64,000 bases of DNA, taken from an uncultured Acidobacteriota bacterium (GTDB lineage: Bacteria; Acidobacteriota; Thermoanaerobaculia; UBA5066; Gp7-AA6). Shown one piece after another: positions 1 to 64,000 of this stretch. The stretch spans positions 281,816 through 345,815 of the forward strand of contig CAWDEF010000001.1 of NCBI GenBank assembly GCA_963801275.1, given 5' to 3'. Both the position numbers and the translations under genes were made by a program. A model generated the notes under the pieces. The model worked only from the letters and a program-made list of their open reading frames with translations. It did not search any database and was not told where the DNA came from. Every line of letters starts with the position of its first letter. Within the stretch, counting starts at the first letter, position 1.

Positions 1-1054
1 AGAGCGAGATGCGGCGCGCCTCCCGGTTGACGTCGGATACCACGGCTTCGACCGTGTCGCCCGGCGAGACGACTTTCGAGGGATTCTTGACCTTCTTCGA
101 CCAGGACATCTCCGAAACGTGGACGAGACCCTCGACCCCTTCCTCGAGTTCGACGAAGGCGCCGTAGTCGGTCACATTGGTGACGCGGCCCTTGACGCGC
201 GAGCCGGCGGGGTAGCGCTCCGGCACGTGGGTCCAGGGATCGTCGGTCAGCTGCTTGGTGCCGAGCGAGACGCGCTCCGTTTCCCGGTCGAACTTGAGGA
301 CGACCACGTCGATCTCATCGCCGACCTTGACGAGATCCGAGGGATGGTTCACGCGCCCCCAGGACATGTCGGTCACGTGCAGCAGCCCGTCGAGACCGCC
401 GAGGTCCACGAACGCGCCGTAGTCGGTCAAGTTCTTGACGGTTCCGCGCAGCACGCGCCCTTCCTCGAGCAGCTGCAGAGTCTCCTTCTTCTTGGCCTCC
501 TGCTCGACTTCGACGACCGCCTTGCGTGACAGGACGATGTTTCCCCGCTTCTTGTCGACCGAGATCACCTTGAAGTCGAAGTCCTTTCCCCGCAAGGACT
601 CGAGGTTCTTGACGGGCTTGACGTCCACGAGCGACCCCGGCAGGAAAGCCTTGACCCCGATGTCGACGGCCAAGCCGCCCTTGATCCGGTCGATGACCCG
701 GCCGCGCACGGTCGTGCCGGAACGGTAGGACCTCTCCACCTCGTCCCAGACCTTCATCTTCTCGGCCTTGTCCTTGGAGAGGACGACGTAGCCGTTCTGG
801 TCCTCGGTGCGCTCCAGAAGGACATCCACGGGGTCGCCCTCCTTGACCGTGAGGTTTCCCGAAAAGTCCGTGAACTCCGAAACCGAGATGATCCCCTCGG
901 ACTTGTATCCGATGTCGACGATCACCTCGGAAGGGGTGATGCCGATGACCCGGCCCCGAATGATCTGCCCCTCCTGAAGATTCCGGAAGGAATCCTCGTA
1001 CTGAGCCAGAAGATGCTCGTACTCCTGGGGCGAGAGTTCCTGTTCCGTCTCCAT
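1..1054 (-). CDS. rpsA: 30S ribosomal protein S1, N-terminal ~350 aa; gene continues beyond the window start
   Basis: Minus-strand translation from ATG (rc of cat 1052-1054) gives METEQELSPQEYEHLLAQYEDSFRNLQEGQIIRGRVIGITPSEVIVDIGYKSEG, a typical S1 N-terminus followed by repeated S1 domains. [10 protein letters not shown] precedes the start. The listed + strand ORF 119-529 is the shadow frame. Confidence 0.9.
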   Translation of the reverse strand, partial: METEQELSPQEYEHLLAQYEDSFRNLQEGQIIRGRVIGITPSEVIVDIGYKSEGIISVSEFTDFSGNLTVKEGDPVDVLLERTEDQNGYVVLSKDKAEKMKVWDEVERSYRSGTTVRGRVIDRIKGGLAVDIGVKAFLPGSLVDVKPVKNLESLRGKDFDFKVISVDKKRGNIVLSRKAVVEVEQEAKKKETLQLLEEGRVLRGTVKNLTDYGAFVDLGGLDGLLHVTDMSWGRVNHPSDLVKVGDEIDVVVLKFDRETERVSLGTKQLTDDPWTHVPERYPAGSRVKGRVTNVTDYGAFVELEEGVEGLVHVSEMSWSKKVKNPSKVVSPGDTVEAVVSDVNREARRISL

Positions 1055-1168
1055 GGGCTTACCTTCCTGTCCCCCTTCGTGATTCTTCGCCGTCATTCGA
1101 AAAAGGGGTCCCCTCTCATAAGTATTTGAACCGACAAAATATACTCTATGTTGCTGGCCCCGGGCGAG

Positions 1169-1849
1169 TCAACTTCCGCTGCCCCGGACGCGGGCCTCGA
1201 TCTCGGAGACCACCTGCGCCACCTCTCTGCCGGTCGAGTCGATCAGGCAGTAGCGGCCATCCATCGTGAGGGGCGAGTCGGCTCGCGAGCTGTCGTCCTC
1301 GTCCCGACGGTTCATCTCCTCCAGCACTTCCGCGTAGGGCCGCGGGTTGCCCCGTTTTTCGAGCTCTCGGGTCCGGCGGCGCGCCCGCTCCTGCGCGGAG
1401 GCGGTGAGGAAGAACTTGTGCGGCGTCTCGGGGAAGACGCGGGTGCCGATGTCGCGGCCTTCGAGGACACCCCCCCGTTCGCGTCCGAGACGCTGCTGTT
1501 CGGCGACGAGCCGGCGGCGAACCGCTGGAATCGCCGACACCGCGGAGGCGTAAAGCGAGATCTCGGGCTCGCGGATAGCATCCGAGACGTCCCGTCCGTC
1601 CCACAGGACCCGCAGTCCCCCGGCGGCGGGCTCCAAGCCGATCCGGCCGGCCTCGGCCAGGCCGATCACGGCTCCCGGTTCTCCGATCGGTAGCGGGATG
1701 CCCGCCTCGCGTGCGGCAAGACCCACGGCGCGGTACATGGCGCCGGTGTCGATGTAGGGAACCCCGAGGCGCTCGGCCAGAGCCCGGGCGACCGTGGATT
1801 TGCCGGCTCCCGACGGTCCGTCGATCGCCACGATCAGGGGCGATGTCAA
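1169..1849 (-). CDS. cmk: cytidylate kinase
   Basis: C-terminal 226 aa of ORF 1169-2560: LIVAIDGPSGAGKSTVARALAERLGVPYIDTGAMYRAV... P-loop plus cmk motifs. Inferred TTG start at 1849 overlaps the rluB stop (TTGA). cmk lies directly upstream of rpsA, as in many bacteria. Confidence 0.85.
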   Translation of the reverse strand: MTSPLIVAIDGPSGAGKSTVARALAERLGVPYIDTGAMYRAVGLAAREAGIPLPIGEPGAVIGLAEAGRIGLEPAAGGLRVLWDGRDVSDAIREPEISLYASAVSAIPAVRRRLVAEQQRLGRERGGVLEGRDIGTRVFPETPHKFFLTASAQERARRRTRELEKRGNPRPYAEVLEEMNRRDEDDSSRADSPLTMDGRYCLIDSTGREVAQVVSEIEARVRGSGS

Positions 1850-2628
1850 CGCCGCACCGGTCGCCTCGGCCGGTCCGCATCGGGGCTTGGGGCAACGAGG
1901 CTCCGGCGAAGGGCCGCCAGTTCTCCCGGCTCCAGCCTCCGGCAGGCTCCGGTCGGCAGGCGTGCATCGCGAATCGGACCAATGGCGGTGCGCTTCAACT
2001 TCGACACCGGATGTCCAATGGTCTCGAACATCCGGCGAATCTGGCGCGATCGCCCCTGCCGCAGCGTGACGCGCAGCCAGCTGTTGCCCGCGCCGGGCGC
2101 TCCGGTGGTCGAGACGCGCTCGATCTCGCACGGAAGCGTGCGCGAGCCGTCCAGGAAGACCCCGCGGCGCAGGCGCACGAGGTCTGCGTCCGTCGGCACG
2201 CCGGAGACCTTCACCCGATACTCCTTTCCGCAGCGCGATCGAGGGTGGGTCACGCTTGCCGCCAGATCCCCGTCGTCCGTCAGGAGCAGGAGCCCTTCCG
2301 TCTGGACATCGAGGCGCCCCACGGGACGGACCGAGCGCCTCAGGCCTTCCGGAAGGAGGTCGAGAACCGTCTTGCGTCGCTCCGGATCGGAAGTCGTCGT
2401 GACGTATCCCTTCGGCTTGTTCAGAAGCACGTAGGACCGGGCACCGGAAGCCGGACGGATCCGGCGACCATCCACCTTGACGGCGTCCCGCTCGGGATCG
2501 GCGCGCTCGCCGAGCTGCGCGACCCTGCCGTTGACGCGCACCCGGCCCTCGCGGATCCACGTCTCGGCCTGGCGGCGGGACGCGAGGCCCGCTTCGGAAA
2601 GGATCTTCTGAAGGCGAACGGCGCCCAT
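1846..2628 (-). CDS. rluB: 23S rRNA pseudouridine synthase, RluB/RsuA family (S4 domain plus PseudoU_synth_2)
   Basis: MGAVRLQKILSEAGLASRRQAETWIREGRVRVNGR... S4 domain; VGRLD catalytic motif; C-terminal Arg-rich tail. Confidence 0.85.
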   Translation of the reverse strand: MGAVRLQKILSEAGLASRRQAETWIREGRVRVNGRVAQLGERADPERDAVKVDGRRIRPASGARSYVLLNKPKGYVTTTSDPERRKTVLDLLPEGLRRSVRPVGRLDVQTEGLLLLTDDGDLAASVTHPRSRCGKEYRVKVSGVPTDADLVRLRRGVFLDGSRTLPCEIERVSTTGAPGAGNSWLRVTLRQGRSRQIRRMFETIGHPVSKLKRTAIGPIRDARLPTGACRRLEPGELAALRRSLVAPSPDADRPRRPVRR

Positions 2629-2695
2629 GGCGGTCCTTCCGGAATCGAGAATCGCGACGCGACTGGCGGGCGGTCAGCCCTTCAGGCTCGGCGAC

Positions 2696-3415
2696 TTACG
2701 ATCCGCTCTCCTCGTTGCCGTCTTCGTCCTCGGCATCCACGCCCTCATCGTCGTCGTCCCCCTCATCTTCGTCCGAGCTGGCGGAAACGGCTTGGGGCAG
2801 GGCCTCGGGTGGTGGAGGTTCCCCCACCGTTGCCGCGAGATCCTCAGCCACTTCCTCGGGTCGGGGCAGGTCTTCGACGCCGTTGAGCCCAAAACGCACG
2901 AGAAATTCCGGTGTCGTCCGGTAGAGGAACGGAGAGCCGACGACCGACTTGCGCCCTGCCGTGGTGATGAGTTTCTTCTCGAAGAGTGTGTTCAGGACGC
3001 TCGCCGAGTTGACACCGCGCACCTCCTGGATCTCCGGAAGGGTGATGGGCTGTCGGTAGGCGATGATCGCGAGGGTCTCGAGCGCGGCGAGCGACAGCCG
3101 GCTGCGCTCGGAAACCTCGTGAAACTTCCGCAGCAGTGCGTCGAACTCGGGGCGGGTGACGAACCGCCAGCCTCCGGCCACCTCCTCGAGGCGGATTCCG
3201 CTGTCCGCGCGGTCGGCGGCCGCCGCAAGGCGCGCGATCGCTTCGCCCACCGCCTCGGGGGTCGCTTCGAGAATGTCGGCCAGGTCTTTCTTCCGAACGG
3301 GCCGCGAGCTCGAGAAGAGAAGGGCCTCGAGGGCAGCAAGGATCCGCTCGGCCCTCTTCTCGCGGGGCCGCTCGGGGACGGCCTCGGCGGCATCGGGGGT
3401 CAGGATGTCGGCCAT
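2696..3415 (-). CDS. scpB: segregation and condensation protein B
   Basis: ScpB winged-helix motifs (LEALLFSSSRPVRKKDLADIL ... YRQPITLPEIQEVRGVNSASVLNTLFEKKLI) with an acidic C-terminal tail; directly downstream of scpA. Confidence 0.85.
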   Translation of the reverse strand: MADILTPDAAEAVPERPREKRAERILAALEALLFSSSRPVRKKDLADILEATPEAVGEAIARLAAAADRADSGIRLEEVAGGWRFVTRPEFDALLRKFHEVSERSRLSLAALETLAIIAYRQPITLPEIQEVRGVNSASVLNTLFEKKLITTAGRKSVVGSPFLYRTTPEFLVRFGLNGVEDLPRPEEVAEDLAATVGEPPPPEALPQAVSASSDEDEGDDDDEGVDAEDEDGNEESGS

Positions 3416-3472
3416 GGGCCAAGTCTACGTCCAACGTCTCCCGTCGATCGGCACACCAGGACCGGTGGCCGG

Positions 3473-4267
3473 CTACCGATAGGTGTCCCGAACGGCATCC
3501 AGGGAGAAGGGGGCCTCGGTCCGCGAGACGTGGATCTCGGCAAAGGCCGAGGGCTGGAACACGGTGACGACGCCCAGGCGAATCAGCTCCAGGGTCGCCA
3601 GGAAGGCCGTCACGGCCTCCGCGCGGTAGCGCATCTCCCCCAGGAACCGGAGCAGCGGGAGCGTTCCCGAACCCTCGAGGCGCTCGATCAGGTCCCGCAT
3701 CTTGTCCGCGACCGAAAAGCGCAGGTGGCGGATCTCCATCGCCGGCGGGTGCGCGAAGCGGTAGCGCTCCGTGACCTTGCGAAACACATCGATCAGGTCG
3801 AAGAGCGACACTTCGAGGGTCTCGCCTTCCGGCGACTTTGGAATCTCGGTCTCGCCGCGGGGCCAGAGGCCCGCGCGCAGCGTGTCGATTTCGTGGAGAT
3901 CCTCGGCCGCTTTCTTGAACCGCTCGTACTCCTGCAGGCGCAGCGCCAGGTCCCGGCGCGGATCCTCGGCCTCGGCGCCCGGCAGGCGCGGCAGCAGCAT
4001 CCGGGACTTGATGTAGATCAGCTCGGCCGCGAGCGCGACGTACTCCGAGGCCACGTCGAGATCGAGCTCATGCATGGCGTCCAGGTACGCCGTGTACTGC
4101 TCCGTGATCGCCGCAATCGGGATGTCCGTGATGGAGACCTCGTTGACCCGGATCAGGTGGAGCAGCAGGTCGAGCGGGCCCGAGAAGGCAGGGATCTCGA
4201 CGGGCGGGAGGGCGCTCTCGGCGCGCTCGTCGGTCATGCGCTGCGGGCGCGCCGGCAACTCATACAC
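3473..4267 (-). CDS. scpA: segregation and condensation protein A; alternative start at 4237 (MTDERAES...) is possible
   Basis: FSGPLDLLLHLIRVNEVSITDIPIAAITEQY... canonical ScpA N-terminal motif; scpA-scpB order conserved. Confidence 0.85.
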   Translation of the reverse strand: MYELPARPQRMTDERAESALPPVEIPAFSGPLDLLLHLIRVNEVSITDIPIAAITEQYTAYLDAMHELDLDVASEYVALAAELIYIKSRMLLPRLPGAEAEDPRRDLALRLQEYERFKKAAEDLHEIDTLRAGLWPRGETEIPKSPEGETLEVSLFDLIDVFRKVTERYRFAHPPAMEIRHLRFSVADKMRDLIERLEGSGTLPLLRFLGEMRYRAEAVTAFLATLELIRLGVVTVFQPSAFAEIHVSRTEAPFSLDAVRDTYR

Positions 4268-4958
4268 GGAAACCGACGGCCCGGTAGACGAAGAGATAGA
4301 ACGGAAGGATGATCACATTGAGCAAGCGCGTGGAGAGTAACAGGATGAGGATGAGGAAGCCGAACGGCGCGATGACGCGGAAGAGGCGGATGGCCGGCGC
4401 GCCGATTACCGAAGCGAGGACGCCGCTTCCGTCCAGGGGCGGGATCGGAATCAGGTTGAAGACGCCGAGCGCAACATTGACCAGCGAGAACTGGAAGAAG
4501 ACGTAGGCGATCGGGGCCAGGGCCCCCGGCGCGAACCTGCGCCCCTGGAGCGCCAGGGCGAGATCCCGGATCGCGTCCGGCGCCCAGGTCCGCAGGGCCA
4601 TGAGAATTGCGAGGCCGGCTGCCGCCAGGAGGAAATTCGACATCGGGCCCGCCGCCGAGACCACGAGGTTGGCCAGCCTCGGGTTGGCCGTGTTGCGAAG
4701 GTCCACGGGCGTCGGCTTCGCCGCACCGAAGATGATTCGCCCGCCCGAGAAGAAGTACATCATCAGCGGCAGGATCACGCTCCCGAAGGGATCGATGTGC
4801 CGGATCGGGTTCAACGTAATGCGCCCGAGGTCCCGGGCCGTGGTGTCGCCGAACTGCAAGGCCGACCATGCGTGCGCCGACTCGTGGAACGAGATCGAAA
4901 AGAGGATCACCGCGAGCTGGATTGTGAAGTCGACGATCTTGAAGGCGATGGAGTCCAT
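4260..4958 (-). CDS. peptidase M50 family membrane metalloprotease (site-2 protease-like)
   Basis: HESAHAW (HExxH) in a TM helix, a later LDGSGV-type motif, and a polytopic membrane profile. Confidence 0.8.
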   Translation of the reverse strand: MDSIAFKIVDFTIQLAVILFSISFHESAHAWSALQFGDTTARDLGRITLNPIRHIDPFGSVILPLMMYFFSGGRIIFGAAKPTPVDLRNTANPRLANLVVSAAGPMSNFLLAAAGLAILMALRTWAPDAIRDLALALQGRRFAPGALAPIAYVFFQFSLVNVALGVFNLIPIPPLDGSGVLASVIGAPAIRLFRVIAPFGFLILILLLSTRLLNVIILPFYLFVYRAVGFRV

Positions 4959-5121
4959 TGCGCGGGACTATAGCGGATGCCGTAGAGAGGCCCCCGGCGT
5001 CGGCAGGCACTCTGGGCCGCGCCCGGATCCGGTCGGCCCAAGCGATGATACGGTCCGAGCGGGGAGCCGGACGTCGGCGGGCCCGAAACCTTCCCGCGGC
5101 CCCGGCGTCACTAAGAGAGCC

Positions 5122-5715
5122 GTGCCGATCGGAAACGGGTCCGAAAGCGACGGGTCGCGCGAGGACCGCGCGCTTCTGGAGCGCGTCCGTCAGGGCGATT
5201 CCGAGGCCGCGGCGGGGCTCTTCGAGCGTCACGCGCCTGCCCTGCTTCGCTTTACGGGTCGACTGCTTTCCGACCGGGCGCTGGCCGAGGAAGTGACTCA
5301 GGAGGTCTTCGTCAAGGTGATTGCCAGGGCCCATCAATATGACGGTCGGGCGGAGGTCGCTTCGTGGCTGTTCGCGATCGCGGCCAATGCCTGCCGGGAC
5401 CGCCGGCGGCGGGAGCGGCGAGCGCCCGTCGTTTCGATCGACGCTCTTCCCGAGCCCTCCGCCCGGGGCGAGGGCATCGAGGCCGCCCTCATGGACCGCG
5501 AAAAGCGCGACGCCGTCCGGCGCGCCCTCGCGCAGCTCTCGGAGGAGCAGCGGGAGGCGCTCGTTCTCGCCCGGTACCATGGCCTGGCGTACGTCGAGAT
5601 CGCCGCGATCCTGGGTATCTCCGTCGGGGCGGTGAAGACTCGCATTTTCAGGGCCGTCGAAACGCTGAAGGCCCATTTCTCCGAAGGAGCCACGTCATGG
5701 AATGCCGCGAACTAG
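5122..5715 (+). CDS. ECF (sigma-70 family, RpoE-like) RNA polymerase sigma factor
   Basis: Region 2 (EEVTQEVFVKV ... WLFAIAANACRDRRRRE) and region 4 (EQREALVLARYHGLAYVEIAAILGISVGAVKTRIFRA) are present. GTG at 5122 is in frame with ORF 4600-5715. The upstream part of that ORF overlaps the M50 gene and is taken as non-coding. Confidence 0.8.
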   Translation: MPIGNGSESDGSREDRALLERVRQGDSEAAAGLFERHAPALLRFTGRLLSDRALAEEVTQEVFVKVIARAHQYDGRAEVASWLFAIAANACRDRRRRERRAPVVSIDALPEPSARGEGIEAALMDREKRDAVRRALAQLSEEQREALVLARYHGLAYVEIAAILGISVGAVKTRIFRAVETLKAHFSEGATSWNAAN

Positions 5716-6635
5716 ACCAACGGGCCGTCGATCGCCTGACCGGGCAGATCGAGCCCGAGGCTGCAAAGGACCTCGCCGCCCACCTGGAGGTCTGTTCCGC
5801 CTGCCGCACTGAGATGTCCGGGGTGGAGCGCGCCTGGGAGTTCCTGGGGGAAGACCCGGGTCTGGCCGCCGGGCCGGACTTTCGCCGCCGGGGCCGGGAG
5901 CTGCTCGAGGAAGAGATGCTCCGCCGTCGCGTGCGCGAGTTCCGTCCGAGGCCGCGTGCGCGCCGCTTCCTGGCGCAGGCGGCGGCGCTTGTGCTCGCCG
6001 CCGGCGCGGGATACCTGGCGGCGTCCTGGAAGCCGGTGCCCGCGGTCCCGACTCCCGGCGCAGCGGCGGACTCCTCCGTGCTGCCCGCGCTCGGAGCGTC
6101 CACGCGGCTCTCGAACCTCTCCTACGTCCCGCCCGGCCCCGACGGCCGCGTCGGCATCGGCTTCGACGTGACGACCCGCCACACGATCCAGGGTGCTCCC
6201 GGTGATCCCGAGGTCGAGAAACTGCTCGCCTACGTGCTGTCGCGCGCCGGAGAGAACTCCGGCGACAGGGCCCGCGCCATCGAACTCGTGGCGCAGAACT
6301 CCCGGGCCGGGCTGGGGCCTGCATCCCCCGACATCGTGGCCGCGCTGACGGCCACCCTGCGCAAGGACTCGAATCCCGGCGTGCGCAAGAAGGCGGCCGA
6401 CGCCCTGTCGGGCATGCCTTCGACCCCCGAAATCCGGACGGCCTTCCTCGAAGCGCTGCGGAGCGACGGAAATCCCGCAGTTCGCCTGGTTGCGATCGAC
6501 GCTCTCGCTGCGGCGGCCAAAGAGGCGCCGGATCCGCGAACCATCCAGTCTCTGCGCGAGAAGGCGGTGGATCCCTTCGAGAACGGCTTCGTCCGCGCGA
6601 AGGCGGCATCCGCCCTGAAGACGATGGAGTACTGA
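5697..6635 (+). CDS. anti-sigma factor, zf-HC2 family, with C-terminal HEAT (PBS-lyase-like) repeats
   Basis: ATG at 5697 with a GAAGGAG RBS; overlaps the sigma stop by 19 nt. N-terminus MECRELDQRAVDRLTGQ...AAHLEVCSACRTE is the zf-HC2 signature. One TM segment (AALVLAAGAGYLAAS). C-terminal repeats of the type VRKKAADALSGM ... AVRLVAIDALAAA. Confidence 0.8.
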   Translation: MECRELDQRAVDRLTGQIEPEAAKDLAAHLEVCSACRTEMSGVERAWEFLGEDPGLAAGPDFRRRGRELLEEEMLRRRVREFRPRPRARRFLAQAAALVLAAGAGYLAASWKPVPAVPTPGAAADSSVLPALGASTRLSNLSYVPPGPDGRVGIGFDVTTRHTIQGAPGDPEVEKLLAYVLSRAGENSGDRARAIELVAQNSRAGLGPASPDIVAALTATLRKDSNPGVRKKAADALSGMPSTPEIRTAFLEALRSDGNPAVRLVAIDALAAAAKEAPDPRTIQSLREKAVDPFENGFVRAKAASALKTMEY

Positions 6636-6678
6636 CCGTGGCCACCGAAACTCCCTCGCGGGCGCCGCGTCTCCACGA

Positions 6679-8592
6679 ATGATGAACAGGCACACGCTCC
6701 GAGCCAAATCCCTCTCGTCCCGCGCCGCCACGGCGCAGAACCGCGCCCTCTGGCTTCTTTTGGCCGCGGGTCTGGGCCTGCTCGCCGCGGCGGTGGCGTC
6801 GGGCGAAGAACGCGGCTTCTCCGCGTCGCGCACCGACCGTTTTCGCGGGAACCTCCCGCCGGGCACACTCGTGCGCGTCGTCAATATCAACGGCGACGTC
6901 GTCGCCGGGTCCGGGCGTGAGTTTTCCGCCGTGGTCACGACGACGGTGATGGCCTCGAGCCAGGCGCGGGCAGACGAGGCGCTCGAGAAGGCCCGCGTGA
7001 CCCAGTCGAGCGAGGCGGAAGAGTACCGCCTCGAGACGCGGTGGCCCGGCCACACCCAGTTCCGCGGCCACCGAAAGGATTTCTGCCGGGACTGCCGGGT
7101 CACGGTCCGCTACGAGCTCGTGCTCCCGCCGGGCCTGTCGGCGAACCTGCAGACGGTCAACGGCGACGTGCGCGCCAACGGCCTGGACGGAGACCTCGAG
7201 GTCCACAGCGTGAACGGAAACCTGCAGGTGATCGGCGCGCGCCGGTCGCTCGCCGCGCAGACCGTCAACGGGAGGGTCGACGCCGTCGCGGCCGCCCTGC
7301 CGCCCGCCGCATCGTGGCAGCTCCAGGCGGTCAACGGCTCCGTCATCGCGACGCTCCCCACGGACGCGAAGTTCGATTGGACGGCTTCCACGATGAGCGG
7401 GACGATTGCGTCGACCTTCGCCCTGCCCCCCGCACGCGATGAAGCCACACCCGCCCCGCCGGCCGCGCCGGTGTCTCCCGCGCCGCCCCGCCGGCCGGCC
7501 CACGCAGCGGTCGTCGTATCCGGAGACGACACGGAAACGCTGGTCGACCCGGAGGAGCTCTCCCGGGAGATCGAGGAATCCATGCGCGAGGTGGAGGCGC
7601 AGATGCGGACGACGGAGAAGATCGTCCGCGAGGTGCGCGTGACCCTGCCGGAGCGGCGCTACACGGCCTCCGTCGGAGGGGGTGGCGCGAAGATCCGGGC
7701 GAACACGTTGAATGGAAGCATCACGCTGCTCGCCGCCGGAACGCGGGAGGCGGACGCCAAGCCGCTCGTCGTCGGCCGGCGCACGATCGTGCTGACGGTT
7801 CCGAGCGTCGCGATCCGCGTTCCCGGTGTCCGGATGCGTGCGCCCCGCGTCCGCGTACTGGCACCCTCCGGCATGGAGCCCGGCGACACTTCCGAAGACG
7901 GGCCGGAGATCGATGCCGACGTCGTGCGCGGAGACATCTCCGGAGACCTGATCTCGACGAGCAACGGGAACTACCACGTGGGCCACGTCAGCGGAAAGAT
8001 CAAGATCCTGACCCACTCCGGCGAAATTCACATCGCCTCGGCCGGAAACGGGGCGGAGGTGAAGACCTACGGCGGCGACATCCACGTCGGCAGCGTCCAG
8101 GGTGATCTGCGGGCCCAGACCATGGCCGGCGACATTCGCGCGCTGGACGTGAACGGCTCGGCGGTCGTGGAGACCTCGGGCGGAGACATCCGGATCAACC
8201 GGATCGAGGGATCTGCCAGCGCCAGGACGGGGGGCGGTGACATCGTTCTCCCGGCGGTGCGTGGGTCCGTCGAAGCCGAGACCGGCGGAGGCGAGGTGCG
8301 GGTGGGCATCCTTTCCCGGCAGGTCAAGAACGGTATCTCGATCCACAACGCCGGGGGCGACGTCTTGCTCATCCTGCCGGCGGATTTTCATGGAGAGCTC
8401 GATCTGGAGGTTGAGGGACCCGCGGATCCGGAAGAGGTCCTGATCCGTTCCGAGTTTCCCGGGGTCGCGATTACTCGCAGCAGCGACTTGCACCGCGCTT
8501 CCGGCCTCTTGAACGGCGGAGGCCCGCGCGTCCTCGTGCGGACCTCCTCGGGGTCCATTCGCCTGCGCCGGGGGCCCGCCGCCGGGTCTTAG
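6679..8592 (+). CDS. DUF4097 (putative adhesin / LiaF-like beta-helix) domain protein with N-terminal signal sequence
   Basis: Signal peptide (ALWLLLAAGLGLLAAAVASG). Many repeats of the type VNGDV, VNGNL, VNGRV, NGSI and GGDIR, characteristic of DUF4097. Co-oriented and directly downstream of the sigma/anti-sigma pair. Confidence 0.75.
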   Translation: MMNRHTLRAKSLSSRAATAQNRALWLLLAAGLGLLAAAVASGEERGFSASRTDRFRGNLPPGTLVRVVNINGDVVAGSGREFSAVVTTTVMASSQARADEALEKARVTQSSEAEEYRLETRWPGHTQFRGHRKDFCRDCRVTVRYELVLPPGLSANLQTVNGDVRANGLDGDLEVHSVNGNLQVIGARRSLAAQTVNGRVDAVAAALPPAASWQLQAVNGSVIATLPTDAKFDWTASTMSGTIASTFALPPARDEATPAPPAAPVSPAPPRRPAHAAVVVSGDDTETLVDPEELSREIEESMREVEAQMRTTEKIVREVRVTLPERRYTASVGGGGAKIRANTLNGSITLLAAGTREADAKPLVVGRRTIVLTVPSVAIRVPGVRMRAPRVRVLAPSGMEPGDTSEDGPEIDADVVRGDISGDLISTSNGNYHVGHVSGKIKILTHSGEIHIASAGNGAEVKTYGGDIHVGSVQGDLRAQTMAGDIRALDVNGSAVVETSGGDIRINRIEGSASARTGGGDIVLPAVRGSVEAETGGGEVRVGILSRQVKNGISIHNAGGDVLLILPADFHGELDLEVEGPADPEEVLIRSEFPGVAITRSSDLHRASGLLNGGGPRVLVRTSSGSIRLRRGPAAGS

Positions 8593-8674
8593 AGGTCGGG
8601 TCCGCGAGCGGTGCTAGGTCGGGGCTGTCGACCCGAGCCCGTCGGAGGCGCCCCGCCTTCGCGGACCCCTCTCG

Positions 8675-9691
8675 TTACCGGATGCGAAGCGTGCGCACGG
8701 GCTCGAGGTCGACCTCGGCACCCGTGCCGAATCGGGGGTCGTGCCGCCCGGGGCCGTCGAGGTACTCCCGGATTCCGGACCGGAATTCGCGCCAATCGCC
8801 GGGGAAAACCCTAAGAGTCTCCGAGACATCCCCGACGTTGTCTCGGGAGAGGCTGCGGAGCTGGTCGCGGGTCAGGGGCGGGTCGGCGATCCAGCCGCGG
8901 CGGGCCGCCCACTCGAAGCGCCCGGCGAGGAATCCTCCCCACCAGAGCGGAAGGTGCAGGAGGGGTTTTCCGCGTTTGCCGAGGGCGGCGGCGATCTCGC
9001 GGTAGATGTCGTTCAAGGTGAGTGTCTGCGGACCGCCGACCTCGAAGGATCCGCCCGCCGTCTCGGGTCTTTCGAGCGCCTCGGCGAAGACCCTGGCGAC
9101 GTCGTACACCGAGACGGGCATGAAACGGGTCGTGCCCGGCCCGATGACGGGGATGAAGCCCGGGTTGAGGCGCACGATCGGAGCGAGGAGCGACACGAAG
9201 CCGTCTCCCGGTCCGAAAATGATCGACGGCCTGAAGATCGTCCAGGCGAGCGGCGAAGCCTTCACGGCACGCTCCCCCGCCGCCTTGGTCCGCGCGTACT
9301 GCGAGGGCGCGTCCTCCGAGCTTCCCATGGCACTCATGTGGAGGAGGCGCCGCACTCCCGCCGCGCCCATCGCCGCCAGGACGTTCTCCGCGGCCTCCCG
9401 GTGCATCCGGTCGAAGGTCTGCTCGCCCTTTTCGTTGATGATCCCGACCAGATGAACGACGGCGTCGCGTCCGGCCGCGGCCCGAACGAGAGACTCCCGG
9501 TCCAGAACGTTTCCGGAAACCGCTTCCACGGGGCGATTGAACCGATTCCGCGAGGCGCCGGGGCGCCGCTCGAGGACCGACACGGCGTGGCCTCTCCGCA
9601 GAAAGGCGTTTCCCAGGTGGGTGCCGACGAAACCGGTACCGCCTGTGATCAGAACCTTCAATCTCTCCTCCTCGACGTTGCTTTCTACCAT
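8675..9691 (-). CDS. NAD(P)-dependent epimerase/dehydratase family (NmrA/NDUFA9-like) protein
   Basis: MVESNVEEERLKVLITGGTGFVGTHL Rossmann GxxGxxG motif; YARTK active-site region. Start ATG at 9691 inside the larger spurious ORF 8675-11164. Confidence 0.8.
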   Translation of the reverse strand: MVESNVEEERLKVLITGGTGFVGTHLGNAFLRRGHAVSVLERRPGASRNRFNRPVEAVSGNVLDRESLVRAAAGRDAVVHLVGIINEKGEQTFDRMHREAAENVLAAMGAAGVRRLLHMSAMGSSEDAPSQYARTKAAGERAVKASPLAWTIFRPSIIFGPGDGFVSLLAPIVRLNPGFIPVIGPGTTRFMPVSVYDVARVFAEALERPETAGGSFEVGGPQTLTLNDIYREIAAALGKRGKPLLHLPLWWGGFLAGRFEWAARRGWIADPPLTRDQLRSLSRDNVGDVSETLRVFPGDWREFRSGIREYLDGPGRHDPRFGTGAEVDLEPVRTLRIR

Positions 9692-9705
9692 GCGGGGCCG
9701 GCCGA

Positions 9706-11715
9706 TTACGGGTAACCGAAAAGATCGCTCCCGATTTGCTCGCCCCGTGCGCGGCGGGCCAGCACTTCCCGGCGTGCCTCGGCCAGGCGGCCGAGGTCCC
9801 GAGTCGCATCGGCCACGCGCAGCGGGGGCAGCCCGGACTGCTGCGTCCCGAGGAGGTCTCCGGGTCCCCGCGCCTCCAGGTCCTTTTCCGCAATCAGGAA
9901 TCCGTCGTTTGTTCGCTCGAGCACGGCCATCCGGGCTCGCGCCTCCGGAGTCGCACGCGATCCCGCGATCAACGCACACCAGGACTTGCGGCTCGAGCGG
10001 CCGACCCGGCCGCGGAGCTGATGGAGTTGTGCGAGGCCAAAGCTCTCGGCGTTCTCGACGATCATGAGGGTGGCCTCGGGAACGTCCACGCCCACCTCCA
10101 CCACGGTCGTGGCGACGAGGATGCCCACCCGACCCACCGCGAAGTCCGCCAGAACGGCCGAGCGCTGCTCCGGCCGCATCCGACCGTGCAGCGTCGCCAC
10201 GGCCACTCCGGGGGCGCTTCCGCAGATTCGTTGCGCGGTCTCGCGCGTGGCGGCGACTTCGCGGTCGCCTTCCTCGATGGCGGGCACGACGACGTAGACC
10301 CTCTCGCCGGCCCGGACGCGCTCGGCCGCGAACCGGTAGATCCGTTCCCGCGCCTCCTGCCCGCGCACACGGGTTGTGACCGGGGACCGGCCGGGCGGCA
10401 TCTCGTCGAGAACGGAAACGTCGAGTTCGCCGTAGATCGCCCAGGCGAGCGAACGGGGAATCGGGGTCGCGGTCATGACGAGGACGTGAGGACTCTCCCC
10501 TTTCGCAAACAGCCGCGACCTGTGCACGACGCCAAAGCGGTGCTGCTCGTCCACGACGACCAGGCCCAGCCGTTGAAAGCGCACGGGCGACTCGACCAGC
10601 GCGTGCGTCCCCACGAGCACGTCGATCTCTCCTTTCTGGAGGGCCGCCAGCAGGGCCTGGCGGGGGCGGCCGCGGACCCTTCCCGTCAGCAGGGAGAGCC
10701 GCACGCCGGCCGGAGTCAGCCATGCGGCGAGGCTCGCGGCGTGCTGCTCCGCGAGGATCTCCGTAGGAGCCATCAGAGCCGCCTGGACGCCGCAGCGCGC
10801 GGCCAGAAGCATCGTGAGACCGGCGACGACCGTCTTCCCGCTCCCGACATCTCCCTGAAGGAGGCGGGCCATCGCACGCCCGGAGGCGAGATCCTCGGCG
10901 ATCTCGCGCACGGCGCGCCTCTGCGCGGCGGTCAGGCGGAAGGGAAGGGCCTCGCGGGCCAGCCTGCGAAGACCCTCGTCGGCGCGGAGGCGCAGCCCCG
11001 GCCGCTGACGCAGCCGCTCCCTCTTGTCCTCGATCCGTGCCGCCAGGACGGCGAGCTCCTCCCGGGCGAGCGTGGCCCGGGCGCGTTCGGCGTCCTCGAG
11101 CTCCCGGGGGAAGTGTACGGCCCGCAACGCCTCGACGATCGTCTCGGGAGGGGCCGACGCGCATCGGGCGGGGGGCACGAGGTCCTCGAGCGTGCGCTGG
11201 AGGAGCGCCCGCCAGGCCCGCGGCGAGAGGTCGACGATCCGCCGGCAGACTCCGACGATCCGCCCGGAGTGGAGCGGATCGGCCTCCTCGCCGGGATCGA
11301 AGAACTCCGTCTCCGGGTTTTCGAGGCGCAGCTCTCCTCGGGCCGTCCGTACGGGAGCGCCATAGAGCACGGCCGAGCGCCCCGACCGGGCGGCCGTCAG
11401 GAAGCTCGGGTACCGGTTGTGCCAGACGACCCGAATCGCCTCGCTGCCGTCGTCGGCGAGCGCTTCGATGCGAAGGCCGCCCCGACGCATCCGGCTCCCG
11501 TGGGCCCCGGCGATGCGCACGAGGAGCATCGCCGCCTCCCCCGGCACGAGCTCCTCGATCCGGGCGAACCTTCGCCGGTCCTCATACCGGAACGGAACGT
11601 GAAGCAAGACGTCCGCGACGGTCGCGAAGCCGGCCGCGGCGATCTTTGCGGAGCGCGTGATGCCGATCCCCGGCAGACGGGAGACCGGGTCGCGCAGGGC
11701 GATCCGCCGGGACAA
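9706..11715 (-). CDS. recG: ATP-dependent DNA helicase RecG
   Basis: Wedge domain at the N-terminus. Helicase motifs: LQGDVGSGKT (Walker A), VVDEQHRFGV (DEQH box), motif VI QLHQLRGRVGR. Length 669 aa. Confidence 0.9.
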   Translation of the reverse strand: MSRRIALRDPVSRLPGIGITRSAKIAAAGFATVADVLLHVPFRYEDRRRFARIEELVPGEAAMLLVRIAGAHGSRMRRGGLRIEALADDGSEAIRVVWHNRYPSFLTAARSGRSAVLYGAPVRTARGELRLENPETEFFDPGEEADPLHSGRIVGVCRRIVDLSPRAWRALLQRTLEDLVPPARCASAPPETIVEALRAVHFPRELEDAERARATLAREELAVLAARIEDKRERLRQRPGLRLRADEGLRRLAREALPFRLTAAQRRAVREIAEDLASGRAMARLLQGDVGSGKTVVAGLTMLLAARCGVQAALMAPTEILAEQHAASLAAWLTPAGVRLSLLTGRVRGRPRQALLAALQKGEIDVLVGTHALVESPVRFQRLGLVVVDEQHRFGVVHRSRLFAKGESPHVLVMTATPIPRSLAWAIYGELDVSVLDEMPPGRSPVTTRVRGQEARERIYRFAAERVRAGERVYVVVPAIEEGDREVAATRETAQRICGSAPGVAVATLHGRMRPEQRSAVLADFAVGRVGILVATTVVEVGVDVPEATLMIVENAESFGLAQLHQLRGRVGRSSRKSWCALIAGSRATPEARARMAVLERTNDGFLIAEKDLEARGPGDLLGTQQSGLPPLRVADATRDLGRLAEARREVLARRARGEQIGSDLFGYP

Positions 11716-11730
11716 CGCCGACGCGGACGC

Positions 11731-12522
11731 CTATGCCTCCGCGGCCTGGAAGGTGAGGACGACGAGGCCGAACTTGAGGCTGTCGCCGTTCTGCAGAGGA
11801 ACGGGCGTGCCCGTGGCGACGCGATTCTCGTTGACGAAGGTTCCGTTCATCACGCCGATCTCTTCCATGACGTAGAAGTGGCCGCCCATCTGGTAGAGCT
11901 TGGCGTGACGGCGCGAGGTCGAGCGCTGCGTGTCGAGCGGCGTCAGGTCGATGTCGGGGGTGATCCCCGTGACGGGGTCGCTCCGTCCGACGAGCGTGTC
12001 CCCCTCGCGGTTGAGGAAGAACTCCATCGGGGGATCCGTAGCGACGAGCCGGCACAGGTCGCGTTCGCGCTGCGGAGGCGCGCGCCGCGGGGCGGGCTTC
12101 TCCTGCTCCTCGACCTGACGGCCGGCGGCCTCTTCGAGCATGGACGTGACGTCCCGGAGCCGGCGCGAAAGCTTGCGCAGCATGCGCACCGCGATCTCGG
12201 TGTTCCCCTTGAGCATCGAGTCGAACGTGGCGCCGTTGATTCGGACGAGCTCGACGTCGGTCTTCGCCCGGGCGGAGGCCGTGCGAGGCAGGTCCTCGAG
12301 CACACTCATCTCGCCGAAGAAGTCGCCCTTCTCGAGCGTCGCCAGAACGCGGGTCTCCTTGCCGATGGTCTTGATCAGCTCCACCGTTCCCGTTTGAACG
12401 ATGTACATCTCGTTTCCGATCTCGCCCTCGGAGAAGATGATGTCTCCCATCGGGTGGCTGACCAGATAGCGCTCGAACGGGGTCTTTCCGCCACCCGTTC
12501 CGGACTTGAAGACGGCTTTCAC
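11731..12522 (-). CDS. cyclic nucleotide-binding domain plus FHA domain protein
   Basis: The N-terminal half has cNMP-binding (CAP-effector) motifs (GDIIFSEGEIGNEMYIVQTGTVELIK ... GDFFGEMSVL ... RTASARA). The C-terminal half is FHA-like (TLVGRSD ... STSRRHAKL ... NGTFVNENRV). GTG start overlaps the ldcA stop (GTGA). Confidence 0.75.
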   Translation of the reverse strand: MKAVFKSGTGGGKTPFERYLVSHPMGDIIFSEGEIGNEMYIVQTGTVELIKTIGKETRVLATLEKGDFFGEMSVLEDLPRTASARAKTDVELVRINGATFDSMLKGNTEIAVRMLRKLSRRLRDVTSMLEEAAGRQVEEQEKPAPRRAPPQRERDLCRLVATDPPMEFFLNREGDTLVGRSDPVTGITPDIDLTPLDTQRSTSRRHAKLYQMGGHFYVMEEIGVMNGTFVNENRVATGTPVPLQNGDSLKFGLVVLTFQAAEA

Positions 12523-13436
12523 GGGTCACGCACGGCGGGGCCGAGGAAGCGGAGGCGGCCAGCGCCGGCCAGCTCCAGCCGGACGGGGACTCCCAGCGGC
12601 AGGGTCCGCGGGCGGGCCAGATGGCCCGCGGGAAACCCCATCGCAACGGGATACGGGGCGCCGCGAAATCGTGTGCGCAGATACTCCCGCACCGTCCTGG
12701 GTGCCTCCGATCGATCCCGCGACACCACCGAGCCGATCAACATTGCCTGAAGGCGGTCGAATGTACCCGACCGTTCCAGCTGGGTCAACATTCGGTCCAG
12801 GCGGTAGATCTCCTCTCCGATGTCCTCCCAGAAGAGCACGCGCCCTTGCGCCCGGACTGCCTCGGGGGTGCCGCAAAGCGACGCGAGGAGCGACAGGCAA
12901 CCACCAACCAGCGGCCCTTCCCCCGTGCCCTCACGGAGGATGTCCCTCTCATCGAAGTCGTGAGGGGCGGGAGAGCGGCCGCTCACCACGGCCTCCCAGT
13001 CGAGGCCATCCTGCTCGGAGATCTCGACGGCAACCATCGGCCCGTAGAACGCGACGAGACCGCGGGAAGCGAGGAGGGCGAAGAGAGCCGTCAGGTCCGA
13101 GCCCCCGAGGTGCACCTTCGGGTGGGCGATGATCTCCTCGCCGTCGAGGGCACCCAGGACGCGGGCCGCCCCAGAGCCTCCGCGCGCGAAGAAGATGGCG
13201 TCCACATCGGGGTTGCGGAGAAGTCCGCGATAGCCCTCGGCCCGCTCGGCGTCGGTGCCGGCAAAGAGACCGTCCGCCGCCCGGCGCACGTTCGGGGCTT
13301 CGACCACGCGATACCCGCGCGCCCGCAGCCGCGCAATCCCGGAATCCACACGCGCCGGATCGACCGGACCCGAGATCGCCGCCACGCCGATGGTGCCCCC
13401 GGGCCTGAGTCGAGGCGGCCGGATGATCTCGGGCAT
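12519..13436 (-). CDS. LD-carboxypeptidase (peptidase S66; LdcA/MccF family)
   Basis: GTIGVAAISGPV ... AIFFARGGSGAARVL ... typical S66 architecture with the Ser-nucleophile region and a C-terminal His/Glu region. Confidence 0.75.
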   Translation of the reverse strand: MPEIIRPPRLRPGGTIGVAAISGPVDPARVDSGIARLRARGYRVVEAPNVRRAADGLFAGTDAERAEGYRGLLRNPDVDAIFFARGGSGAARVLGALDGEEIIAHPKVHLGGSDLTALFALLASRGLVAFYGPMVAVEISEQDGLDWEAVVSGRSPAPHDFDERDILREGTGEGPLVGGCLSLLASLCGTPEAVRAQGRVLFWEDIGEEIYRLDRMLTQLERSGTFDRLQAMLIGSVVSRDRSEAPRTVREYLRTRFRGAPYPVAMGFPAGHLARPRTLPLGVPVRLELAGAGRLRFLGPAVRDP

Positions 13437-13542
13437 CGCGCCACAATCTTAAGCCGTCAGATCGTGACCTCGGCGATCGAGAGTCGCGGGGGCCTCGTCG
13501 CGGAATCGCCCGGCACCGCTCGTGCGCGACGTCCGCTTGCGC

Positions 13543-13936
<394 letters not shown>

Positions 13937-13969
13937 ACATTGTAGCAGCGACGGCTCGGGGCACGCGCT

Positions 13970-14584
13970 TCAGGGCTCGGCCGCCCGCTCGCTGCGCAGG
14001 GCGCGCCGCGGGTGCTGCAGCTGAAAAAAGAGGACGCGGATCGCGTGCCAGACGGCGCGACGATGGGTCATGAGCAGAACGGCGAGCGCCGCCAGCAGGA
14101 TGGCGGCAAACCAGGGAACGAAAAACGAGACGGTGGCCAGGACGACGGCCACCACGTCCTCGGCGAGCGAAACGGCGAACTGCGCGAAGCCGCGCGTCGC
14201 CGCCGTGGAAGTCAGCCGTGTCGTCGATTTCACGAGTTGAGCGGCCAGGGTCGCGGCTGCGCCGCCGAGGGCGAGAGCGGCCAGCTCCTCGACCCGCGAG
14301 GCGTTCGAGGCGGAAAGCGCCAGCAAGGCCCCCACGATCGGCCGCAACGCCGTCTGGCCGAGGTCCCAGAGGTGGTCGACGATGGGGATCTTGTCCAGGA
14401 TGAATTCCGCGAGGAAGAGCACGAGCGCGATCTGCAGAAGCGCAGGGCTCGAGAGGAAGACGGCGCTGGGACCGGGAAACTCCGGGGGGAGGAGCCGGAT
14501 GAGCCCGTTGAACACGAGCAACACGGCCCAGGCGTTCCATCCGGCCGCGGCCGCGAGACCGAGGCCGGTCAGGATCGACGTCAA
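13970..14584 (-). CDS. DUF4126 family membrane protein
   Basis: GLGLAAAAGWNAWAVLL N-terminus and a multi-TM profile typical of DUF4126; a 4-nt overlap with the upstream gene. Confidence 0.65.
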   Translation of the reverse strand: MTSILTGLGLAAAAGWNAWAVLLVFNGLIRLLPPEFPGPSAVFLSSPALLQIALVLFLAEFILDKIPIVDHLWDLGQTALRPIVGALLALSASNASRVEELAALALGGAAATLAAQLVKSTTRLTSTAATRGFAQFAVSLAEDVVAVVLATVSFFVPWFAAILLAALAVLLMTHRRAVWHAIRVLFFQLQHPRRALRSERAAEP

Positions 14585-16224
14585 TTGCGGGGCTTGAAAA
14601 GCCGGGAAAAGAGGGTCGGCCGGTCGTCCCCGTCGGGCGAAATCGCCGCCTCCGGCAACGTTTCTCCAGGCTCGGCGCGAGGACCCGGCGGCTCGGCGGT
14701 CGTTTGGGCAGGGGCCTGGGCAGATACGCTTCCCGCCATCGCCGCCAGCACCGCGTCGAGCAACAGCCGGTTTTCCGGCGACGCATCCAGGTCGAAGGCC
14801 CTCCGAGCGAACGGCTCCGCTTCGGCGCTACGCCCGCGTTCGTGGAGCGCCGCGGCCGCATCCCGCACGTACTGGGTCCGGCGCGGCTCGAGACGCGCGG
14901 CCTCCTTGAGGTTCTCCAGACCGCGGGCCACCCACATCGAGTTCTTCAGCTCGACCTGCGCCAGCGCGTAGCGGTATTCCGCGTGGTCCGGAACGAATCG
15001 AATCGCCTCGCGCAGCATCTCGACGGCCGGGTGGTAGTCCTTCTGTTCGATCAGCGCTCTGGCCCGGCGGTAGTTTTGAGCCGCCAGGTTCTTGCGCGCC
15101 TGGGGATTAGACGCGGTCTCCGCCGCGGGCGTCACCGGCACGGCGGGCGCCGCCTGCGTCGCGTCGTAGTGGACCCGCAACGCCTGATCCGAGAGCGTCT
15201 CGTGCGCCTCCTTGAGCCGCTCGAAGACTGTCGTCAGCTCCTTCTCGCAGTGAGCGAGGTCCTCGCGATGTCGCAGATCCGGGTGGAAGAGGCGGCTACG
15301 CTCGAAATAGGCCTGGTGGATCTCCTCGGCAGGGGCCTCGGGACGCACGCCGAGAAGCTCGTAGTGGGAGAGCCAGTCGATGCGGCGATACGTATTGCGC
15401 ACCAGCTCCGCGTGACCGGGGGTGCGCTCGGAAGACTGCGCCGCAACCTCGACGTTCAAGGCCTCGAGCCCGCTCGCCGTTTGCGGCACCGCCCCCTCCT
15501 TGCGCCATTCCACGATTCCGCACGAGAGCAGCGCGTAGAGAATCTTGGCTGTCGCGGAGCGGGAGGTGCCGCCGATCTTGAGCAGCGAATCGAGGTCGAG
15601 CCTGCCGTCGATGCGTGAGAGGATGTAGGCCTCCTGCGGGGTCAGCGGCAGGTACTGATAGCGCGACATCGGATCGGTCGAGAGAACGGGGACCTGCCGC
15701 CCGTCGCCCAGGAGCTCCCGAAACAGGTCGGACTCCGGCAGCCGCCGGATCCCCTCCACGATCACAGCGGCCGTCGAAAGCGTCAGCGCCACGTCGGGAT
15801 CGAGCACGCCGGTCGACGACTGGAAGCGGTACTCGCCGTCTCCCCATTCGAAGGTCGAAAAGACGATTTCCTCCACGAGCCGGCGCATTTCGGCGTCCAG
15901 CACCTGGCGCGAAACGAGTCCCTTCTCCAGAAGGATCTTCCCCAGCCGCGCGCGGCCCTGCTTGGCTACGGTCTCGAGGGCCCAGGACAGATCCTGGTCG
16001 GTGATCCAGCCGCGTCGCTTCAGAAAGGCGCCGATGCGCTGACCCTCGCGCGAGGACGTCGCCGTTCGCAGCTCCCCCTTTTCGAAGAAGAGGTGCCGGG
16101 TCTCGTCCCCCCGCACGAGTGTGAGAGTCCCCTTGAGACCCTCCAGAAAGATCCGCCGCAAGACCTGGGGAAGCGGGGTCTCGCTCAAGACTCCTCGGAA
16201 TGCGGCGCGCGGCGTGCTGCTCAT
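14581..16224 (-). CDS. DUF4388 domain, J-domain (DnaJ) and TPR repeat protein
   Basis: Start ATG at 16224 inside the longer ORF 14581-16749. N-terminal DUF4388 signature (TPLPQVLRRIFLEGLKGTLTLVRGDETRHLFFEKGELRTA). J-domain with HPD (HYELLGV ... RLFHPDL). C-terminal TPR-like helices. Confidence 0.75.
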   Translation of the reverse strand: MSSTPRAAFRGVLSETPLPQVLRRIFLEGLKGTLTLVRGDETRHLFFEKGELRTATSSREGQRIGAFLKRRGWITDQDLSWALETVAKQGRARLGKILLEKGLVSRQVLDAEMRRLVEEIVFSTFEWGDGEYRFQSSTGVLDPDVALTLSTAAVIVEGIRRLPESDLFRELLGDGRQVPVLSTDPMSRYQYLPLTPQEAYILSRIDGRLDLDSLLKIGGTSRSATAKILYALLSCGIVEWRKEGAVPQTASGLEALNVEVAAQSSERTPGHAELVRNTYRRIDWLSHYELLGVRPEAPAEEIHQAYFERSRLFHPDLRHREDLAHCEKELTTVFERLKEAHETLSDQALRVHYDATQAAPAVPVTPAAETASNPQARKNLAAQNYRRARALIEQKDYHPAVEMLREAIRFVPDHAEYRYALAQVELKNSMWVARGLENLKEAARLEPRRTQYVRDAAAALHERGRSAEAEPFARRAFDLDASPENRLLLDAVLAAMAGSVSAQAPAQTTAEPPGPRAEPGETLPEAAISPDGDDRPTLFSRLFKPRN

Positions 16225-16264
16225 GACGGATCCGAAACGGGAACGCGGCTTAGGGTAGCAGACT

Positions 16265-18001
16265 TCATCGCACCGAGACGACGGCCGGATGGTTGCGCGG
16301 CGTGACGAAGTAAGGAGGAATTCCTGCCTTGGCCTTGCGGGCCGCTTCGAGCGAAGGATAACGGCCCCAGAAGACCCGGTAGCAGTCGCGTCCCTCGTGG
16401 GTTGTTGCAAGCAGCCACATCGCCTGGGACCGATCGTGGCGAAACGCCTCTTCCAGCGAGGCGCCCTCGCAGACGAGCTCGAGTTGAATCGCGTATCGCG
16501 TGCGTCGATCGCTCTCGAGCCGGCGGCGGTCCTTCGCGGCCCGGGCCGCCCAGCCCCCCTCCGGCTCGGCACGCTCTGATGCCCTGGCCGAGGCGGGTTT
16601 CGGGGCCGTCGCAGCGCGCTTCTGCACCGGCTCCGCACCCTTCGTCGGCGCTGGGTGCGCCGGGGGCTGGGCAGCGGGTCGTGCGGGCTCTGCAGTCGGA
16701 AGCACCACGGCCGGAACGCCCGTGACCGGAGCCGAGGTCGCGCGCTCACGAGCCGATTCCATCCGAGCAGCCGTCACTGGCGGAGGGAACGTCACGGCGA
16801 GGGCCGACGTCGGTCGTGGCGCCGGGGCGGCGGAGCCTCCAGGCGTATTCCGGCCTCGCAGAAGGAGGACGGCTGCGACTCCCACGAGCAGGATTGCAAG
16901 CGCCCAGAGGAGCGGCGGGCCCGCGCGTCGTCCCGAGCGATCGGACGCGGGCTCCTCCTGGCCGGGTTCCTCCGCCGGAGCGGGAGCCCCCCAGAGGTCT
17001 CCAGAGCCGGGCCGGGGCGTTTCGGGGCCCCACCCGGGCTCCGCCGCCGAGGCCTCGAAGCGATCCAGCGGCGAGGGCTCGGGCGAGGGCAGATCGACCA
17101 TCGCGCCGCCCGTCCCCGGCTCGACCGTCTCTTCAGGCGCCCCGATGTCGAAGACTTTCGGTTCCGACTCCCGGGGGAGCGGCTCGGTGGGATCGACCGC
17201 GAGGTCCCCGGATTCCTGTGTCGAGGACGGTCCCTCGATCGGATGCGCAGGCTCCGGCGGCTCCCAGGCGGGCTCGAGCTCCGCCTGGCGGCCCGGGACG
17301 ACGGGCACGGGATGGACGAGCCCAAGCGTGACGAGCGCGGCCAGAAGCTTCCGGACGGCGAACTCCTCGGCGGGGGCCCTCTCGGCGATCTGCGCCGCGG
17401 TGGATCGTCCGTCGATCAAGCGCACGACGGATTCCGCGTCGGCGGTCAGGCCGAACGTGGAGAATTCGGCGTCGAAGTGCTCGCCCCGGACGAGGGGTTG
17501 CTCCGCCGCTCCGATCTGGTGGTCGACGAGGCTTCGATCCCGCGAGCGAAGAAAGAGCTCGAGCAGTAGCCTCGGGATGGGAACGCGGAAATCACCCGCC
17601 TTGGAGCGGGCTTCGGCGTCGAAGCGGTAACGGCCGTCCTCCCAGGAGAGCAGGTCGGACAGCACCTCGATCGCCCGAATCTTTTCGCCCCACTTCCACT
17701 CGCGCCGCGTCAGCAGGCCCGTCTGGAGGGCCGCGAGCGCGGCATCGCCACCCGCCGTCGCCAGCCGCTCGACGGCCTCGCCGGAAATCTTCCCCGCCCG
17801 AACGAGAATGGCGGAGGTCTCGAAGCGCGGGTCGGAGGAGATGACCGACACGATCTCACCTCCCTCGAGGTCGAACCCGCACTCCGACGCTCCCCGCGAG
17901 AACCGGACCGTTCCGCTGGTCGCCTCCCGCCAGCAGGTCACCAGGGCCGCCAGTGGATCGACCCCACGGATTTCCCCCTCGGCCTCGAACACGTTCTTCA
18001 T
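16265..18001 (-). CDS. DUF4388 domain protein with Pro-rich linker, TM segment and C-terminal SPOR-like domain
   Basis: N-terminal DUF4388-like region; Pro/Glu-rich linker; TM (LLWALAILLVGVAAVLLL); C-terminal YAIQLELVCEGASLEEAFRH ... YRVFWGRYPSLEAARKA, typical of SPOR domains. Start overlaps the uvrC stop (ATGA). Confidence 0.7.
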   Translation of the reverse strand: MKNVFEAEGEIRGVDPLAALVTCWREATSGTVRFSRGASECGFDLEGGEIVSVISSDPRFETSAILVRAGKISGEAVERLATAGGDAALAALQTGLLTRREWKWGEKIRAIEVLSDLLSWEDGRYRFDAEARSKAGDFRVPIPRLLLELFLRSRDRSLVDHQIGAAEQPLVRGEHFDAEFSTFGLTADAESVVRLIDGRSTAAQIAERAPAEEFAVRKLLAALVTLGLVHPVPVVPGRQAELEPAWEPPEPAHPIEGPSSTQESGDLAVDPTEPLPRESEPKVFDIGAPEETVEPGTGGAMVDLPSPEPSPLDRFEASAAEPGWGPETPRPGSGDLWGAPAPAEEPGQEEPASDRSGRRAGPPLLWALAILLVGVAAVLLLRGRNTPGGSAAPAPRPTSALAVTFPPPVTAARMESARERATSAPVTGVPAVVLPTAEPARPAAQPPAHPAPTKGAEPVQKRAATAPKPASARASERAEPEGGWAARAAKDRRRLESDRRTRYAIQLELVCEGASLEEAFRHDRSQAMWLLATTHEGRDCYRVFWGRYPSLEAARKAKAGIPPYFVTPRNHPAVVSVR

Positions 18002-19809
18002 GCGGACCGCGCCCTCCCCTGTTCCAGATATGCGAGGACCGCGCGTGCCGCGGCCGGCCCGACGGCTTCCTCGATGGATCTCGGGTCCGCAGCGGCCAGA
18101 CCCGACAGTGAACCGAAACGCGACAGCAGCCGGCGCGCCCGCTTCGGGCCGATGCCCCGGATTTCCGTGAGCGTGGATTCCCGCATCCTGCGCGAGCGCC
18201 GGCCCCGGTGCCGCGTTACGGCGAAGCGGTGCGCTTCGTCTCGCAGCCGCTGCACCAGCTGCAGCGCGGGGTCCTTTCGGCCGAGGCGGATCGGCTCGGG
18301 GCGATCGGCGACCCAGATCTCCTCCTCCCGCTTGGCCAGCCCGGCGGCGGGAATCGTGAGGCCCAGTCGGTCGAGCGCCGTCAGGGTTGCTTGAAGCTGA
18401 CCCCGCCCGCCGTCGACGAGGATCAGGTCGGGCATGGCCCTGCCCTCCTCCCTCAGCCGGCGGTACCTCCGGCCAACCGCTTCTCCCATGCTGCGGAAGT
18501 CATCCGGAGCGAGAAGGCTCTGGGAGGCGATGCCGAAGAGGCGGTAGTCAGACTTTCGGGGCCTGCCGTCCTCGAAAACGACGAGCGACGCCACGCTGTC
18601 GGTGCCCTGGAGGTGCGAGATGTCGAACCCTTCGATGCGGCGAGGAGGCGATGGGAGGTCGAGGACCCGGGCCAGCCGCTGCAGCGCGAGCCCTTCCGCG
18701 CCTCCCTCCCGACGGAATCGCGTGCGATGCCGCTGCTGCGCATTGGTCCCGGCCAGGGCCACCCGTTCGGCGGAGGCCCCGCGGCGGGGAACACGAACCC
18801 TCACGCGAGCCCCGCGTCGTGCAGCCAGGAATTCTTCGAGCAGCTCGGGCCGCGAGATCGCCACCGGCAGGTGGATCTCTCCCGGAAGGAAGGGGTTGGC
18901 GTCATAGAACTGGGGAAGAAACGCTTCGAGGAAGGCGGAAGGCTCCACCTCCTCGGACCTCTCGAAGAAGTACTCGCGCCGATCCTGGACGACGCCGCCA
19001 CGGACCACCAGAACGCAGACCGAAACGTCGTTCGATGCCTCGAAGAAGCCGAACACATCGACGTTCTCGCCTTTCAGGGATTGGACGAGCTGGTGCTCGC
19101 CGACGTCGGCCACCGTCCGGAGCGCGTCCCGGTAGGCGCCGGCCATCTCGAAGTTCTCCTCCTTCGAGGCGCGGAGCATCTTCTCTTGGAGCCGTGCCGA
19201 AAGCTCGCGATTACGGCCCTGAAGAAAAAGCAGGACGTCGGCGACGGCCTCGTCGTAGGCCTCCTTGGTCGTCAGGCCAGCCACGCACGGCCCGAGGCAG
19301 GCGTGCAGGTCGTAATAGAGGCACGGTCGCGGCAACCGGCCGTCGATCTCGATCGTGCAGGTCCGGATCAGGAAGTGCCGGGTGAGCATTCGCAGGATCC
19401 GTCGCGCAAGCCCCCCCCAGAACGGCCCGAAGTAGGAGTGCCCGTCGTCCTCGACCCGCCGGGTGATCAGGGCCCGCGGCCATGCCTCCCCCGTCGTGAT
19501 CTTGATGTAGGGATAGGTCTTGTCGTCCCGGAGGCAGACGTTGTACCGGGGCCGATTCTTCTTGATGAGGGTGTTTTCGAGGAGAAGGGCCTCCAGCTCC
19601 GTGTTCGTGACGATTGTTTCCAGCTCCCGGTACCCCGCGAGCAGGGCGGCAACCTTGGCACTGTCCGGGCCCCGGAGGAAATAGGAAGCCACCCTCTTCT
19701 TGAGGGAGCGGGCCTTTCCGACGTACAGGGGCTTACCCCGGGGACCACGAAAAATGTAGACGCCGGGAGCGTCGGGCAGCCCCTCGGGAGGACGGCGATC
19801 TTCCGACAC
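17998..19809 (-). CDS. uvrC: excinuclease ABC subunit C
   Basis: GIY-YIG N-terminus (PGVYIFRGPRGKPLYVGKARSLKKRVASYF), UVR domain, C-terminal RNase H-like and HhH domains (IRGIGPKRARRLLSRFGS). Confidence 0.9.
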   Translation of the reverse strand: MSEDRRPPEGLPDAPGVYIFRGPRGKPLYVGKARSLKKRVASYFLRGPDSAKVAALLAGYRELETIVTNTELEALLLENTLIKKNRPRYNVCLRDDKTYPYIKITTGEAWPRALITRRVEDDGHSYFGPFWGGLARRILRMLTRHFLIRTCTIEIDGRLPRPCLYYDLHACLGPCVAGLTTKEAYDEAVADVLLFLQGRNRELSARLQEKMLRASKEENFEMAGAYRDALRTVADVGEHQLVQSLKGENVDVFGFFEASNDVSVCVLVVRGGVVQDRREYFFERSEEVEPSAFLEAFLPQFYDANPFLPGEIHLPVAISRPELLEEFLAARRGARVRVRVPRRGASAERVALAGTNAQQRHRTRFRREGGAEGLALQRLARVLDLPSPPRRIEGFDISHLQGTDSVASLVVFEDGRPRKSDYRLFGIASQSLLAPDDFRSMGEAVGRRYRRLREEGRAMPDLILVDGGRGQLQATLTALDRLGLTIPAAGLAKREEEIWVADRPEPIRLGRKDPALQLVQRLRDEAHRFAVTRHRGRRSRRMRESTLTEIRGIGPKRARRLLSRFGSLSGLAAADPRSIEEAVGPAAARAVLAYLEQGRARSA

Positions 19810-19899
19810 GTTGCGCAGTGTAGCCGGGAACTCGCGCGCTGTCAGCTGCCGGAACCGGCCTCGCGTCTCAAGTTATGATTCTCCGGACCGACGACCATC

Positions 19900-20106
19900 A
19901 TGAACGAGTGCCCGTACTGCTACACGCGTGTCGGACCCACCGATACGACGTGCCCGAAATGCGGCCGCAAGATCGACCAATGGCAGACCGGTTTCTATTC
20001 CCGCCAGCCGCTTCCCAACCGCACCCGCACCACCGTATGGGTCGTGGCGGCGATCGCACTCATCCTGATGCTGGGCGGCTTCGCCCGATCCTGCCACTGG
20101 CTCTAG
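19900..20106 (+). CDS. small zinc-ribbon protein with C-terminal TM helix (hypothetical)
   Basis: CPYC ... CPKC four-Cys ribbon; TM VWVVAAIALILMLGGFA. GC-rich third positions. Divergent from uvrC in an otherwise gene-free 300-bp gap. Confidence 0.5.
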   Translation: MNECPYCYTRVGPTDTTCPKCGRKIDQWQTGFYSRQPLPNRTRTTVWVVAAIALILMLGGFARSCHWL

Positions 20107-20116
20107 CGCAACGCCG

Positions 20117-22201
20117 CTAGCGGAAGATCTGAAGCTCCCGCAGGGAGCGCAGCTCGTCGCGCAGCGCCGCGGCCCGCTCGAAGTCGAGGTCCTTGGCGGC
20201 CGCCTTCATCTCTCTTTCGAGTTCGGCGATCCTGCGGCGCAACGCCCCCGGGTCCGGCAGGGGCTCGCCCCGGGTCGAGGCCACGGCGTCATGATAATCG
20301 AGGTTCGAGAGGCGCACGAGCGGGGAGTTGATCTGCTTCACGATCGAGGCCGGCTCGATTCCATGCTCCCGGTTGTACGTCTCCTGGATCGCTCGACGCC
20401 GAGACGTCTCCTCGATCGCCCGCCGCATCGAGTCCGTGACGGCGTCTGCATAGAAGAGGACGCGTCCCCGAAGGTTTCGCGCGGCCCGTCCGGCGGTTTG
20501 AATGAGGGAGGTCTCGCTGCGCAAGAAGCCCTCCTTGTCGGCGTCCAGGATCGCGACGACGGCGACTTCCGGCAGGTCCAGACCCTCCCGCAGCAGGTTG
20601 ATCCCGATCAGGCAGTCGAAGACCCCTCTGCGAAAATCGGCCAGGATGCCGACCCGCTCGAGCGTTTCGATGTCCGAGTGCAGGTAGCGGCAGCGTACGC
20701 CCACTTCCGAGAAGTAACCCGTGAGCTCCTCGGCCATGCGTTTGGTCAGCGTCGTCACGAGCACGCGCTCGTTGGCCGCGGCGGCGGTGCGGACTTCGGC
20801 CAGCAGGTCGTCCACCTGACCCTTCACGGGGCGCACCGTCACCGTCGGATCGAGCAGTCCGGTCGGCCGGATCACCTGCTCGACGATCTCTCCCCCGGCC
20901 CGGGCCAGCTCCTCGCGCCCCGGCGTGGCGCTGACTGCGATCGTCTGGCCGCGTCGCGACTCGAATTCCTCATAGGTCAGGGGACGGTTGTCGAGTGCGG
21001 AGGGGAGCCGGAACCCGTACTCGACGAGAACCTGCTTGCGGGAGCGGTCGCCGTGATACATCCCGCGCACCTGGGGAAGCGTCACGTGCGACTCGTCCAC
21101 GACGAGCAGAAAGTCGGCGGGAAAATAGTCGAGCAGCGTGGGAGGCGGCTCCCCCGGCCGGCGGCCCGAGAGGTGCCGCGAGTAGTTCTCGATCCCGTTG
21201 CAATACCCGAGTTCCTTGATCATCTCGAGATCGAACATCGTCCGCTGGTGGAGGCGCTGAGCCTCCAGAAGCCTCCCCGCGGCATTCAACTCCGCGAGGC
21301 GCTCCTCGAGCTCGCGCTTGATGGTCTCCACGGCCCGATCCAACGTCTCCCGGGGAGTCGCGTAGAAAGTCCGGGGGTACAGGGCGAGGCGCTCGACGCG
21401 GGCCAGGGGCGCGCCCCGCAGCGGGTCGATGCGCGTGATCTTCTCGATCTCGTCGCCGAAGAATTCCACGCGCACGGCGACGTCCTCATAGGCGGGATGG
21501 ACCTCCAGCACGTCCCCCCGCACGCGAAACTTTCCGCGCTCGAGGTCGAGGCTCGTGCGCTCGTACTGCATCTGCACGAGCTGCGCGAGCAGCTGGTGCA
21601 TCCCCGAGCGGTCTCCGACTTCCAGGTACGCGAGCATGTCGTAGTAGGCGTCGGGCGCTCCGAGTCCATAGATACAGGACACGGAGGCCACGACCAGCAC
21701 GTCGCGCCGCTCGAAGAGGGCCTTGGAGGCCGAGAGCCGCAACTTGTCGATCTCCTCGTTGCGGGAGGTCTCTTTCTCGATATAGGTGTCCGACTGCGGG
21801 ATGTACGCCTCGGGCTGGTAGTAGTCGTAGTAAGACACGAAGTACTCCACCGCGTTGTCCGGGAAGAAAGCGCGAAACTCCTGGAAGAGCTGCGCGGCGA
21901 GAGTCTTGTTGTGGGACAGAACCAGGGTCGGGCGATTGAGGGCCTCGACGACCTTGGCGATGGTGAAAGTCTTGCCCGATCCTGTCACCCCGAGCAGGAC
22001 CTGGTCGCGGCGTCCCTCCCGTGCCCCCTCGGCCAGGCGCTCGATCGCCTGCGCCTGGTCGCCCTGAGGTGCAAAGTCCGAGACGACCCGAAAGGCGCCG
22101 CCGGCTCGCGCCTGGGCATCCAGGTACGAGGCCGGCCGGGAGAGCGGCCGGGAAGCGGAGTGGGCCGCTGTGGCTCGACGGGAACCGGGACGAGGACTCA
22201 C
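20117..22201 (-). CDS. uvrB: excinuclease ABC subunit B
   Basis: [20 protein letters not shown] (Walker A), beta-hairpin region, helicase motifs and a C-terminal UVR domain ([15 protein letters not shown]). Inferred GTG start at 22201 overlaps the upstream gene's stop (GTGA). The exact start is uncertain: the N-terminus is ~30 aa longer than usual. Confidence 0.85.
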
Positions 22202-22665
22202 GGCGTCGGCGAGAGCCCCGGTGCCGGGGCGGCCACCCCGTTGCCCGAAGGCCGCGGCGCCGACGCCTTTCGGAAGACCCGGGTTAGCTCCCGAACCTGG
22301 TCCGGCCCGATCGGGCCGCTCATTCCGGACGAGATCACGGAACGAAGCCGGTCGAGCGGTTCCTGGCCGACTCGGTGCTCCCGAAGCGCCACGCGGAAGT
22401 CCGCGTACGAAGAGCGCAGGTCCGCTTTCTCCTGCTCCGTGACCTCGCGGGAGAGGTTTCTCTCGATCTGACCCATCAGCAGATCCGTCAGAGCTTCGGG
22501 CTTGCGCCGTACATAGAGAGTGAATGCGGCGAACAGGACGAGGACCAGGATCGCGGCCGAGCCGCAGCCGATCAGCACACCCCGGGCGCACCCTCCCGGC
22601 CGTCGGTCGGGCTCGATGGGGACGGAGGAAAACGAGGCGCCCGCGGAGGGCGGCGGACTGCTCAC
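22198..22665 (-). CDS. single-pass membrane protein (hypothetical), translationally coupled to uvrB
   Basis: GTG start; TM ([23 protein letters not shown]); coding-like GC3; stop overlaps the uvrB start. Confidence 0.5.
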
Positions 22666-22696
22666 GGAAGTGTCGCTTATAGCATAGGACGAGCGG

Positions 22697-25072
22697 ATGC
22701 CTCAAAATGAGGCGATGCCGCGTCGCGCCATGCTGTTGGCCGTTCCTCTGTTGGCATCGGCCGCGCTCGGGCTGCTGGCCGGATCCGCCGCGAGCGACTT
22801 CGTCCGTGTGCCCCGCGTCTCGGAACTGGACACCTATCGGCCCGACATCATCACCGAGATCCGGGCAGACGACGGAGCCACGATCGCCCGTTACGCGGTG
22901 GAGCGAAGGATCCTCGTGCGGGACGCCGACATTCCTCCGATTCTCAAGAAGGCGATCATCGCCACGGAGGACAAGAATTTCTATCACCATGGCGGCGTGG
23001 ATCTCCGGCGCACACTTGCCGCCGTGGTCGCCAACGTCCGCCAGCAAACCTACTCCCAGGGAGCCTCGACGCTGACGCAGCAGCTCGCGCGCGCGATTTT
23101 TCTGTCACCCCGCAAGACGATGTCGCGCAAGATCAACGAGGCGCTCGTGGCCTTCGAGATCGAGCGGCGCTACTCGAAGGACCAGATTTTCACGATGTAC
23201 GCCAACAAGATCCCCCTCGGGCACGGCAACTACGGCGTCCAGGCCGCTTCCCGGTACTACTTCGGCAAGGACGTCAAGGAGCTCCAGCTGGCGGAGGCGG
23301 CGCTGCTCGCTGGGATCATCCAGAGGCCTGCGGACGAATCGCCCTTCCGAAACCCGGAGCTCGCCCGGCGCCGACGCAGCACCGCCTTGCGGCGAATGTG
23401 GGAGGCCGGGTACATCACGGAGGCCGATCGGAAGGCGGCCGACCGCGAGCCGCTTCCGACGGAGCCCTCGCTCAAGGAAACGGTCGTCGCACCTTACTTC
23501 TGTGAGGAGATCCGTCAGTACCTGGAGAAAACCTACGGGGCGCGGGACCTCTACCGCCGCGGCCTGAAGGTCGATTCCACGCTCGATCCGGAGCTCCAGG
23601 CTCTGTCCGAAGAGGCGCTCGGCTGGGGACTGCGCCGGCTCGCCCGCCGCCGGGGCTATTCACGGCCGCGCAATCTTCTCGCGGAGGGCTACCCGGATCC
23701 TTCGACCTACGTCGATCCGGACTGGGAAGGAGCGTCCCTGGCGGAGGGCGACACGCTGCGCGGCGTCGTCGCCGAGGTCGGCAAGGGCGGGGCGCAGGTC
23801 CGCATCGGAGAACGCATCCTTCCCCTCAAGGCGTCCGGTTTCGCCTGGACAGGGGCTTCCACCGCGAGCAAGATCCTGCGCCGCGGCGATCTCGTGACGG
23901 TGACCCTCCAAAAGGGCAAAGACGGAAGTGCGCTCACGCTCGAGCAGGAACCTCGGGAGCAGGGCGCGGTGGTCGTGCTCGAGAACTCGAGCGGCGCGAT
24001 CCGGGCCATGGTCGGGGGCTACGACTGGACGCGTAGCAAGTTCAACCGGGCCACGCAGGCTCTCCGGCAAGCCGGCTCGACATTCAAGCCGTTCGTCTAC
24101 CTCGCCGCCTTGGACGCCGGGTACACGCCCTCCGACACGCTTTTCGATGGGCCGGTCTCCATCGTCTACGATCCGCGCCGACCTCCCTACCGGCCGTCCA
24201 ACTACGACAAGACGTACCGGGGGATCGTCACCCTGCGGCGCGCCCTCGAGCACTCGATCAACGCCCCGACCGTCCGGCTCGCGGAGCTCGTCGGTCTGGA
24301 CAACGTCATTGCCGTGGCCCGCCGCCTGGGGATCCACGAGCGGCTCGAACCGTATCCTTCCCTGGCGCTTGGAAGCTTCGAGGTCACACTGCTCGAGATG
24401 GCCGCTGCCTACTCCGTATTCGCGAATCAGGGCCTCGCCTTCACCCCCTACGCGATCGCACGCATTACGGACGCCAACGGAGACATTCTCGAGCAGACCC
24501 ATCCCGACGCGAGAGAAGTGGAGACGCCGCAAGCGTCCTTCCAGCTTCTGCAGATGCTCCGCGGTGTCACGCAGCGGGGCACCGGCATCGCCGCCGACGC
24601 CCTTCAGCTCCACGTCGCCGGCAAGACGGGCACGACGAGCGACTACACCGACGCCTGGTTCATCGGGATGGCGCCGCGGTACACCGTCGGCGTCTGGGTG
24701 GGCAACGACCTGAAGACCGTGAGCCTCGGACAGGGCATGGAGGGGGCACGGGTCGCCTTGCCGATCTGGATGCGCATTCTGGAACAGATGAAGGCACGCG
24801 GGCGCATCGACCCGGCCGCCGATTTCGACGTGCCCCCGAACGTCGTCTTCACACCGGTCGACTACGACACCGGCCTCAAGGCGACCCCCGGGGACCCGCA
24901 TCCGATTCTCGAGACATTCCTGAGCGGTTCTCAGCCGACCGAGGAGTGGAGCGCCCGCTGGGGTGAGATTACGCGCCTGCCCTGGTCGTTGCAGGAGTCT
25001 TTCTACGTGCCGAAAAAGGGCGAGATCGGTGACTCGGACGGCACCACTGGCCCGACCCCCTCCCGGAACTGA
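22697..25072 (+). CDS. class A penicillin-binding protein (PBP1A-type; glycosyltransferase GT51 plus transpeptidase)
   Basis: GT51 motifs ([24 protein letters not shown]), SxxK (STFKPF), SxN, KTGTT. Confidence 0.9.
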
Positions 25073-25077
25073 ACCGA

Positions 25078-26358
25078 TTGCTGCGCGCGCTTCGTTCCGG
25101 CGCTGCCGCCGACTGGTGGGTCCCGGGCGGTGCTCTCTTTCTCGCTCGCGCGAGCGACGCGTTACTACGCTTCGGCTTGTTCTTTGCGACCGCCAAGCTG
25201 CTGGAGCCGGCTTCGTTCTCGCTCTATGCTCTCATCACGGCGGCCCTTGCCACCTGCCAGTGGCTGCTCGCGCTCGGCGCGCCGCGACTGGCCCTCTACT
25301 TCCACGCGCGGGGAGAGCGTGGCGCGCTCTATGCCTGGCTCTACATCCTGGCCGCCTCCGGGAGCGGCCTCGTCCTGCTGTCGCTCGCCATGCTGCCCCC
25401 TTTGAGGGCGGTCTTCTTCCGGGGAATCCCCGATGGGCTCGTCCTGCTCGGCCTCTCGCCCCTTCCCTTCCTCCTCCTTTCTGACTCGTTGGGATCCGCT
25501 CTGGTCGCGGCCCGGCGCAACCGCACCTACGGAGCGACTCTCTGGATCCGCAACCTCGCGTCCGCCGCCGTCCTGGCGACGGCTCTGCGGGCTTCGGACC
25601 GGCTCGCCTGGGTCCTCTGGGGGAGGCTGCTCGTCGTCGCTTTCGTCGCGGCCATTCTCGTCGTCGCGGCACGCGCGGTCCCCGACTGGCGCGCCGTCGC
25701 GGACTTCGCTCCGGCGGCCATCCGCTACGGGGGCCCGACCGCTCTCTCCTCGGGCGCGGTGGCGCTTCACCGCCGCGCCGATGTCCTTCTGCTTTCCGCG
25801 TTTGGACGGACCGCCGAGATCGGAGCGTATTCCCTGGCCCAGGCGATGGCGGAAACCTTCTGGCTCATCACCGACTCGCTCGAATACGCGCTCTTCGTGG
25901 ATGTGACGCGGCAGGAGCGAGGCCGGGCCCGTGTGGAAGCCCGTCGTGCCTTCCGGATCTACGTCTGGCTGGGCCTGGCGGGGCTCGCAGCCGGCATCTT
26001 CGGGGGCGAAATCTTCATCCACATCTTCTTCCGGCGGTACCCTCAGGCCGGCCCGATTCTGCCTTGGCTCGTGGCCGCGACGGTTGCCTGGGGGATCGCG
26101 CGGCCGTTCTATTCGTTTCTCGCTTCGCATGGCCTGATTCGGACGGCGCTGCTCTGCAACGCAATCGGCCTGGCGGCCAACATCCTCTTCTGCGCGCTCT
26201 GGATCCCGCAGCAGGGTGCGGTCGGCGCGGCGCGTGCCTGCCTCGTCAGCTACGCGAGCCAGTCGCTGATGTTCGCCCTCATGTTTCGAAGAACGCGGTC
26301 GATGGAGACGATGCTCGAGGCTTCCGGGGGACGGGGAGCCTCTCCGCCTACCGAGTGA
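25078..26358 (+). CDS. MOP-superfamily polysaccharide/oligosaccharide flippase (Wzx/MurJ-like)
   Basis: 426 aa; about 12 predicted TM helices; conserved polysaccharide_synt-type N-terminus. Confidence 0.65.
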   Translation: MLRALRSGAAADWWVPGGALFLARASDALLRFGLFFATAKLLEPASFSLYALITAALATCQWLLALGAPRLALYFHARGERGALYAWLYILAASGSGLVLLSLAMLPPLRAVFFRGIPDGLVLLGLSPLPFLLLSDSLGSALVAARRNRTYGATLWIRNLASAAVLATALRASDRLAWVLWGRLLVVAFVAAILVVAARAVPDWRAVADFAPAAIRYGGPTALSSGAVALHRRADVLLLSAFGRTAEIGAYSLAQAMAETFWLITDSLEYALFVDVTRQERGRARVEARRAFRIYVWLGLAGLAAGIFGGEIFIHIFFRRYPQAGPILPWLVAATVAWGIARPFYSFLASHGLIRTALLCNAIGLAANILFCALWIPQQGAVGAARACLVSYASQSLMFALMFRRTRSMETMLEASGGRGASPPTE

Positions 26359-26433
26359 GGCCGGAGACGGCTGCAGGATTCCGCGCGAGCGTCGACCCGG
26401 GTTGAGAGACCGGGGCCTATCCCCCGGCTCTCG

Positions 26434-26892
26434 TTACTGCGTCGCGGCGGCGATCGGCTGGACGTCGATCGTCAGTTCGAAGACGACGTCGCGATGGAGG
26501 CGCACATGGACGGTGTGCTGCCCGAGACGCTTGATCGGCTCGGCGAGCTCGATGCGGCGGCGGTCCACCTCGATGCCCCGCTCGGCAAGCGCGTCGGCGA
26601 TCTCGGAGGGCGTCACCGAGCCGTAGAGCACGTCCTCCTCCCCGGCCTTCTTGTGGAGCACGATCGACAATCCCTCGACCTTGCGGGACACCTGCTCGGC
26701 CACATCCCGCTCACGCATCGTCTTCTCGTCGTATTTCTTCTTCTCTTCGGCCAGGCGCCGCACGTTCGTCTCGCTCGCCTCGTATGCGAAGCCCTGCGGA
26801 AACAGGTAGTTCCTCGCGAAGCCGTCTTTGACCGTCACGGTTTCCCCGCGGTTTCCGAGACCCCGCACGTCGTCCGCCAAGATCACTTTCAT
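26434..26892 (-). CDS. rplI: 50S ribosomal protein L9
   Basis: MKVILADDVRGLGNRGETVTVKDGFARNYLFPQGFA, a canonical L9 N-domain. Confidence 0.9.
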   Translation of the reverse strand: MKVILADDVRGLGNRGETVTVKDGFARNYLFPQGFAYEASETNVRRLAEEKKKYDEKTMRERDVAEQVSRKVEGLSIVLHKKAGEEDVLYGSVTPSEIADALAERGIEVDRRRIELAEPIKRLGQHTVHVRLHRDVVFELTIDVQPIAAATQ

Positions 26893-27887
26893 GCCTTCAT
26901 CGCTTTCTCGCCACGCTGGCGGAAGTTTCCATACCAGTCAAAAAGACCCAGGAGTGCGACCGCCACGTTCATCGGGAAGTAGGCCACGAGGACGTAGAGG
27001 CCGAATCGCAGGATCCGCGCCCGGAACCACCGCCGAGCGAAGTGGCAGATGATAGAGAGGCCCGCCACGAAATACAAGGCCGCCAGAGCAAGAAGAGTGT
27101 CGCCGGCCGCCGCGCGCCAGGACCCCCGAAGCAGGGCAAACGCCGCCCCCGCGCCGACAAAAAGGGCCGCCGCGCCCGGCGGGACGCGCAGACCTTCGAA
27201 GCGGACCGCCTCGGCCGAGGGAGCCGGCCGCCCCGCTCGGGCACCTGCGTAGAAGGACACGGCGGCGCCCAGGAACCAGGTGGCTCCGATCAAGCCGGCC
27301 CAGTACCGGATGGTGAAGTCCCGGGCGGCCGAGAGCGTCGACCGCACGGTTTCCACCGTCGCGGAGTCGGCGTTGCCGCGCCGGTACGATTCGAGAGCGG
27401 CCGGAATGACGGCGTCGAAAGTCGCCCGCAACTCCGTTTCGATGGGCGGCTGCCCCGCCGCCGGCAGCCCCAAGAGCATTCCGACGAGCAAGAGCGCCCC
27501 GAGCGCTCCAAGGGCGAGAAAGGCCCGGGAGGGATCCGCGCCGCGCCGGACCCGGCCGGCGAAGAGCGCGGGAAGGCCGGCGACGAGGATGGCGGTTGCG
27601 CCGATCGTGAGGGCCTCGCGCCACCCGGTCGAAGTGAGCGCGACGCCGAAAAGAATCCCGGCGGCAAGCAGCGTGGCTGTCAGCCCCGAAAGGCCTCCCC
27701 CGCGGTGAGTGATCCGAACCAGAGGCACTGCGGAGAGAGGGAACCCGAGGGTGCCGAAGAGCGGCAGCACAAACAGCGCGGCGAAGAAGAGCGCCGACAG
27801 GCACGCCGCCGCCGGGATCTCCCAGCGGTCGAGCCGGGGCGCGTTTTCCGGAGGCGCCGTCTCCGCAATGTCCGGGTCGGGCGGCAT
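26889..27887 (-). CDS. DUF2232 (YybS-like) membrane protein
   Basis: ATG at 27887 inside the longer ORF. Polytopic membrane protein. Its position between rpsR and rplI matches B. subtilis yybS. Confidence 0.65.
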   Translation of the reverse strand: MPPDPDIAETAPPENAPRLDRWEIPAAACLSALFFAALFVLPLFGTLGFPLSAVPLVRITHRGGGLSGLTATLLAAGILFGVALTSTGWREALTIGATAILVAGLPALFAGRVRRGADPSRAFLALGALGALLLVGMLLGLPAAGQPPIETELRATFDAVIPAALESYRRGNADSATVETVRSTLSAARDFTIRYWAGLIGATWFLGAAVSFYAGARAGRPAPSAEAVRFEGLRVPPGAAALFVGAGAAFALLRGSWRAAAGDTLLALAALYFVAGLSIICHFARRWFRARILRFGLYVLVAYFPMNVAVALLGLFDWYGNFRQRGEKAMKA

Positions 27888-27981
27888 GAAACGGATCCCG
27901 ATGATCGCTCGCCGAGAGCAACGGCACGAAGGACGTCGCCAGGGAACGCCCGGTCGGCCGCCGATTCTCGATGCGCGGCCT

Positions 27982-28272
27982 CTAGTCCGTCGCGTACGGC
28001 AGAAGAGCGATCGATCGCGCGCGCTTGATCGCCGTCTGCAGTTTGCGCTGGTGGAGGGCGCAAGTGCCCGAGATGCGACGAGGGAGAATCTTGCCGCGCT
28101 CCGGAATGAAAGACTGCAGGAGCTTGATGTCCTTCCAGTCCACGTATTCGAGCTTCTCCGCGCAGAACTTGCAGACCTTGCGGCGGCGCACGAAGAACTT
28201 CTTGCGCGTGGCGGGCTTTCCGTCCCGCGATCCGGACGCGCCCCGCCCCCCACGGGAAGGCATGGCCGTCAT
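27982..28272 (-). CDS. rpsR: 30S ribosomal protein S18
   Basis: [50 protein letters not shown]. Confidence 0.9.
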
Positions 28273-28685
28273 GCGTCACCCCTTTCGGCGGGCGGTTGCG
28301 CGGCCGTCTCGGCAGCCGGAGGCGCGGCGGGCGGGCGCGGCGGCCTCTTGATGGCCTTGATCCTCAGGCGCTCGGCCATCTTCGCCGACCTCTTGAGCTC
28401 CTCGTCCGCGCGCACCGCCAGGTGTCGGAGCACCTGGTCCGAGAGCTTCAGCCGGCGCTCGACCTCGGTGACCAGAGCCGGCAGCGCACGGACCTGAAAA
28501 TGATGGTAGTAGGCCTCGCGCTTTCGCAGGATCGGGAAAGCGAGGCGGCGGCGACCCCACGGCTCGTCGCGCGTGAACTCCGCTCCTCCGTCGGTCAGCA
28601 GTTTCCGGTAGTCGGCGGTGACCTTGGCCGCCTCCTCCTCGGAGATTTCCGGCGTCACCAGGACCACGATGTCGTAAAGCCTCAT
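28269..28685 (-). CDS. rpsF: 30S ribosomal protein S6
   Basis: [18 protein letters not shown] ... start at 28685 with a GGAGGA RBS. The longer ORF to 28727 adds 14 non-conserved residues. Confidence 0.85.
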
Positions 28686-28704
28686 GGATTCCTCCTCATG
28701 GATG

Positions 28705-29307
28705 TCAATCCGAGTGGGAGGCTCCACCCGGAGAGGAAGGTTGTACGTTCGCGCTTCTCATTGCGGCCTCGATCCCCTCGGAAACCCAGATACGGAGCGC
28801 TTCGACCGCCCGGCCGACCGCCTCCTCGAAGTCCGCCCTCTCCGCGACGGCAAAGGGTTCGAGGACGTAGTCGCCCAGATCCCGCTCCCGGGTGTATCGC
28901 TCTCCGCGCACTCCCACCCGCAGGCGGGGAAAGTCGACCGTACCCAGGTGGCGGATGATCGAAAGCATGCCCTTCTGGCCCGCCGCCGAGCCCTGCGGGC
29001 GCATCCGCAGGGTCCCGAGCGGCAGATCGATCTCGTCGTAGACGACACAAAGATCCGAAGGTTCGATACCGCTGTTCTTGCAAAGAGCCAAAACCGCCTC
29101 CCCCGAGGCGTTCATGTAGGTCTGGGGAAGTGCCAGAAGCACCGACCTGCCCGCGACCGATCCACGTCCCACCCGCGCCCCGCTCTGGCGGGAGCGGATT
29201 CGGATGCCCTCCTTCGTGGCGAAGGCTTCGACGACCCGGAAGCCCGCGTTGTGGCGCGTGCTCTCATATCGGTCGCCCGGATTGCCCAGGCCGACGATTG
29301 CGCGCAG
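28705..29307 (-). CDS. pth: peptidyl-tRNA hydrolase; start codon uncertain (no ATG/GTG/TTG upstream of the conserved N-terminus)
   Basis: Conserved IVGLGNPGDRYESTRHNAGF ... PTTYMNASGEAV. The reading frame continues up to the rplY stop codon (TAG 29311-29313) with only CTG (29307) or ATC (29298) as possible initiators. Confidence 0.75.
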   Translation of the reverse strand: MRAIVGLGNPGDRYESTRHNAGFRVVEAFATKEGIRIRSRQSGARVGRGSVAGRSVLLALPQTYMNASGEAVLALCKNSGIEPSDLCVVYDEIDLPLGTLRMRPQGSAAGQKGMLSIIRHLGTVDFPRLRVGVRGERYTRERDLGDYVLEPFAVAERADFEEAVGRAVEALRIWVSEGIEAAMRSANVQPSSPGGASHSD

Positions 29308-29310
29308 GCG

Positions 29311-30033
29311 CTACTTCTCCTTCTTTTCCTTCTTTTCCGCCTTTTCGCCCTTCTCGGCCTTCTCCGGCTCGGCCGCCTCTTCCTCCGTCGCGACCTTGCC
29401 CTTCTTCAAAACCTCGGGTTCCGTGGGCTCGGCGGCCGCCTCGGCGGCGGCGACCGCAGGCTCCTTCTCCTGCGTCGGGTGCGCGACGTGCACCAGGACC
29501 TTCTCCGGATCATCCACGATGGTCACGCCCTCGACGGGTGGAAGGGCCGAAATGCGGAGCGCATCCCCGATGACGAGCGCGGTCACGTCGATCGGCAGAT
29601 TCGAGGGAATGTTGCCGGGCAAGCACTCGACCTCGACCTCGCGCGTGACGAAGTCGAGGATCCCGCCGTCGGTCTTGACGCCCTGTGCGATTCCCGTCAC
29701 TTCGATCGGCACCCGGACGCGGATCTTCGCGTCCATCAGGACTCTCACGAAGTCGATATGCAACGGCGCGCGCGACACCGGGTCCCGGGCGAACTCCCGG
29801 ATCATCGCGTGCCGAGACTGATCGGAGCCGGCGAGCCTCAGAAGGAAAATCGCGTTTTCGCCCGCGCCCGCACGGAAGGCGTCGGTCAGGGCCCGGCGCT
29901 CGACCTGGATGGGAACCGTGGGCTTTCCGGCGCCATAGATGACGGCCGGAATCTTCCCCTTTGCCCGCGAGCGGCGGGCCTCGTTCTTTCCGGTTTCTTC
30001 CCGGCGCTCGACGTTCAACTCGATCGTTTTCAT
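29311..30033 (-). CDS. rplY: 50S ribosomal protein L25 / general stress protein Ctc
   Basis: RREETGKNEARRSRAKGKIPAVIYGAG ... and a Lys/Glu-rich C-terminal tail. Confidence 0.85.
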   Translation of the reverse strand: MKTIELNVERREETGKNEARRSRAKGKIPAVIYGAGKPTVPIQVERRALTDAFRAGAGENAIFLLRLAGSDQSRHAMIREFARDPVSRAPLHIDFVRVLMDAKIRVRVPIEVTGIAQGVKTDGGILDFVTREVEVECLPGNIPSNLPIDVTALVIGDALRISALPPVEGVTIVDDPEKVLVHVAHPTQEKEPAVAAAEAAAEPTEPEVLKKGKVATEEEAAEPEKAEKGEKAEKKEKKEK

Positions 30034-30072
30034 GGCTTTCCCCGCGCGCCTGCGCGCACAAAGGGCGCGATT

Positions 30073-31029
30073 CTACACAAAAAGGGAGGAAACGGAAGCC
30101 CCTTCGTGGATTCGCTGGATGGCCTCCCCGAGCAGCGGAGCGATGGAGAGGGGCCGGATCCTGGGACAGCGAGCCACCGCCGCGTCCACGGGGATCGTGT
30201 TGGTGACGAGCAGCTGCTCGAGCCTCGAGGCCTCGATGCGATCGAGGGCGGGCCCCGAGAGGACCGGATGCACTCCCGCCCCGAAGACCCGACGCGCGCC
30301 CTGGGACCAGAGCGCCTCGACGGCCTGGACCAGGGTGCCTGCGGTATCGACGATGTCGTCCAAAATCAGGACGTTACGCCCGTCCACCTCGCCGATGACG
30401 TGCAGAACTTCCGTCTCGTTTTTCCCGGTGCGGCGCTTGTCGATGATGGCAAGCTGAGCTCCCAGCCGCTTGCCGATGGCCCGAGCCCGCGCGACACCCC
30501 CCACGTCGGGCGAAACGATCACGACGTCTTCCAGATCGAGCTTTCGAATCGCTTCGAGGAGCACCGGCGCCGCGAACAGGTGGTCGACCGGGATGTTGAA
30601 GAACCCCTGGATCTGCGCCGCGTGCAGGTCCATCGTCAGGATGCGGTCGGCGCCCGAGGCCGTGAGCAGGTCGGCCATGAGCTTGGCTGCGATCGGAACG
30701 CGGGGCTTGTCCTTTTTGTCCTGCCGCCCGTAGCCGAAGTACGGCATCACGGCCGTGATGCGCGAGGCCGACGAGCGGCGGAACGCGTCCATCAGGATGA
30801 AAAGTTCCATGACGTGGTCGTTGACGGGGCTGCAGGTCGGCTGTACGACGAAGACGTCCGCGCCGCGCACGTTCTCGTCGATCTGGCAGTAGTTCTCCCC
30901 GTCGGAGAAGTTGTAGAGCGTCAACTCCCCCAGCGGAATGCGCAGGTAGTCGCAGATCTCGCGGGCGAGCGCGGGGTGGGCGCGTCCCGCGAAGATCTTC
31001 AGCTCGCCGTAGGAAAAGTGAGCGACCAA
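30073..31029 (-). CDS. prs: ribose-phosphate pyrophosphokinase
   Basis: KIFAGRAHPALAREI ... DLHAAQIQGFF ... ILDDIVDTAGT, a PRPP synthetase signature. Classic prs-ctc-pth cluster. Confidence 0.9.
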   Translation of the reverse strand: MVAHFSYGELKIFAGRAHPALAREICDYLRIPLGELTLYNFSDGENYCQIDENVRGADVFVVQPTCSPVNDHVMELFILMDAFRRSSASRITAVMPYFGYGRQDKKDKPRVPIAAKLMADLLTASGADRILTMDLHAAQIQGFFNIPVDHLFAAPVLLEAIRKLDLEDVVIVSPDVGGVARARAIGKRLGAQLAIIDKRRTGKNETEVLHVIGEVDGRNVLILDDIVDTAGTLVQAVEALWSQGARRVFGAGVHPVLSGPALDRIEASRLEQLLVTNTIPVDAAVARCPRIRPLSIAPLLGEAIQRIHEGASVSSLFV

Positions 31030-31171
31030 GCGGAGAGGATCATAATCGTTCGGCTGCCGGCTGTCAGCCCTTCCCTCGGGAGCGGTCGGCGGGCGTACGA
31101 TGACGGGTCATCGGGCGAGCGGCCCGACGCTCCACAAGCGACGGACTGCCGGGTGTCACAGGCGCGCCCGA

Positions 31172-31178
31172 AAGGAGG
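31172..31178 (+). promoter_or_regulatory. Shine-Dalgarno (AAGGAGG) 6 nt upstream of ATG 31185
   Basis: Sequence gaAAGGAGGatttgcATG. Confidence 0.6.
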
Positions 31179-31184
31179 ATTTGC

Positions 31185-31580
31185 ATGGCGACCGCATGGG
31201 TCTACGTCATCAACAGCGGCAGCGGGACTCCCAACCTCGTCCGTCGCAGCCACCCCTCGACGACCGTGGTCCAGCAGCAGCCGGGCGTGTACCTCGTCAC
31301 GTTTCCCCAGGCCGTCAAGGGCCTCGCCTGCGTCGCCACGCTCAACAACAGTGTCGGAACCATCACTGCCGTACCGGGTGACAACGCGGGCCTGCCCGCG
31401 AATCAGGTGACGGTCGCCACCATGACGCTGAAAAACCAGTTTCTGGGGTCCTACGACTTTAGCCTCGCCGTCTTCTACAACCCGGGGCGTCCCGGCGTTC
31501 TCGATACGGGAGGCCTGCTCTCGCACGCCGCCAAACGGCCGCGCCGCCGGGCGCGCTCGCGCCGCGGACGGCGGGCCTGA
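31185..31580 (+). CDS. hypothetical small protein (131 aa), beta-rich with Arg-rich C-terminal tail
   Basis: Strong RBS, ATG start, codon usage matching neighbours, no obvious family motif. Opposite strand to the prs operon. Confidence 0.55.
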   Translation: MATAWVYVINSGSGTPNLVRRSHPSTTVVQQQPGVYLVTFPQAVKGLACVATLNNSVGTITAVPGDNAGLPANQVTVATMTLKNQFLGSYDFSLAVFYNPGRPGVLDTGGLLSHAAKRPRRRARSRRGRRA

Positions 31581-31599
31581 GCGGTCGTTCGCGCGGAGT

Positions 31600-31675
31600 T
31601 GGCTGGGGCGCTAGGACTCGAACCTAGAAATGCCGGCTCCAAAGGCCGGTGCCTTACCAGTTTGGCGACGCCCCA
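31600..31675 (-). tRNA. tRNA-Gln (anticodon UUG)
   Basis: Minus-strand 76-nt cloverleaf TGGGGCG TC GCCAAACTGGTAAGGC A CCGGC CTTTGGA GCCGG CATTT CTAGG TTCGAGT CCTAG CGCCCCA GCCA. The anticodon loop CTTTGGA gives TTG. 7-bp acceptor stem. Confidence 0.85.
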
Positions 31676-31695
31676 AACGGAGGCGATGGGCGATT

Positions 31696-34056
31696 TTACT
31701 GCCGTTTGCCCTGCAGGGCGGCGAGCTGGTCGCGCAGGCTGCGCGCTTCGGGATCCTCGGGATCGAGATCCAGGAGCTTCTGCGCATAGGTCGAAGCGGC
31801 GGGCAGGTCGCCGACTTTTGCGCTGATCGAGGCGAGGGCGACCAGAATTTCACGATTCCCCGTATGGCGGGCGTGCGCGGATGCCAGGACCTCGAGAGCC
31901 CGCCGCGTCTGGCCCGCCGAGTCGAGCGCCACGCCATACACATAGAGGTAACGCGCCCGCTCGGGCGGCAGCGTCGCCGCCTTCTCGAGTTCGATGAGGG
32001 CCTCGTCCTTTCGCTTGAGGCGCACCAGGGTCAACCCGAGCGCGTGGTGAAGGCCCGCGTCGCGCGGCGATCTCCGGAGACCCTCGCGGAGGACTCGCTC
32101 GGCGTCCGCGTCGCGCCCTTGGAGCCGGTAGAGGTCCGCCAGGTTCGCGTACCCGCCCGCCATGGCCGGCACGAGGCTCAAGGCCGTCTGGTACTCCTTC
32201 TCGGCGCGCGCGAGATCTCCCTGTTCGGCGTAGGCGTTGGCCAGAGCCAGGCGCGCCTCCGCGCGGTCCGCGTCGACTGAGAGCGACTGGACGTATTCGG
32301 CAAAAGCCCTCTCGAAGTCGCTGCGATCCGAGGAGTTCAGGCTCTCCTTCGGGACGCCCGCGAGCGCCCGCGCCGCCTCGATTCGGACCGTCAAGATGGG
32401 ATCGCGCAGCAGAGGAGCCGCGATCTCCAGCCGGTGCTCCGGCTGGAGAGACTCGACGGCGTGGAGGGCTCCGCTGCGTACCAGGGGATCGGGATCCCCG
32501 GCCGCCCGCGCGATCGCGTCCCGGACACCCTTTCCAGGCGTGCCTCCCAGCAACGACGCCGCCGTCGCACGCCGAATTCCAGGCTTTCGGGAGTCGAGGA
32601 CGAGGCGCTCGAGCAAGCTTCTCGCATCGGCCCGCTCCTGCCTGCCGGCCAGAATCGCTTCGCCGTCGGGAGGCTCCTGCCGGATCCGGTCACCCCACCA
32701 GCGCAGAGCGGCCTCGGAGGCCCACGCGTCGGAGCGTTTGCGATGGCACCCGGTGCAGGCGTTGGGCGTGCCGAGCGCCGCCGAGAGGTCCGGCCGGGGA
32801 ATCCGCATGCTGTGGTCGTGGCGGGCGTGCACGACCATGTAGTTGCGCGTCGGCATGTGGCAGGATACGCAGCGCGAGCCGGGCGATCCGACCTTGTGGA
32901 AGTGATGCGCAGGGGTTTCGAACTTTTCGGGCATGTGGCAGGCCGCGCAGACCCGGTCGCCCGACACCCGAACTTTCAGGTCGTGGGGATCGTGGCAATT
33001 GGAGCAGGTGACTCCCCCGGCGTACATCTTGCTCTGCAGGAACGAGCCATACTCGTAGACCTCGTCCTGAATCTGCCCGTCCGGAAAGTAGAGCCCTTCC
33101 TCGAGCAGCGCCGGCCGGTGCGTCTGCATGAGAGGCTGGCCATAGACGTAGTCGGCCGCTACGACCGACCGCCGGGAGTGGCAGCGCGCGCAGGTCTCGA
33201 TCTCGGCATGGGAGGTTCGGGGCGCGCTCCGCTTCGCAATACCGGTCTTCAGGTCGAACTCCCAGGTGGCCTTGTCGTGGTCCTTGAGCCCGACCGCCAG
33301 ACCCTTGTCGACACCGTCCTTGCGGGCCGTCCCGGCGCGGACCGCCTCGGCCCACGCGACGTGCGCCGAGCCGGGTCCGTGGCAGGCCTCGCAGGAGACG
33401 TTCAACTCGGACCAGGTCGTCGCGTAGCTGTCCGTCGCGGCGTCGTACCCCTTCTTCACGTCCGTCGAGTGACACTCCGCGCACATGAAGTTCCAGTTCT
33501 GGTAGGGGCCGGTCCAGTGAAGGGGATCCGTGTGAGGGACCTCCTCTGTCGGATAGAGGTGGAACCACCGCTGTCCACCCTCCCGCGCGGGACGCGTGTC
33601 CCAGCACACGTTCAAGGCTTGATAGCGGCCGCCGGGGAAAGGGATCAGATACTGCTGGAGGGGATACTCGCCGAAGGTGTAGGCGATGGGATATTCCGTC
33701 GGCCTTCCGTCGGGGCCGTCCGTGCGGACGAAGAACTTCCCGTCGCGCTTGAAGAAGGTCGTGGTGACCCCGAAGTGCGTGAAGCGCGCGTTGTCGAAGT
33801 TGCCGAGGACCGTCGTCGTGGTTGCCTCCTCCATGGCCAAATCGTGGTGAGATCCGCGCCAGCGCCGGTCCTCCTCGCCGTGGCAGCGCGCGCAGGCCTG
33901 CCGGCCGACGAACGTGGCGTCGTGAGCCAGAGGGGTAGGCGTTGCCGGAATCCGGCTCGGCGGTGGCGCCACGATCTCCCTCTCGCACGCGCCGGTCGCA
34001 AGCGCGAGAAAAACCCCGATCGCCCCGAGAGATCGCCGATCACGTGACGCGCTCAC
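31696..34056 (-). CDS. octaheme c-type cytochrome fused to HEAT (PBS-lyase-like) and TPR repeats; probable lipoprotein
   Basis: Eight CxxCH motifs (CARCH, CAECH, CEACH, CARCH, CSNCH, CAACH, CVSCH, CTGCH). N-terminal signal with LATGAC lipobox-like Cys. C-terminal HEAT repeats (PLVRSGALHAV ... LTVRIEAARALAG) followed by TPR repeats. Confidence 0.8.
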   Translation of the reverse strand: MSASRDRRSLGAIGVFLALATGACEREIVAPPPSRIPATPTPLAHDATFVGRQACARCHGEEDRRWRGSHHDLAMEEATTTTVLGNFDNARFTHFGVTTTFFKRDGKFFVRTDGPDGRPTEYPIAYTFGEYPLQQYLIPFPGGRYQALNVCWDTRPAREGGQRWFHLYPTEEVPHTDPLHWTGPYQNWNFMCAECHSTDVKKGYDAATDSYATTWSELNVSCEACHGPGSAHVAWAEAVRAGTARKDGVDKGLAVGLKDHDKATWEFDLKTGIAKRSAPRTSHAEIETCARCHSRRSVVAADYVYGQPLMQTHRPALLEEGLYFPDGQIQDEVYEYGSFLQSKMYAGGVTCSNCHDPHDLKVRVSGDRVCAACHMPEKFETPAHHFHKVGSPGSRCVSCHMPTRNYMVVHARHDHSMRIPRPDLSAALGTPNACTGCHRKRSDAWASEAALRWWGDRIRQEPPDGEAILAGRQERADARSLLERLVLDSRKPGIRRATAASLLGGTPGKGVRDAIARAAGDPDPLVRSGALHAVESLQPEHRLEIAAPLLRDPILTVRIEAARALAGVPKESLNSSDRSDFERAFAEYVQSLSVDADRAEARLALANAYAEQGDLARAEKEYQTALSLVPAMAGGYANLADLYRLQGRDADAERVLREGLRRSPRDAGLHHALGLTLVRLKRKDEALIELEKAATLPPERARYLYVYGVALDSAGQTRRALEVLASAHARHTGNREILVALASISAKVGDLPAASTYAQKLLDLDPEDPEARSLRDQLAALQGKRQ

Positions 34057-34060
34057 GCGC

Positions 34061-34936
34061 CTATCCGTCCTTGCGCCTGCCGTCGGTCAGGCCCCGGTAC
34101 TCGTCTCGTCGAAGCGTCCGGCAGTCGATGGCGCGCGCTCCCGGGTGGTCGGAGAGAAAGGCTTCGAGCTGCCGGGCACCCGCCTCGACCAGCACGACCG
34201 TCGATCCCGAGCCGCTGAGAGCGCACTCCCGCGCCATTGCACGCCCCCGCTCCAGATACTCCGCCATCTCGGGACGAACCGCGACGGCCGCTGTCTCGAG
34301 ATCGTTCGGCCCGAAGAAGCGGCCGCTCCCCTCGATCTCGAGAGTGGCGGGAGGCTCCGGCCCCCCGCCGATCCGGTCAAACGCGCCGTAGACCTCGGCC
34401 GTGGAGAGTGAGAAAGGCGGCACGAGCAGAACGAGACTCCGCGCAGGAGCGTCGCCGCGCGGCAGCACGATCTCGCCGCGGCCCGAAACGTCCGCCTCGC
34501 CGCCGGCCAGGAAGAACGGCACGTCACTGCCGAGCGAAGCGGCGAGCGCTTGAAGATCCGACTCGCCGAGCCTGCTCTCCCAGACACGGGAGAGCAGACG
34601 CAACGCCACGGCGGCGTCGGCGCTGCCGCCGCCCAGCCCGGCCCCCACGGGCACGCGCTTGACGAGACGCAGGCGCACCCGCGGCTCGATACCGAGCTTC
34701 TCCGCCAGCGCCAGCGCGGCCCGCGCCGCCAGGTTCGAACCGTCCGCGGGAAGCGCGTCGGGCTCGCAGGAGAAGGAGAAACCGTCGGCCGGCTCCGCCT
34801 CGAGCGTGTCGGCCAAATCGACCGCCGCAAACCGCGAGCGGATGGCGTGATAGCCATCTTTGCGGCGCGGGCCGACTCGAAGCTCCCGATTGATCTTCGC
34901 GGGCGCAGACGCCGACCAGGTCCCCCGCCGCGTCAC
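34061..34936 (-). CDS. ispE: 4-diphosphocytidyl-2-C-methyl-D-erythritol kinase
   Basis: APAKINRELRVGPRRKDGYHAI ... VPVGAGLGGGSADAA GHMP-kinase motif. GTG start at 34936 overlaps the upstream stop (GTGA). Confidence 0.85.
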   Translation of the reverse strand: MTRRGTWSASAPAKINRELRVGPRRKDGYHAIRSRFAAVDLADTLEAEPADGFSFSCEPDALPADGSNLAARAALALAEKLGIEPRVRLRLVKRVPVGAGLGGGSADAAVALRLLSRVWESRLGESDLQALAASLGSDVPFFLAGGEADVSGRGEIVLPRGDAPARSLVLLVPPFSLSTAEVYGAFDRIGGGPEPPATLEIEGSGRFFGPNDLETAAVAVRPEMAEYLERGRAMARECALSGSGSTVVLVEAGARQLEAFLSDHPGARAIDCRTLRRDEYRGLTDGRRKDG

Positions 34937-35601
34937 GACGCCGACTCCCGCGAAAGCATCCGAAGCTCGAGCCTGCTGCCCGATGCCTTCTCCCGAATCT
35001 CGATCGATTCGGGCCAGGGGTTTCGGAAATCTGAGAATTTCGCCTCGATCTCGCCGTCGGCGCGAGCGACGCGCAGGGAGCGCAGCCCTCTCTCGAGATC
35101 GAAGATCCCCTCGGCCGCATCGTCTCCGCTCCAGCGGAGCCGGACGCGGCCGCCCCGCTGCCCCTCGACGGTGGGTGCCACCCCAGTCCACGTGCCCGCC
35201 AGCAGGGCGCGGAGCTGACGGGCGGGAAGCGGTATGGGACGCAGCTTTTCGCCGCGAAGCTTCCCATCGGCGTAGGTCGCAATTGGGGCGCCGAAGGGGC
35301 CCGCCAGTGTCGCGTCCACCCGATCGCCGCGCAGGCGCACCGCGAGCGTCCCGTGCATCTTGAGCAGCCCCTGGGACACGGAGGCCTCATACAGCACATT
35401 CGCCGAGGCCTCCGGTTCGGCGCGCGCCACGGCCGCCCGCCACGCACTCTCTGCCGCAAGCGCCTGCTCGACCGACACGGGGGCGAAGCGCGCGCAGGCG
35501 GCGCAAGCGGCGAGTAGAAGGACGAGGACGCCCGCGCGCGCCGCGGCAGGCCACCGCACGACTCGCTCCCCACGGCGCGGGGTGTCGATACCCGCTCGCA
35601 C
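34933..35601 (-). CDS. LolB-like / DUF4292-like outer-membrane lipoprotein
   Basis: Signal plus lipobox (LLLAACAAC); ~220 aa. Its position immediately upstream of ispE matches lolB-ispE-prs synteny. Confidence 0.55.
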   Translation of the reverse strand: MRAGIDTPRRGERVVRWPAAARAGVLVLLLAACAACARFAPVSVEQALAAESAWRAAVARAEPEASANVLYEASVSQGLLKMHGTLAVRLRGDRVDATLAGPFGAPIATYADGKLRGEKLRPIPLPARQLRALLAGTWTGVAPTVEGQRGGRVRLRWSGDDAAEGIFDLERGLRSLRVARADGEIEAKFSDFRNPWPESIEIREKASGSRLELRMLSRESAS

Positions 35602-35616
35602 GGATCCGGTCCGCGT

Positions 35617-37524
35617 TCAGCGGCCCGACAACCGGGGTCGCGACTGCGCGAGCTTCTGGCGGATCTTCTCGGGCTCCTCCGGCTTGAGAGTCAGAGCCCG
35701 CTCCCAGTGTGCGACGGCCTTTTCCATGTTGCCTTGCCGGGCCTCGAGGTCGCCGAGGTGTTCCTCGATGGTTGGGTCGTCGGGATCCCGGCGGTGCGCC
35801 TCGAGCAGATGGCGCTGCGCCGCGTCGAGTTTGCCCAGCCGGAAGGCTGCCCAGCCGAGCGAATCCAGATAGGCCCCGTTGCGCGGCTCGCGCTCGACGG
35901 CCTTCAGAATCAGAGAGTAGGCCTCGTCCAGGTGGACTCCGCGGTCCGCCCACATGTAGCCGAGATAGTTCTGCGCGGCCGAGTCGTTCGGGCGCATCTC
36001 CAGCAGCCTCCGAAAGGCGTCCTCCGCTCCCGAGAAATCACCCGCGCGCTCCAGGCTCGATCCGAGTCGGAACAACATCTCCTCGCTCTCGGGAAAGCGG
36101 GCCGAGCCGTCCCGCGCGACACGGGCCGCCTGGGCATAATCCTTCAGGCGCGCGTAGACATCGGCGGCGGCCAGAACCTTTTCCGGATCCTCCGACGAGG
36201 CGAGCTCCGAGAGCATGGCTTCGCCTTTCTTTCGGTCGCCGGTGCGTATCGCGAACTCTGCCACGTCGGCCGTCCACTCGGAATCCCTCGGCTGGAGAGC
36301 GGACGCGGCCTCCGAACGGGCCAGAGCGGTCGCGTAGTCCTCCGTTTCCCGACAGGCTCCGAGCAGGATCCGCAGGGCGCGCGGCTCCACCTGCGCGGGC
36401 GTCACCGCGATCTCGAGAAGCTTCTTCGAGGCAGCGTAGTCCTTTCGGATGAACGCGAGAAAGCCCATCTCCGTCAAGGTGGCCCGCCTCGAGTCGGCGT
36501 TCTTGGGGTCCTCGCCGGCATGCTTGAGCAGGTCGTCGAGGATCGCCGAGGCCTCGTCGAACCGCCTTTCTCGAATCAGCTCCGCCGCGAGGGCTCGCGC
36601 GGTGAGCTCGTCTTCGGCGTCGGCCTCCCGAAGCGCGCGCAGGATCTTCTCGCCTTCGGGCACGTCGCCCTTCTCGAAGAGGACCTGCGCGAGGAGGCGC
36701 CGGATCGCCCGGTTCTCGGGCCGCCGCGCCGCCAGCTGCCGCGCGAGCTGCTCCGCGTCCCCGAAACGGCCGGCCCGCGCGAGGTCGAGCGCGATCCGCT
36801 CGTCGATCGCGCCGTTGTCCGGATCGGCCTTCCGCATCGCCTGCAGAATCGCCAGGGCCTCGTCCAGCCGCTCCTGGTCCTCGTAGAGCTCGATCAGGGC
36901 CGCGGCGATCTCACGGTCCCCGGGATTCGCTTCGTACAGATCGCGGTAAAGCTGTTCCGCTTCCCGCAGGCGCCCGCTCTTCGACTTCGCCTCGGCGGCA
37001 AGACGCATCAGCGCAGGCAGCCGCCGCGACTGCGCCACGTCGTCCAGCACTTCCGCGGCCTGGGCGGGATTGCCCCGGGCGAGCAGGGCCCGGGCAAGCG
37101 CGGCGGCCGTGGCCGGATCGCCGGGAGCAAGATCGTTGGCCGCCCGCAGCTGCGCGATCGCGGCGTCGAGCCGCGCGGGGTCTCTTTCCGCCGCGGCCAG
37201 CTCGAGGGTCCCCAGAAGCCGGTGCGGTTCCGGAAGCTTCGGGTCGAGCCGCACCGCCTCCTGCGCCTGGCGCATCGCTTCGTCCGTGACGTTCAAGTCG
37301 CGGAGGAGTTGGGCGTATTCGAAGCGGACGATCGCATCGTCGGGGAGCTTCTGAATGACGCGGCGGTAGAGCTCGAGCGCCTCCTGGAATCTCCCGTCGC
37401 TCATCGCCTCCCGGGCGCGAAGGAACAGGCGCCGGCTCTCCGCGAGGGGGTCGGTCGCCGGCTCGGCGCCGTAGGCGGCCGAAATCCACGCGCACGCTGC
37501 CAGCGCGGCGAGAAGCCGTTTCAC
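35617..37524 (-). CDS. secreted TPR-repeat protein
   Basis: Signal peptide MKRLLAALAACAWISAAYGA; about 14 TPR-like repeats through 635 aa. Confidence 0.75.
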   Translation of the reverse strand: MKRLLAALAACAWISAAYGAEPATDPLAESRRLFLRAREAMSDGRFQEALELYRRVIQKLPDDAIVRFEYAQLLRDLNVTDEAMRQAQEAVRLDPKLPEPHRLLGTLELAAAERDPARLDAAIAQLRAANDLAPGDPATAAALARALLARGNPAQAAEVLDDVAQSRRLPALMRLAAEAKSKSGRLREAEQLYRDLYEANPGDREIAAALIELYEDQERLDEALAILQAMRKADPDNGAIDERIALDLARAGRFGDAEQLARQLAARRPENRAIRRLLAQVLFEKGDVPEGEKILRALREADAEDELTARALAAELIRERRFDEASAILDDLLKHAGEDPKNADSRRATLTEMGFLAFIRKDYAASKKLLEIAVTPAQVEPRALRILLGACRETEDYATALARSEAASALQPRDSEWTADVAEFAIRTGDRKKGEAMLSELASSEDPEKVLAAADVYARLKDYAQAARVARDGSARFPESEEMLFRLGSSLERAGDFSGAEDAFRRLLEMRPNDSAAQNYLGYMWADRGVHLDEAYSLILKAVEREPRNGAYLDSLGWAAFRLGKLDAAQRHLLEAHRRDPDDPTIEEHLGDLEARQGNMEKAVAHWERALTLKPEEPEKIRQKLAQSRPRLSGR

Positions 37525-37680
37525 TCCGACACTCTAGCATTCTCATGGTTGCCGCGCATGCACGCGGCGGCTGTGCGCGGGATATGCTGCGCGGTCCCGA
37601 GAAGACCGGATGCCCAGCCGTCTGCTTTCTGCCGCCTCGCCTCCCACCTTCGACGCCTGCGCGATAATCGGAACCCAGGA

Positions 37681-39105
37681 ATGACACGGTTGGGTCAACT
37701 CCTCGTCCGGGCCGATCTCGTCTCGGAGAACCACCTGGCCCGCGCGCTGGGCGTCCAGCACTTCGCCGGGGGCCGAATCGGCACCCTGCTGCTCGAGCGA
37801 GGCGTTCTGCACGAGGACGACCTGGGACGAATCCTCGCGGAGCAGCACGCCTGCGAGTTCGTGCCCTGGTCGGTCCTCGCCAACGTGACACCGGCGGCGA
37901 TCGCGGCGCTTCCCGCGAAGTTCGCGATCCGTCACTCGGCGGTCCCCTACGACCGCGGCGAAGGGTTCCTGCGGATCGCGCTGCGAGACCCCTCGGATCT
38001 GCGGATTCTCGACGAGCTCTTCTTCGTCACGGGGCGGAAGATCGTTCCTGGCGTCGCGCCGGAAGTCCGGATCTTCCAGGCCCTCGAGAAGTACTACGGC
38101 GAGCGCCGAACGCCGCGCTACGCCATCCTGGCCGAAAAGCTGTCCCGCCTTTCGAGCCGTCCCGCCGCGCACGCCGTCGGCCTTCCGCCGCCTCCGGCGT
38201 TCTTCCCCGCCACGCCGCCCCGGCCCCCTTCCGCCCCCGAACCTCTCGAGGGAGCCGAAGGAGGCAACCCCGAACTGACACCGGCCGTGAAGATGCCGGA
38301 CGCGCCTGTAACGCCCTGGGCGCCGGTGACCCCGGCCCCCGGCGAGGCCTCCGAGCCGGAAGAGGAAGTGATCTCGTGGGAGGAGCTCTCGCCGCCTTCG
38401 CTCTGGATTCCGGCGCCGATCGAGACCGAGAAGGTGCCGGCGGCCACCCCGCGCTTGCCGCCCCCTCCGGCTCCGACCGCACCCCCGGCAGCGCCCGGGC
38501 CCCGCCCGTCAGCGTCGCGTGAGCCGACTCCGCAGCCCTCTCCCCCTCCGGTGCCGCCCCCGCCACCCGCTCTGGCGCCTGTTGCCCGTGCGCGGGTCCC
38601 CCCTCCGGCCGGCGCCATGCGTTTTGCGTCAGAGACCTTCGACTTTCCTGACGTTCTGGCGGCACGGGATCGCGGAGCCGTCGTGGCGCAGACCCTGCTC
38701 GCGCTCTCCCACCGCTTTCCACGCGTGGCCGTCTTCGGCTCCAAACCTGACCGTGTTTCGGGACTGGCGGCAACGGGCAAGGGCGTCAATTCCTCGAAGG
38801 TGGGGGCGATCGAGATTCCCTGGAGCGAGCCCTCGGTCTTCTTGAACGTACGGCTCTCGCGAGCCTTCTACCTCGGCGCCTTGCCGCCGCTGCCCCGACA
38901 CCGCGTGATCTCCGACACGATGGGTCGCCCGGCCGAGGAGTGCGTCGTGCAGCCCGTCTGGATGAAGGAAAAGCCGGTTGCGTTCCTGTACGCGGAGTTC
39001 GACCCGGACCGCGGAGCGACGCCGATGGACCTGGCCTACCTGCGGGGACTCGCCAGTGCGGCCGCCACCGCGCTTGCGGCCTCCATCCGGTCGAAGCGGG
39101 CGTAA
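37681..39105 (+). CDS. MshEN / T2SSE_N-domain protein with Pro-rich linker and conserved C-terminal domain of unknown function
   Basis: N-terminus RLGQLLVRADLVSENHLARALGVQ-HFAGG-RIGTLLLERGVLHEDDLGRILAEQ matches the tandem 24-residue MshEN c-di-GMP-binding motifs (RLGxxLLxxGLIxxxxLxxxLxxQ). Long PPPAP-rich linker. C-terminal ~150 aa is homologous to the C-terminus of the 39431 gene. Confidence 0.7.
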   Translation: MTRLGQLLVRADLVSENHLARALGVQHFAGGRIGTLLLERGVLHEDDLGRILAEQHACEFVPWSVLANVTPAAIAALPAKFAIRHSAVPYDRGEGFLRIALRDPSDLRILDELFFVTGRKIVPGVAPEVRIFQALEKYYGERRTPRYAILAEKLSRLSSRPAAHAVGLPPPPAFFPATPPRPPSAPEPLEGAEGGNPELTPAVKMPDAPVTPWAPVTPAPGEASEPEEEVISWEELSPPSLWIPAPIETEKVPAATPRLPPPPAPTAPPAAPGPRPSASREPTPQPSPPPVPPPPPALAPVARARVPPPAGAMRFASETFDFPDVLAARDRGAVVAQTLLALSHRFPRVAVFGSKPDRVSGLAATGKGVNSSKVGAIEIPWSEPSVFLNVRLSRAFYLGALPPLPRHRVISDTMGRPAEECVVQPVWMKEKPVAFLYAEFDPDRGATPMDLAYLRGLASAAATALAASIRSKRA

Positions 39106-39132
39106 TATAATTTCCGAAACTCCGGAGGAGCG

Positions 39133-39402
39133 ATGATCAAGGCGGACATCGTCGATCTCGTTGTCGATCGGGCGGCCGTAGCGCGGGCAAAGGCGGCCAC
39201 CGCCGTGGAGACCGTCATCGAATCGATGCGGTCCGCGCTCGGCGCGGGGGATCGGATCGAGCTGCGCGGGTTCGGGGTCTTTCAGGTCAAGCGCCGCAAG
39301 CGCGGAATCGGCCGAAATCCGAAGACGGGCGTCGAGGTCACGATCCCGCCCGGCAACACGATCCGTTTCAAGCCGGGCAAGGACCTTCGCGACCTCCAGT
39401 AG
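39133..39402 (+). CDS. HU/IHF family nucleoid-associated DNA-binding protein
   Basis: ELRGFGVFQVKRRKRGIGRNPKTGVEVTIPPGNTIRFKPGKDL, the conserved HU/IHF arm and body. GGAGGAG RBS. A TATAAT-like hexamer at ~39108-39113 just upstream. Confidence 0.85.
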   Translation: MIKADIVDLVVDRAAVARAKAATAVETVIESMRSALGAGDRIELRGFGVFQVKRRKRGIGRNPKTGVEVTIPPGNTIRFKPGKDLRDLQ

Positions 39403-39430
39403 GCCGCGGCCGCTAGGATCGGAACGGCGC

Positions 39431-40636
39431 ATGCCGTCGGCCCGGATCGGCGAGTACCTGGTCGCCCAGGGCCTCCTGACGACGGCGGCCATCAATCGTG
39501 CCCTCGGTTATCAACGCTCGGCGGCGCCGCGCGTCAGGCTCGGAAGCATCCTTCTCACCTGGGATCTCCTCTCGGAGGGCGAGCTGCTTCGGGCCCTGGC
39601 CGCCCTTCACCGCTGCGAAGCCGTCACCGGCGCCATGCTCGCGGGAGCGTCGGTCGATGCCGTTCGCATGCTTCCCGCGTCCCACGCGGTCCGGCTGAAC
39701 GCGCTGCCCTACGCGCTTGAGGAATCGCGCATCCGCGTGGCATTCGTCAACCCCTCCGACCTGAGCGTCCTCGACGAGGTTTCCGCATTGACCGGACGCC
39801 CCTGCCGGGCGGGAGTCGCGACGGAGCTCCGGCTTCTCCAGGCGCAGCGCCGGTTCTACGGGCGCGCGATCCCCTTCGAACTGCGCCCGACGCTCTCCCG
39901 AACGACCGCGGGAGCCGCGAGCCTCTCGGTGGGGGTCTCGCCCGCCCATCCCCTGCCCGCCGTACCGGTGCCCATCGGCGGCGGGCCCTCCGGTGGAGCT
40001 GCCGATGCCGCTTCGATCCGCGTTCCAGACCTGCCGATTCCCCCGCCTCCGCCTGCCCGGCCGCCGGGGGACGCCATGACCGCCCCTCCGGCTCCGGAGG
40101 CATGGCGCACCGACGGCGACCCGGAGTCGATGTGGCTCGCCTCCGTGCCCGAGCCGGCCCTGAGCGAGGCCGCCGAGGCAATGTGGTCCCCCGGCCCCGT
40201 GTCCGCACGGGAGCCTGGAGAGAGCGTCGCGGATCTCGCCCTCGAGGCGGTTCCCGCGGAGTTCCCGCGGGCCATTCTCCTTCTGGCCGAACGGGGCGGC
40301 GTCCTGGCCGGGTGGCGCGCCAGGGGAGTCGCATTGCCCAACGTGGCATCGCTCCGCCTGTCGACAGCGGAGCCATCGGTCTTCGCAGCCGTCGTCTCCA
40401 CGGGAACCCCGCACTTCGGACGCGTGGATCCGGAGCTCTGGCCCCATGCACTGTCGCGCCTCTTCGACGGCCCTCCTCCCTGCGCCGTCTTCCCGGTCCA
40501 GTCCGGACGCGGCGTCTCGGCGGTGCTCTACGCCGACCGGCGCGGCGCCCCCTTGCGATTCGAGGACACCGCCCTGCTCGCGCGCGCAGCGGCCCGGATC
40601 GCGTCCCTGTTGGCGCGCGGGTCTTCGGCAAGCTGA
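39431..40636 (+). CDS. MshEN / T2SSE_N-domain protein, paralog of 37681-39105
   Basis: N-terminus RIGEYLVAQGLLTTAAINRALGYQ-RSAAP-RVRLGSILLTWDLLSEGELLRALAAL has a perfect first MshEN motif and a near-perfect second. Pro-rich linker. C-terminal domain shares FPR ... EPSVF ... LYA blocks with the paralog. Confidence 0.7.
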   Translation: MPSARIGEYLVAQGLLTTAAINRALGYQRSAAPRVRLGSILLTWDLLSEGELLRALAALHRCEAVTGAMLAGASVDAVRMLPASHAVRLNALPYALEESRIRVAFVNPSDLSVLDEVSALTGRPCRAGVATELRLLQAQRRFYGRAIPFELRPTLSRTTAGAASLSVGVSPAHPLPAVPVPIGGGPSGGAADAASIRVPDLPIPPPPPARPPGDAMTAPPAPEAWRTDGDPESMWLASVPEPALSEAAEAMWSPGPVSAREPGESVADLALEAVPAEFPRAILLLAERGGVLAGWRARGVALPNVASLRLSTAEPSVFAAVVSTGTPHFGRVDPELWPHALSRLFDGPPPCAVFPVQSGRGVSAVLYADRRGAPLRFEDTALLARAAARIASLLARGSSAS

Positions 40637-40662
40637 TACCTCATCCCGCGGGCGTGAGATAA

Positions 40663-41553
40663 ATGGGCCCGATGGAGGAGGCGCTTCCCCCACCCGGCGT
40701 CAGCCCGCACTCGCGGCGTCGCCTTCGCGAACATCCCCTCTTCCACCTGGGGTTGCTCGCAGCGACGTTTTTCACGACGACCTATTTCGGCGGAGGGGTG
40801 TTCCGCCAGGAGCCCGGCGGAGGCTTCTGGCAGGGTCTTTCCTTCTCGGTGCCGCTCCTACTGATTCTCGGGGTCCACGAGATGGGCCACTACCTGACGT
40901 GCCGACGCTACGGCCTCGCGGCGACGCTACCCTACTTTCTGCCCGCCCCCATCCCGACACTCATCGGAACGTTCGGCGCTCTCATACGCATCAAGGAGCC
41001 GATTCGCGACAAGCGTGCCCTGATCGACGTCGGTGCCGCGGGACCGCTGGCGGGCTTCCTGACGGCGATTCCCTTTCTTCTCTACGGCGTGACGCGGGCC
41101 ACCCCGCTGACGACGGGCAACGAGCCGGGCACCATCCTCTTTCACTATCCGCTCATCGTCCGGCTGGCGCAGGACCTCACGGGAACACGGCACTACACGA
41201 GCGCCGTCGTCCACGAGCATCCCGTGTTCATGGCGGCCTGGTTCGGCCTGTTGGTCACCGCGTTGAATCTGCTTCCCATCGGACAGCTGGATGGAGGTCA
41301 CGTCCTTCGGGCCGTGGCCGGCCGGCGCCAGCCGTGGATCTCCTACGCGGCTCTCGCTGGAGCGCTGGCCACCGTGGGGCTCGGGCCGACCTGGGCCTTC
41401 TTCGGCGTCTTCGCCGCGATTTTCGTGGGAGTCGCCCACCCGCCGGTCGAGAACGAGGCGGAGCCCCTCGGTTTGGGTCGAATGCTCGTGGCGGCGGCGT
41501 GCCTGGCGGTCTTTCTGCTCTGCTTTGCGCCCGTGCCGATCGCCTTCACCTAG
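40663..41553 (+). CDS. peptidase M50 family membrane metalloprotease (second paralog)
   Basis: HEMGHY (HExxH) and LDGGH motifs; polytopic membrane protein. Confidence 0.8.
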   Translation: MGPMEEALPPPGVSPHSRRRLREHPLFHLGLLAATFFTTTYFGGGVFRQEPGGGFWQGLSFSVPLLLILGVHEMGHYLTCRRYGLAATLPYFLPAPIPTLIGTFGALIRIKEPIRDKRALIDVGAAGPLAGFLTAIPFLLYGVTRATPLTTGNEPGTILFHYPLIVRLAQDLTGTRHYTSAVVHEHPVFMAAWFGLLVTALNLLPIGQLDGGHVLRAVAGRRQPWISYAALAGALATVGLGPTWAFFGVFAAIFVGVAHPPVENEAEPLGLGRMLVAAACLAVFLLCFAPVPIAFT

Positions 41554-42001
41554 CGAGCGGCGGCGGGAGATCGATCCAGAACGTCGCGGGTCCGGCGTTG
41601 ACCAGGTGCACGTCCATCGACGCACCGAAGACCCCGGTGGAAACGGGCAGACCCAGCAGCCCGAGGACCTTTGCGAAGTATTCGTAGAGGGGCTCCGCAT
41701 CCGCCGGAGGAAGGGCGTGTTCGAATCCGGGGCGGCGTCCTCGCGAGAGGTCCGCTGCCAGAGTGAACTGGGAGACGACGAGCACGGAACCGCCGACCTC
41801 CGCGACGGCCCGGTTCATCTTCCCGGCTTCGTCCTCGAAGATCCGAAGCCCTGCTACCTTGCGCGCCGCTTCCTCCGCCAGAACTCCGTCGTCGCCCTTT
41901 TCGAGTCCGAGCAGGATCAGGAGGCCACGGTCGATGCTTGCGACACTTTGGCCCTCCACTTCCACGCGGGCGTGCGACACGCGCTGGATGAGGAGCTTCA
42001 T
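41546..42001 (-). CDS. dtd: D-aminoacyl-tRNA deacylase
   Basis: MKLLIQRVSHARVEVEGQ ... SQFTLAADLSRGRRPGF, a Dtd signature. ATG at 42001 overlaps the murJ stop (ATGA). Confidence 0.85.
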   Translation of the reverse strand: MKLLIQRVSHARVEVEGQSVASIDRGLLILLGLEKGDDGVLAEEAARKVAGLRIFEDEAGKMNRAVAEVGGSVLVVSQFTLAADLSRGRRPGFEHALPPADAEPLYEYFAKVLGLLGLPVSTGVFGASMDVHLVNAGPATFWIDLPPPLAR

Positions 42002-43602
42002 CGGGAGGCCGACGGTCCGGTGCTTCCCGGGGTTGCCCGGCGGCCCCGAATCACGCGGCGCAACTCGGCCGGCTCCGGCGCACCGATCCAGTGTGCGCAG
42101 GCCCAATACAAGGCGGTGCCGCCCGCAATCAGGCCGGCGAGCGTCGCGGCCGCCGCAAGGCCCCTCATTGCGGCCGGCTGGAGAAGCCTTTCGGCACCCG
42201 CGAGGGCGACTCCCATCGCGGCAGATGCGAGGAGGATCCGCGCGAGCGAGCGCAGGATCTCCCGGCCCCGGAGCCTGCCCTCCCGCCGCCGCAGCACGCC
42301 GAGGAGGATCGCGACGTTGACCGCCGCGGCCACCGAAGCGGACAGCCCGATTCCGGGCAGGCCCATCCGGGGAACGAGCAGGAAGCAGCCGGCCAGAAAG
42401 ACGGCGCTGTCGGCGACGGCGGCGAGCACGGGCAGGCGCGTGTCCTTGAGAGCGTAAAAGGCCGGCACCACGACCCGCACCAGGGCGAAGAAAAAGAGCC
42501 CCGCGGACAGGGTCGCGAGGACTCCCGCCGTCCCCTCTGTGTCTGCCGCTCCGAAGGCGCCACCCTGGAAGAGAACACGGAGAATCGGAACTCGGAGGAT
42601 GATCAGACCCGCCGTCGCCGGGACTGTCACGAAGGCAATCAGGCGCAGGGCGAAGGCGAGGGTCGTCTTGAACTCCTCGCGATTCTCCGCAAGAGCCTGA
42701 CGCGACAGAAGCGGCAGGATGGCGGTGGCCAACGCGACGGCGAATCCTCCGAGCACGAGCTCCTTCAGGCGGTTGGCGAAGTAGAGCCGAGACACGTTGG
42801 ATGTGCCGAGCGCCGTGGCGAACCGCGTCGCAAACGTGAGGTTGATCGTATTGATCCCGTACGCGAAGAGCCGGGGGGTCATCAGGAGCAGCACCGAACG
42901 CACGTCCGGGTCGCGCCATCCGAGTGCCGGACGGCCGACGGCGCGGAGCTTCGCAAGCTGCGGCCACTGGACCGCCATCTGCAGGAGACCCCCGAGCAGG
43001 ACGCCGGCCGCCAGGGCGTAGGCGGGCTCCGCCAGCCGCGTGGAAAGAGCGAGCGTCGCCGCGATGAAGCCCACGTTCATGAGGACCGGTGCCGCGGCCG
43101 GTACGGCGAACCGGCCCCGTGCATTCAAGACCCCCTGGAAAAGCGCCGCGAGCGACACGAGAAAGATGTAGGGAAAGATCCATCGGTTGAGCGACACGGC
43201 GAGCTCGAACTGCCAGGGGTTCGACCGGAAGTCGTGGGCGAGAAGGTTCACGAGAAGGGGCGACAGGAGGATCCCTGCGACGGTGATGGCGGCAAGCAGG
43301 AACGCGAAGGTTCCCAGCACCCTGCCGACGAAGGCGCGGGCCTCTTCCTCGCTGCGGGAGGTTTCGACGTGTGCGTAGACGGGAATGAACGCCGAGGACA
43401 TCGCGCCCTCGCCGACGATGTCCCGCAGCATGTTGGGAATGCGCCAGGCGACGATGAAGGCGTCCGTGCGCGCGGTTGCTCCGTAGAGGAGGGCAACGAT
43501 CTTCTCGCGCAGGTATCCGCTCAGGCGCGAGAGCAACGTCCACGGCGTGATCGTGGAGGCCGACCGCACCAGCCGGCCGTGGGTCTCTTGAGTCGAGGAC
43601 AT
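41998..43602 (-). CDS. murJ: lipid II flippase MurJ (MviN)
   Basis: 534 aa, 14-TM MOP family; conserved N-terminus LSRLSGYLREKIVALLYGATARTDAFIVAWRIPNMLRDIVGEGAMSSAFIPVY. Confidence 0.85.
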   Translation of the reverse strand: MSSTQETHGRLVRSASTITPWTLLSRLSGYLREKIVALLYGATARTDAFIVAWRIPNMLRDIVGEGAMSSAFIPVYAHVETSRSEEEARAFVGRVLGTFAFLLAAITVAGILLSPLLVNLLAHDFRSNPWQFELAVSLNRWIFPYIFLVSLAALFQGVLNARGRFAVPAAAPVLMNVGFIAATLALSTRLAEPAYALAAGVLLGGLLQMAVQWPQLAKLRAVGRPALGWRDPDVRSVLLLMTPRLFAYGINTINLTFATRFATALGTSNVSRLYFANRLKELVLGGFAVALATAILPLLSRQALAENREEFKTTLAFALRLIAFVTVPATAGLIILRVPILRVLFQGGAFGAADTEGTAGVLATLSAGLFFFALVRVVVPAFYALKDTRLPVLAAVADSAVFLAGCFLLVPRMGLPGIGLSASVAAAVNVAILLGVLRRREGRLRGREILRSLARILLASAAMGVALAGAERLLQPAAMRGLAAAATLAGLIAGGTALYWACAHWIGAPEPAELRRVIRGRRATPGSTGPSASR

Positions 43603-43706
43603 CGGGTTCGGGGATTCTAGCCGGGCGGCCGTGCGTGCGGCTCGGACATCATCTGTCCGGTGCCAACGGGATTATTCTCCCGAGCACCTGAAAGGAGGGC
43701 GAATAC

Positions 43707-44135
43707 ATGGCCAGCGTCAACAAGGTGATCTTGATCGGAAACCTCGGCAAGGATCCGGAAATTCGGACGACCCCGCAGGGGACCTCGCTCGCGCGCTTCT
43801 CTGTGGCCACCACGACGACCTGGAAGGACAACTCGGGCGCCAAGCAGGAGCGGACCGAATGGCACGACGTGGTCGCCTGGGAGCGACTGGCTCAGATCTG
43901 CGGCGAGTACCTGCACAAGGGCAAGATGGTTTACGTCGAAGGAAGTCTCCAGACCCGCAGCTGGGAAGACCAGAACGGGCAGAAGCGCTACAAGACGGAG
44001 ATCAAGGCCTCCAACGTGGTCATGCTCTCGCCGCGAGACACGTCGCGCTCGGCCGGTGCCGCCGCCGGGGCAGGGCCGAAAGAAGTCAGCGAGGTCGCCG
44101 AAGCCGTCAGCTACGACGACGACGTTCCCTTCTAG
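43707..44135 (+). CDS. ssb: single-stranded DNA-binding protein
   Basis: OB-fold N-terminus ([32 protein letters not shown] ... [15 protein letters not shown]), Gly-rich linker, acidic tail DDDVPF. Confidence 0.9.
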
Positions 44136-45202
44136 CCGCGGGAGGGCTCCGACCGCCGGGCCTTCGAACGGGAGCGGGAGGAGGCTTGGAGGTGCCCGGC
44201 GGGCGCCGGCTCCTCGCGCAGCCTCGCAATCGCGCTGACGAGCCGGGGCAGCGGGAGCGGCGGCCGTGCCGCACGCCGGATCCGGCGAAGATGACGGTCG
44301 TACGAGTCTAGCCGTTCGGCGGCTTGTGCGCGGCGCCGAGAGGAAACCGCGCCGGCAACGGCCGCGACACAGTCGGGATATTCCTCGAGGCGGCTGCAGA
44401 CGAAGAGCAGGTCGCACCCCGCGGCGCAGGCGAGCGCGGCGCGGCGCGGCAGGTCGCCGAAGGCCGCGAGCGCCCCCATCTCGAGGTCGTCGGAAAAGGC
44501 CGCGCCCCGAAACCCGAGCCGGTCCCTCAAAAGACGGTGAGCCACGGCGCGCGACAGCGAAGCCGGCAGGGCATCCGGGCCCGCCGCATGGGAGATCATG
44601 ACGGCGCGTGCGCGCGCCTGGGTGCGTCGGAAGGGTGCGAGGTCTCGCTCCCGGTCGGCCCGCCGGGCCGGAATCGTGGGAAGCGCCCGGTGGGTATCGA
44701 GTGTCGCGCGGCCGAGGCCGGGAAAGTGCTTCACGCAACCGCCGACGCCGCGGGAGTGAAGGCCCGAGAGGAAGGCATTGGCCGCCCGGGCGACCATGTC
44801 CGGCTCCTCGGAGGCGCAGCGGTCGCGCAGAATATCCGCGGACGCGCCCGGCACGAGGCGATCGACGACCGGGGCCAGGTCCACCGAAACGCCGAGGCGC
44901 GCGCAGGCCTCGCCCGCGAGCTCCCCGGCCTCGCGCGCGACTCCCCTCAGGCAGGCCTCCCGGAAGGAGATGGAAGGGCCGAAGAAATCCCGCAGCCGAT
45001 CCACGCTCCCACCTTCCTGATCGAGAAATACGAGCGGGCCGCGGCGTCGGATCTCCGAAACGAGCGCCGAAGCTTGATCGAGGCTCTCGAGGTTGCGCCG
45101 GAAGAGAATGACGCCGCGTGGCGGGTTGCGGTCCAGGATCGACCGCTCGCGCGCCGTGAGGGAAGCTCCGGACAGCCCGACGCCGAAGAGCGTCCCCGTC
45201 AC
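44132..45202 (-). CDS. nagZ: beta-N-acetylhexosaminidase, GH3 family
   Basis: GH3 N-terminal domain motifs ([21 protein letters not shown]) at NagZ size; 4-nt overlaps with both neighbours. Confidence 0.75.
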
Positions 45203-47733
45203 CCGGAGCCCTTGATCCGCTCCTGCAGCGACGCGAGCAGCGAAAGCGCGGCGATCGGCGTCAGCAGGTTCACGTCCGCCTCGCGGAGCTTCTCGAGGGC
45301 GAGTTCCTCCTGTGCGGTAAACAGCAGCATCTGGCCCTCGCCCGCGCTCTCGCCTTGGCGCCGCGCCAGAACGGGAGCTCCCTTCACATCGAGCTCCTGG
45401 CGCTCCAGGTTGCCGAGGATTTCCCGCGCTCGCCTGGTCACGGTGGCCGGCAGCCCCGCCAGTTCCGCGACATGGATTCCGTAGCTACGGTCGGCCGCGC
45501 CCGCAACGACCTTGCGCAGAAAGAGCACCTTCCCGCCGACCTCCTTGACCGCCATCGTCGCATTCACGACCGCGGGCTTGACCAGCGCGATTTCCGTCAG
45601 CTCGTGGTAGTGGGTCGCAAAGAGCACGAAGCCTCCCTTTTCCGGAGCGTCGTGCAGGTATTCGACGAGCGCCCAGGCGATCGAAAGCCCGTCGAAGGTC
45701 GAGGTTCCCCGGCCGACCTCGTCGAGGAGGATCAGGGACCGCGCCGTGGCCTCTCTCAAGATCGCGGCGGACTCGAGCATCTCGACCATGAACGTGGACT
45801 CGCCCCGCGAGAGGTGGTCCGCCGCGCCGACCCGCGTGAAGATCCGGTCCACGATCGACATCTGGAGCGATGCCGCCGGCACGAAGGAGCCGGCCTGGGC
45901 GAGGAGCACCGCGGTGGCCACCTGCCTCAAGTACGTCGACTTGCCTCCCATGTTGGGCCCGGTGACGAGCAGAATGCGCCGCTCGCGCGTCAGGTCGCAG
46001 TCGTTGGGGACGAAGGGCTCCTCCCGCCGCAGGGCCTCCACCAGCGGATGGCGCCCGTCGACCAGGTGCAGGCACGCCTCCGCGGACAGCCTCGGCCGGA
46101 CCCATCCGCACTTCGAGGCGGTCTGCGCGAGGGATGCGTGGAGATCGAGTCCCGCCACGGCCGCGGCGGTGCGGGCCACGCGGTCGGCGCCCTCGGCCAA
46201 CCGATCGAGCAGCTCCCGATAGATCCGCTCCTCGATCCGGCCGATGCGGTCTTCGGCGCCCAGGATCTTCTCCTCGAGCTGCTTCAAGGCCGGGGTGACG
46301 AAACGCTCGGCGTTCGCCAGGGACTGCCGGCGGATCCAGTCCGCGGGGACTTTCTCCCGGTGTGCGCGCCCGACTTCCAGGGAGTAACCGAAGACGCGGT
46401 TGAAACGCACGCGCAGGCTCGAGATGCCCGATCGCTTCTTCTCTTCCGCCTCGATCGCGAGCAGCGCCCCCTGCGCGTCCCGCCGCAGCCGACGCAGTTC
46501 CGAAAGTTCCGGGTCCGCCTCGTCGCGGATGGCGCCGCCGGCGGAGGCCGCCGCGGGCGCGTCCTCCGCCACGGTCTCCTCCGCCAGCCGAACCAGATCG
46601 GCCGTGTCCGGGATCCCGTCGGCCAGGCCTCGCAGCCGGTGGGAGCGAAGCGGCGCGCACGCGTTCCGGACGTCCTGCACCGCCTTCAATCCCGCGGCCC
46701 ACGCCAGAACGTCCCGGGGGCCCGCCGTGCGCATCGAGATGCGGCCGAACCGCCGCTCGATGTCGCCGACGGAATCGAGGGCGGTCTGCATGGCTTCGGT
46801 GATGCCCGCGGCAGAGAACAGCTCTTCGACGGCGTCCCACCGCGCCTCGAGCTCCATCGGATCCGTGGACGGTCGTGCCAGCGTCTCGCGCAGGGCTCGC
46901 GACCCGAGTGGCGTTCGCGTTCGATCGATCAGCCGGCAGAGGCTTCGCGACGGGTTTCCGTCGGAAGACTCGAACACTTCGAGAGTCGCGAGGGCGGAAG
47001 CATCCAGGCTCATCCGTTCCCCAAAACTCAGTGCAACGGCGGCTCGGACATGAACGAGGGCGTTGGGCCGCAGCGCCCTCGCATAGGCCAGGGCCGCGCT
47101 GGCGGCAGCCGCGCCCGGGACATCGGCCTCGCCCGCGGCTGCCGGTTCCTTGCGCCGGGCCTCGGAAAACCACCCGACCGGGCGGCGGGTCTCGGACGCT
47201 CCCGGCGGCAGGTTCGCCGCCGCCCCCTCGGGCATGAGCACCTCGCGCGGCCGAAAGAGGGCCAAGAGGTCGCCCAGGCGGCCCGTGGGAACGCTGCCCG
47301 CCTGGAAGGTCCCCGTCGAGAGATCGAGAAAGGCCACCTCCGTCTCGGAATCTCCCGGGACCAACGCGGCGAGAAAGGAGGGTATCCCGGGCACGAGCGC
47401 GTCCGGGTCGAGGACCGTGCCCGGTGTCACGATCCGCGTGATGTCCCGCCGCACGAGCCCTCGCGCCGATTTGGCCTCCTCCATCTGATCGCAGACGGCC
47501 ACCTTTCTCCCGGCGGCCACGAGCCTGGCGATGTGGTGATCGGCGCTGTGGTACGGGACGCCGCACATCGGCGCCTCGATGTCCGAATCCTTGTGACGCG
47601 CGGTCAACGCGATGCCGAGAAGCGGCGCCGCCTCGCGCGCGTCCTCGAAGAACATCTCGTAGAAGTCGCCCATCCGGTAGAAGAGAATCGCGTCGGGCAC
47701 GCGGCTCTTCATCTCGAAGTACTGCCGCAGCAT
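45199..47733 (-). CDS. mutS: DNA mismatch repair protein MutS
   Basis: Start ATG at 47733 (MLRQYFEMKSRVPDAILFYRMGDFYEMFFEDA). Walker A GPNMGGKST; DEVGRGTSTFDG; C-terminal HTH region. Confidence 0.9.
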   Translation of the reverse strand: MLRQYFEMKSRVPDAILFYRMGDFYEMFFEDAREAAPLLGIALTARHKDSDIEAPMCGVPYHSADHHIARLVAAGRKVAVCDQMEEAKSARGLVRRDITRIVTPGTVLDPDALVPGIPSFLAALVPGDSETEVAFLDLSTGTFQAGSVPTGRLGDLLALFRPREVLMPEGAAANLPPGASETRRPVGWFSEARRKEPAAAGEADVPGAAAASAALAYARALRPNALVHVRAAVALSFGERMSLDASALATLEVFESSDGNPSRSLCRLIDRTRTPLGSRALRETLARPSTDPMELEARWDAVEELFSAAGITEAMQTALDSVGDIERRFGRISMRTAGPRDVLAWAAGLKAVQDVRNACAPLRSHRLRGLADGIPDTADLVRLAEETVAEDAPAAASAGGAIRDEADPELSELRRLRRDAQGALLAIEAEEKKRSGISSLRVRFNRVFGYSLEVGRAHREKVPADWIRRQSLANAERFVTPALKQLEEKILGAEDRIGRIEERIYRELLDRLAEGADRVARTAAAVAGLDLHASLAQTASKCGWVRPRLSAEACLHLVDGRHPLVEALRREEPFVPNDCDLTRERRILLVTGPNMGGKSTYLRQVATAVLLAQAGSFVPAASLQMSIVDRIFTRVGAADHLSRGESTFMVEMLESAAILREATARSLILLDEVGRGTSTFDGLSIAWALVEYLHDAPEKGGFVLFATHYHELTEIALVKPAVVNATMAVKEVGGKVLFLRKVVAGAADRSYGIHVAELAGLPATVTRRAREILGNLERQELDVKGAPVLARRQGESAGEGQMLLFTAQEELALEKLREADVNLLTPIAALSLLASLQERIKGSG

Positions 47734-47794
47734 GGGTGTGGCCCGGGACGGCTGGGAGCTCACGCGTCTGCTAGCATAAAGCAGGGAATTCGAA

Positions 47795-48448
47795 GTGGCG
47801 GATTCGATCGATGTGCTCGCGATCGACACCGCGAGCCCAACTGCGACGGTGGCGCTGCTCTCCGGCGGCGAGGTTCTGGAAGAGCGCCTTTCCCCGGACC
47901 GAAAGGCGTCCGAGGAGCTGCTACCCGCGATGCGGCGATGTCTCGAACGCGCCGGAGGAGTTCCGCTCAAGAGCCTGTTTCGACTGGCTCTTTGTGCGGG
48001 TCCCGGCTCCTTCACGGGTATCCGCGTGGGCCTCGCCACGGCCTGGGGGCTCTGCCGGGCGACAGGTGTGCCGGTCGAAGCGGTCTCGACGCTCGAAGCG
48101 ATGGCGGAGGCCTGGCGCGCGCCGGGTCGAGGCTCCGTCTGGACAGCGCTCGATGTCGGGAGGGGCGAGGCGGTCTTTCAACGGTTTCGACTGACCGAAG
48201 CGCGCGCCGAGGCCGAGGGCGAGCCGATCCGTGCGCCTATCGAGGCCGCGCTCCAGACGCTTCGCGGGGCCCCGGCGGTGGCGCTGCCGCGCGGTCTGCT
48301 CTCTCCGGATGGCCCGGCTCTTCCGCGTTCCCCCGCGGCCGCTCTGGCCCTTGCCGTAGCGCGCGCCCCTCGCCTCCCGCCGGAGACGCTCCCCACCCCG
48401 ATCTACGCGCGTTCGAGCGCCGCCGAGGAGAAGCATGGCGCTGCGTAG
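47795..48448 (+). CDS. tsaB: tRNA threonylcarbamoyladenosine biosynthesis protein TsaB (YeaZ)
   Basis: VLAIDTASPTATVALL ... GPGSFTGIRVGLATAWGL, the inactive Kae1-like fold typical of TsaB. GTG start. Confidence 0.8.
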   Translation: MADSIDVLAIDTASPTATVALLSGGEVLEERLSPDRKASEELLPAMRRCLERAGGVPLKSLFRLALCAGPGSFTGIRVGLATAWGLCRATGVPVEAVSTLEAMAEAWRAPGRGSVWTALDVGRGEAVFQRFRLTEARAEAEGEPIRAPIEAALQTLRGAPAVALPRGLLSPDGPALPRSPAAALALAVARAPRLPPETLPTPIYARSSAAEEKHGAA

Positions 48449-48947
48449 GCCGGAGTGCGCTGACTTCCGTCTGCAGCCGGCCGAGCCCCGGCATCTGGAC
48501 GAGATCGCACGCATCGAGGCCGAGTCCTTTCCGGTGCCCTGGAAGCGCGAGTTCTTCGAGAGCGAGCTTTCCGAGGCGTTTCGCTATGCCCGCGTGCTGG
48601 CGCGCCCCGAGGGACCGCCGCCGCTTGTCGGAGGGTACCTCTTTGCGATCTCCCTTTACGACGAGTTTCACATCAACAAGATCGCGACCGACGCGCGGCT
48701 GCGGCAGCTCGGCTACGGACGGCTGCTTCTCGAAGACGCGCTCGCGCGCGCCCGGGGGGTTCGCGCCACGGCCGTCACCCTCGAGGTTCGGGTCTCCAAC
48801 GCGCCCGCGCGCGAATTCTACGGCTCCTACGGCTTTCGCGAGGCCTACCGCCGCCGGGCCTACTACCAGGACGGCGAGGACGCTTTCGCGATGGTTTTGC
48901 CGCTCGACCCTTCTCCCACGGTTGAAACGGGCTTCTTCCGCCGCTAG
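48435..48947 (+). CDS. rimI: ribosomal-protein-alanine N-acetyltransferase (GNAT)
   Basis: GNAT motifs (RQLGYGRLLLEDAL ... EVRVSNAPAREFYGSYGF). Follows tsaB as in many genomes. Confidence 0.75.
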   Translation: MALRRPECADFRLQPAEPRHLDEIARIEAESFPVPWKREFFESELSEAFRYARVLARPEGPPPLVGGYLFAISLYDEFHINKIATDARLRQLGYGRLLLEDALARARGVRATAVTLEVRVSNAPAREFYGSYGFREAYRRRAYYQDGEDAFAMVLPLDPSPTVETGFFRR

Positions 48948-49015
48948 ACTTCAAACGTGACCCTCCCGTTTCCTTCCCACCCCCACCGCAAACAAGACAA
49001 AAGGAGGATCGAGCG

Positions 49016-49240
49016 ATGAGCCAGACTCATTCGGAGGAACTCACGGATCTGGATTCGGAATACCGGCGCCTCCTCGAGACCCATCGCGACCACGAACAGC
49101 GGCTCCTCGCCCTGGCCGGCAAGACCCGCCTCTCGGAGGACGAAGAGATCGAGGAACGGCGCCTGAAGAAAGAAAAGCTCCTGCTCAAGGACCGGATGGA
49201 AGCGATCGTTCGGGGACAGCGCGGCGGGATCACGCACTGA
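49016..49240 (+). CDS. DUF465 (YdcH-like) small coiled-coil protein
   Basis: 74 aa; LLETHRDHEQRLLAL ... motif; AAAGGAGG RBS 7 nt upstream. Confidence 0.7.
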   Translation: MSQTHSEELTDLDSEYRRLLETHRDHEQRLLALAGKTRLSEDEEIEERRLKKEKLLLKDRMEAIVRGQRGGITH

Positions 49241-49242
49241 GG

Positions 49243-49863
49243 ATTCCCATCGCCCGGGAAGGATGGCCCTTCCTGGCCGCCGCTCTGGCGGCCGGCGCCG
49301 TGGCACAACTGGTCGGCCAATCAACGTTGGGCGTCTTTTGCCTGCTCGTTCTTCTGTTTCTCCTCCAGTTCTTCCGGGACCCCGAGCGGTCACCCGAGGG
49401 AGGCGATGAGACGATCGTCTCCCCCGCTGACGGAACGGTGCTCTCGATCGGGTCGGCTCCCGAATCGCCCGCCGGCGCGGCACGCCGCGTCTCGATCTTC
49501 ATGTCCGTCTTCAATTGCCATGTGAACCGCTCCCCGGTTTCCGGCCGGCTGAGCCACTACGCTTACACTCCCGGCCGGAAGATGGCGGCGTTCGATGAAA
49601 AGGCCTCGACCGAGAACGAGCAGAACCGAATCACGGTTGCGGCTCCGCGGGGCAGTGTCACCTTCAAGCAAATCGCGGGAGCGCTGGCCCGCCGGATCGT
49701 CTTCTATCCGCGGCCCGGTGCCGAGCTTGCCCGGGCGGAGCGCATCGGCCTGATCAGGTTCGGCTCGCGGGTCGACCTCTTCGTGCCGGATGACTGCGAG
49801 CTGCTCGTCAAGAAGGGCGATCGGGTGCGAGCGGGCCAGAGCGCTCTGGCGCGCTGGGAGTGA
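49243..49863 (+). CDS. psd: archaeal-type (short-form) phosphatidylserine decarboxylase proenzyme; start codon uncertain
   Basis: RIPIAREGWPFLAAALAAG ... FFRDPER ... SPADGTV ... FMSVFNCHVNRSPVSG (the GS cleavage-site region). The frame is open upstream to the DUF465 stop with only ATT (49243), ATC (49249) or GTG (49291) as candidate starts. Confidence 0.7.
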   Translation: MPIAREGWPFLAAALAAGAVAQLVGQSTLGVFCLLVLLFLLQFFRDPERSPEGGDETIVSPADGTVLSIGSAPESPAGAARRVSIFMSVFNCHVNRSPVSGRLSHYAYTPGRKMAAFDEKASTENEQNRITVAAPRGSVTFKQIAGALARRIVFYPRPGAELARAERIGLIRFGSRVDLFVPDDCELLVKKGDRVRAGQSALARWE

Positions 49864-49870
49864 GCCCTTC

Positions 49871-50638
49871 GTGAAGGTCCCCTCGCGCGACCGGCTCTCC
49901 CGCGGTCTCTTCGTTCTGCCGACGCTCTTCACCGTCGGTAACCTCTTTTGTGGCTACCTCTCCATCTGGGCCTCGATTCGGGGCACGTTCGAAAGCGCTG
50001 CGGCATTGGTCATCGTTGCGGCGGTTCTCGACGCGCTCGATGGAAGAATTGCGCGTCTGACCAATTCGACCTCGGACTTCGGCGAGGAGTACGACTCGCT
50101 CGCGGACCTCGTGTCCTTCGGAGTGGCGCCCGCCGTCCTCGCCTACTCCTGGGGTCTGGCGGACTTTGGACGGGTCGGCTGGATGGCGTCGTTTCTGTTC
50201 GTCGTCTGTGGGTCGATGCGTCTGGCCCGATTCAACATTCAGACGAAAATCACCGACAAGCGCTACTTCGTCGGCCTGCCGATCCCGGCCGCCGCGGCCA
50301 CCATCGTGACCCTCGTGCTCGCCACTCCGGATCGCCTGGTGGATCGTGTATGGATGTCGGGCCTGCTCGTGCTGACGGTCGTCGTGTCCTACCTGATGAT
50401 CTCGACGATTCGCTACCGCTCGTTCAAGGACCTCGACTTGAAGCGCCGGCGTCCCGCATGGATCCTGCCGTTGATCGCGGCGGTGTTCGTCGTCATCGGC
50501 TTCGCGCCGAAGATTGCGCTGCTGACCCTGGCGCTCGCCTTCGCCGGTTCCGGACCGGTGGCCAAGATCGCCTCGGCGCTCCGCCGCAAACCGGACGAAA
50601 GCGTCCCGGCCGGGCACGAGCCGCCGGTCCGCACCTGA
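49871..50638 (+). CDS. pssA: CDP-diacylglycerol--serine O-phosphatidyltransferase (CDP-alcohol phosphatidyltransferase family)
   Basis: DALDGRIAR ... GEEYDSLADLVSFGVAP, the CDP-OH_P_transferase motif D-G-x2-A-R-x8-G-x3-D-x3-D. GTG start 8 nt after the psd stop. Confidence 0.8.
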   Translation: MKVPSRDRLSRGLFVLPTLFTVGNLFCGYLSIWASIRGTFESAAALVIVAAVLDALDGRIARLTNSTSDFGEEYDSLADLVSFGVAPAVLAYSWGLADFGRVGWMASFLFVVCGSMRLARFNIQTKITDKRYFVGLPIPAAAATIVTLVLATPDRLVDRVWMSGLLVLTVVVSYLMISTIRYRSFKDLDLKRRRPAWILPLIAAVFVVIGFAPKIALLTLALAFAGSGPVAKIASALRRKPDESVPAGHEPPVRT

Positions 50639-50662
50639 CCCGCCGGCGCCCGGGGCGGGAGA

Positions 50663-52132
50663 TCACCGCCGCCGGGGCGTCTTTCTCGCAACCGGTCTCG
50701 GAGTCGGCGTCGGCGGAGCGGGAGGCACACTCCAGTCCCCGGACAGCTCCGTGCCGGCGGCGGTCAGGACGTGCTGCCGGAATCGGCAACAGGCCTCGGG
50801 CGTCCGCCCGTAAAAAAGGATGACCGCGTCATCGATTCTTTCCTGGGGCGCGAGCAACGTTTCGTACAGTCGTACGCGGGTCGCCCGTCCGGGAGTGACG
50901 GGTCTGCCCTGGTCGTCGAAGACCTCATAGCGGTCGAAGCCGCCCAGCTGCACATCACGGATGTGCCCCGTGGGCACGTCCACCTCGACCCAGTTCGTCG
51001 TCCGAGAGACGACCGAGGCATGGGTCGACCGATTCTCGGCGGAGACGCGCAGACCGCCCGGCTCGGCCGCCACGACGACTCGCAGATCCGGCAAGAGCGG
51101 GCGCCCGTGGAGCATGTCCGTGAGCGCCGCGAGCGTGACGACCCGCTCGGCCTCCGTGGAGCCGTCCACCAACAGCAGGCGGCCCCGCACATGCCGCCTG
51201 CCGGACACGTCCGCTCCGAATCGAGACAGCAGATCGGAGATGACGGGTTGCTCGAAGGCGATCTGGTCGCCGGCCGAGAATCGGGTCCCCCCTGCCTCCA
51301 CGGCCACGGAGGGTCGGAATACGAAGCCCTCCAGGCCCTCCTGCTGGAGCGCCAGGTCGTGCCCGAAGGAGACCCCGGTGTCGTTGGCGAGGGCCCTCAG
51401 GGCCCTCTCGGTCACGGCGCCCCGCGGTGTTCCCGAGGCATCGGTCCACGTGCCCCGCGCGACCGGGATGTATCCGGCCCACCAGGGCTTGCCCAGGGCG
51501 TCCGTGGCGACCGGATCGGCATGGGCGCCGGCCCCGAAGACGAACGCTACGAAACCGTCGGCCGCGGCCAGAGCCTGCGAGAGTTCCTCGCGATCCTTCT
51601 CGGCGACAGAGATCCTGAGAGAGCAGGTCAGGAAGAGGTCGGGAGGCAGCTTCGCCCGCAACGTCGAGATGAGCGCCCCGAAGTTGTCCGCGGTCTCCCC
51701 GGGGAAAGGAAAATCCAGATGCACGCCTTCGATCCGTCCGAGACCTGGCTGCCGGGCCCTCAGACGCTTGAGCGCCACGGCGATCGCGTCCGCGGGGGCG
51801 CCCTCGGAGTCGGGAAGCAGCGCTCGCGCCGCCTCGGCATCTCCTTGTACGACGAGAACGATCGGCAGGTCGGGCACGGGACCGGAGGGAAGCGGAAGTT
51901 CCACGGCGCGCCATGCTCCCGGCATTCGCGTCAGACGCAGTACGGGAAGGAAGATATGGGCGAAGCCGCGACGTGCCAGAATCTGGGTGGTCTCTCTCGT
52001 ATCGGCGCTCGCGCCCTCCGCGAGCCAGATTGCATCCCCCGACGGAACCGGCGGGCCGTGCACCGCTCTCTCGCGTCGGCAGCCGAAGGCGGCCGCCGCC
52101 AGAAGGAGAACGACACCTCCCTTTCGGGTCAC
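50663..52132 (-). CDS. hypothetical exported lipoprotein (489 aa), translationally coupled to the upstream sensor kinase
   Basis: GTG at 52132 overlaps the kinase stop (GTGA). Signal plus lipobox-like LLLAAAAFGC. The Arg-rich N-terminal extension of ORF 50663-52729 is shadow sequence. Confidence 0.6.
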   Translation of the reverse strand: MTRKGGVVLLLAAAAFGCRRERAVHGPPVPSGDAIWLAEGASADTRETTQILARRGFAHIFLPVLRLTRMPGAWRAVELPLPSGPVPDLPIVLVVQGDAEAARALLPDSEGAPADAIAVALKRLRARQPGLGRIEGVHLDFPFPGETADNFGALISTLRAKLPPDLFLTCSLRISVAEKDREELSQALAAADGFVAFVFGAGAHADPVATDALGKPWWAGYIPVARGTWTDASGTPRGAVTERALRALANDTGVSFGHDLALQQEGLEGFVFRPSVAVEAGGTRFSAGDQIAFEQPVISDLLSRFGADVSGRRHVRGRLLLVDGSTEAERVVTLAALTDMLHGRPLLPDLRVVVAAEPGGLRVSAENRSTHASVVSRTTNWVEVDVPTGHIRDVQLGGFDRYEVFDDQGRPVTPGRATRVRLYETLLAPQERIDDAVILFYGRTPEACCRFRQHVLTAAGTELSGDWSVPPAPPTPTPRPVARKTPRRR

Positions 52133-55100
52133 GATGGAGCGCTCCCCTCCTTCTCGTCCGGAGCCGTGTCCGCCGACGGCAGCTCGAATGTCACGCGAAG
52201 CCCTCCCTCCCGCCGATTCTCCGCCGAAATGGACCCGCCGTGCTCCTCGATGATCTTCTTGACGATCGCGAGCCCCAGACCCGTGCCGCCGCTGCGCGCG
52301 GAGAAATAGGGCTCGAAGAGTCGCGACAGCAGCTCCGGGGGCACACCGGGACCATCGTCCTCCACGGTGCTTCGGACGCTTCCGTCCACCCGAGCTACGC
52401 GCAGCGCGATCTCTCCCCCGGCGGCGCCGAGCGCTTCGACCGCGTTTCCGATCAGATTGGAATACACGCGGGCGATCAGACGCGGATCGGCCTCGGCGAC
52501 CGCGCCGGGCTCTGCGCGGATGGACCAGCGGATCCGCGGTGCGCCCGCGAACGCGGCGGCCGATTCCTTCAGAACGGCAGCGACGTCCACCGGTCGCTTC
52601 TCCGGACCCGGAAGGCGCGAGTAGTCGGAGAATTCTGCGGCCGACCGACGCAGCTCTTCGGTCTGGCGCAGCACGTTTGCGACGCACTCCTCGAGAACGC
52701 GCTCGAAGTCTGGCCCGCCGCGCCGCCACACCTCGCGGAGGTGTTCGACGGAGAGGCGAATCGGCGTCAGGGGGTTCTTGATCTCATGGGCGATGATCCG
52801 CGCCATCTCGGCCCAGGCCGCCAGGCGGTTCGACCGCACGACGTCCGACACGTCCTCGATGACGGCCATGCGGCCGCCCTCGGTGGCCAGGGGTAGGGGC
52901 ACCGACACGATCCGCCAGCGCTCACCCGGCCGCGGCTCGACTTCGGCGGTCAGCAGCCGCTGCGGAGATTCGCGGAGAACGGCGCGAACCGCCCGCATGG
53001 CATCGCCCGGAAAGAGCTCTTCGACGGTCTCTCCGCCCGCCCGGCCGCCTCCAAGCGCCGCGGCGGCCGGGTTGGCGAGCAGCACCCGTCCCCCCTCCTC
53101 GAGGGCTACGACCCCCGCGGTCAAGTGGGAGAGCAGAGTCGCCAGCCGCTCCTTCTCGCGCGAAACCGCCCGCGTCTGCGCCTCGAGGCTTCGCGACATC
53201 GAAAGAAAGGCGTGGACCAGCTCCTTCAACTCCTCGTCGGGCGGCTCGCCCAGCCGCGGAGAGAAGTCGCCCGCGGCGACCGCGCGGGTCCCCTCCACCA
53301 GATCGGCGACGGGACTCGCCACGCGAACCGCCAGCCGCCCTGCCACGGCCGCGGACAGAAGGAACACGATGACGCTGAACGCCCAGACGGCCGCCGTCAG
53401 TTGTGAGGCCTCGGCGGCGGCGACCTCCTGCTGCGGAAGCAGCAGGAGCGAGAGCAGCCCCGGGCTCGTCAGGCCGGGCACACCCGGAAGCGCCGCGAGG
53501 GCCGTGGCAATCTCCTCGAACCGGCTGCCGGCGACGCGCCGGGACCCCTCCTGCTGCCGCGCGCCGGAGAGCCCGACCGAGAGGTAGATCGAAGCGGCGG
53601 CCCGATCGGGAACCAGCCCGGCGACATAAAGATCGCGCCGAGAGGTCGCGATGAGTCCACCGGTCGGCCCATAGACGGAGAGATCGTAGCCGACGGCATT
53701 CGCGAGCCAGGCGATCAACGTGTCGTCGAGCAGACCTAGGCGCCCCCTTGCCGCTCCGGCGGAGGGAAGGTAATCGTCCAGGACCCGCCGCGCGGTACCC
53801 AAGGCGGTCCGGGCATGATCCACCGTCTCCTTCTGAGAGCGCGATTCGATCTGTGCCCGAAGAAAGAACGTCACGGCGAAAAGGGGGACGAGAACGCCCA
53901 GCACGAAAAGGGCGATGAGCCGGCCGCGGAAGGTCCTGGCCCAGCCTGGCAGGAGTCCCTCGCGCGGGTTCCGGGCGACGACTCGCAGCAGCAGGAGCGC
54001 CGTGCCGGCGAAATAGACGATCACGATGCCCGGGATCAGAAGCGCCGCCGTCAGGAGACGCCCGAACCCACCGGGCAGCGGAATCCCGACCAGCAGATAC
54101 CCGTCGCGCACGGGCCGGACCTCACCGCACACGTCCTCCCCCCGGAACGAAAAGCGCGCGACGACCGGCACCGTCCCGCGCCGCAGTGTCGCGAGCAGGG
54201 CCGGTCCGAGAGGAGGTCCCTCGTCGCGCCCCTCGCCGTCCATCGCGTAACGGGCGAGCAGGGGCCTCGTCAGCGGCGCCGCCGGGAGACCCGTCTCCTC
54301 CCGGGGACCGAGAACGAGCCGGCGATAGACGCCGATGCGCGGGGGCAACGGATCCCAGCTCGGCCAATCGGCAACGTCGATCCGCGCCGAGCCCCAGACG
54401 CGGCTTCCCGACCGGAGCGCGATGCGGCGCTTGACCACGGCCACCCGAAAACGGTCGATCCGGATCTGCGAGGCCTGCTCTTCGAGCGGAATCTCCGGCT
54501 CGGGAAGCAGCGAAAAGCGGCTTCGGGACCGGCCCAGGAGGTCGACGATGTCGTAGGAGATCAGGGCCTTGCCTTCAAAACCCCGCGCCCCGTCCTGCCA
54601 GATGCGATAGGCGAGGTCCGAGAGGTCGGTTTCCTCGGGGGGCGCCGGCAGATCCCGGGTGAGATCGAACTGTTCGATCCGGCTCGCCGCCCTCTGTGCC
54701 GCCGCCACCGCGCCGGTGGATGGCCGCTCGGGATCGGGAAGGCGAAGGATGGAGGCGATGCGGAAAGCCTCGACGACGCGGGAGTGTTCGCGAAGCGGCG
54801 AGACGATCAGCACCAGAACGAGGCCGGCTCCCGCGAGCAGACGCGGAAGAACGAAGGGTTCCTCTCCCCGCGGCCCGACGGCCCGCGCCCACAGCTCGAA
54901 GGCCACGACCACGAGGAGAAACACGCCGGAAGGGATCGCCGGGTTCTGGGACATCAGCGCCAGGCTTCCGACGATGCCGAGCGTCGTGAAGGTCACCGCG
55001 AGCATCAGGGAACGCTGGGCGGCGCGCGGGGGGCGGGTTCCCTGGGCACGCAGCGCCAGGGCCGACACGACGAGTGCGATCAGGCCGGCCAGCTCGCGGA

Positions 55101-56088
55101 GCGTGCTCCAGCCCGCCAGCCCGACGGCCGCGAGCTCCGGCGGCTGGATCCGCGCCGCGGCGAGGAAGGAGACGATCAGGAGTCCGTAACCCGCGGCGGT
55201 TCGAACCGGACCATCGGCAGACCCCGTGCGGCCCCGGCGCAAGCCGGTCAGAGCGACCGGAACGGCCGCCGCACCAACCGCCAGAGGCCAGACCGTCGGA
55301 GAGGCCAGGGCGCGCGGGACGCTGCTCGCGGAAACGGCGAGGGCGAGGTAGAGAAAGGCGGAAGCGGCTGCCGCGCCCGGCGTGTCGCGAGATCGAACGA
55401 ACGCCGCAGCGGCGAGCAGGACGAGACCGGCCAGCAGGAACCGCCTCCCCGCGGTCGGTCGCGCGGGCGGCGCCGGAACGGCGCCGACGAGCGCGGGACC
55501 GTCTCGAAAAAGGACCGAAACGTCGGCCCGCGAAACCGGTCTCCATGCCGACTCCCGTCCTCGCAGCCCGAGAGACTCGCCGAAATCGGGGGCGCGAACC
55601 GGAAAGACCCGCGCCGCGGCGACGAGGCCAGCCTGGGCTCCGGCGCCCACCGTGCGCCGGTACACGAGCGTGAGGGTCGTCGCCGACCAGAGAGCCGAGA
55701 AGCCGTCGGCAGCCACTAGGCTCGGAACCGGAGAAGGCGCTTCGCCCCACCAGGCGTGCACGTTGCCGAAGGCGTCGGTCAGCGCGATCCAGCAACCGGA
55801 GGGCGCCCGCTCCACCGCCTGCCTCGCCGCCGTGAAGAGAGCTGGCCGGTCCACGACGACCCCGCCTCCCTGCAGAAACCGCGCGACCTCCGGCCGGGCG
55901 GAAAAGGACGTCGCCCGCTCCTCCAGATCGCGCGCCGCCCGGGAGAAGGCCTCGGCCATCTCGCGCGGGGAGCCGGTACCCGGCTCAGGCGATCGCGGCA
56001 CCAGAAACCAGCCGTCCAGCCACAGGAGAAGGAGCAGTCCGCCCAGCGCCGTGGCGGCCCGCCTCCACCGGTTCACGGGCGCGAGCAC
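52129..56088 (-). CDS. large polytopic sensor histidine kinase, NtrY-like (multi-TM, HAMP, PAS, HisKA, HATPase_c)
   Basis: H-box HEIKNPLTPI; N/G boxes (NLIGNAVEA, DDGPGVP, GGTGLGLAIVKKIIEEHGG). HAMP and PAS upstream. More than 10 TM helices with two large extracytoplasmic loops. Confidence 0.8.
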   Translation of the reverse strand: MLAPVNRWRRAATALGGLLLLLWLDGWFLVPRSPEPGTGSPREMAEAFSRAARDLEERATSFSARPEVARFLQGGGVVVDRPALFTAARQAVERAPSGCWIALTDAFGNVHAWWGEAPSPVPSLVAADGFSALWSATTLTLVYRRTVGAGAQAGLVAAARVFPVRAPDFGESLGLRGRESAWRPVSRADVSVLFRDGPALVGAVPAPPARPTAGRRFLLAGLVLLAAAAFVRSRDTPGAAAASAFLYLALAVSASSVPRALASPTVWPLAVGAAAVPVALTGLRRGRTGSADGPVRTAAGYGLLIVSFLAAARIQPPELAAVGLAGWSTLRELAGLIALVVSALALRAQGTRPPRAAQRSLMLAVTFTTLGIVGSLALMSQNPAIPSGVFLLVVVAFELWARAVGPRGEEPFVLPRLLAGAGLVLVLIVSPLREHSRVVEAFRIASILRLPDPERPSTGAVAAAQRAASRIEQFDLTRDLPAPPEETDLSDLAYRIWQDGARGFEGKALISYDIVDLLGRSRSRFSLLPEPEIPLEEQASQIRIDRFRVAVVKRRIALRSGSRVWGSARIDVADWPSWDPLPPRIGVYRRLVLGPREETGLPAAPLTRPLLARYAMDGEGRDEGPPLGPALLATLRRGTVPVVARFSFRGEDVCGEVRPVRDGYLLVGIPLPGGFGRLLTAALLIPGIVIVYFAGTALLLLRVVARNPREGLLPGWARTFRGRLIALFVLGVLVPLFAVTFFLRAQIESRSQKETVDHARTALGTARRVLDDYLPSAGAARGRLGLLDDTLIAWLANAVGYDLSVYGPTGGLIATSRRDLYVAGLVPDRAAASIYLSVGLSGARQQEGSRRVAGSRFEEIATALAALPGVPGLTSPGLLSLLLLPQQEVAAAEASQLTAAVWAFSVIVFLLSAAVAGRLAVRVASPVADLVEGTRAVAAGDFSPRLGEPPDEELKELVHAFLSMSRSLEAQTRAVSREKERLATLLSHLTAGVVALEEGGRVLLANPAAAALGGGRAGGETVEELFPGDAMRAVRAVLRESPQRLLTAEVEPRPGERWRIVSVPLPLATEGGRMAVIEDVSDVVRSNRLAAWAEMARIIAHEIKNPLTPIRLSVEHLREVWRRGGPDFERVLEECVANVLRQTEELRRSAAEFSDYSRLPGPEKRPVDVAAVLKESAAAFAGAPRIRWSIRAEPGAVAEADPRLIARVYSNLIGNAVEALGAAGGEIALRVARVDGSVRSTVEDDGPGVPPELLSRLFEPYFSARSGGTGLGLAIVKKIIEEHGGSISAENRREGGLRVTFELPSADTAPDEKEGSAPS

Positions 56089-56104
56089 ATCCTCCGGCGC
56101 GCTC

Positions 56105-57772
<1,668 letters not shown>

Positions 57773-57802
57773 GGCGAGAGTATAGCCGGTCGTTTCGCGC
57801 CG

Positions 57803-59320
57803 CTAGCCGAGGGACGCGACGGCTTCGAGGAAGGCAGGCTCGGAGAGAAACCGCCGGGCCGCCTCGAGGTCGGGCGCGAGACGTCGGTCTTCCTTCCAAG
57901 GCCGGACACGGCGGCGGAAGGCCCTCCGCACGCGCTCGAGGGGCGCGGAAGTCGCCAGAGGCCTCAGGAATTCCATCGCCTGGAATGCGGCGAGCAATTC
58001 GATCGCGAGCACCCACTCGAGGTTCTCGACGGTCGCGGAGAGCTTGCGTGCCGCGATCGGCGACATCGAAACGTGGTCCTCCTTGTCGGCCGAGGTCGGA
58101 ATCGAGTCGACGGACGCCGGGTGCGCGAGCGTCTTGCACTCCGAAACGAGGGCGGCGGCCGTGACCTGCGCCAGCATGAGCCCCGAGTTGAGGCCTCCCC
58201 TCGCCACCAGAAACGCGGGCAGCTCCGAGGAGGCCGGGTTCATCAGTTTCTCGATCCGACGCTCGGAAATGGAAGCCAGGTCCGCCGCTGCGATCGCAGC
58301 GTAGTCGAGGACGAGGCCCACGGGGGCTCCGTGAAAGTTCCCTCCCGAGACGATGTCACCCCGCCCGGGAAACACCATCGGATTGTCGGTGGCGCTGTTC
58401 ATCTCTCGCTCGAGGACCTCGCGCGCGTGGGCGAAGGCGTCCCGGGCCGCTCCGTGAACCTGGGGCATGCACCGCAAGGCATAGTTGTCCTGGACGCGGC
58501 CGCAGCCACGGTGCGACTCGCGGATGGCGCTTCCGGCGAGGAGCCGGCGCAGGTTGGCCGCGGAAGCGATGGCCCCCGGGTGGGGCCGGGCCTCGACCAC
58601 GCGCCGGTCGAAGGCTGCATCGGAGCCCCGGGCCGCGTCGAGTGTCGCCGCTCCGCAGACGTCCGCGGCCGCCGCCAGAAAGATCGCGCGCTCGAGAGCC
58701 AAGCCTCCCACCGCAACACTCATCTGAACCCCGTTGATGAGGGCGAGTCCTTCCTTTGCGCCGAGAACCACCGGCCGGATGCGTGCCGCCGCCAGAGCGC
58801 GCCGCGCCCCGACCCGGCGGCCCCGCCGGCGGACCTCGCCTTCGCCCATCAGGCCGAGCGTCAGGTGTGCCAGCGGAGCCAGATCGCCGGAGGCGCCGAC
58901 ACTGCCCTTCTCCGGGATGATCGGCAGAAGGTCCGCGGCGAGCATCGCGAGCAGAGTCTCGACAGTCTCGACGCGAACGCCGGAGCATCCGCGGGCGAGC
59001 GCGTTGGCCCGAAGCGCCATCATGGCGCGCACGATGCCGTCCGAAAGAGCCTCGCCTACCCCGGCCGTGTGGCTGCGAATCAGGTTCCGCTGGAGGGTTT
59101 CGATCTCCCCGATCGAGATCGCCACGTCGGCGAACTTGCCGAATCCCGTCGTCAGCCCGTAGACGCGCTGTTTGCGCCGGACCGCCCGCTCCACGACGCG
59201 CCGCGAAGCACGGATCGCGCGGCGGGCGGACGGCGCGAGAGTCACCCGGGCCCGCCGGTCTGCCACGGCGCGCAGGTCCGCCAGGGTCAAGTCTTTCCCC
59301 GTGAGCCGGAGGATTCGCAT
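57803..59320 (-). CDS. hutH: histidine ammonia-lyase
   Basis: ATG at 59320; MIO-forming ASG motif (GSVGASGDLAPLAHL); YGLTTGFG. Confidence 0.9.
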   Translation of the reverse strand: MRILRLTGKDLTLADLRAVADRRARVTLAPSARRAIRASRRVVERAVRRKQRVYGLTTGFGKFADVAISIGEIETLQRNLIRSHTAGVGEALSDGIVRAMMALRANALARGCSGVRVETVETLLAMLAADLLPIIPEKGSVGASGDLAPLAHLTLGLMGEGEVRRRGRRVGARRALAAARIRPVVLGAKEGLALINGVQMSVAVGGLALERAIFLAAAADVCGAATLDAARGSDAAFDRRVVEARPHPGAIASAANLRRLLAGSAIRESHRGCGRVQDNYALRCMPQVHGAARDAFAHAREVLEREMNSATDNPMVFPGRGDIVSGGNFHGAPVGLVLDYAAIAAADLASISERRIEKLMNPASSELPAFLVARGGLNSGLMLAQVTAAALVSECKTLAHPASVDSIPTSADKEDHVSMSPIAARKLSATVENLEWVLAIELLAAFQAMEFLRPLATSAPLERVRRAFRRRVRPWKEDRRLAPDLEAARRFLSEPAFLEAVASLG

Positions 59321-59414
59321 GGGGCAGAATTCTAGCCGCAACGCGCGTCCGCGAAGCTGAAAGGAGCCTCCGAATCTGTTACGCTGCGGCGCTTTTTTTG
59401 GAGGACGCGACCCC

Positions 59415-60725
59415 GTGAGAGTTGCGGCGGTGCTGGGCGGGCAGTGGGGAGACGAGGGCAAGGGCAAAATCGTCGATCTGCTCGCCGATCGCTTCGATGT
59501 CGTCGCGCGGTACCACGGCGGCCACAACGCGGGCCACACGGTCAAGTTCGGAGACCGCCACTTCGCGCTCCATCTGCTGCCGGCCGGAATCGTCCGGGGT
59601 CGAACCGGTGTCATCGGTCCCGGTGTCGTCGTCGATCCCGATGCCTTAATTTCCGAGATCGAGGGCCTGCGAGGTGAGGGGATCGCGATCGGTTCGAACC
59701 TGCTCCTCTCCGACCGCGCGCACGTCATTCTTCCGTATCACCGCTTGCTCGACGCGGCCCGCGAGGCCGCCGCGGGCGAATCGAAGATCGGGACGACGCT
59801 GCGCGGCATCGGTCCGGCCTACGAATCGGTCGCCTCCCGGAAGGGAGTCCGTGTCTGCGAGCTCTACCGGAGCGCGACCCTGCGAGAGCGTGTCGGAAAC
59901 CTCGCCGCGGAGGTCGGGTCGCTCGCCCGCGCGCTCGGCCAGGACACCGCTCCAGACGCGGCCGACGTGGTCGCCGCCCTCGAGCGCGCGTCGGAGAAGC
60001 TCGCGCCGCACGTCGCGGATACCGGGCGCTACCTGCGCGACCACCTGAAAGCGGGCGGGACGCTCCTCGCCGAGGGCGCCCACGGCGCGATGCTCGACGT
60101 CTCCGCGGGCACATATCCCTTCGTGACGTCTTCGCACTGCACCTCGGCCGCCGTCGCCGCGGGCCTCCAGATCTCTCCGCGCGTACTCGACGTGGCGCTA
60201 GTCGTCTTGAAGGCCTACACGACCCGCGTCGGCGGCGGACCCTTTCCGACCGAGCTGTCGGACTCGACCGGGGAACACCTGCGCGCGCGCGGGAACGAAT
60301 TCGGAACTTCGACGGGGAGGCCCCGCCGGACGGGCTGGTTCGACGCCGTGGTGGCCCGATCCGCCGTGGAGCTCTCGGGGGCCGACGCCGCCGCCATCAC
60401 CAAGCTCGACGTGCTGGATGAGCTTTCCGAGATCCCGGTCTGCGTCGCCTACCGCCTCGATGGCAAGAGGCTGGACGACGTCCCGCCGCTCGTCGAGGAC
60501 ACCGCCCGTCTCGAGCCTGTCTACGAGACACGGCCCGGATGGAAGTCGCGGACCACGGGAGTTACACGCTACGAGGATCTGCCGGTCGCCGCGCGCGACT
60601 ACGTGCGCTTCCTCGAGGAGCGCGTCGGCGCGCCGGCCGTCTTTCTCTCGACGGGCCCTCGGCGGGAGGAGACCATCTGGAGGCCGGAGTCGGCGTTCGT
60701 TGCCGGCCTGCCGCCAGGCCCCTGA
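59415..60725 (+). CDS. purA: adenylosuccinate synthetase
   Basis: GGQWGDEGKGKIVD P-loop, GHNAGHT, TTLRGIGPAY. GTG start. Confidence 0.9.
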   Translation: MRVAAVLGGQWGDEGKGKIVDLLADRFDVVARYHGGHNAGHTVKFGDRHFALHLLPAGIVRGRTGVIGPGVVVDPDALISEIEGLRGEGIAIGSNLLLSDRAHVILPYHRLLDAAREAAAGESKIGTTLRGIGPAYESVASRKGVRVCELYRSATLRERVGNLAAEVGSLARALGQDTAPDAADVVAALERASEKLAPHVADTGRYLRDHLKAGGTLLAEGAHGAMLDVSAGTYPFVTSSHCTSAAVAAGLQISPRVLDVALVVLKAYTTRVGGGPFPTELSDSTGEHLRARGNEFGTSTGRPRRTGWFDAVVARSAVELSGADAAAITKLDVLDELSEIPVCVAYRLDGKRLDDVPPLVEDTARLEPVYETRPGWKSRTTGVTRYEDLPVAARDYVRFLEERVGAPAVFLSTGPRREETIWRPESAFVAGLPPGP

Positions 60726-60765
60726 CCCCCTGGCGAGGGCCGCCGTATACTTTCCCTTTTCCGGC

Positions 60766-60841
60766 GGGCCGTTAGCTCAGCCGGTAGAGCATCGGCCTTT
60801 TAAGCCGGTGGTCGTGGGTTCGAGTCCCACACGGCCCACCA
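60766..60841 (+). tRNA. tRNA-Lys (anticodon UUU)
   Basis: GGGCCGT TA GCTC AGCCGGTAGAGC ATCGG CCTTTTAAGCCGG TGGTC GTGGG TTCGAGT CCCAC ACGGCCC A CCA. 7-bp acceptor stem; anticodon loop CTTTTAA; encoded CCA. Confidence 0.85.
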
Positions 60842-60962
60842 AAGTGCCACGCCGGTCCAGGTCCCGCGGCGCAATGTCGGAGACAGGCGTCGTGTCGATT
60901 AGAATTACTTTGACTCGGGGACGATTGCCTACCAATCAACGGAGAATGCCGTTCGCTTCCCA

Positions 60963-63617
60963 GTGCCCGGGAGCGGTTTGCGCGAGCGAGTGAAAAGAGT
61001 GAACAGAACCTACAGGATTCGAGTCAGGCGCCTGGCCGCCACGTCGCTCATTGCAAGCCTTTTCGCCGCCGCCTCGGCGCTCTGCCAGGGGATGGTCTCG
61101 ACGCAGGATGGCCTCTCCCTGTCGCTCGGCGCTGGGGGCGCCGTCGAGAGCCTCAAGGTCGAGGGCGTCGAATACGCTTCGGCTGCCCTGCCATCCGGAT
61201 TCACCTACCGCGAGCTTCCCGCGACGGCGACGGACATCGCACCCAATGGGTCCTTCGAGGACGGGTCGGGTAAGCCGATCTCCTGGGGTTGGAGCGACGA
61301 CAACGCCGGCTTCTGGTCGTGGGATGACCGACTCGCCATCGCCGGATCGCGCTCTCTTCGCCTGGACGTTCCCGGCTCGACTCCCAGGCGAAGCCCGACG
61401 CTGACGTCGGTGGCCTTTCCGATTCGAGCAGGCACACCGTACACTTTTTCCTGTCAGTTTCGAACGGAGGGATTGAGCTCTCACCTCGACTTGTATGTGG
61501 TCGAGCGGTACGCTGACGGAAGCGGAGTCCAGAGGGGTGTCGTCAGCAGTTCCGGAACAACGGACTGGCAAGGACGCGCCCTGACCTTCACCTCGAGCCC
61601 CAGCGCCGTCTCAGCTTCCTTTCGGGTCGATATCTCAAACGGCTATGGAACGGCGTGGATCGATGACGTCCGGATGCTGGACCTCTTCGCGGGTCGCTCG
61701 GCGATCGCCTTCCCGGGCGCGGTAGCCCAAGACTCCAAGCAGCTCGTCTTCACGGGGTCCGACGGCGGCCTCGACCTCTCCGCGCGATTTACGGACGTCG
61801 ACACCGCCCTGCGGGTGGACGTGACGCTGACCGACTCGAGCGGGCGTGACAGGGCCATCGAGCTCTCGTTCGGTCTACCGCTCGCGGTCCCCGGATGGAT
61901 CTGGGACGACGACTTCGTGACTCCAATGACCATCGCCTCCAGGGTGCGCTACGAGAACCTCGATAAGGGCTTTGGAGATCAAACGCTCGGGCACACTCAT
62001 TCGACGTATCCTTTTGCTGCCGTGCAAGGACCGGGCGCCGCCCTTTCGCTGGCTGTGCCCATGGGGCCCTCGATGTACCGGCTCGCGTACGACGACGCCG
62101 GCGGTTTCCGAGCGACCTACGATCTGGGTCTCTCACCGGCAACGGCCAGACACCCCTCCACGGCCGAGGTCTCCTTCTGGATCTACAGACAGGATCCCCA
62201 GTGGGGATTGCGGTCCACCGCCGAAAAGTACTATGCCCTGAACGCGGCGGCGTTCACGACGTTCGCCCGCGAGCAGGGGGCCTGGGTCCTGGGGAACAGG
62301 CAGCCGATCCAGTCGGTCCCCGACCCGCAAGACTTCGGCTGGGCCTATCACGAGCAAGACAACGAGCTCGCCTTCGATAATGCGAGCGGCATCGTCGCCC
62401 TCCACTACGTGAGTCCCACCGCCTGGACGAGGAAGTTTCCCGACCATGTCGGCCAGCCGCAGCCCTCCTACTCCATCCTCGCCTTGGCGATCGAGAATGA
62501 CCTGAAGGATCCCGTCCGACTCAGCGAAGATGGTGTTCCCGTCTCCCGAATGGCGGCTTCGATCATGGAGACCGCCCCGTACGACCAGAAGGGGCTCTAC
62601 CCGCTCTTCTACAACTCGTACTACTGGAGAAGCGGAGGCGGGTGGCAAAAGTATCCGATGCTGCCGGATCCGGAGATGCCCGAGAGCCTGTACGGGATCG
62701 TCAAGGAGTACAGCGTCGACAATCGGATCTCCGCGGCGGAGCGGGCCGGCAGATCGCTCGGAGGAATCTTTCTCGACAACATCAGCGCGAATTTTGCCAA
62801 CATCGAGAACTACAGGAAGTCCCTCTGGGCCTATCTCGACTCACCGTTGAGCTTCTCCTACGCGACGGGGAGTGTGACCGCCTACGGCGGAGACTCGATT
62901 GCCAAGTTCTGCACTCGATTGCGCGCCGACCTCAACGTCCGGGGCCTCGTCCTCATGGGCAGCCTGAACACCTACGCCTGGTTTACGTCGGGGCTGGACA
63001 TCGTCGGCAGCGAGTCTCAGGGAGCGGGCGACCTGCAGCGTGCCTATGTTCAACGAGCGCTGAGCTACGGCAAGCCATGGACCAATCTGTTCGTGCCGGT
63101 CGGCGGCGCCGCACCAAAGGAAGAAGAGGTGCTCGCCTACCTGCGCCAGGCCCTGCTTCTCGGGTACTTTCCGGGGTTCAACGGCGTCTACTGGGATTCT
63201 CCGTCCTCATACGAGCGCGACCGGCACCTCTTTCGCCTCTACATCCCCCTGATCCGGACGGTAACTGCCGCCGGCTGGCGGCCCATCAACGGCGTGACCG
63301 TCTCGGATCCCGCGGTCCTCGTCGAGAGATTCGACGACGGGCGCGGCGACGTCTTCTATCTGACCGCGCAGAACACCGGCGGCGTCGCGGCCAAGCCACA
63401 GCTCACCCTCGACGGCCAGACGCTCGGTCTCGAGGACGGGAAGGTGACGGTGGAGGAGCTCGTCCGCGGAAGGGCCCTCGCGGCCTCCCGCGCCGGCGCC
63501 GACGCCGGCTTCGCCGACACGCTCGCCCCCGGCGAGACCGTCCTCTACCGCGTCACGGCGCCCCGGCCGTCCGGTCCCGACCGCGCCCCGACGCGCCACA
63601 TCGCCCCCCGCGGGTGA
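60963..63617 (+). CDS. large secreted hypothetical protein with N-terminal CBM-like (galactose-binding-like) domain
   Basis: In-frame GTG starts at 60963, 60990 and 60999. Signal peptide (RRLAATSLIASLFAAASALCQG). Block NGSFEDGSGKPISWGW ... AIAGSRSLRLD ... GTAWIDDVRM resembles CBM4/9/CenC-type modules. The remaining ~600 aa have no family I can place. Confidence 0.6.
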   Translation: MPGSGLRERVKRVNRTYRIRVRRLAATSLIASLFAAASALCQGMVSTQDGLSLSLGAGGAVESLKVEGVEYASAALPSGFTYRELPATATDIAPNGSFEDGSGKPISWGWSDDNAGFWSWDDRLAIAGSRSLRLDVPGSTPRRSPTLTSVAFPIRAGTPYTFSCQFRTEGLSSHLDLYVVERYADGSGVQRGVVSSSGTTDWQGRALTFTSSPSAVSASFRVDISNGYGTAWIDDVRMLDLFAGRSAIAFPGAVAQDSKQLVFTGSDGGLDLSARFTDVDTALRVDVTLTDSSGRDRAIELSFGLPLAVPGWIWDDDFVTPMTIASRVRYENLDKGFGDQTLGHTHSTYPFAAVQGPGAALSLAVPMGPSMYRLAYDDAGGFRATYDLGLSPATARHPSTAEVSFWIYRQDPQWGLRSTAEKYYALNAAAFTTFAREQGAWVLGNRQPIQSVPDPQDFGWAYHEQDNELAFDNASGIVALHYVSPTAWTRKFPDHVGQPQPSYSILALAIENDLKDPVRLSEDGVPVSRMAASIMETAPYDQKGLYPLFYNSYYWRSGGGWQKYPMLPDPEMPESLYGIVKEYSVDNRISAAERAGRSLGGIFLDNISANFANIENYRKSLWAYLDSPLSFSYATGSVTAYGGDSIAKFCTRLRADLNVRGLVLMGSLNTYAWFTSGLDIVGSESQGAGDLQRAYVQRALSYGKPWTNLFVPVGGAAPKEEEVLAYLRQALLLGYFPGFNGVYWDSPSSYERDRHLFRLYIPLIRTVTAAGWRPINGVTVSDPAVLVERFDDGRGDVFYLTAQNTGGVAAKPQLTLDGQTLGLEDGKVTVEELVRGRALAASRAGADAGFADTLAPGETVLYRVTAPRPSGPDRAPTRHIAPRG

Positions 63618-63806
63618 AGCCCCCTCGGACCGGCGCGTACTATATCAAGAGTGATATAGTCGGCGAGCGCCCCCAAGACCCTTCGGCGCCGACCCCTTGG
63701 TGCTCGAGGCGAAAGGTATCTTTCGCCTCCCACTTCGGTGGGCCCCTTGCCGGCGGTATGCTCTTGGCCCGAGGGCCGAAACGCCGATTTCAGATAGGGA
63801 GATGCG

Positions 63807-64000
63807 ATGAGAACGCCTCGACTGGCTGTCGCCGCCCTCGGGCTCGCACTTGCCGCGGCTGCCGCACCCGCCCGGTCTCAAGACGCGCCGCCGCTCGCCG
63901 AGCCCCGAAAGATCACGATCACCGCGCACAAATACGAGTTCAACCCTTCGAAAATCGAGCTCAAGGTCGGTGAACCGGTCGAGATCACGCTCGTGGCCGA
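63807..64000 (+). CDS. secreted cupredoxin-like domain protein, N-terminal fragment (runs off window end)
   Basis: AGGGAG RBS; signal peptide MRTPRLAVAALGLALAAAAAPARS; KITITAHKYEFNPSKIELKVGEPVEITLVA matches the first strands of cupredoxin / CoxII-like domains. Confidence 0.5.
   Translation, partial: MRTPRLAVAALGLALAAAAAPARSQDAPPLAEPRKITITAHKYEFNPSKIELKVGEPVEITLVA

Follow-up and report, generated by a model that had tools for sequence, protein, structure and literature searches.

The PatA-type PATAN-REC regulators (cyanobacterial PatA, PixG, PixE and LsiR) share with both members of the gene pair described here an N-terminal PATAN domain (PF14332) with an alpha-clip. PATAN domains are autonomous units of protein interaction and localization, which act on their own, interact with themselves and set subcellular position (bioRxiv 10.1101/2021.06.11.447907). 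Anabaena PatA is found at the Z-ring and the poles and binds SepF and ZipN, the latter a membrane-anchored FtsZ tether with DnaJ and TPR domains (PMC7380572, PMC7766704). This combination of J-domain, TPR and membrane attachment is common to ZipN, Ftn2 and ARC6 of cyanobacterial and plastid division. The MshEN/GSPII (T2SSE_N) domain stands at the N-terminus of the ATPases MshE, PilF and PilB. Proteins of the DamX, DedD and FtsN type are bitopic: the N-terminus is cytoplasmic, and a single transmembrane helix leads into a long low-complexity linker in the periplasm, which ends in a SPOR domain at the C-terminus. The ligand of SPOR domains is glycan that has lost its peptides, a form enriched at the septum. 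In E. coli DjlA and Mycoplasma TopJ the J-domain is fused with a targeting module, which directs DnaK to a single cellular location.

The locus lies in a 64-kb stretch of Acidobacteriota DNA, the whole of which is called the window below. As given in the initial annotation, uvrC directly precedes gene A with an ATGA overlap (uvrC TGA, gene A ATG), and DUF4126 and rnpB follow downstream on the same strand. The features are as follows.

19817..19845, minus strand, sigma-70-like promoter candidate CTGACA-17-TACACT (consensus match only)
17998..19809, minus strand, uvrC, 603 aa, first gene of the putative unit (Pfam GIY-YIG, UVR, UvrC_RNaseH, UvrC_RNaseH_dom, HHH_5)
16265..18001, minus strand, gene A, 578 aa, bitopic PATAN-SPOR protein
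17303..18001, minus strand, A residues 1-233, PATAN (DUF4388) with degenerate alpha-clip, and winged-helix-like domain, cytoplasmic (Pfam, hhalign)
16937..17296, minus strand, A residues 236-355, Pro/Glu-rich acidic linker (25 Pro and 20 Glu in 120 residues)
16859..16918, minus strand, A residues 362-381, single transmembrane helix (Kyte-Doolittle)
16502..16846, minus strand, A residues 386-500, Ala/Pro-rich linker, putatively periplasmic (29 Ala and 20 Pro in 115 residues)
16268..16495, minus strand, A residues 503-578, DamX-type SPOR domain (orthologue profile, Pfam, NCBIfam)
14581..16224, minus strand, gene B, 547 aa, PATAN-wH-J-TPR protein
15733..16200, minus strand, B residues 9-164, PATAN (DUF4388) (Pfam 73.4 bits; AlphaFold N-terminal model pLDDT 91.3)
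15877..16038, minus strand, B residues 63-116, alpha-clip insertion, homologous to the 53-residue MshEN c-di-GMP module
15505..15672, minus strand, B residues 185-240, winged-helix, RRE/PqqD- or Lrp/MarR-like
15163..15366, minus strand, B residues 287-354, J-domain, HPD at 314-316 (Pfam DnaJ 51 bits)
14722..15105, minus strand, B residues 374-501, TPR domain, seven helices, about 3.5 repeats (AlphaFold, Foldseek)
14584..14622, minus strand, B residues 535-547, basic amphipathic tail RPTLFSRLFKPRN, candidate membrane-targeting helix
13970..14584, minus strand, DUF4126 membrane protein, 204 aa (Pfam 125.7 bits)
13549..13926, minus strand, rnpB, bacterial RNase P RNA class A (Rfam RF00010, 286 bits, full length)

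The domain calls of the initial annotation were right. DUF4388 was recovered by Pfam at both N-termini (A 30.1 bits, gathering score 25; B as listed). The N-terminus of A was matched to the N-terminal module of the B family by profile-profile comparison using hhalign (99.3% probability, E 2.7e-20, 233 columns), and the shared modules of A and B were aligned directly by BLASTP (E 2e-7 over about 217 residues); both proteins are built on a PATAN and winged-helix unit of roughly 235 residues. The RLG motifs are lost in the alpha-clip of A. The Pro/Glu linker and single transmembrane helix claimed for A were located as listed; 19-residue Kyte-Doolittle hydropathy peaks at 2.73 in the helix, at PLLWALAILLVGVAAVLLL, and the basic stretch DRSGRRA lies ahead of it. 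The SPOR-like C-terminus was likewise recovered: a profile of 19 orthologous A C-termini matched only the DamX SPOR structure 2LFV (E 1.9e-4, 78 residues), and the NCBIfam DamX model matched at E 1.2e-4. Against Pfam SPOR (threshold 21 bits) the single sequence of A scored 13.8 bits and its orthologue L081A 20.3 bits, and the SPOR call depends on the profile E-value and on Pfam scores below threshold. A protein identical to A (P0121) is encoded on a 4.28-Mb contig.

The start of B was set at the ATG at 16224, in agreement with all homologues (mechanical ORF, 14581-16749). Its J-domain with HPD and its TPR helices had both been noted before. P315 of the HPD is nearly invariant in the B family, and NCBIfam returned weak matches to TopJ J-domains. 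Single Pfam TPR models were sub-threshold (21.7 against 23.5 bits), and in the AlphaFold model (pLDDT 86.9) the seven TPR-type helices were superposed by Foldseek on 3-TPR proteins at TM 0.80-0.86. The basic tail is present in 118/120 orthologues and recurs in distant members as GFLGKLFGNKK and GLLKRLFPRG; we take it to resemble the MinD tail, which makes it a candidate for membrane targeting. Relatives of B form >300 clusters at 50% identity (E<1e-30). Identity of B across the class is 58-94% and its alpha-clip positions are nearly invariant, which points to strong constraint on B. The domain features predicted for the A/B locus are far beyond chance.

The full pair architecture was defined as PATAN-wH, acidic linker, transmembrane helix, Pro-rich linker and SPOR-like C-terminus adjoining PATAN-J-TPR. 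It was found in 80/80 Thermoanaerobaculia loci, at L081 (B 47% identical), and at three loci of a second Acidobacteriota lineage (L085, L086 and L092; B 27-35% identical) where uvrC is absent and the pair is preceded by hfq and a TPR/SLH gene. What is conserved is therefore the pair and not the repair link; the coupling to a repair gene stressed in the initial annotation proved lineage-specific, the tie of the pair to uvrC being a matter of operon habit in a single lineage. On these comparisons A and B make up a two-gene module conserved in Acidobacteriota, an uncharacterized variant of known domains. B-like genes also stand alone, with no adjacent A, in unrelated contexts, and the partner of an A-like protein is a TPR/peptidase-MA protein in place of B, so the A-B pairing is not obligatory. 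The initial observation is confirmed and its interpretation partly supported. Both proteins of the pair carry an unexplained PATAN module, which A joins to a cell-wall anchor and B to a chaperone-recruiting domain.

Our preferred reading, given a rough probability of 0.45, is that A and B form a membrane-spanning envelope scaffold in which A marks the site while B joins A and recruits DnaK. The analysis shows the domain content, homology, logic of topology, pair conservation and gene overlaps, while contact between A and B, their localization, the recruitment of DnaK and the client are inferred. The proposed arrangement parallels that of PatA and ZipN in cyanobacteria. A is a bitopic inner-membrane protein, with its PATAN-wH unit in the cytoplasm and a long linker leading to the DamX-type SPOR domain in the periplasm; B is cytoplasmic, with its J-domain (HPD), a short TPR platform, and the basic amphipathic tail that would hold it at the membrane. 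A may mark a place in the envelope (division site or new pole) by reading septal or denuded peptidoglycan. The shared PATAN-wH units would then join B to A, and the J-domain of B would recruit and activate DnaK there, so that a client bound to the TPR platform might be assembled, remodelled or removed. The alpha-clip of B could serve to bind a partner or, with less likelihood in this orthologue group, to sense a nucleotide. The pair probably acts at the cell envelope. Counting against the scaffold are that the PATAN proteins studied by experiment act mainly on type IV pili and not on division, that no fts, min or pil genes occur within the 64-kb window, that A and B are not always paired, that the SPOR call depends on the profile E-value of 1.9e-4 and sub-threshold Pfam scores, that SPOR proteins are not all divisome components, and that a membrane-targeting role of the B tail depends on its likeness to the MinD tail.

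The stretch RIGAFLKRRGWITDQDLSWALETVAKQGRARLGKILLEKGLVSRQVLDAEMRRL (B residues 63-116) had been singled out as an MshEN-like motif. The likeness itself stood: the halves match 7/11 and 9/11 specified positions of the published MshEN motif, the best PDB neighbours are the N-domains of PilF, PilB and MshE, and by sequence and fold the B alpha-clip is truly homologous to the MshEN module. The stretch is the alpha-helical PATAN insertion, however, and not a special extra of B. Such an insertion defines most PATAN domains, and its kinship with T2SS/T4P ATPase N-termini is attributed to Makarova et al. 2006 in the summary given in bioRxiv 10.1101/2021.06.11.447907. The pair might, like PATAN proteins of cyanobacteria and myxobacteria, regulate type IV pilus or gliding polarity, the B alpha-clip imitating a PilB-type ATPase's MshEN N-terminus or competing with it and A serving as a polar anchor. 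PATAN domains of PixG, PixE and their kin bind PilB1 and PilC and reverse phototaxis, and the authors describe the alpha-clip as common to PATAN and PilB N-termini (bioRxiv 10.1101/2021.06.11.447907); M. xanthus PATAN proteins appear in the literature near the polar T4aP regulator SgmX. We consider a pilus role unlikely, however, as it leaves the SPOR domain and J-domain unexplained, REC, through which the cyanobacterial proteins are tied to taxis signalling, is missing here, and neither the 64-kb window nor the genes adjoining the pair in the other lineage include pil, gsp or mglA/B.

Somewhat less probable still is that B is a c-di-GMP receptor, in which binding at the alpha-clip would switch J-domain/TPR activity or association with A. 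Homology to a c-di-GMP-binding module is consistent with this, as is the near invariance of the RLG, L6, G10, h12 and L17 positions in 119 B orthologues. NCBIfam NF053729 scored 36.3 bits (E 3.4e-9) on B, below the curated cutoff of 38 and over model positions 1-46 of 53. The stretch fails both the strict and the relaxed forms of the published c-di-GMP motifs, neither Gln is present (at position 24 motif 1 has V/I and motif 2 has L, never Gln, in 119/119 orthologues), and the spacer has 6 residues against 5 in MshEN. Because of these failures and the sub-cutoff NF053729 score, c-di-GMP binding by B is not to be assumed. In MshE the polar contacts are made by the Gln residues, and the two residues initially linked to binding included Gln32; no report of c-di-GMP binding by a PATAN domain was found in the literature searched.

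The order uvrB-uvrC-A-B-DUF4126-rnpB-...-recG was kept in 80/80 related Thermoanaerobaculia loci, and the 4-nt uvrC/A overlap in 53/61, over uvrC identities of 69-87% and also in a deeper relative; together these support the operon suggested at the outset. The gene B stop and DUF4126 start overlap as TTGA (kept in 49/52 loci), rnpB lies 43 nt downstream of DUF4126, and no terminator-like site was seen in any intergenic gap of the locus. By consensus scan (2 sites against 0.7 +/- 0.7 expected) the promoter candidate was placed 8 nt upstream of the uvrC GTG. In Thermoanaerobaculia, then, the sequence suggests one putative transcription unit from the uvrC start to DUF4126, within which A and B are probably translationally coupled. 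Between uvrB and uvrC lies a small conserved gene in the opposite, divergent orientation, and uvrB is not part of the unit. No paper on the uvrC-A-B arrangement was found in the literature searched, in line with its having been called undescribed. The uvrC-to-DUF4126 operon is an arrangement of the Thermoanaerobaculia lineage and lies outside the function of the A+B module. The whole 13-kb block is collinear within Thermoanaerobaculia, so neighbour conservation alone says little on function; it takes in rnpB, an LD-carboxypeptidase gene and a cNMP/FHA gene, and linkage in such company need not mean shared function. In other bacteria, too, uvrC sits in mixed operons, e.g. uvrY-uvrC-pgsA in E. 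coli. That the operon ties excision repair to a division/envelope module, e.g. through septation delay or divisome remodelling during repair, is very improbable: the persistent uvrC/A overlap and the presence of uvrB and recG in the wider block favour it, but the pair occurs without uvrC in another lineage, B-like genes occur in unrelated contexts, the uvrC-A gap is 132-161 nt in one Thermoanaerobaculia sub-lineage, and the collinearity extends to the whole block.

Set beside the described systems, B resembles DjlA and TopJ by logic only, the targeting modules being unrelated. The MshEN domain is an N-terminal ATPase domain, whereas in B its relative is an insertion inside another domain and departs from it in the Gln residues, spacer and score given above. 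The closest solved relative of the A C-terminus is the DamX SPOR domain, and A has the bitopic layout of the DamX, DedD and FtsN proteins but no similarity to them outside this domain, with Pfam SPOR sub-threshold on the A sequence; their cytoplasmic part is a short tail, whereas that of A is a folded 233-residue PATAN-wH unit. ZipN, which partners the PATAN protein PatA, has an N-terminal J-domain and a real C-terminal transmembrane anchor, whereas B starts with PATAN-wH and ends in the amphipathic tail, and no sequence relation of the two was seen beyond generic J and TPR domains. Compared with the PatA-type regulators, A and B belong to Acidobacteriota, lack REC and have a winged-helix following PATAN, and the partners that those regulators meet in trans (SPOR, or J and TPR, in this pair) are fused in cis.

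The genes of interest all lie on the minus strand, in a region of 69% G+C. From uvrC onwards they are:

17998-19809 (-): uvrC, with the full UvrC domain set
16265-18001 (-): gene A, a 578-aa PATAN-SPOR protein; its ATG overlaps the TGA of uvrC, which ends ...GCATGA
14581-16224 (-): gene B, a 547-aa protein with PATAN, winged-helix (wH), J and TPR regions, 40 nt after A
13970-14584 (-): DUF4126 membrane protein (Pfam, 125.7 bits); its TTG start overlaps the stop of B
13549-13926 (-): RNase P RNA (rnpB), class A, full-length (286 bits), 43 nt past the DUF4126 gene

These coordinates and genes agree with the initial annotation. The start of gene B was placed at the ATG at 16224, which agrees with every homologue; the mechanical ORF begins at 16749. 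In the junction analysis the 4-nt uvrC/A overlap was found in 53 of 61 loci and the B/DUF4126 overlap in 49 of 52, and the A-to-B gaps were mostly 11-56 nt (median near 42). One promoter-like site was located 8 nt upstream of the uvrC start. A single long transcription unit had been proposed, and no terminator-like site was found in any intergenic gap from uvrC to rnpB; the three such sites in this interval all fall within coding sequence. All terminator-like sites together numbered 9, within the expected 6.5 ± 3.0, and were not used as evidence. A 68-aa ORF runs the other way between uvrB and uvrC (19900-20106 (+)) and encodes a zinc ribbon (CxxC...CxxC) plus a single TM helix. Its conservation in 62 related loci at 50-88% identity indicates a real small gene and, since this gene separates uvrB from uvrC, uvrC would start its own unit. 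The conserved 4-nt overlaps, the promoter-like site before uvrC and the gaps free of terminator-like sites support co-transcription of uvrC with A, and of B with DUF4126, in Thermoanaerobaculia; both junctions are probably also translationally coupled. One thermoanaerobaculial sub-lineage (L011, L012, L016, L018, L020) lacks the 4-nt overlap: uvrC and A lie 132-161 nt apart there, and the A-to-B gaps are larger (99-203 nt), which leaves room for internal promoters.

The locus scan, made with an alignment of 10 closer sequences, covered one genome per GTDB species. It yielded 80 loci, each assigned to Thermoanaerobaculia or Acidobacteriota, in which B is 58-94% identical; nothing beyond Thermoanaerobaculia was recovered. 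A protein identical to A is encoded on a 4.28-Mb contig, and the named homologues are from Thermoanaerobaculia (Acidobacteriota) metagenome-assembled genomes. The order and strand of uvrB, uvrC, A, B, DUF4126, rnpB, LD-carboxypeptidase, cNMP-binding/FHA and recG were the same in every locus with a long enough contig, so that the DUF4388 pair follows uvrC in related genomes as well. A deeper relative (B 47% identical) retained the uvrC-A overlap, B and DUF4126, followed by a NYN/YacP gene. Coupling to uvrC is conserved in Thermoanaerobaculia but does not extend to a second Acidobacteriota lineage. Three loci of that lineage (L085, L086, and L092 from GCA_042585305.1) have (miaA-)hfq followed by a TPR/SLH gene and then the A-type and B-type genes, and uvrC is absent beside the pair. 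The A-type partner in that lineage has a PATAN domain with good RLG motifs, a wH, an acidic linker, a TM helix, a Pro/Thr linker and a C-terminus of the form Y.LQLE..C....Y.G..CY...WG.Y.S...A......VPAFFR. The B architecture occurs widely, with 303 clusters (50% identity) at E<1e-30, many of them aligning end-to-end at 25-35% identity. In single look-ups of distant gene contexts, other B-like genes stood alone in unrelated surroundings and one A-like gene was paired with a TPR/peptidase-MA gene. The occurrence of the pair without uvrC in the second lineage, together with the B-like genes found elsewhere, indicates that the conserved functional unit is the A+B pair.

In relatives, a NYN/YacP gene (PF05991) of ~150 aa lies between DUF4126 and rnpB (L063:10240-10746, L081:7900-8355); it is absent from the present genome, where that gap is just 13927-13969. 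At L091 a YacP gene is divergently upstream of an A-like gene. One 658-aa B homologue (P0056) also carries a DUF4126 domain, which may be a true B-DUF4126 fusion or come from a stop codon missed where the two genes overlap by 4 nt. All related loci that extend far enough have, between rnpB and recG, a pair encoding a cNMP-binding and FHA protein (11731-12522 (-)) and an LD-carboxypeptidase (12519-13436 (-)), the former overlapping the stop of the latter by 4 nt.

Residues 1-233 of A matched Pfam DUF4388 (PATAN; PF14332) at 30.1 bits and residues 11-164 of B at 73.4 bits (gathering score 25), and the J-domain of B (DnaJ, PF00226) scored 51 bits against 27.8 over residues 287-354, with its HPD tripeptide at 314-316 between model helices 299-312 and 321-345. 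The original domain calls for both N-termini and for the J-domain are therefore above the Pfam thresholds. Residues 1-233 of A also aligned over their whole length with the B-family N-terminal module (hhalign probability 99.3%, E 2.7e-20), and one 235-residue PATAN-wH module is shared by the two proteins. The alpha-clip, the PATAN insertion made of two helical hairpins, is present in A, with the RLG motifs lost altogether and four residues deleted. Next comes a 120-residue linker rich in Pro (25) and Glu (20), then a single strongly hydrophobic helix (residues 362-381) and an Ala/Pro-rich linker. Conservation is high over the final 76 residues (Y.IQLEL.CE...WLL...H.GR.C.RV.WGRY.S.E.A...K..IP.YF.T..N.PAVV). 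The SPOR domain proposed for this end was recovered by profile comparison, whereas Pfam SPOR (PF05036) on A itself stayed at 13.8 bits, below the gathering score of 21. The orthologue of A at locus L081 reached 20.3 bits, the NCBIfam DamX model matched A at E 1.2e-4, and a profile of 19 orthologous C-termini matched nothing in the PDB but the DamX SPOR structure 2LFV (78 residues aligned, E 1.9e-4). On these matches the C-terminus was accepted as a predicted DamX-type SPOR domain. A single TM helix and no signal peptide suggest that the PATAN end of A is cytoplasmic and the SPOR end periplasmic, with a predicted glycan-binding role.

Protein B was modelled with AlphaFold using 38 diverse homologues (mean pLDDT 86.9). 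The full-length fold search was swamped by TPR proteins, and residues 1-250 were modelled apart (pLDDT 91.3, pTM 0.86) to expose the PATAN part. The model begins with a beta-rich PATAN core broken by four helices (64-124) and continues with a three-helix wH (~185-240), the J-domain, TPR helices (374-501), a disordered stretch and a short terminal helix. The TPR call stands at the level of structure, the seven TPR-type helices at 374-501 forming a superhelix that superposes on the three-repeat TPR proteins CTPR3, SGT and Hip (Foldseek TM 0.80-0.86); single TPR sequence models fell just short (best TPR_14, 21.7 bits against 23.5), and many orthologues have precomputed TPR matches. The last 13 residues, RPTLFSRLFKPRN (window 14584-14622 (-); tail also written LFSRLFK), are kept in 118 of 120 orthologues. 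Distant members have comparable tails (GFLGKLFGNKK, GLLKRLFPRG and GFLDRLFKG; proteins with the family tail include P0315, P0273 and P0325), found in 26 of 89 distant representatives by a strict pattern and in more by looser versions. This basic amphipathic tail we take to resemble the C-terminal membrane-targeting helix of MinD. JGI annotation calls B homologues "curved DNA-binding protein CbpA", a label that probably reflects the J-domain only. The sole CbpA-like match in B was within it (NCBIfam E 1.1e-4, residues 287-357), no CbpA C-terminal domain was found in the protein, and the DNA-binding reading was rejected.

SPOR domains bind denuded glycan at the septum. PATAN domains work on their own, interact with themselves and direct localisation (bioRxiv 10.1101/2021.06.11.447907). 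In Anabaena, PatA is found at the Z-ring and poles and binds SepF and ZipN, a membrane-anchored FtsZ tether with DnaJ and TPR regions (PMC7380572, PMC7766704). From these precedents, the shared PATAN-wH module, the membrane and SPOR anchor of A and the J-TPR-tail arrangement of B, a scaffold can be proposed. Protein A would mark an envelope site; B would dock on A through the common module, with its tail holding it to the membrane; the J-domain of B would then recruit DnaK to act on a TPR-bound client. We give this scaffold as a whole a probability of about 0.45.

Control of type IV pili or of polarity by the pair is unlikely. The N-terminus of B has real kinship with pilus ATPases: a B-family profile searched against the PDB matched MshEN/GSPII domains and had no other significant match, with Thermus PilF at E 1.7e-23 (four stretches), V. 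cholerae MshE-N (5HTL) at E 3.2e-11 and several PilB proteins. PATAN was defined by an alpha-helical insertion, and later work (bioRxiv 10.1101/2021.06.11.447907, citing Makarova et al. 2006) states that alpha-clip repeats also begin the N1 domain of type II secretion and type IV pilus ATPases; the kinship is thus already published and not new. A connection with type IV pilus or MglA/B genes nearby was rejected, as Pfam searches of ~35 other window ORFs gave only housekeeping genes (rluB, scpA/B, an ECF sigma factor, recG, the class A penicillin-binding protein PBP1, murJ, mutS, ssb, ribosomal protein genes, prs, hut genes and purA) and no pilus, Mgl, Fts/Min or GGDEF/EAL gene. Two window ORFs with coding-like GC3 had no Pfam match (60963-63617 (+), 884 aa; 34933-35601 (-), 222 aa), and a 786-aa protein (31696-34056 (-)) combines multihaem cytochrome c motifs (Cytochrome_C7/c3), HEAT repeats and a long TPR region. 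A defence-system reading was also discarded; A, B and DUF4126 had no PADLOC match.

The MshEN-like motif reported within B belongs to a true homologue in sequence and fold. The four inserted helices (residues 63-116; 64-70, 76-89, 94-100 and 106-124 between strands in the AlphaFold model) superposed on c-di-GMP-bound PilF-GSPIIB over 50 residues at 1.4 A with 38% identity (Foldseek). The motif itself did not hold. The published pattern, RLGxx(L/V/I)(L/V/I)xxG(L/V/I)(L/V/I)xxxxLxxxLxxQ, spans 24 residues and occurs twice with a 5-residue spacer, its two Gln residues making polar contacts to ribose and phosphate (PMC5013675). The two halves of the B insertion agree with the pattern at 7 and 9 of its 11 specified positions, neither the strict nor the authors' relaxed expression found the pattern, and the spacer (AKQGRA) has 6 residues rather than 5. 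At position 24 the two motifs have V86 and L116, neither of them Gln, and across 119 B orthologues the residue there is always V/I and L, respectively; among 89 diverse family representatives the second motif ends in Gln in 38 and in His in 28. NCBIfam NF053729, for an MshE-related c-di-GMP motif, scored 36.3 bits on B, under its cutoff of 38 (model positions 1-46 of 53). The insertion is an MshEN homologue, yet four of five testable membership features are absent from it. No PATAN domain was reported to bind c-di-GMP in the literature searched, and it is rather doubtful that B is a c-di-GMP receptor.

A true repair-division link via uvrC, which the conserved adjacency might suggest, is very improbable, the linkage being confined to a clade whose entire 13-kb region is collinear anyway; in annotation it should not be taken as a repair function. 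A bolder extension, which we regard as a long shot, would make PATAN-wH a general "address module" assembling envelope-spanning complexes. The MshEN-derived alpha-clip of B would serve as a switch gated by a ligand or partner (c-di-GMP, another nucleotide or an MshEN-type ATPase) that licenses DnaK recruitment to SPOR-marked septal peptidoglycan, and expression from the uvrC promoter would tie remodelling to the DNA-damage state. If true, it would amount to a hitherto undescribed type of division checkpoint.

PATAN/DUF4388 is present in thousands of proteins, with more than a dozen in M. xanthus alone (bioRxiv 10.1101/2021.06.11.447907), and what it does at the molecular level is known from only a handful of response regulators of cyanobacteria. 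The locus presents the domain in two fixed, conserved fusions, with a predicted septal-peptidoglycan reader and a predicted J-domain/TPR chaperone adaptor; the genes of the two are neighbours in both Acidobacteriota lineages. Specialists would hardly be astonished, but the locus gives a good entry to the function of PATAN domains. The testable hypothesis is that the PATAN units pair mutually and place chaperone activity at an envelope site, and the locus also offers a natural test of c-di-GMP or nucleotide binding by Gln-less MshEN-type insertions.

Among known systems, A and B are both members of the PATAN/DUF4388 family by gathering score, and databases already label proteins of these types "DUF4388 domain-containing". 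The literature found on DUF4388 describes neither architecture, and no earlier description seems to exist of the conserved A+B pairing, of the two fixed architectures or of the operon that uvrC leads in Thermoanaerobaculia. PatA-type response regulators have a C-terminal CheY-like REC domain, whereas A and B had no Response_reg match in Pfam. The likeness of A to DamX is limited to the SPOR domain. ZipN/Ftn2/ARC6 proteins have an N-terminal J-domain, central TPRs and a C-terminal TM helix (PMC7766704), whereas the J-domain of B is internal (287-354), after PATAN-wH, and no TM helix was detected in B (maximum hydropathy 1.38); with this different domain order and no TM helix, B is not a member of the ZipN family. 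What the A/B locus would recreate in cis is the PatA-ZipN contact, made in trans in Anabaena.

Follow-up and report, generated by a model that had tools for sequence, protein, structure and literature searches.

An OcwA-related octaheme cytochrome c with a HEAT/TPR solenoid, predicted to be a lipoprotein, is inserted between ispE and tRNA-Gln in an acidobacterial genome

A gene for an eight-heme cytochrome c with C-terminal HEAT-like and tetratricopeptide (TPR) repeats is located between ispE and tRNA-Gln in the window, i.e., the whole stretch of 64 kb of acidobacterial DNA that was analyzed (Table 1). The reading frame is intact, the heme motifs are conserved, the heme domain is homologous to the cytochrome OcwA, the position of the gene is lineage-specific and the gene is under purifying selection. 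We consider it fairly probable that the product is a functional, exported and lipid-anchored cytochrome whose solenoid docks a partner, and that its gene moved singly into the ispE/tRNA-Gln junction. The protein would be exported and anchored by a lipid at Cys24, most likely on a membrane (inner or outer) and facing the periplasm, with eight covalently attached hemes. This heme chain would exchange electrons, in either direction, with a partner protein or with a substrate kept close by, and the presumably rigid HEAT/TPR solenoid of ~340 residues (three HEAT-like repeats and ~6 TPRs), which takes the place of the C-terminal helix bundle of the clade, may dock the redox partner. A single copy of a widespread gene appears to have moved without its usual neighbors into a 12-nt junction in this lineage and in its closest relative, and is probably read there as part of a transcript with the upstream genes for a TPR protein, a lipoprotein and IspE.

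Table 1. Features of the cytochrome gene and its surroundings in the window.
Feature	Position	Strand	Remarks
Octaheme cytochrome c/HEAT/TPR lipoprotein, CDS	31696..34056	-	786 aa; GTG start; TAA stop 31696-31698
Predicted signal peptide with lipobox, residues 1-24 (LATGA-C24)	33985..34056	-	from sequence
Heme domain, OcwA-like, residues 44-482	32611..33927	-	motif conservation and OcwA homology
CxxCH-coding sites	33880-33894, 33469-33483, 33379-33393, 33178-33192, 32992-33006, 32935-32949, 32857-32871, 32743-32757	-	
Beta-rich domain between hemes 1 and 2, residues 85-166	33559..33804	-	AF2 strands 88-166
Three HEAT-like repeats, residues 488-568	32353..32595	-	HEAT_2 28.0 bits, family-wide invariants, AF2 helices
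TPR solenoid, residues 575-785	31702..32334	-	12 helices, ~6 TPRs
tRNA-Gln(UUG)	31600..31675	-	20 nt downstream of cytochrome stop
ispE, 291 aa	34061..34936	-	TIGR00154 141.2 bits (cut-off 138.7); identical to P0271
Conserved lipoprotein, 222 aa, at the proteobacterial position of LolB	34933..35601	-	lipobox; conserved in L083, L084, L086-L089
TPR protein, 635 aa, first gene of the conserved string	35617..37524	-	Pfam; in all relatives
Conserved hypothetical protein, 131 aa, between tRNA-Gln and prs	31185..31580	+	GC3 0.85, AAGGAGG ribosome-binding site
Sigma-70-like promoter match, CTGACA-17-TATGAT	31039..31067	-	10/12, just upstream of prs; consensus match only
prs, 318 aa	30073..31029	-	followed by ctc/rplY (29311-30033) and pth

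That the gene encodes a 786-aa predicted lipoprotein with eight CxxCH motifs as well as HEAT-like and TPR repeats, as the earlier note on this DNA had proposed, was borne out by the ORF, the motif count, Pfam and the lipobox. The eight motifs start at C55, C192, C222, C289, C351, C370, C396 and C434, while 20,000 shuffled sequences of the same composition contained a mean of 0.017 and a maximum of one. Among the ORFs of the 64-kb window with coding-type GC3 it is the only one with any CxxCH, and its GC content per codon position (0.69/0.51/0.84) resembles that of the adjoining genes. Cytochrome_C7, Cytochrom_c3_2 and Cytochrome_C554 scored above their Pfam cut-offs, several TPR families matched residues 575-785 (TPR_2 59.5 bits), and HEAT_2 passed marginally at residues 488-566 (28.0 bits vs. 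cut-off 27.7). These Pfam matches are to generic heme and TPR/HEAT domains only, and none of the NCBIfam models reached its cut-off. The HEAT-like repeats additionally share the residues R496, R527 and R558, which are invariant in the family alignment at a spacing of 31 residues, and their helices were predicted with pLDDT >88 (AF2). As c-type hemes are attached outside the cytoplasm, a cytochrome of this type needs an export signal. A positively charged region, a hydrophobic stretch and a lipobox are indeed present at the N-terminus and also in homologues; MSASRDRRSLGAIGVFLALATGA followed by C24 matches the PROSITE lipobox pattern and GVFLALATGA-C24 the PS51257-type lipoprotein pattern.

The position of the gene is derived, resulting from a lineage-specific insertion into the ancestral string TPR protein-lipoprotein-ispE-tRNA-Gln-prs-ctc-pth. 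The insertion had been suggested earlier from the window itself and is supported by the relatives: L086, L088, L089 and a JGI contig all show the order ispE-tRNA-Gln-(orf)-prs without the cytochrome, and only the closest relative, L083 (ispE 84% identical), has it at the same place. MAG243 contains an empty junction (L088) and a cytochrome homologue elsewhere (L020), and in none of 82 homologue loci were ispE, prs, ctc, pth or tRNA-Gln found within 10 kb of the homologue. As the protein shares 85% identity with the L083 copy over 564 ungapped residues at a dN/dS of 0.14, the gene is regarded as functional and not as a pseudogene, and the frame disruptions that would mark a pseudogenized insertion were absent. 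A search around the insert for att-like duplications, IS elements and traces of an integrase found none; the repeats that it reported are CxxCH-coding words. The rearrangement represents a clean and datable capture of an accessory redox gene by an essential operon. On present evidence the locus answers no long-standing question.

Co-transcription of the cytochrome gene with ispE is plausible judging from the gene arrangement. Only 4 nt (TAG-gcgc-GTG), and not 5 nt as noted before, separate the stop codon of ispE from the GTG start, which is preceded by an SD-like AAGGA, and ispE in turn shares its first 4 nt with the lipoprotein gene upstream. No terminator-like site was found between ispE and tRNA-Gln with an E. 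coli-type consensus, which may miss acidobacterial signals; for the same reason, a promoter of its own is possible. Rfam returned only the tRNA over 28-38 kb. The adjacent genes for the TPR protein and the lipoprotein belong to the ancestral housekeeping string, which the cytochrome gene joined later, so that nothing points to a functional complex of their products. Genes for a redox partner, a quinol dehydrogenase or a further cytochrome were not found within the window. The neighboring lipoprotein had been called LolB-like, and it does carry a lipobox, yet neither the single sequence nor a profile matched anything in Pfam, NCBIfam or the PDB. A six-sequence profile found no LolB in the PDB, and with no detectable sequence or profile similarity to LolB or LolA the protein is LolB-like by position only.

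Homologues of the cytochrome form a huge family, of which the fusion of heme, HEAT and TPR domains is the standard and by no means unusual architecture. At 50% identity, over 2,000 clusters from at least 10 phyla agree with the cytochrome in length and in having eight hemes. Across 237 homologues (40-71% identity), the 16 Cys and eight His of the motifs are 97-100% conserved, so the loss of CxxCH motifs in orthologs, considered earlier as an argument against a cytochrome, was not observed. Seven non-motif His (H71, H180, H232, H358, H384, H387 and H415) and four Met (M75, M344, M401 and M407) are conserved as well. Exactly eight CxxCH are present in 214 of the 219 full-length homologues and a lipobox in 110 of them; the lipobox Cys is conserved within the acidobacterial clade. 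The only non-motif Cys of the cytochrome are C24 of the lipobox and C151, neither of which is conserved family-wide. In public annotation, members appear as TPR, TadD or PilF proteins only and are often mis-called without signal peptide and first heme, and surveys of electron-transfer potential in soil and sediment genomes would consequently miss or undercount them. The PilF/PilW/TadD names given by JGI reflect generic TPR similarity: TIGR02521 scored 60.8 bits (cut-off 154), PilF/PilW/TadD lipoproteins lack a heme domain, and the surroundings of the cytochrome gene contain no pilus genes. In the literature no paper was found that describes a fusion of a multiheme or octaheme cytochrome with TPRs. 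For the biology of multiheme cytochromes, this abundant and broadly distributed family of OcwA-homologous eight-heme proteins is of more use than the single locus.

Sequence similarity places the heme domain within the NrfA superfamily, in the clade of c554, MccA, OcwA and OmhA; the OcwA/OmhA type is clade 3 of this superfamily. The best match by sequence, profile and fold is the nonaheme cell-surface cytochrome OcwA of Thermincola potens (PDB 6I5B), at ~14-18% identity and a profile E-value of 1e-13. The heme motifs of both proteins are collinear, motifs 1-4 and 5-8 aligning with OcwA hemes 1-4 and 6-9, and in both a beta-sheet domain separates heme 1 from heme 2, which comprises aa 75-156 in OcwA, is also found in MccA (PMC6703420) and corresponds to predicted strands 88-166 of the cytochrome. 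Both also share CHM and SH(L/S)M motifs near heme 7/8. Of the catalytic His pairs of OcwA (H281/H282 and H380/H381), the latter aligns with the HHxHK motif of the cytochrome (H384/H385). In contrast to OcwA, the cytochrome has eight hemes, the heme 5 motif (CLKCH) being absent, which leaves an MccA-like eight-heme core; it does not combine both catalytic hemes (2 and 5) with at least nine hemes, as OcwA-type proteins do. OcwA moreover ends in a three-helix bundle where the cytochrome has its HEAT/TPR solenoid, and it is a Gram-positive cell-wall protein, whereas the cytochrome is a predicted lipoprotein of a diderm. OmhA, the undecaheme S-layer cytochrome of Carboxydothermus ferrireducens (PDB 6QVM), differs by its eleven hemes, an N-terminal two-heme extension and the lack of a solenoid. 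Cytochrome c554 (PDB 1FT5/1BVB) matches the heme 1 region (E 2-4e-4) but possesses four hemes only, while NrfA, a five-heme protein with a CxxCK active-site motif that is missing here, matches weakly over hemes 5-7 (E 1e-3). NrfB, NapC and OmcA, which had been put forward for comparison, are not the relatives of the cytochrome, these being OcwA, OmhA, MccA and c554: the models for NrfB (TIGR03146, 16.7 bits vs. cut-off 166.6) and OmcA/MtrC (TIGR03507, 15.7 vs. 209.3) remained far below their cut-offs, as did DmsE (30.9 vs. 192.2), and NapC yielded no match in NCBIfam.

We regard it as doubtful but worth considering that the protein is chiefly an enzyme in which a five-coordinate heme 2, as in OcwA, MccA and c554, would reduce a small oxyanion of nitrogen or sulfur (nitrite, hydroxylamine, sulfite or tetrathionate) with electrons fed by the other seven hemes. 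[quoted passage not shown] Outside the motifs, seven His and a Met are invariant in the family, sufficient to ligate six hemes as bis-His and one as His/Met in the manner of OcwA and still leave one His over; however, the seven His together with the Met residues would also permit eight six-coordinate hemes. The pocket over heme 2 that is formed in OcwA by H281/H282 has no clear, alignable counterpart. Moreover, both the CX15CH heme 8 motif and the catalytic, Cu-binding Cys pair of the octaheme sulfite reductase MccA/SirA (PDB 4RKM) are absent, as are a CxxCK motif, any conserved non-motif Cys and mccB/C/D-type neighbors. The suggestion of the earlier note that the protein forms an electron-transfer complex rather than a soluble carrier is an overstated inference, a catalytic role being equally possible.

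OcwA and OmhA are iron reductases of the cell surface, and a physiological role like that proposed for them appears rather unlikely for the cytochrome. The two are the closest solved relatives, the cytochrome is a predicted lipoprotein and, in related Acidobacteriota, the gene adjoins genes for outer-membrane beta-barrels (Porin_O_P, OmpA); clusters for extracellular electron transfer in Dethiobacter also pair OcwA/OmhA homologues with separate TPR proteins (PMC10376724). However, a porin-cytochrome module, a periplasmic cytochrome or a quinol oxidase is encoded neither nearby nor consistently in the 82 homologue loci, and the family is present in many aerobes (Methylococcales, Burkholderiales, Gemmatimonadaceae). 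The cytochrome sequence does not allow a prediction of surface exposure.

With still less confidence, the TPR-fused octaheme proteins might be viewed as a large and apparently overlooked branch of the c554/MccA/OcwA group, possibly with a new periplasmic activity and a solenoid that holds a protein substrate or partner, where the recurrent adjacency of Cys-type sulfatase and HAD genes would suggest redox chemistry linked to the sulfatase or the scavenging of nutrients. Members of the branch number in the thousands and come from at least 10 phyla, although relatives of OcwA and OmhA have been described as "very poorly represented."

That the family is a partner of a Cys-type sulfatase and a secreted HAD hydrolase, as electron sink, maturation factor or part of a sulfur/phosphorus scavenging island from which the copy in the window was displaced, is highly questionable. 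A sulfatase homologue is encoded within 10 kb in 28 of the 82 cytochrome loci. It is an immediate neighbor of the cytochrome gene, in the same orientation, in loci of Gammaproteobacteria, Burkholderiales, Deltaproteobacteria, Verrucomicrobia and Acidobacteriota (L080, L082, L058, L053, L072, L037), and the HAD gene often lies in between. In the reverse direction, however, only 4 of 50 metagenome loci of this sulfatase subfamily (at least 3 kb of flank) contained the cytochrome, compared with the HAD gene in 13 of 80 fetched loci. As many cytochrome loci, moreover, lack a sulfatase, the link is enriched and not obligate, and an obligate partnership was rejected. The window itself contains neither the sulfatase nor the HAD gene of such a module.

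Given its absence from the site in four relatives, the gene might be seen as a passenger, silent or in decay, that reached the operon by recent transfer. This is hardly credible and already contradicted by the intact ORF with all motifs kept, the gap-free and selectively constrained L083 copy, a GC3 of 0.84 like that of the host genes and the lack of detectable repeats, IS elements or remnants of an integrase at its flanks.

Two minor observations concern other genes of the window. The earlier note had ascribed the same type of HEAT repeat to an "anti-sigma" factor; the ORF in question (5364-6635, plus strand) does match HEAT_2 (41.8 bits), but this is a generic family, and the anti-sigma identity is unsupported. 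The 131-aa conserved hypothetical gene between tRNA-Gln and prs has 88 homologues and is found at the same position in L089 and the JGI contig; it is a second lineage-variable insert, here at the tRNA-Gln/prs junction.

The gene lying between ispE and tRNA-Gln (see table) encodes an octaheme protein with eight CxxCH motifs (C55, C192, C222, C289, C351, C370, C396, C434), whereas 20,000 shuffles of its own composition contained 0.017 on average and one at most. Of the protein's 18 cysteines, 16 are located within these motifs, the remaining two being C24, the lipobox cysteine, and C151. Among the ORFs of the window with coding-type GC3 no other one contains a CxxCH motif. The N-terminus, MSASRDRRSLGAIGVFLALATGA-C24, consists of a charged region followed by a hydrophobic region and the lipobox. 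The generic multiheme families Cytochrome_C7, Cytochrom_c3_2 and Cytochrome_C554 of Pfam pass in the N-terminal half; HEAT_2 barely passes at residues 488–566 (28.0 bits, cut-off 27.7) and TPR families cover residues 575–785. The description of an octaheme lipoprotein with HEAT and TPR repeats, given in an earlier note, is thereby confirmed. The public gene call P0001 (712 aa), that of the closest relative L083 and those of at least six other family members begin at a conserved internal Met75 and so lose both signal peptide and heme motif 1 (window 33835–34056, residues 1–74; L083 6144–6368). Start sites seem to be miscalled systematically in this family.

Coordinates of the octaheme-TPR gene, its neighbors and comparison loci
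Feature	Locus	Coordinates	Strand	Remarks
Octaheme-TPR CDS	window	31696-34056	-	intact; GTG start, TAA stop; 786 residues
ispE	window	34061-34936	-	TIGR00154 over cut-off; identical to public 291-aa protein P0271
tRNA-Gln(UUG)	window	31600-31675	-	20 nt past TAA stop of cytochrome gene
Sulfatase-(HAD)-octaheme-TPR cassette	L080	4934-10172
Same cassette	L072	6938-12267
Same cassette	L082	879-5335
Same cassette	L058	211-4667
Same cassette	L053	8311-12361
Same cassette	L037	4722-8511
String, no cytochrome	L086			ispE 63% identical; tRNA-Gln 12 nt past ispE, 34 nt ahead of prs
String, no cytochrome	L088			ispE 65% identical
String, no cytochrome	L089			ispE 60% identical
String, no cytochrome	JGI contig			ispE 69% identical

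The fusion had been presented as if it were rare. In a very large family it is instead the rule: a search with the full-length protein yielded over 8,000 relatives, and the top 120 (E ≤ 2e-276, approximately 750–800 aa) all have an identical domain set and are named merely "tetratricopeptide repeat protein", "TadD" or "PilF". A search with the heme domain only yielded 2,162 clusters (50% identity) at E < 1e-30, mostly of 740–810 aa. Genome matches belong to Acidobacteriota (Thermoanaerobaculia, Vicinamibacteria), Gemmatimonadaceae, Methylococcales including the isolate Methylomonas lenta, Burkholderiales, Thiobacillus, Woeseiaceae, Phycisphaerae, Rhodothermales, Verrucomicrobiae, Dadabacteria and others. 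Across 237 members (40–71% identity) all motif cysteines and histidines are conserved to 97–100%, and equally conserved are seven further histidines (H71, H180, H232, H358, H384, H387, H415), four methionines (M75, M344, M401, M407) and R496, R527 and R558, whose spacing of 31 residues marks three predicted HEAT-like repeats. Exactly eight motifs are present in 214 of 219 full-length members and a lipobox in 110 of the 219; the lipobox cysteine is kept in the closest acidobacterial clade, whereas the signal or anchor sequences of members further away lack it. The cytochrome is a typical member of an abundant, uncharacterized family, which is undescribed as far as literature searches reach.

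NrfB, NapC and OmcA, which had been proposed as comparators, proved unsuitable, with scores far under the family cut-offs. Alignments with OcwA from Thermincola are collinear, motifs 1–4 corresponding to OcwA hemes 1–4 and motifs 6–8 to hemes 7–9, and the sequence GVTCSNCH aligns with OcwA heme 6 (GVTCQVCH); OcwA heme 5 (CLKCH) has no counterpart. MccA superimposes on OcwA hemes 1–4 and 6–9, heme 2 forming the active site, and in OcwA and MccA alike heme 1 is followed by a beta-sheet domain (PMC6703420). A beta domain of that kind is predicted by the AF2 model at residues 88–166. Absolute structural scores were low, as apo AF2 models of multiheme domains, here with a pLDDT of 73, are poor. The protein is neither an MccA, as it lacks the CX15CH motif and any conserved extra cysteine, nor an NrfA, as it lacks CxxCK.

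We infer that the cytochrome would be exported and lipid-anchored and would carry eight hemes as a member of the OcwA/MccA/c554 clade, with a solenoid that stands where this clade has a C-terminal helix bundle and may dock a partner, and that its gene would now be expressed from a housekeeping operon. This reading is the best supported one and is considered reasonably probable. The hemes of OcwA comprise six bis-His, one His/Met and two open ones (PMC6703420). Judged from residue conservation, the seven invariant extra histidines and the invariant methionines are compatible with an OcwA-like pattern in which heme 2 is open, and equally with eight six-coordinate hemes. Under this same reading, catalysis at an open heme 2 is no favorite and has to be called tentative, and an OcwA-like role as extracellular reductase appears unlikely.

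In close acidobacterial relatives the cytochrome gene is flanked on one side by genes for a sulfatase, a HAD protein, Porin_O_P and (an unknown lipoprotein), and on the other by AI-2E transporter, OmpA, RuvC and YebC genes. In several other phyla the sulfatase adjoins the cytochrome co-directionally, often with a secreted HAD hydrolase in between; cassettes of this kind, listed in the table, recur across phyla. A role linked to the sulfatase would fit with a homologous Cys-type sulfatase (active-site SCTAGR) being located within 10 kb at 28 of 82 cytochrome loci. In the reverse test the cytochrome was found at only four of 50 metagenome loci of the sulfatase subfamily (≥3 kb flank), which weakens the link; such a role is possible but quite improbable. 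The association is above chance, not obligate; the HAD gene adjoins the sulfatase in 13 of 80 subfamily loci fetched, and this pair is a tighter unit than sulfatase and cytochrome. The window contains no sulfatase, HAD, Porin_O_P or other family-neighbor gene. Immediately upstream of the cytochrome and in the same direction, ten loci of Acidobacteriota encode a predicted lipoprotein (approximately 480 aa; L002/L005 8580–10004; L004 8532–9980; L018 7374–9980) whose C-terminus includes a hydrophobic segment and which matches nothing in Pfam or NCBIfam. It is absent from the window locus and did not travel with the cytochrome.

The suggested insertion into the ispE/tRNA-Gln string could be substantiated. 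Four relatives (L086, L088, L089 and a JGI contig) have the string TPR protein, lipoprotein, ispE, tRNA-Gln, (small ORF), prs, ctc, pth, rpsF, rpsR without cytochrome, and only in the closest relative, L083 (ispE 84% identical), does the cytochrome directly follow ispE. The MAG JBLMXY01 holds both L088 and, on another contig beside a sulfatase, its cytochrome homolog (L020). Within 10 kb of the homologs, none of ispE, the lipoprotein, prs, ctc, pth and tRNA-Gln was found at any of the 82 loci. The L083 gene retains signal peptide and heme 1 in frame upstream of its called start, and both cytochromes share 85% identity over 564 ungapped residues with a dN/dS of 0.14; these findings contradict a decaying passenger gene, which is hardly credible. 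Codon-position GC resembles that of host genes, and no repeats or mobile-element traces were found flanking the insert. The nearest homologs, whose heme domains are 75–78% identical, belong to Acidobacteriota and occupy the sulfatase/porin locus, which argues for a resident gene that, most parsimoniously, would have been relocated, or duplicated with subsequent loss, after the split from the lineage with 69% ispE identity; a distant lineage is a less likely source.

The junctions between the four genes spanning 37524 to 31696 are, in order, a gap of 15 nt, a 4-nt overlap and a gap of 4 nt. The last gap, previously counted as 5 nt, reads TAG-gcgc-GTG, with AAGGA 9–13 nt upstream of the GTG. No terminator-like sites were found between ispE and tRNA-Gln, and the sole promoter-like match, to an E. 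coli-type consensus that may not be the host's, lies just upstream of prs. The four genes are presumably co-transcribed with tRNA-Gln from the operon promoter. As the tRNA directly follows ispE in relatives, operon transcripts reaching it must now traverse the cytochrome gene. The neighboring lipoprotein had been named LolB-like because lolB occupies that place in Pseudomonas aeruginosa, which has an equivalent gene order (TPR protein, lolB, ipk, tRNA-Gln, prs, ctc, pth); by sequence, the lipoprotein of the window resembles nothing in Pfam, NCBIfam or, by profile search, PDB.

Between tRNA-Gln and prs, the other strand carries a gene for a 131-aa protein (31185–31580, +). It has a GC3 of 0.85, an AAGGAGG ribosome-binding site, no Pfam domain and 88 homologs (60–87% identity) in Acidobacteriota, Gemmatimonadota and Methylococcaceae; its place is filled in L089 (7992–8390) and the JGI contig, not in L086 and L088. 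The conserved N-terminus of Pth (AIVGLGNPG...TRHNAG) is encoded at 29173–29310 (-), ahead of the first ATG, GTG or TTG of ORF 28705–29172. Translation probably starts at a CTG (29305–29307) three bases past the ctc stop, with AAGGAG at the ctc end as ribosome-binding site; the pth call in L088 begins at the equivalent position. For a supposed HEAT-bearing anti-sigma factor at 5697–6635, the C-terminal HEAT_2 repeats hold (ORF 5364–6635, +; 41.8 bits), while a Pfam scan detected no anti-sigma domain; a DUF4097 "toastrack" domain is encoded by the downstream ORF 6679–8592. On the upstream side of the operon, at 37600–40650 (+), two MshEN-domain proteins are encoded around an HU/IHF-like gene (39133–39402), divergently from the TPR gene; synteny on this side extends to L083, L084 and L086–L089.
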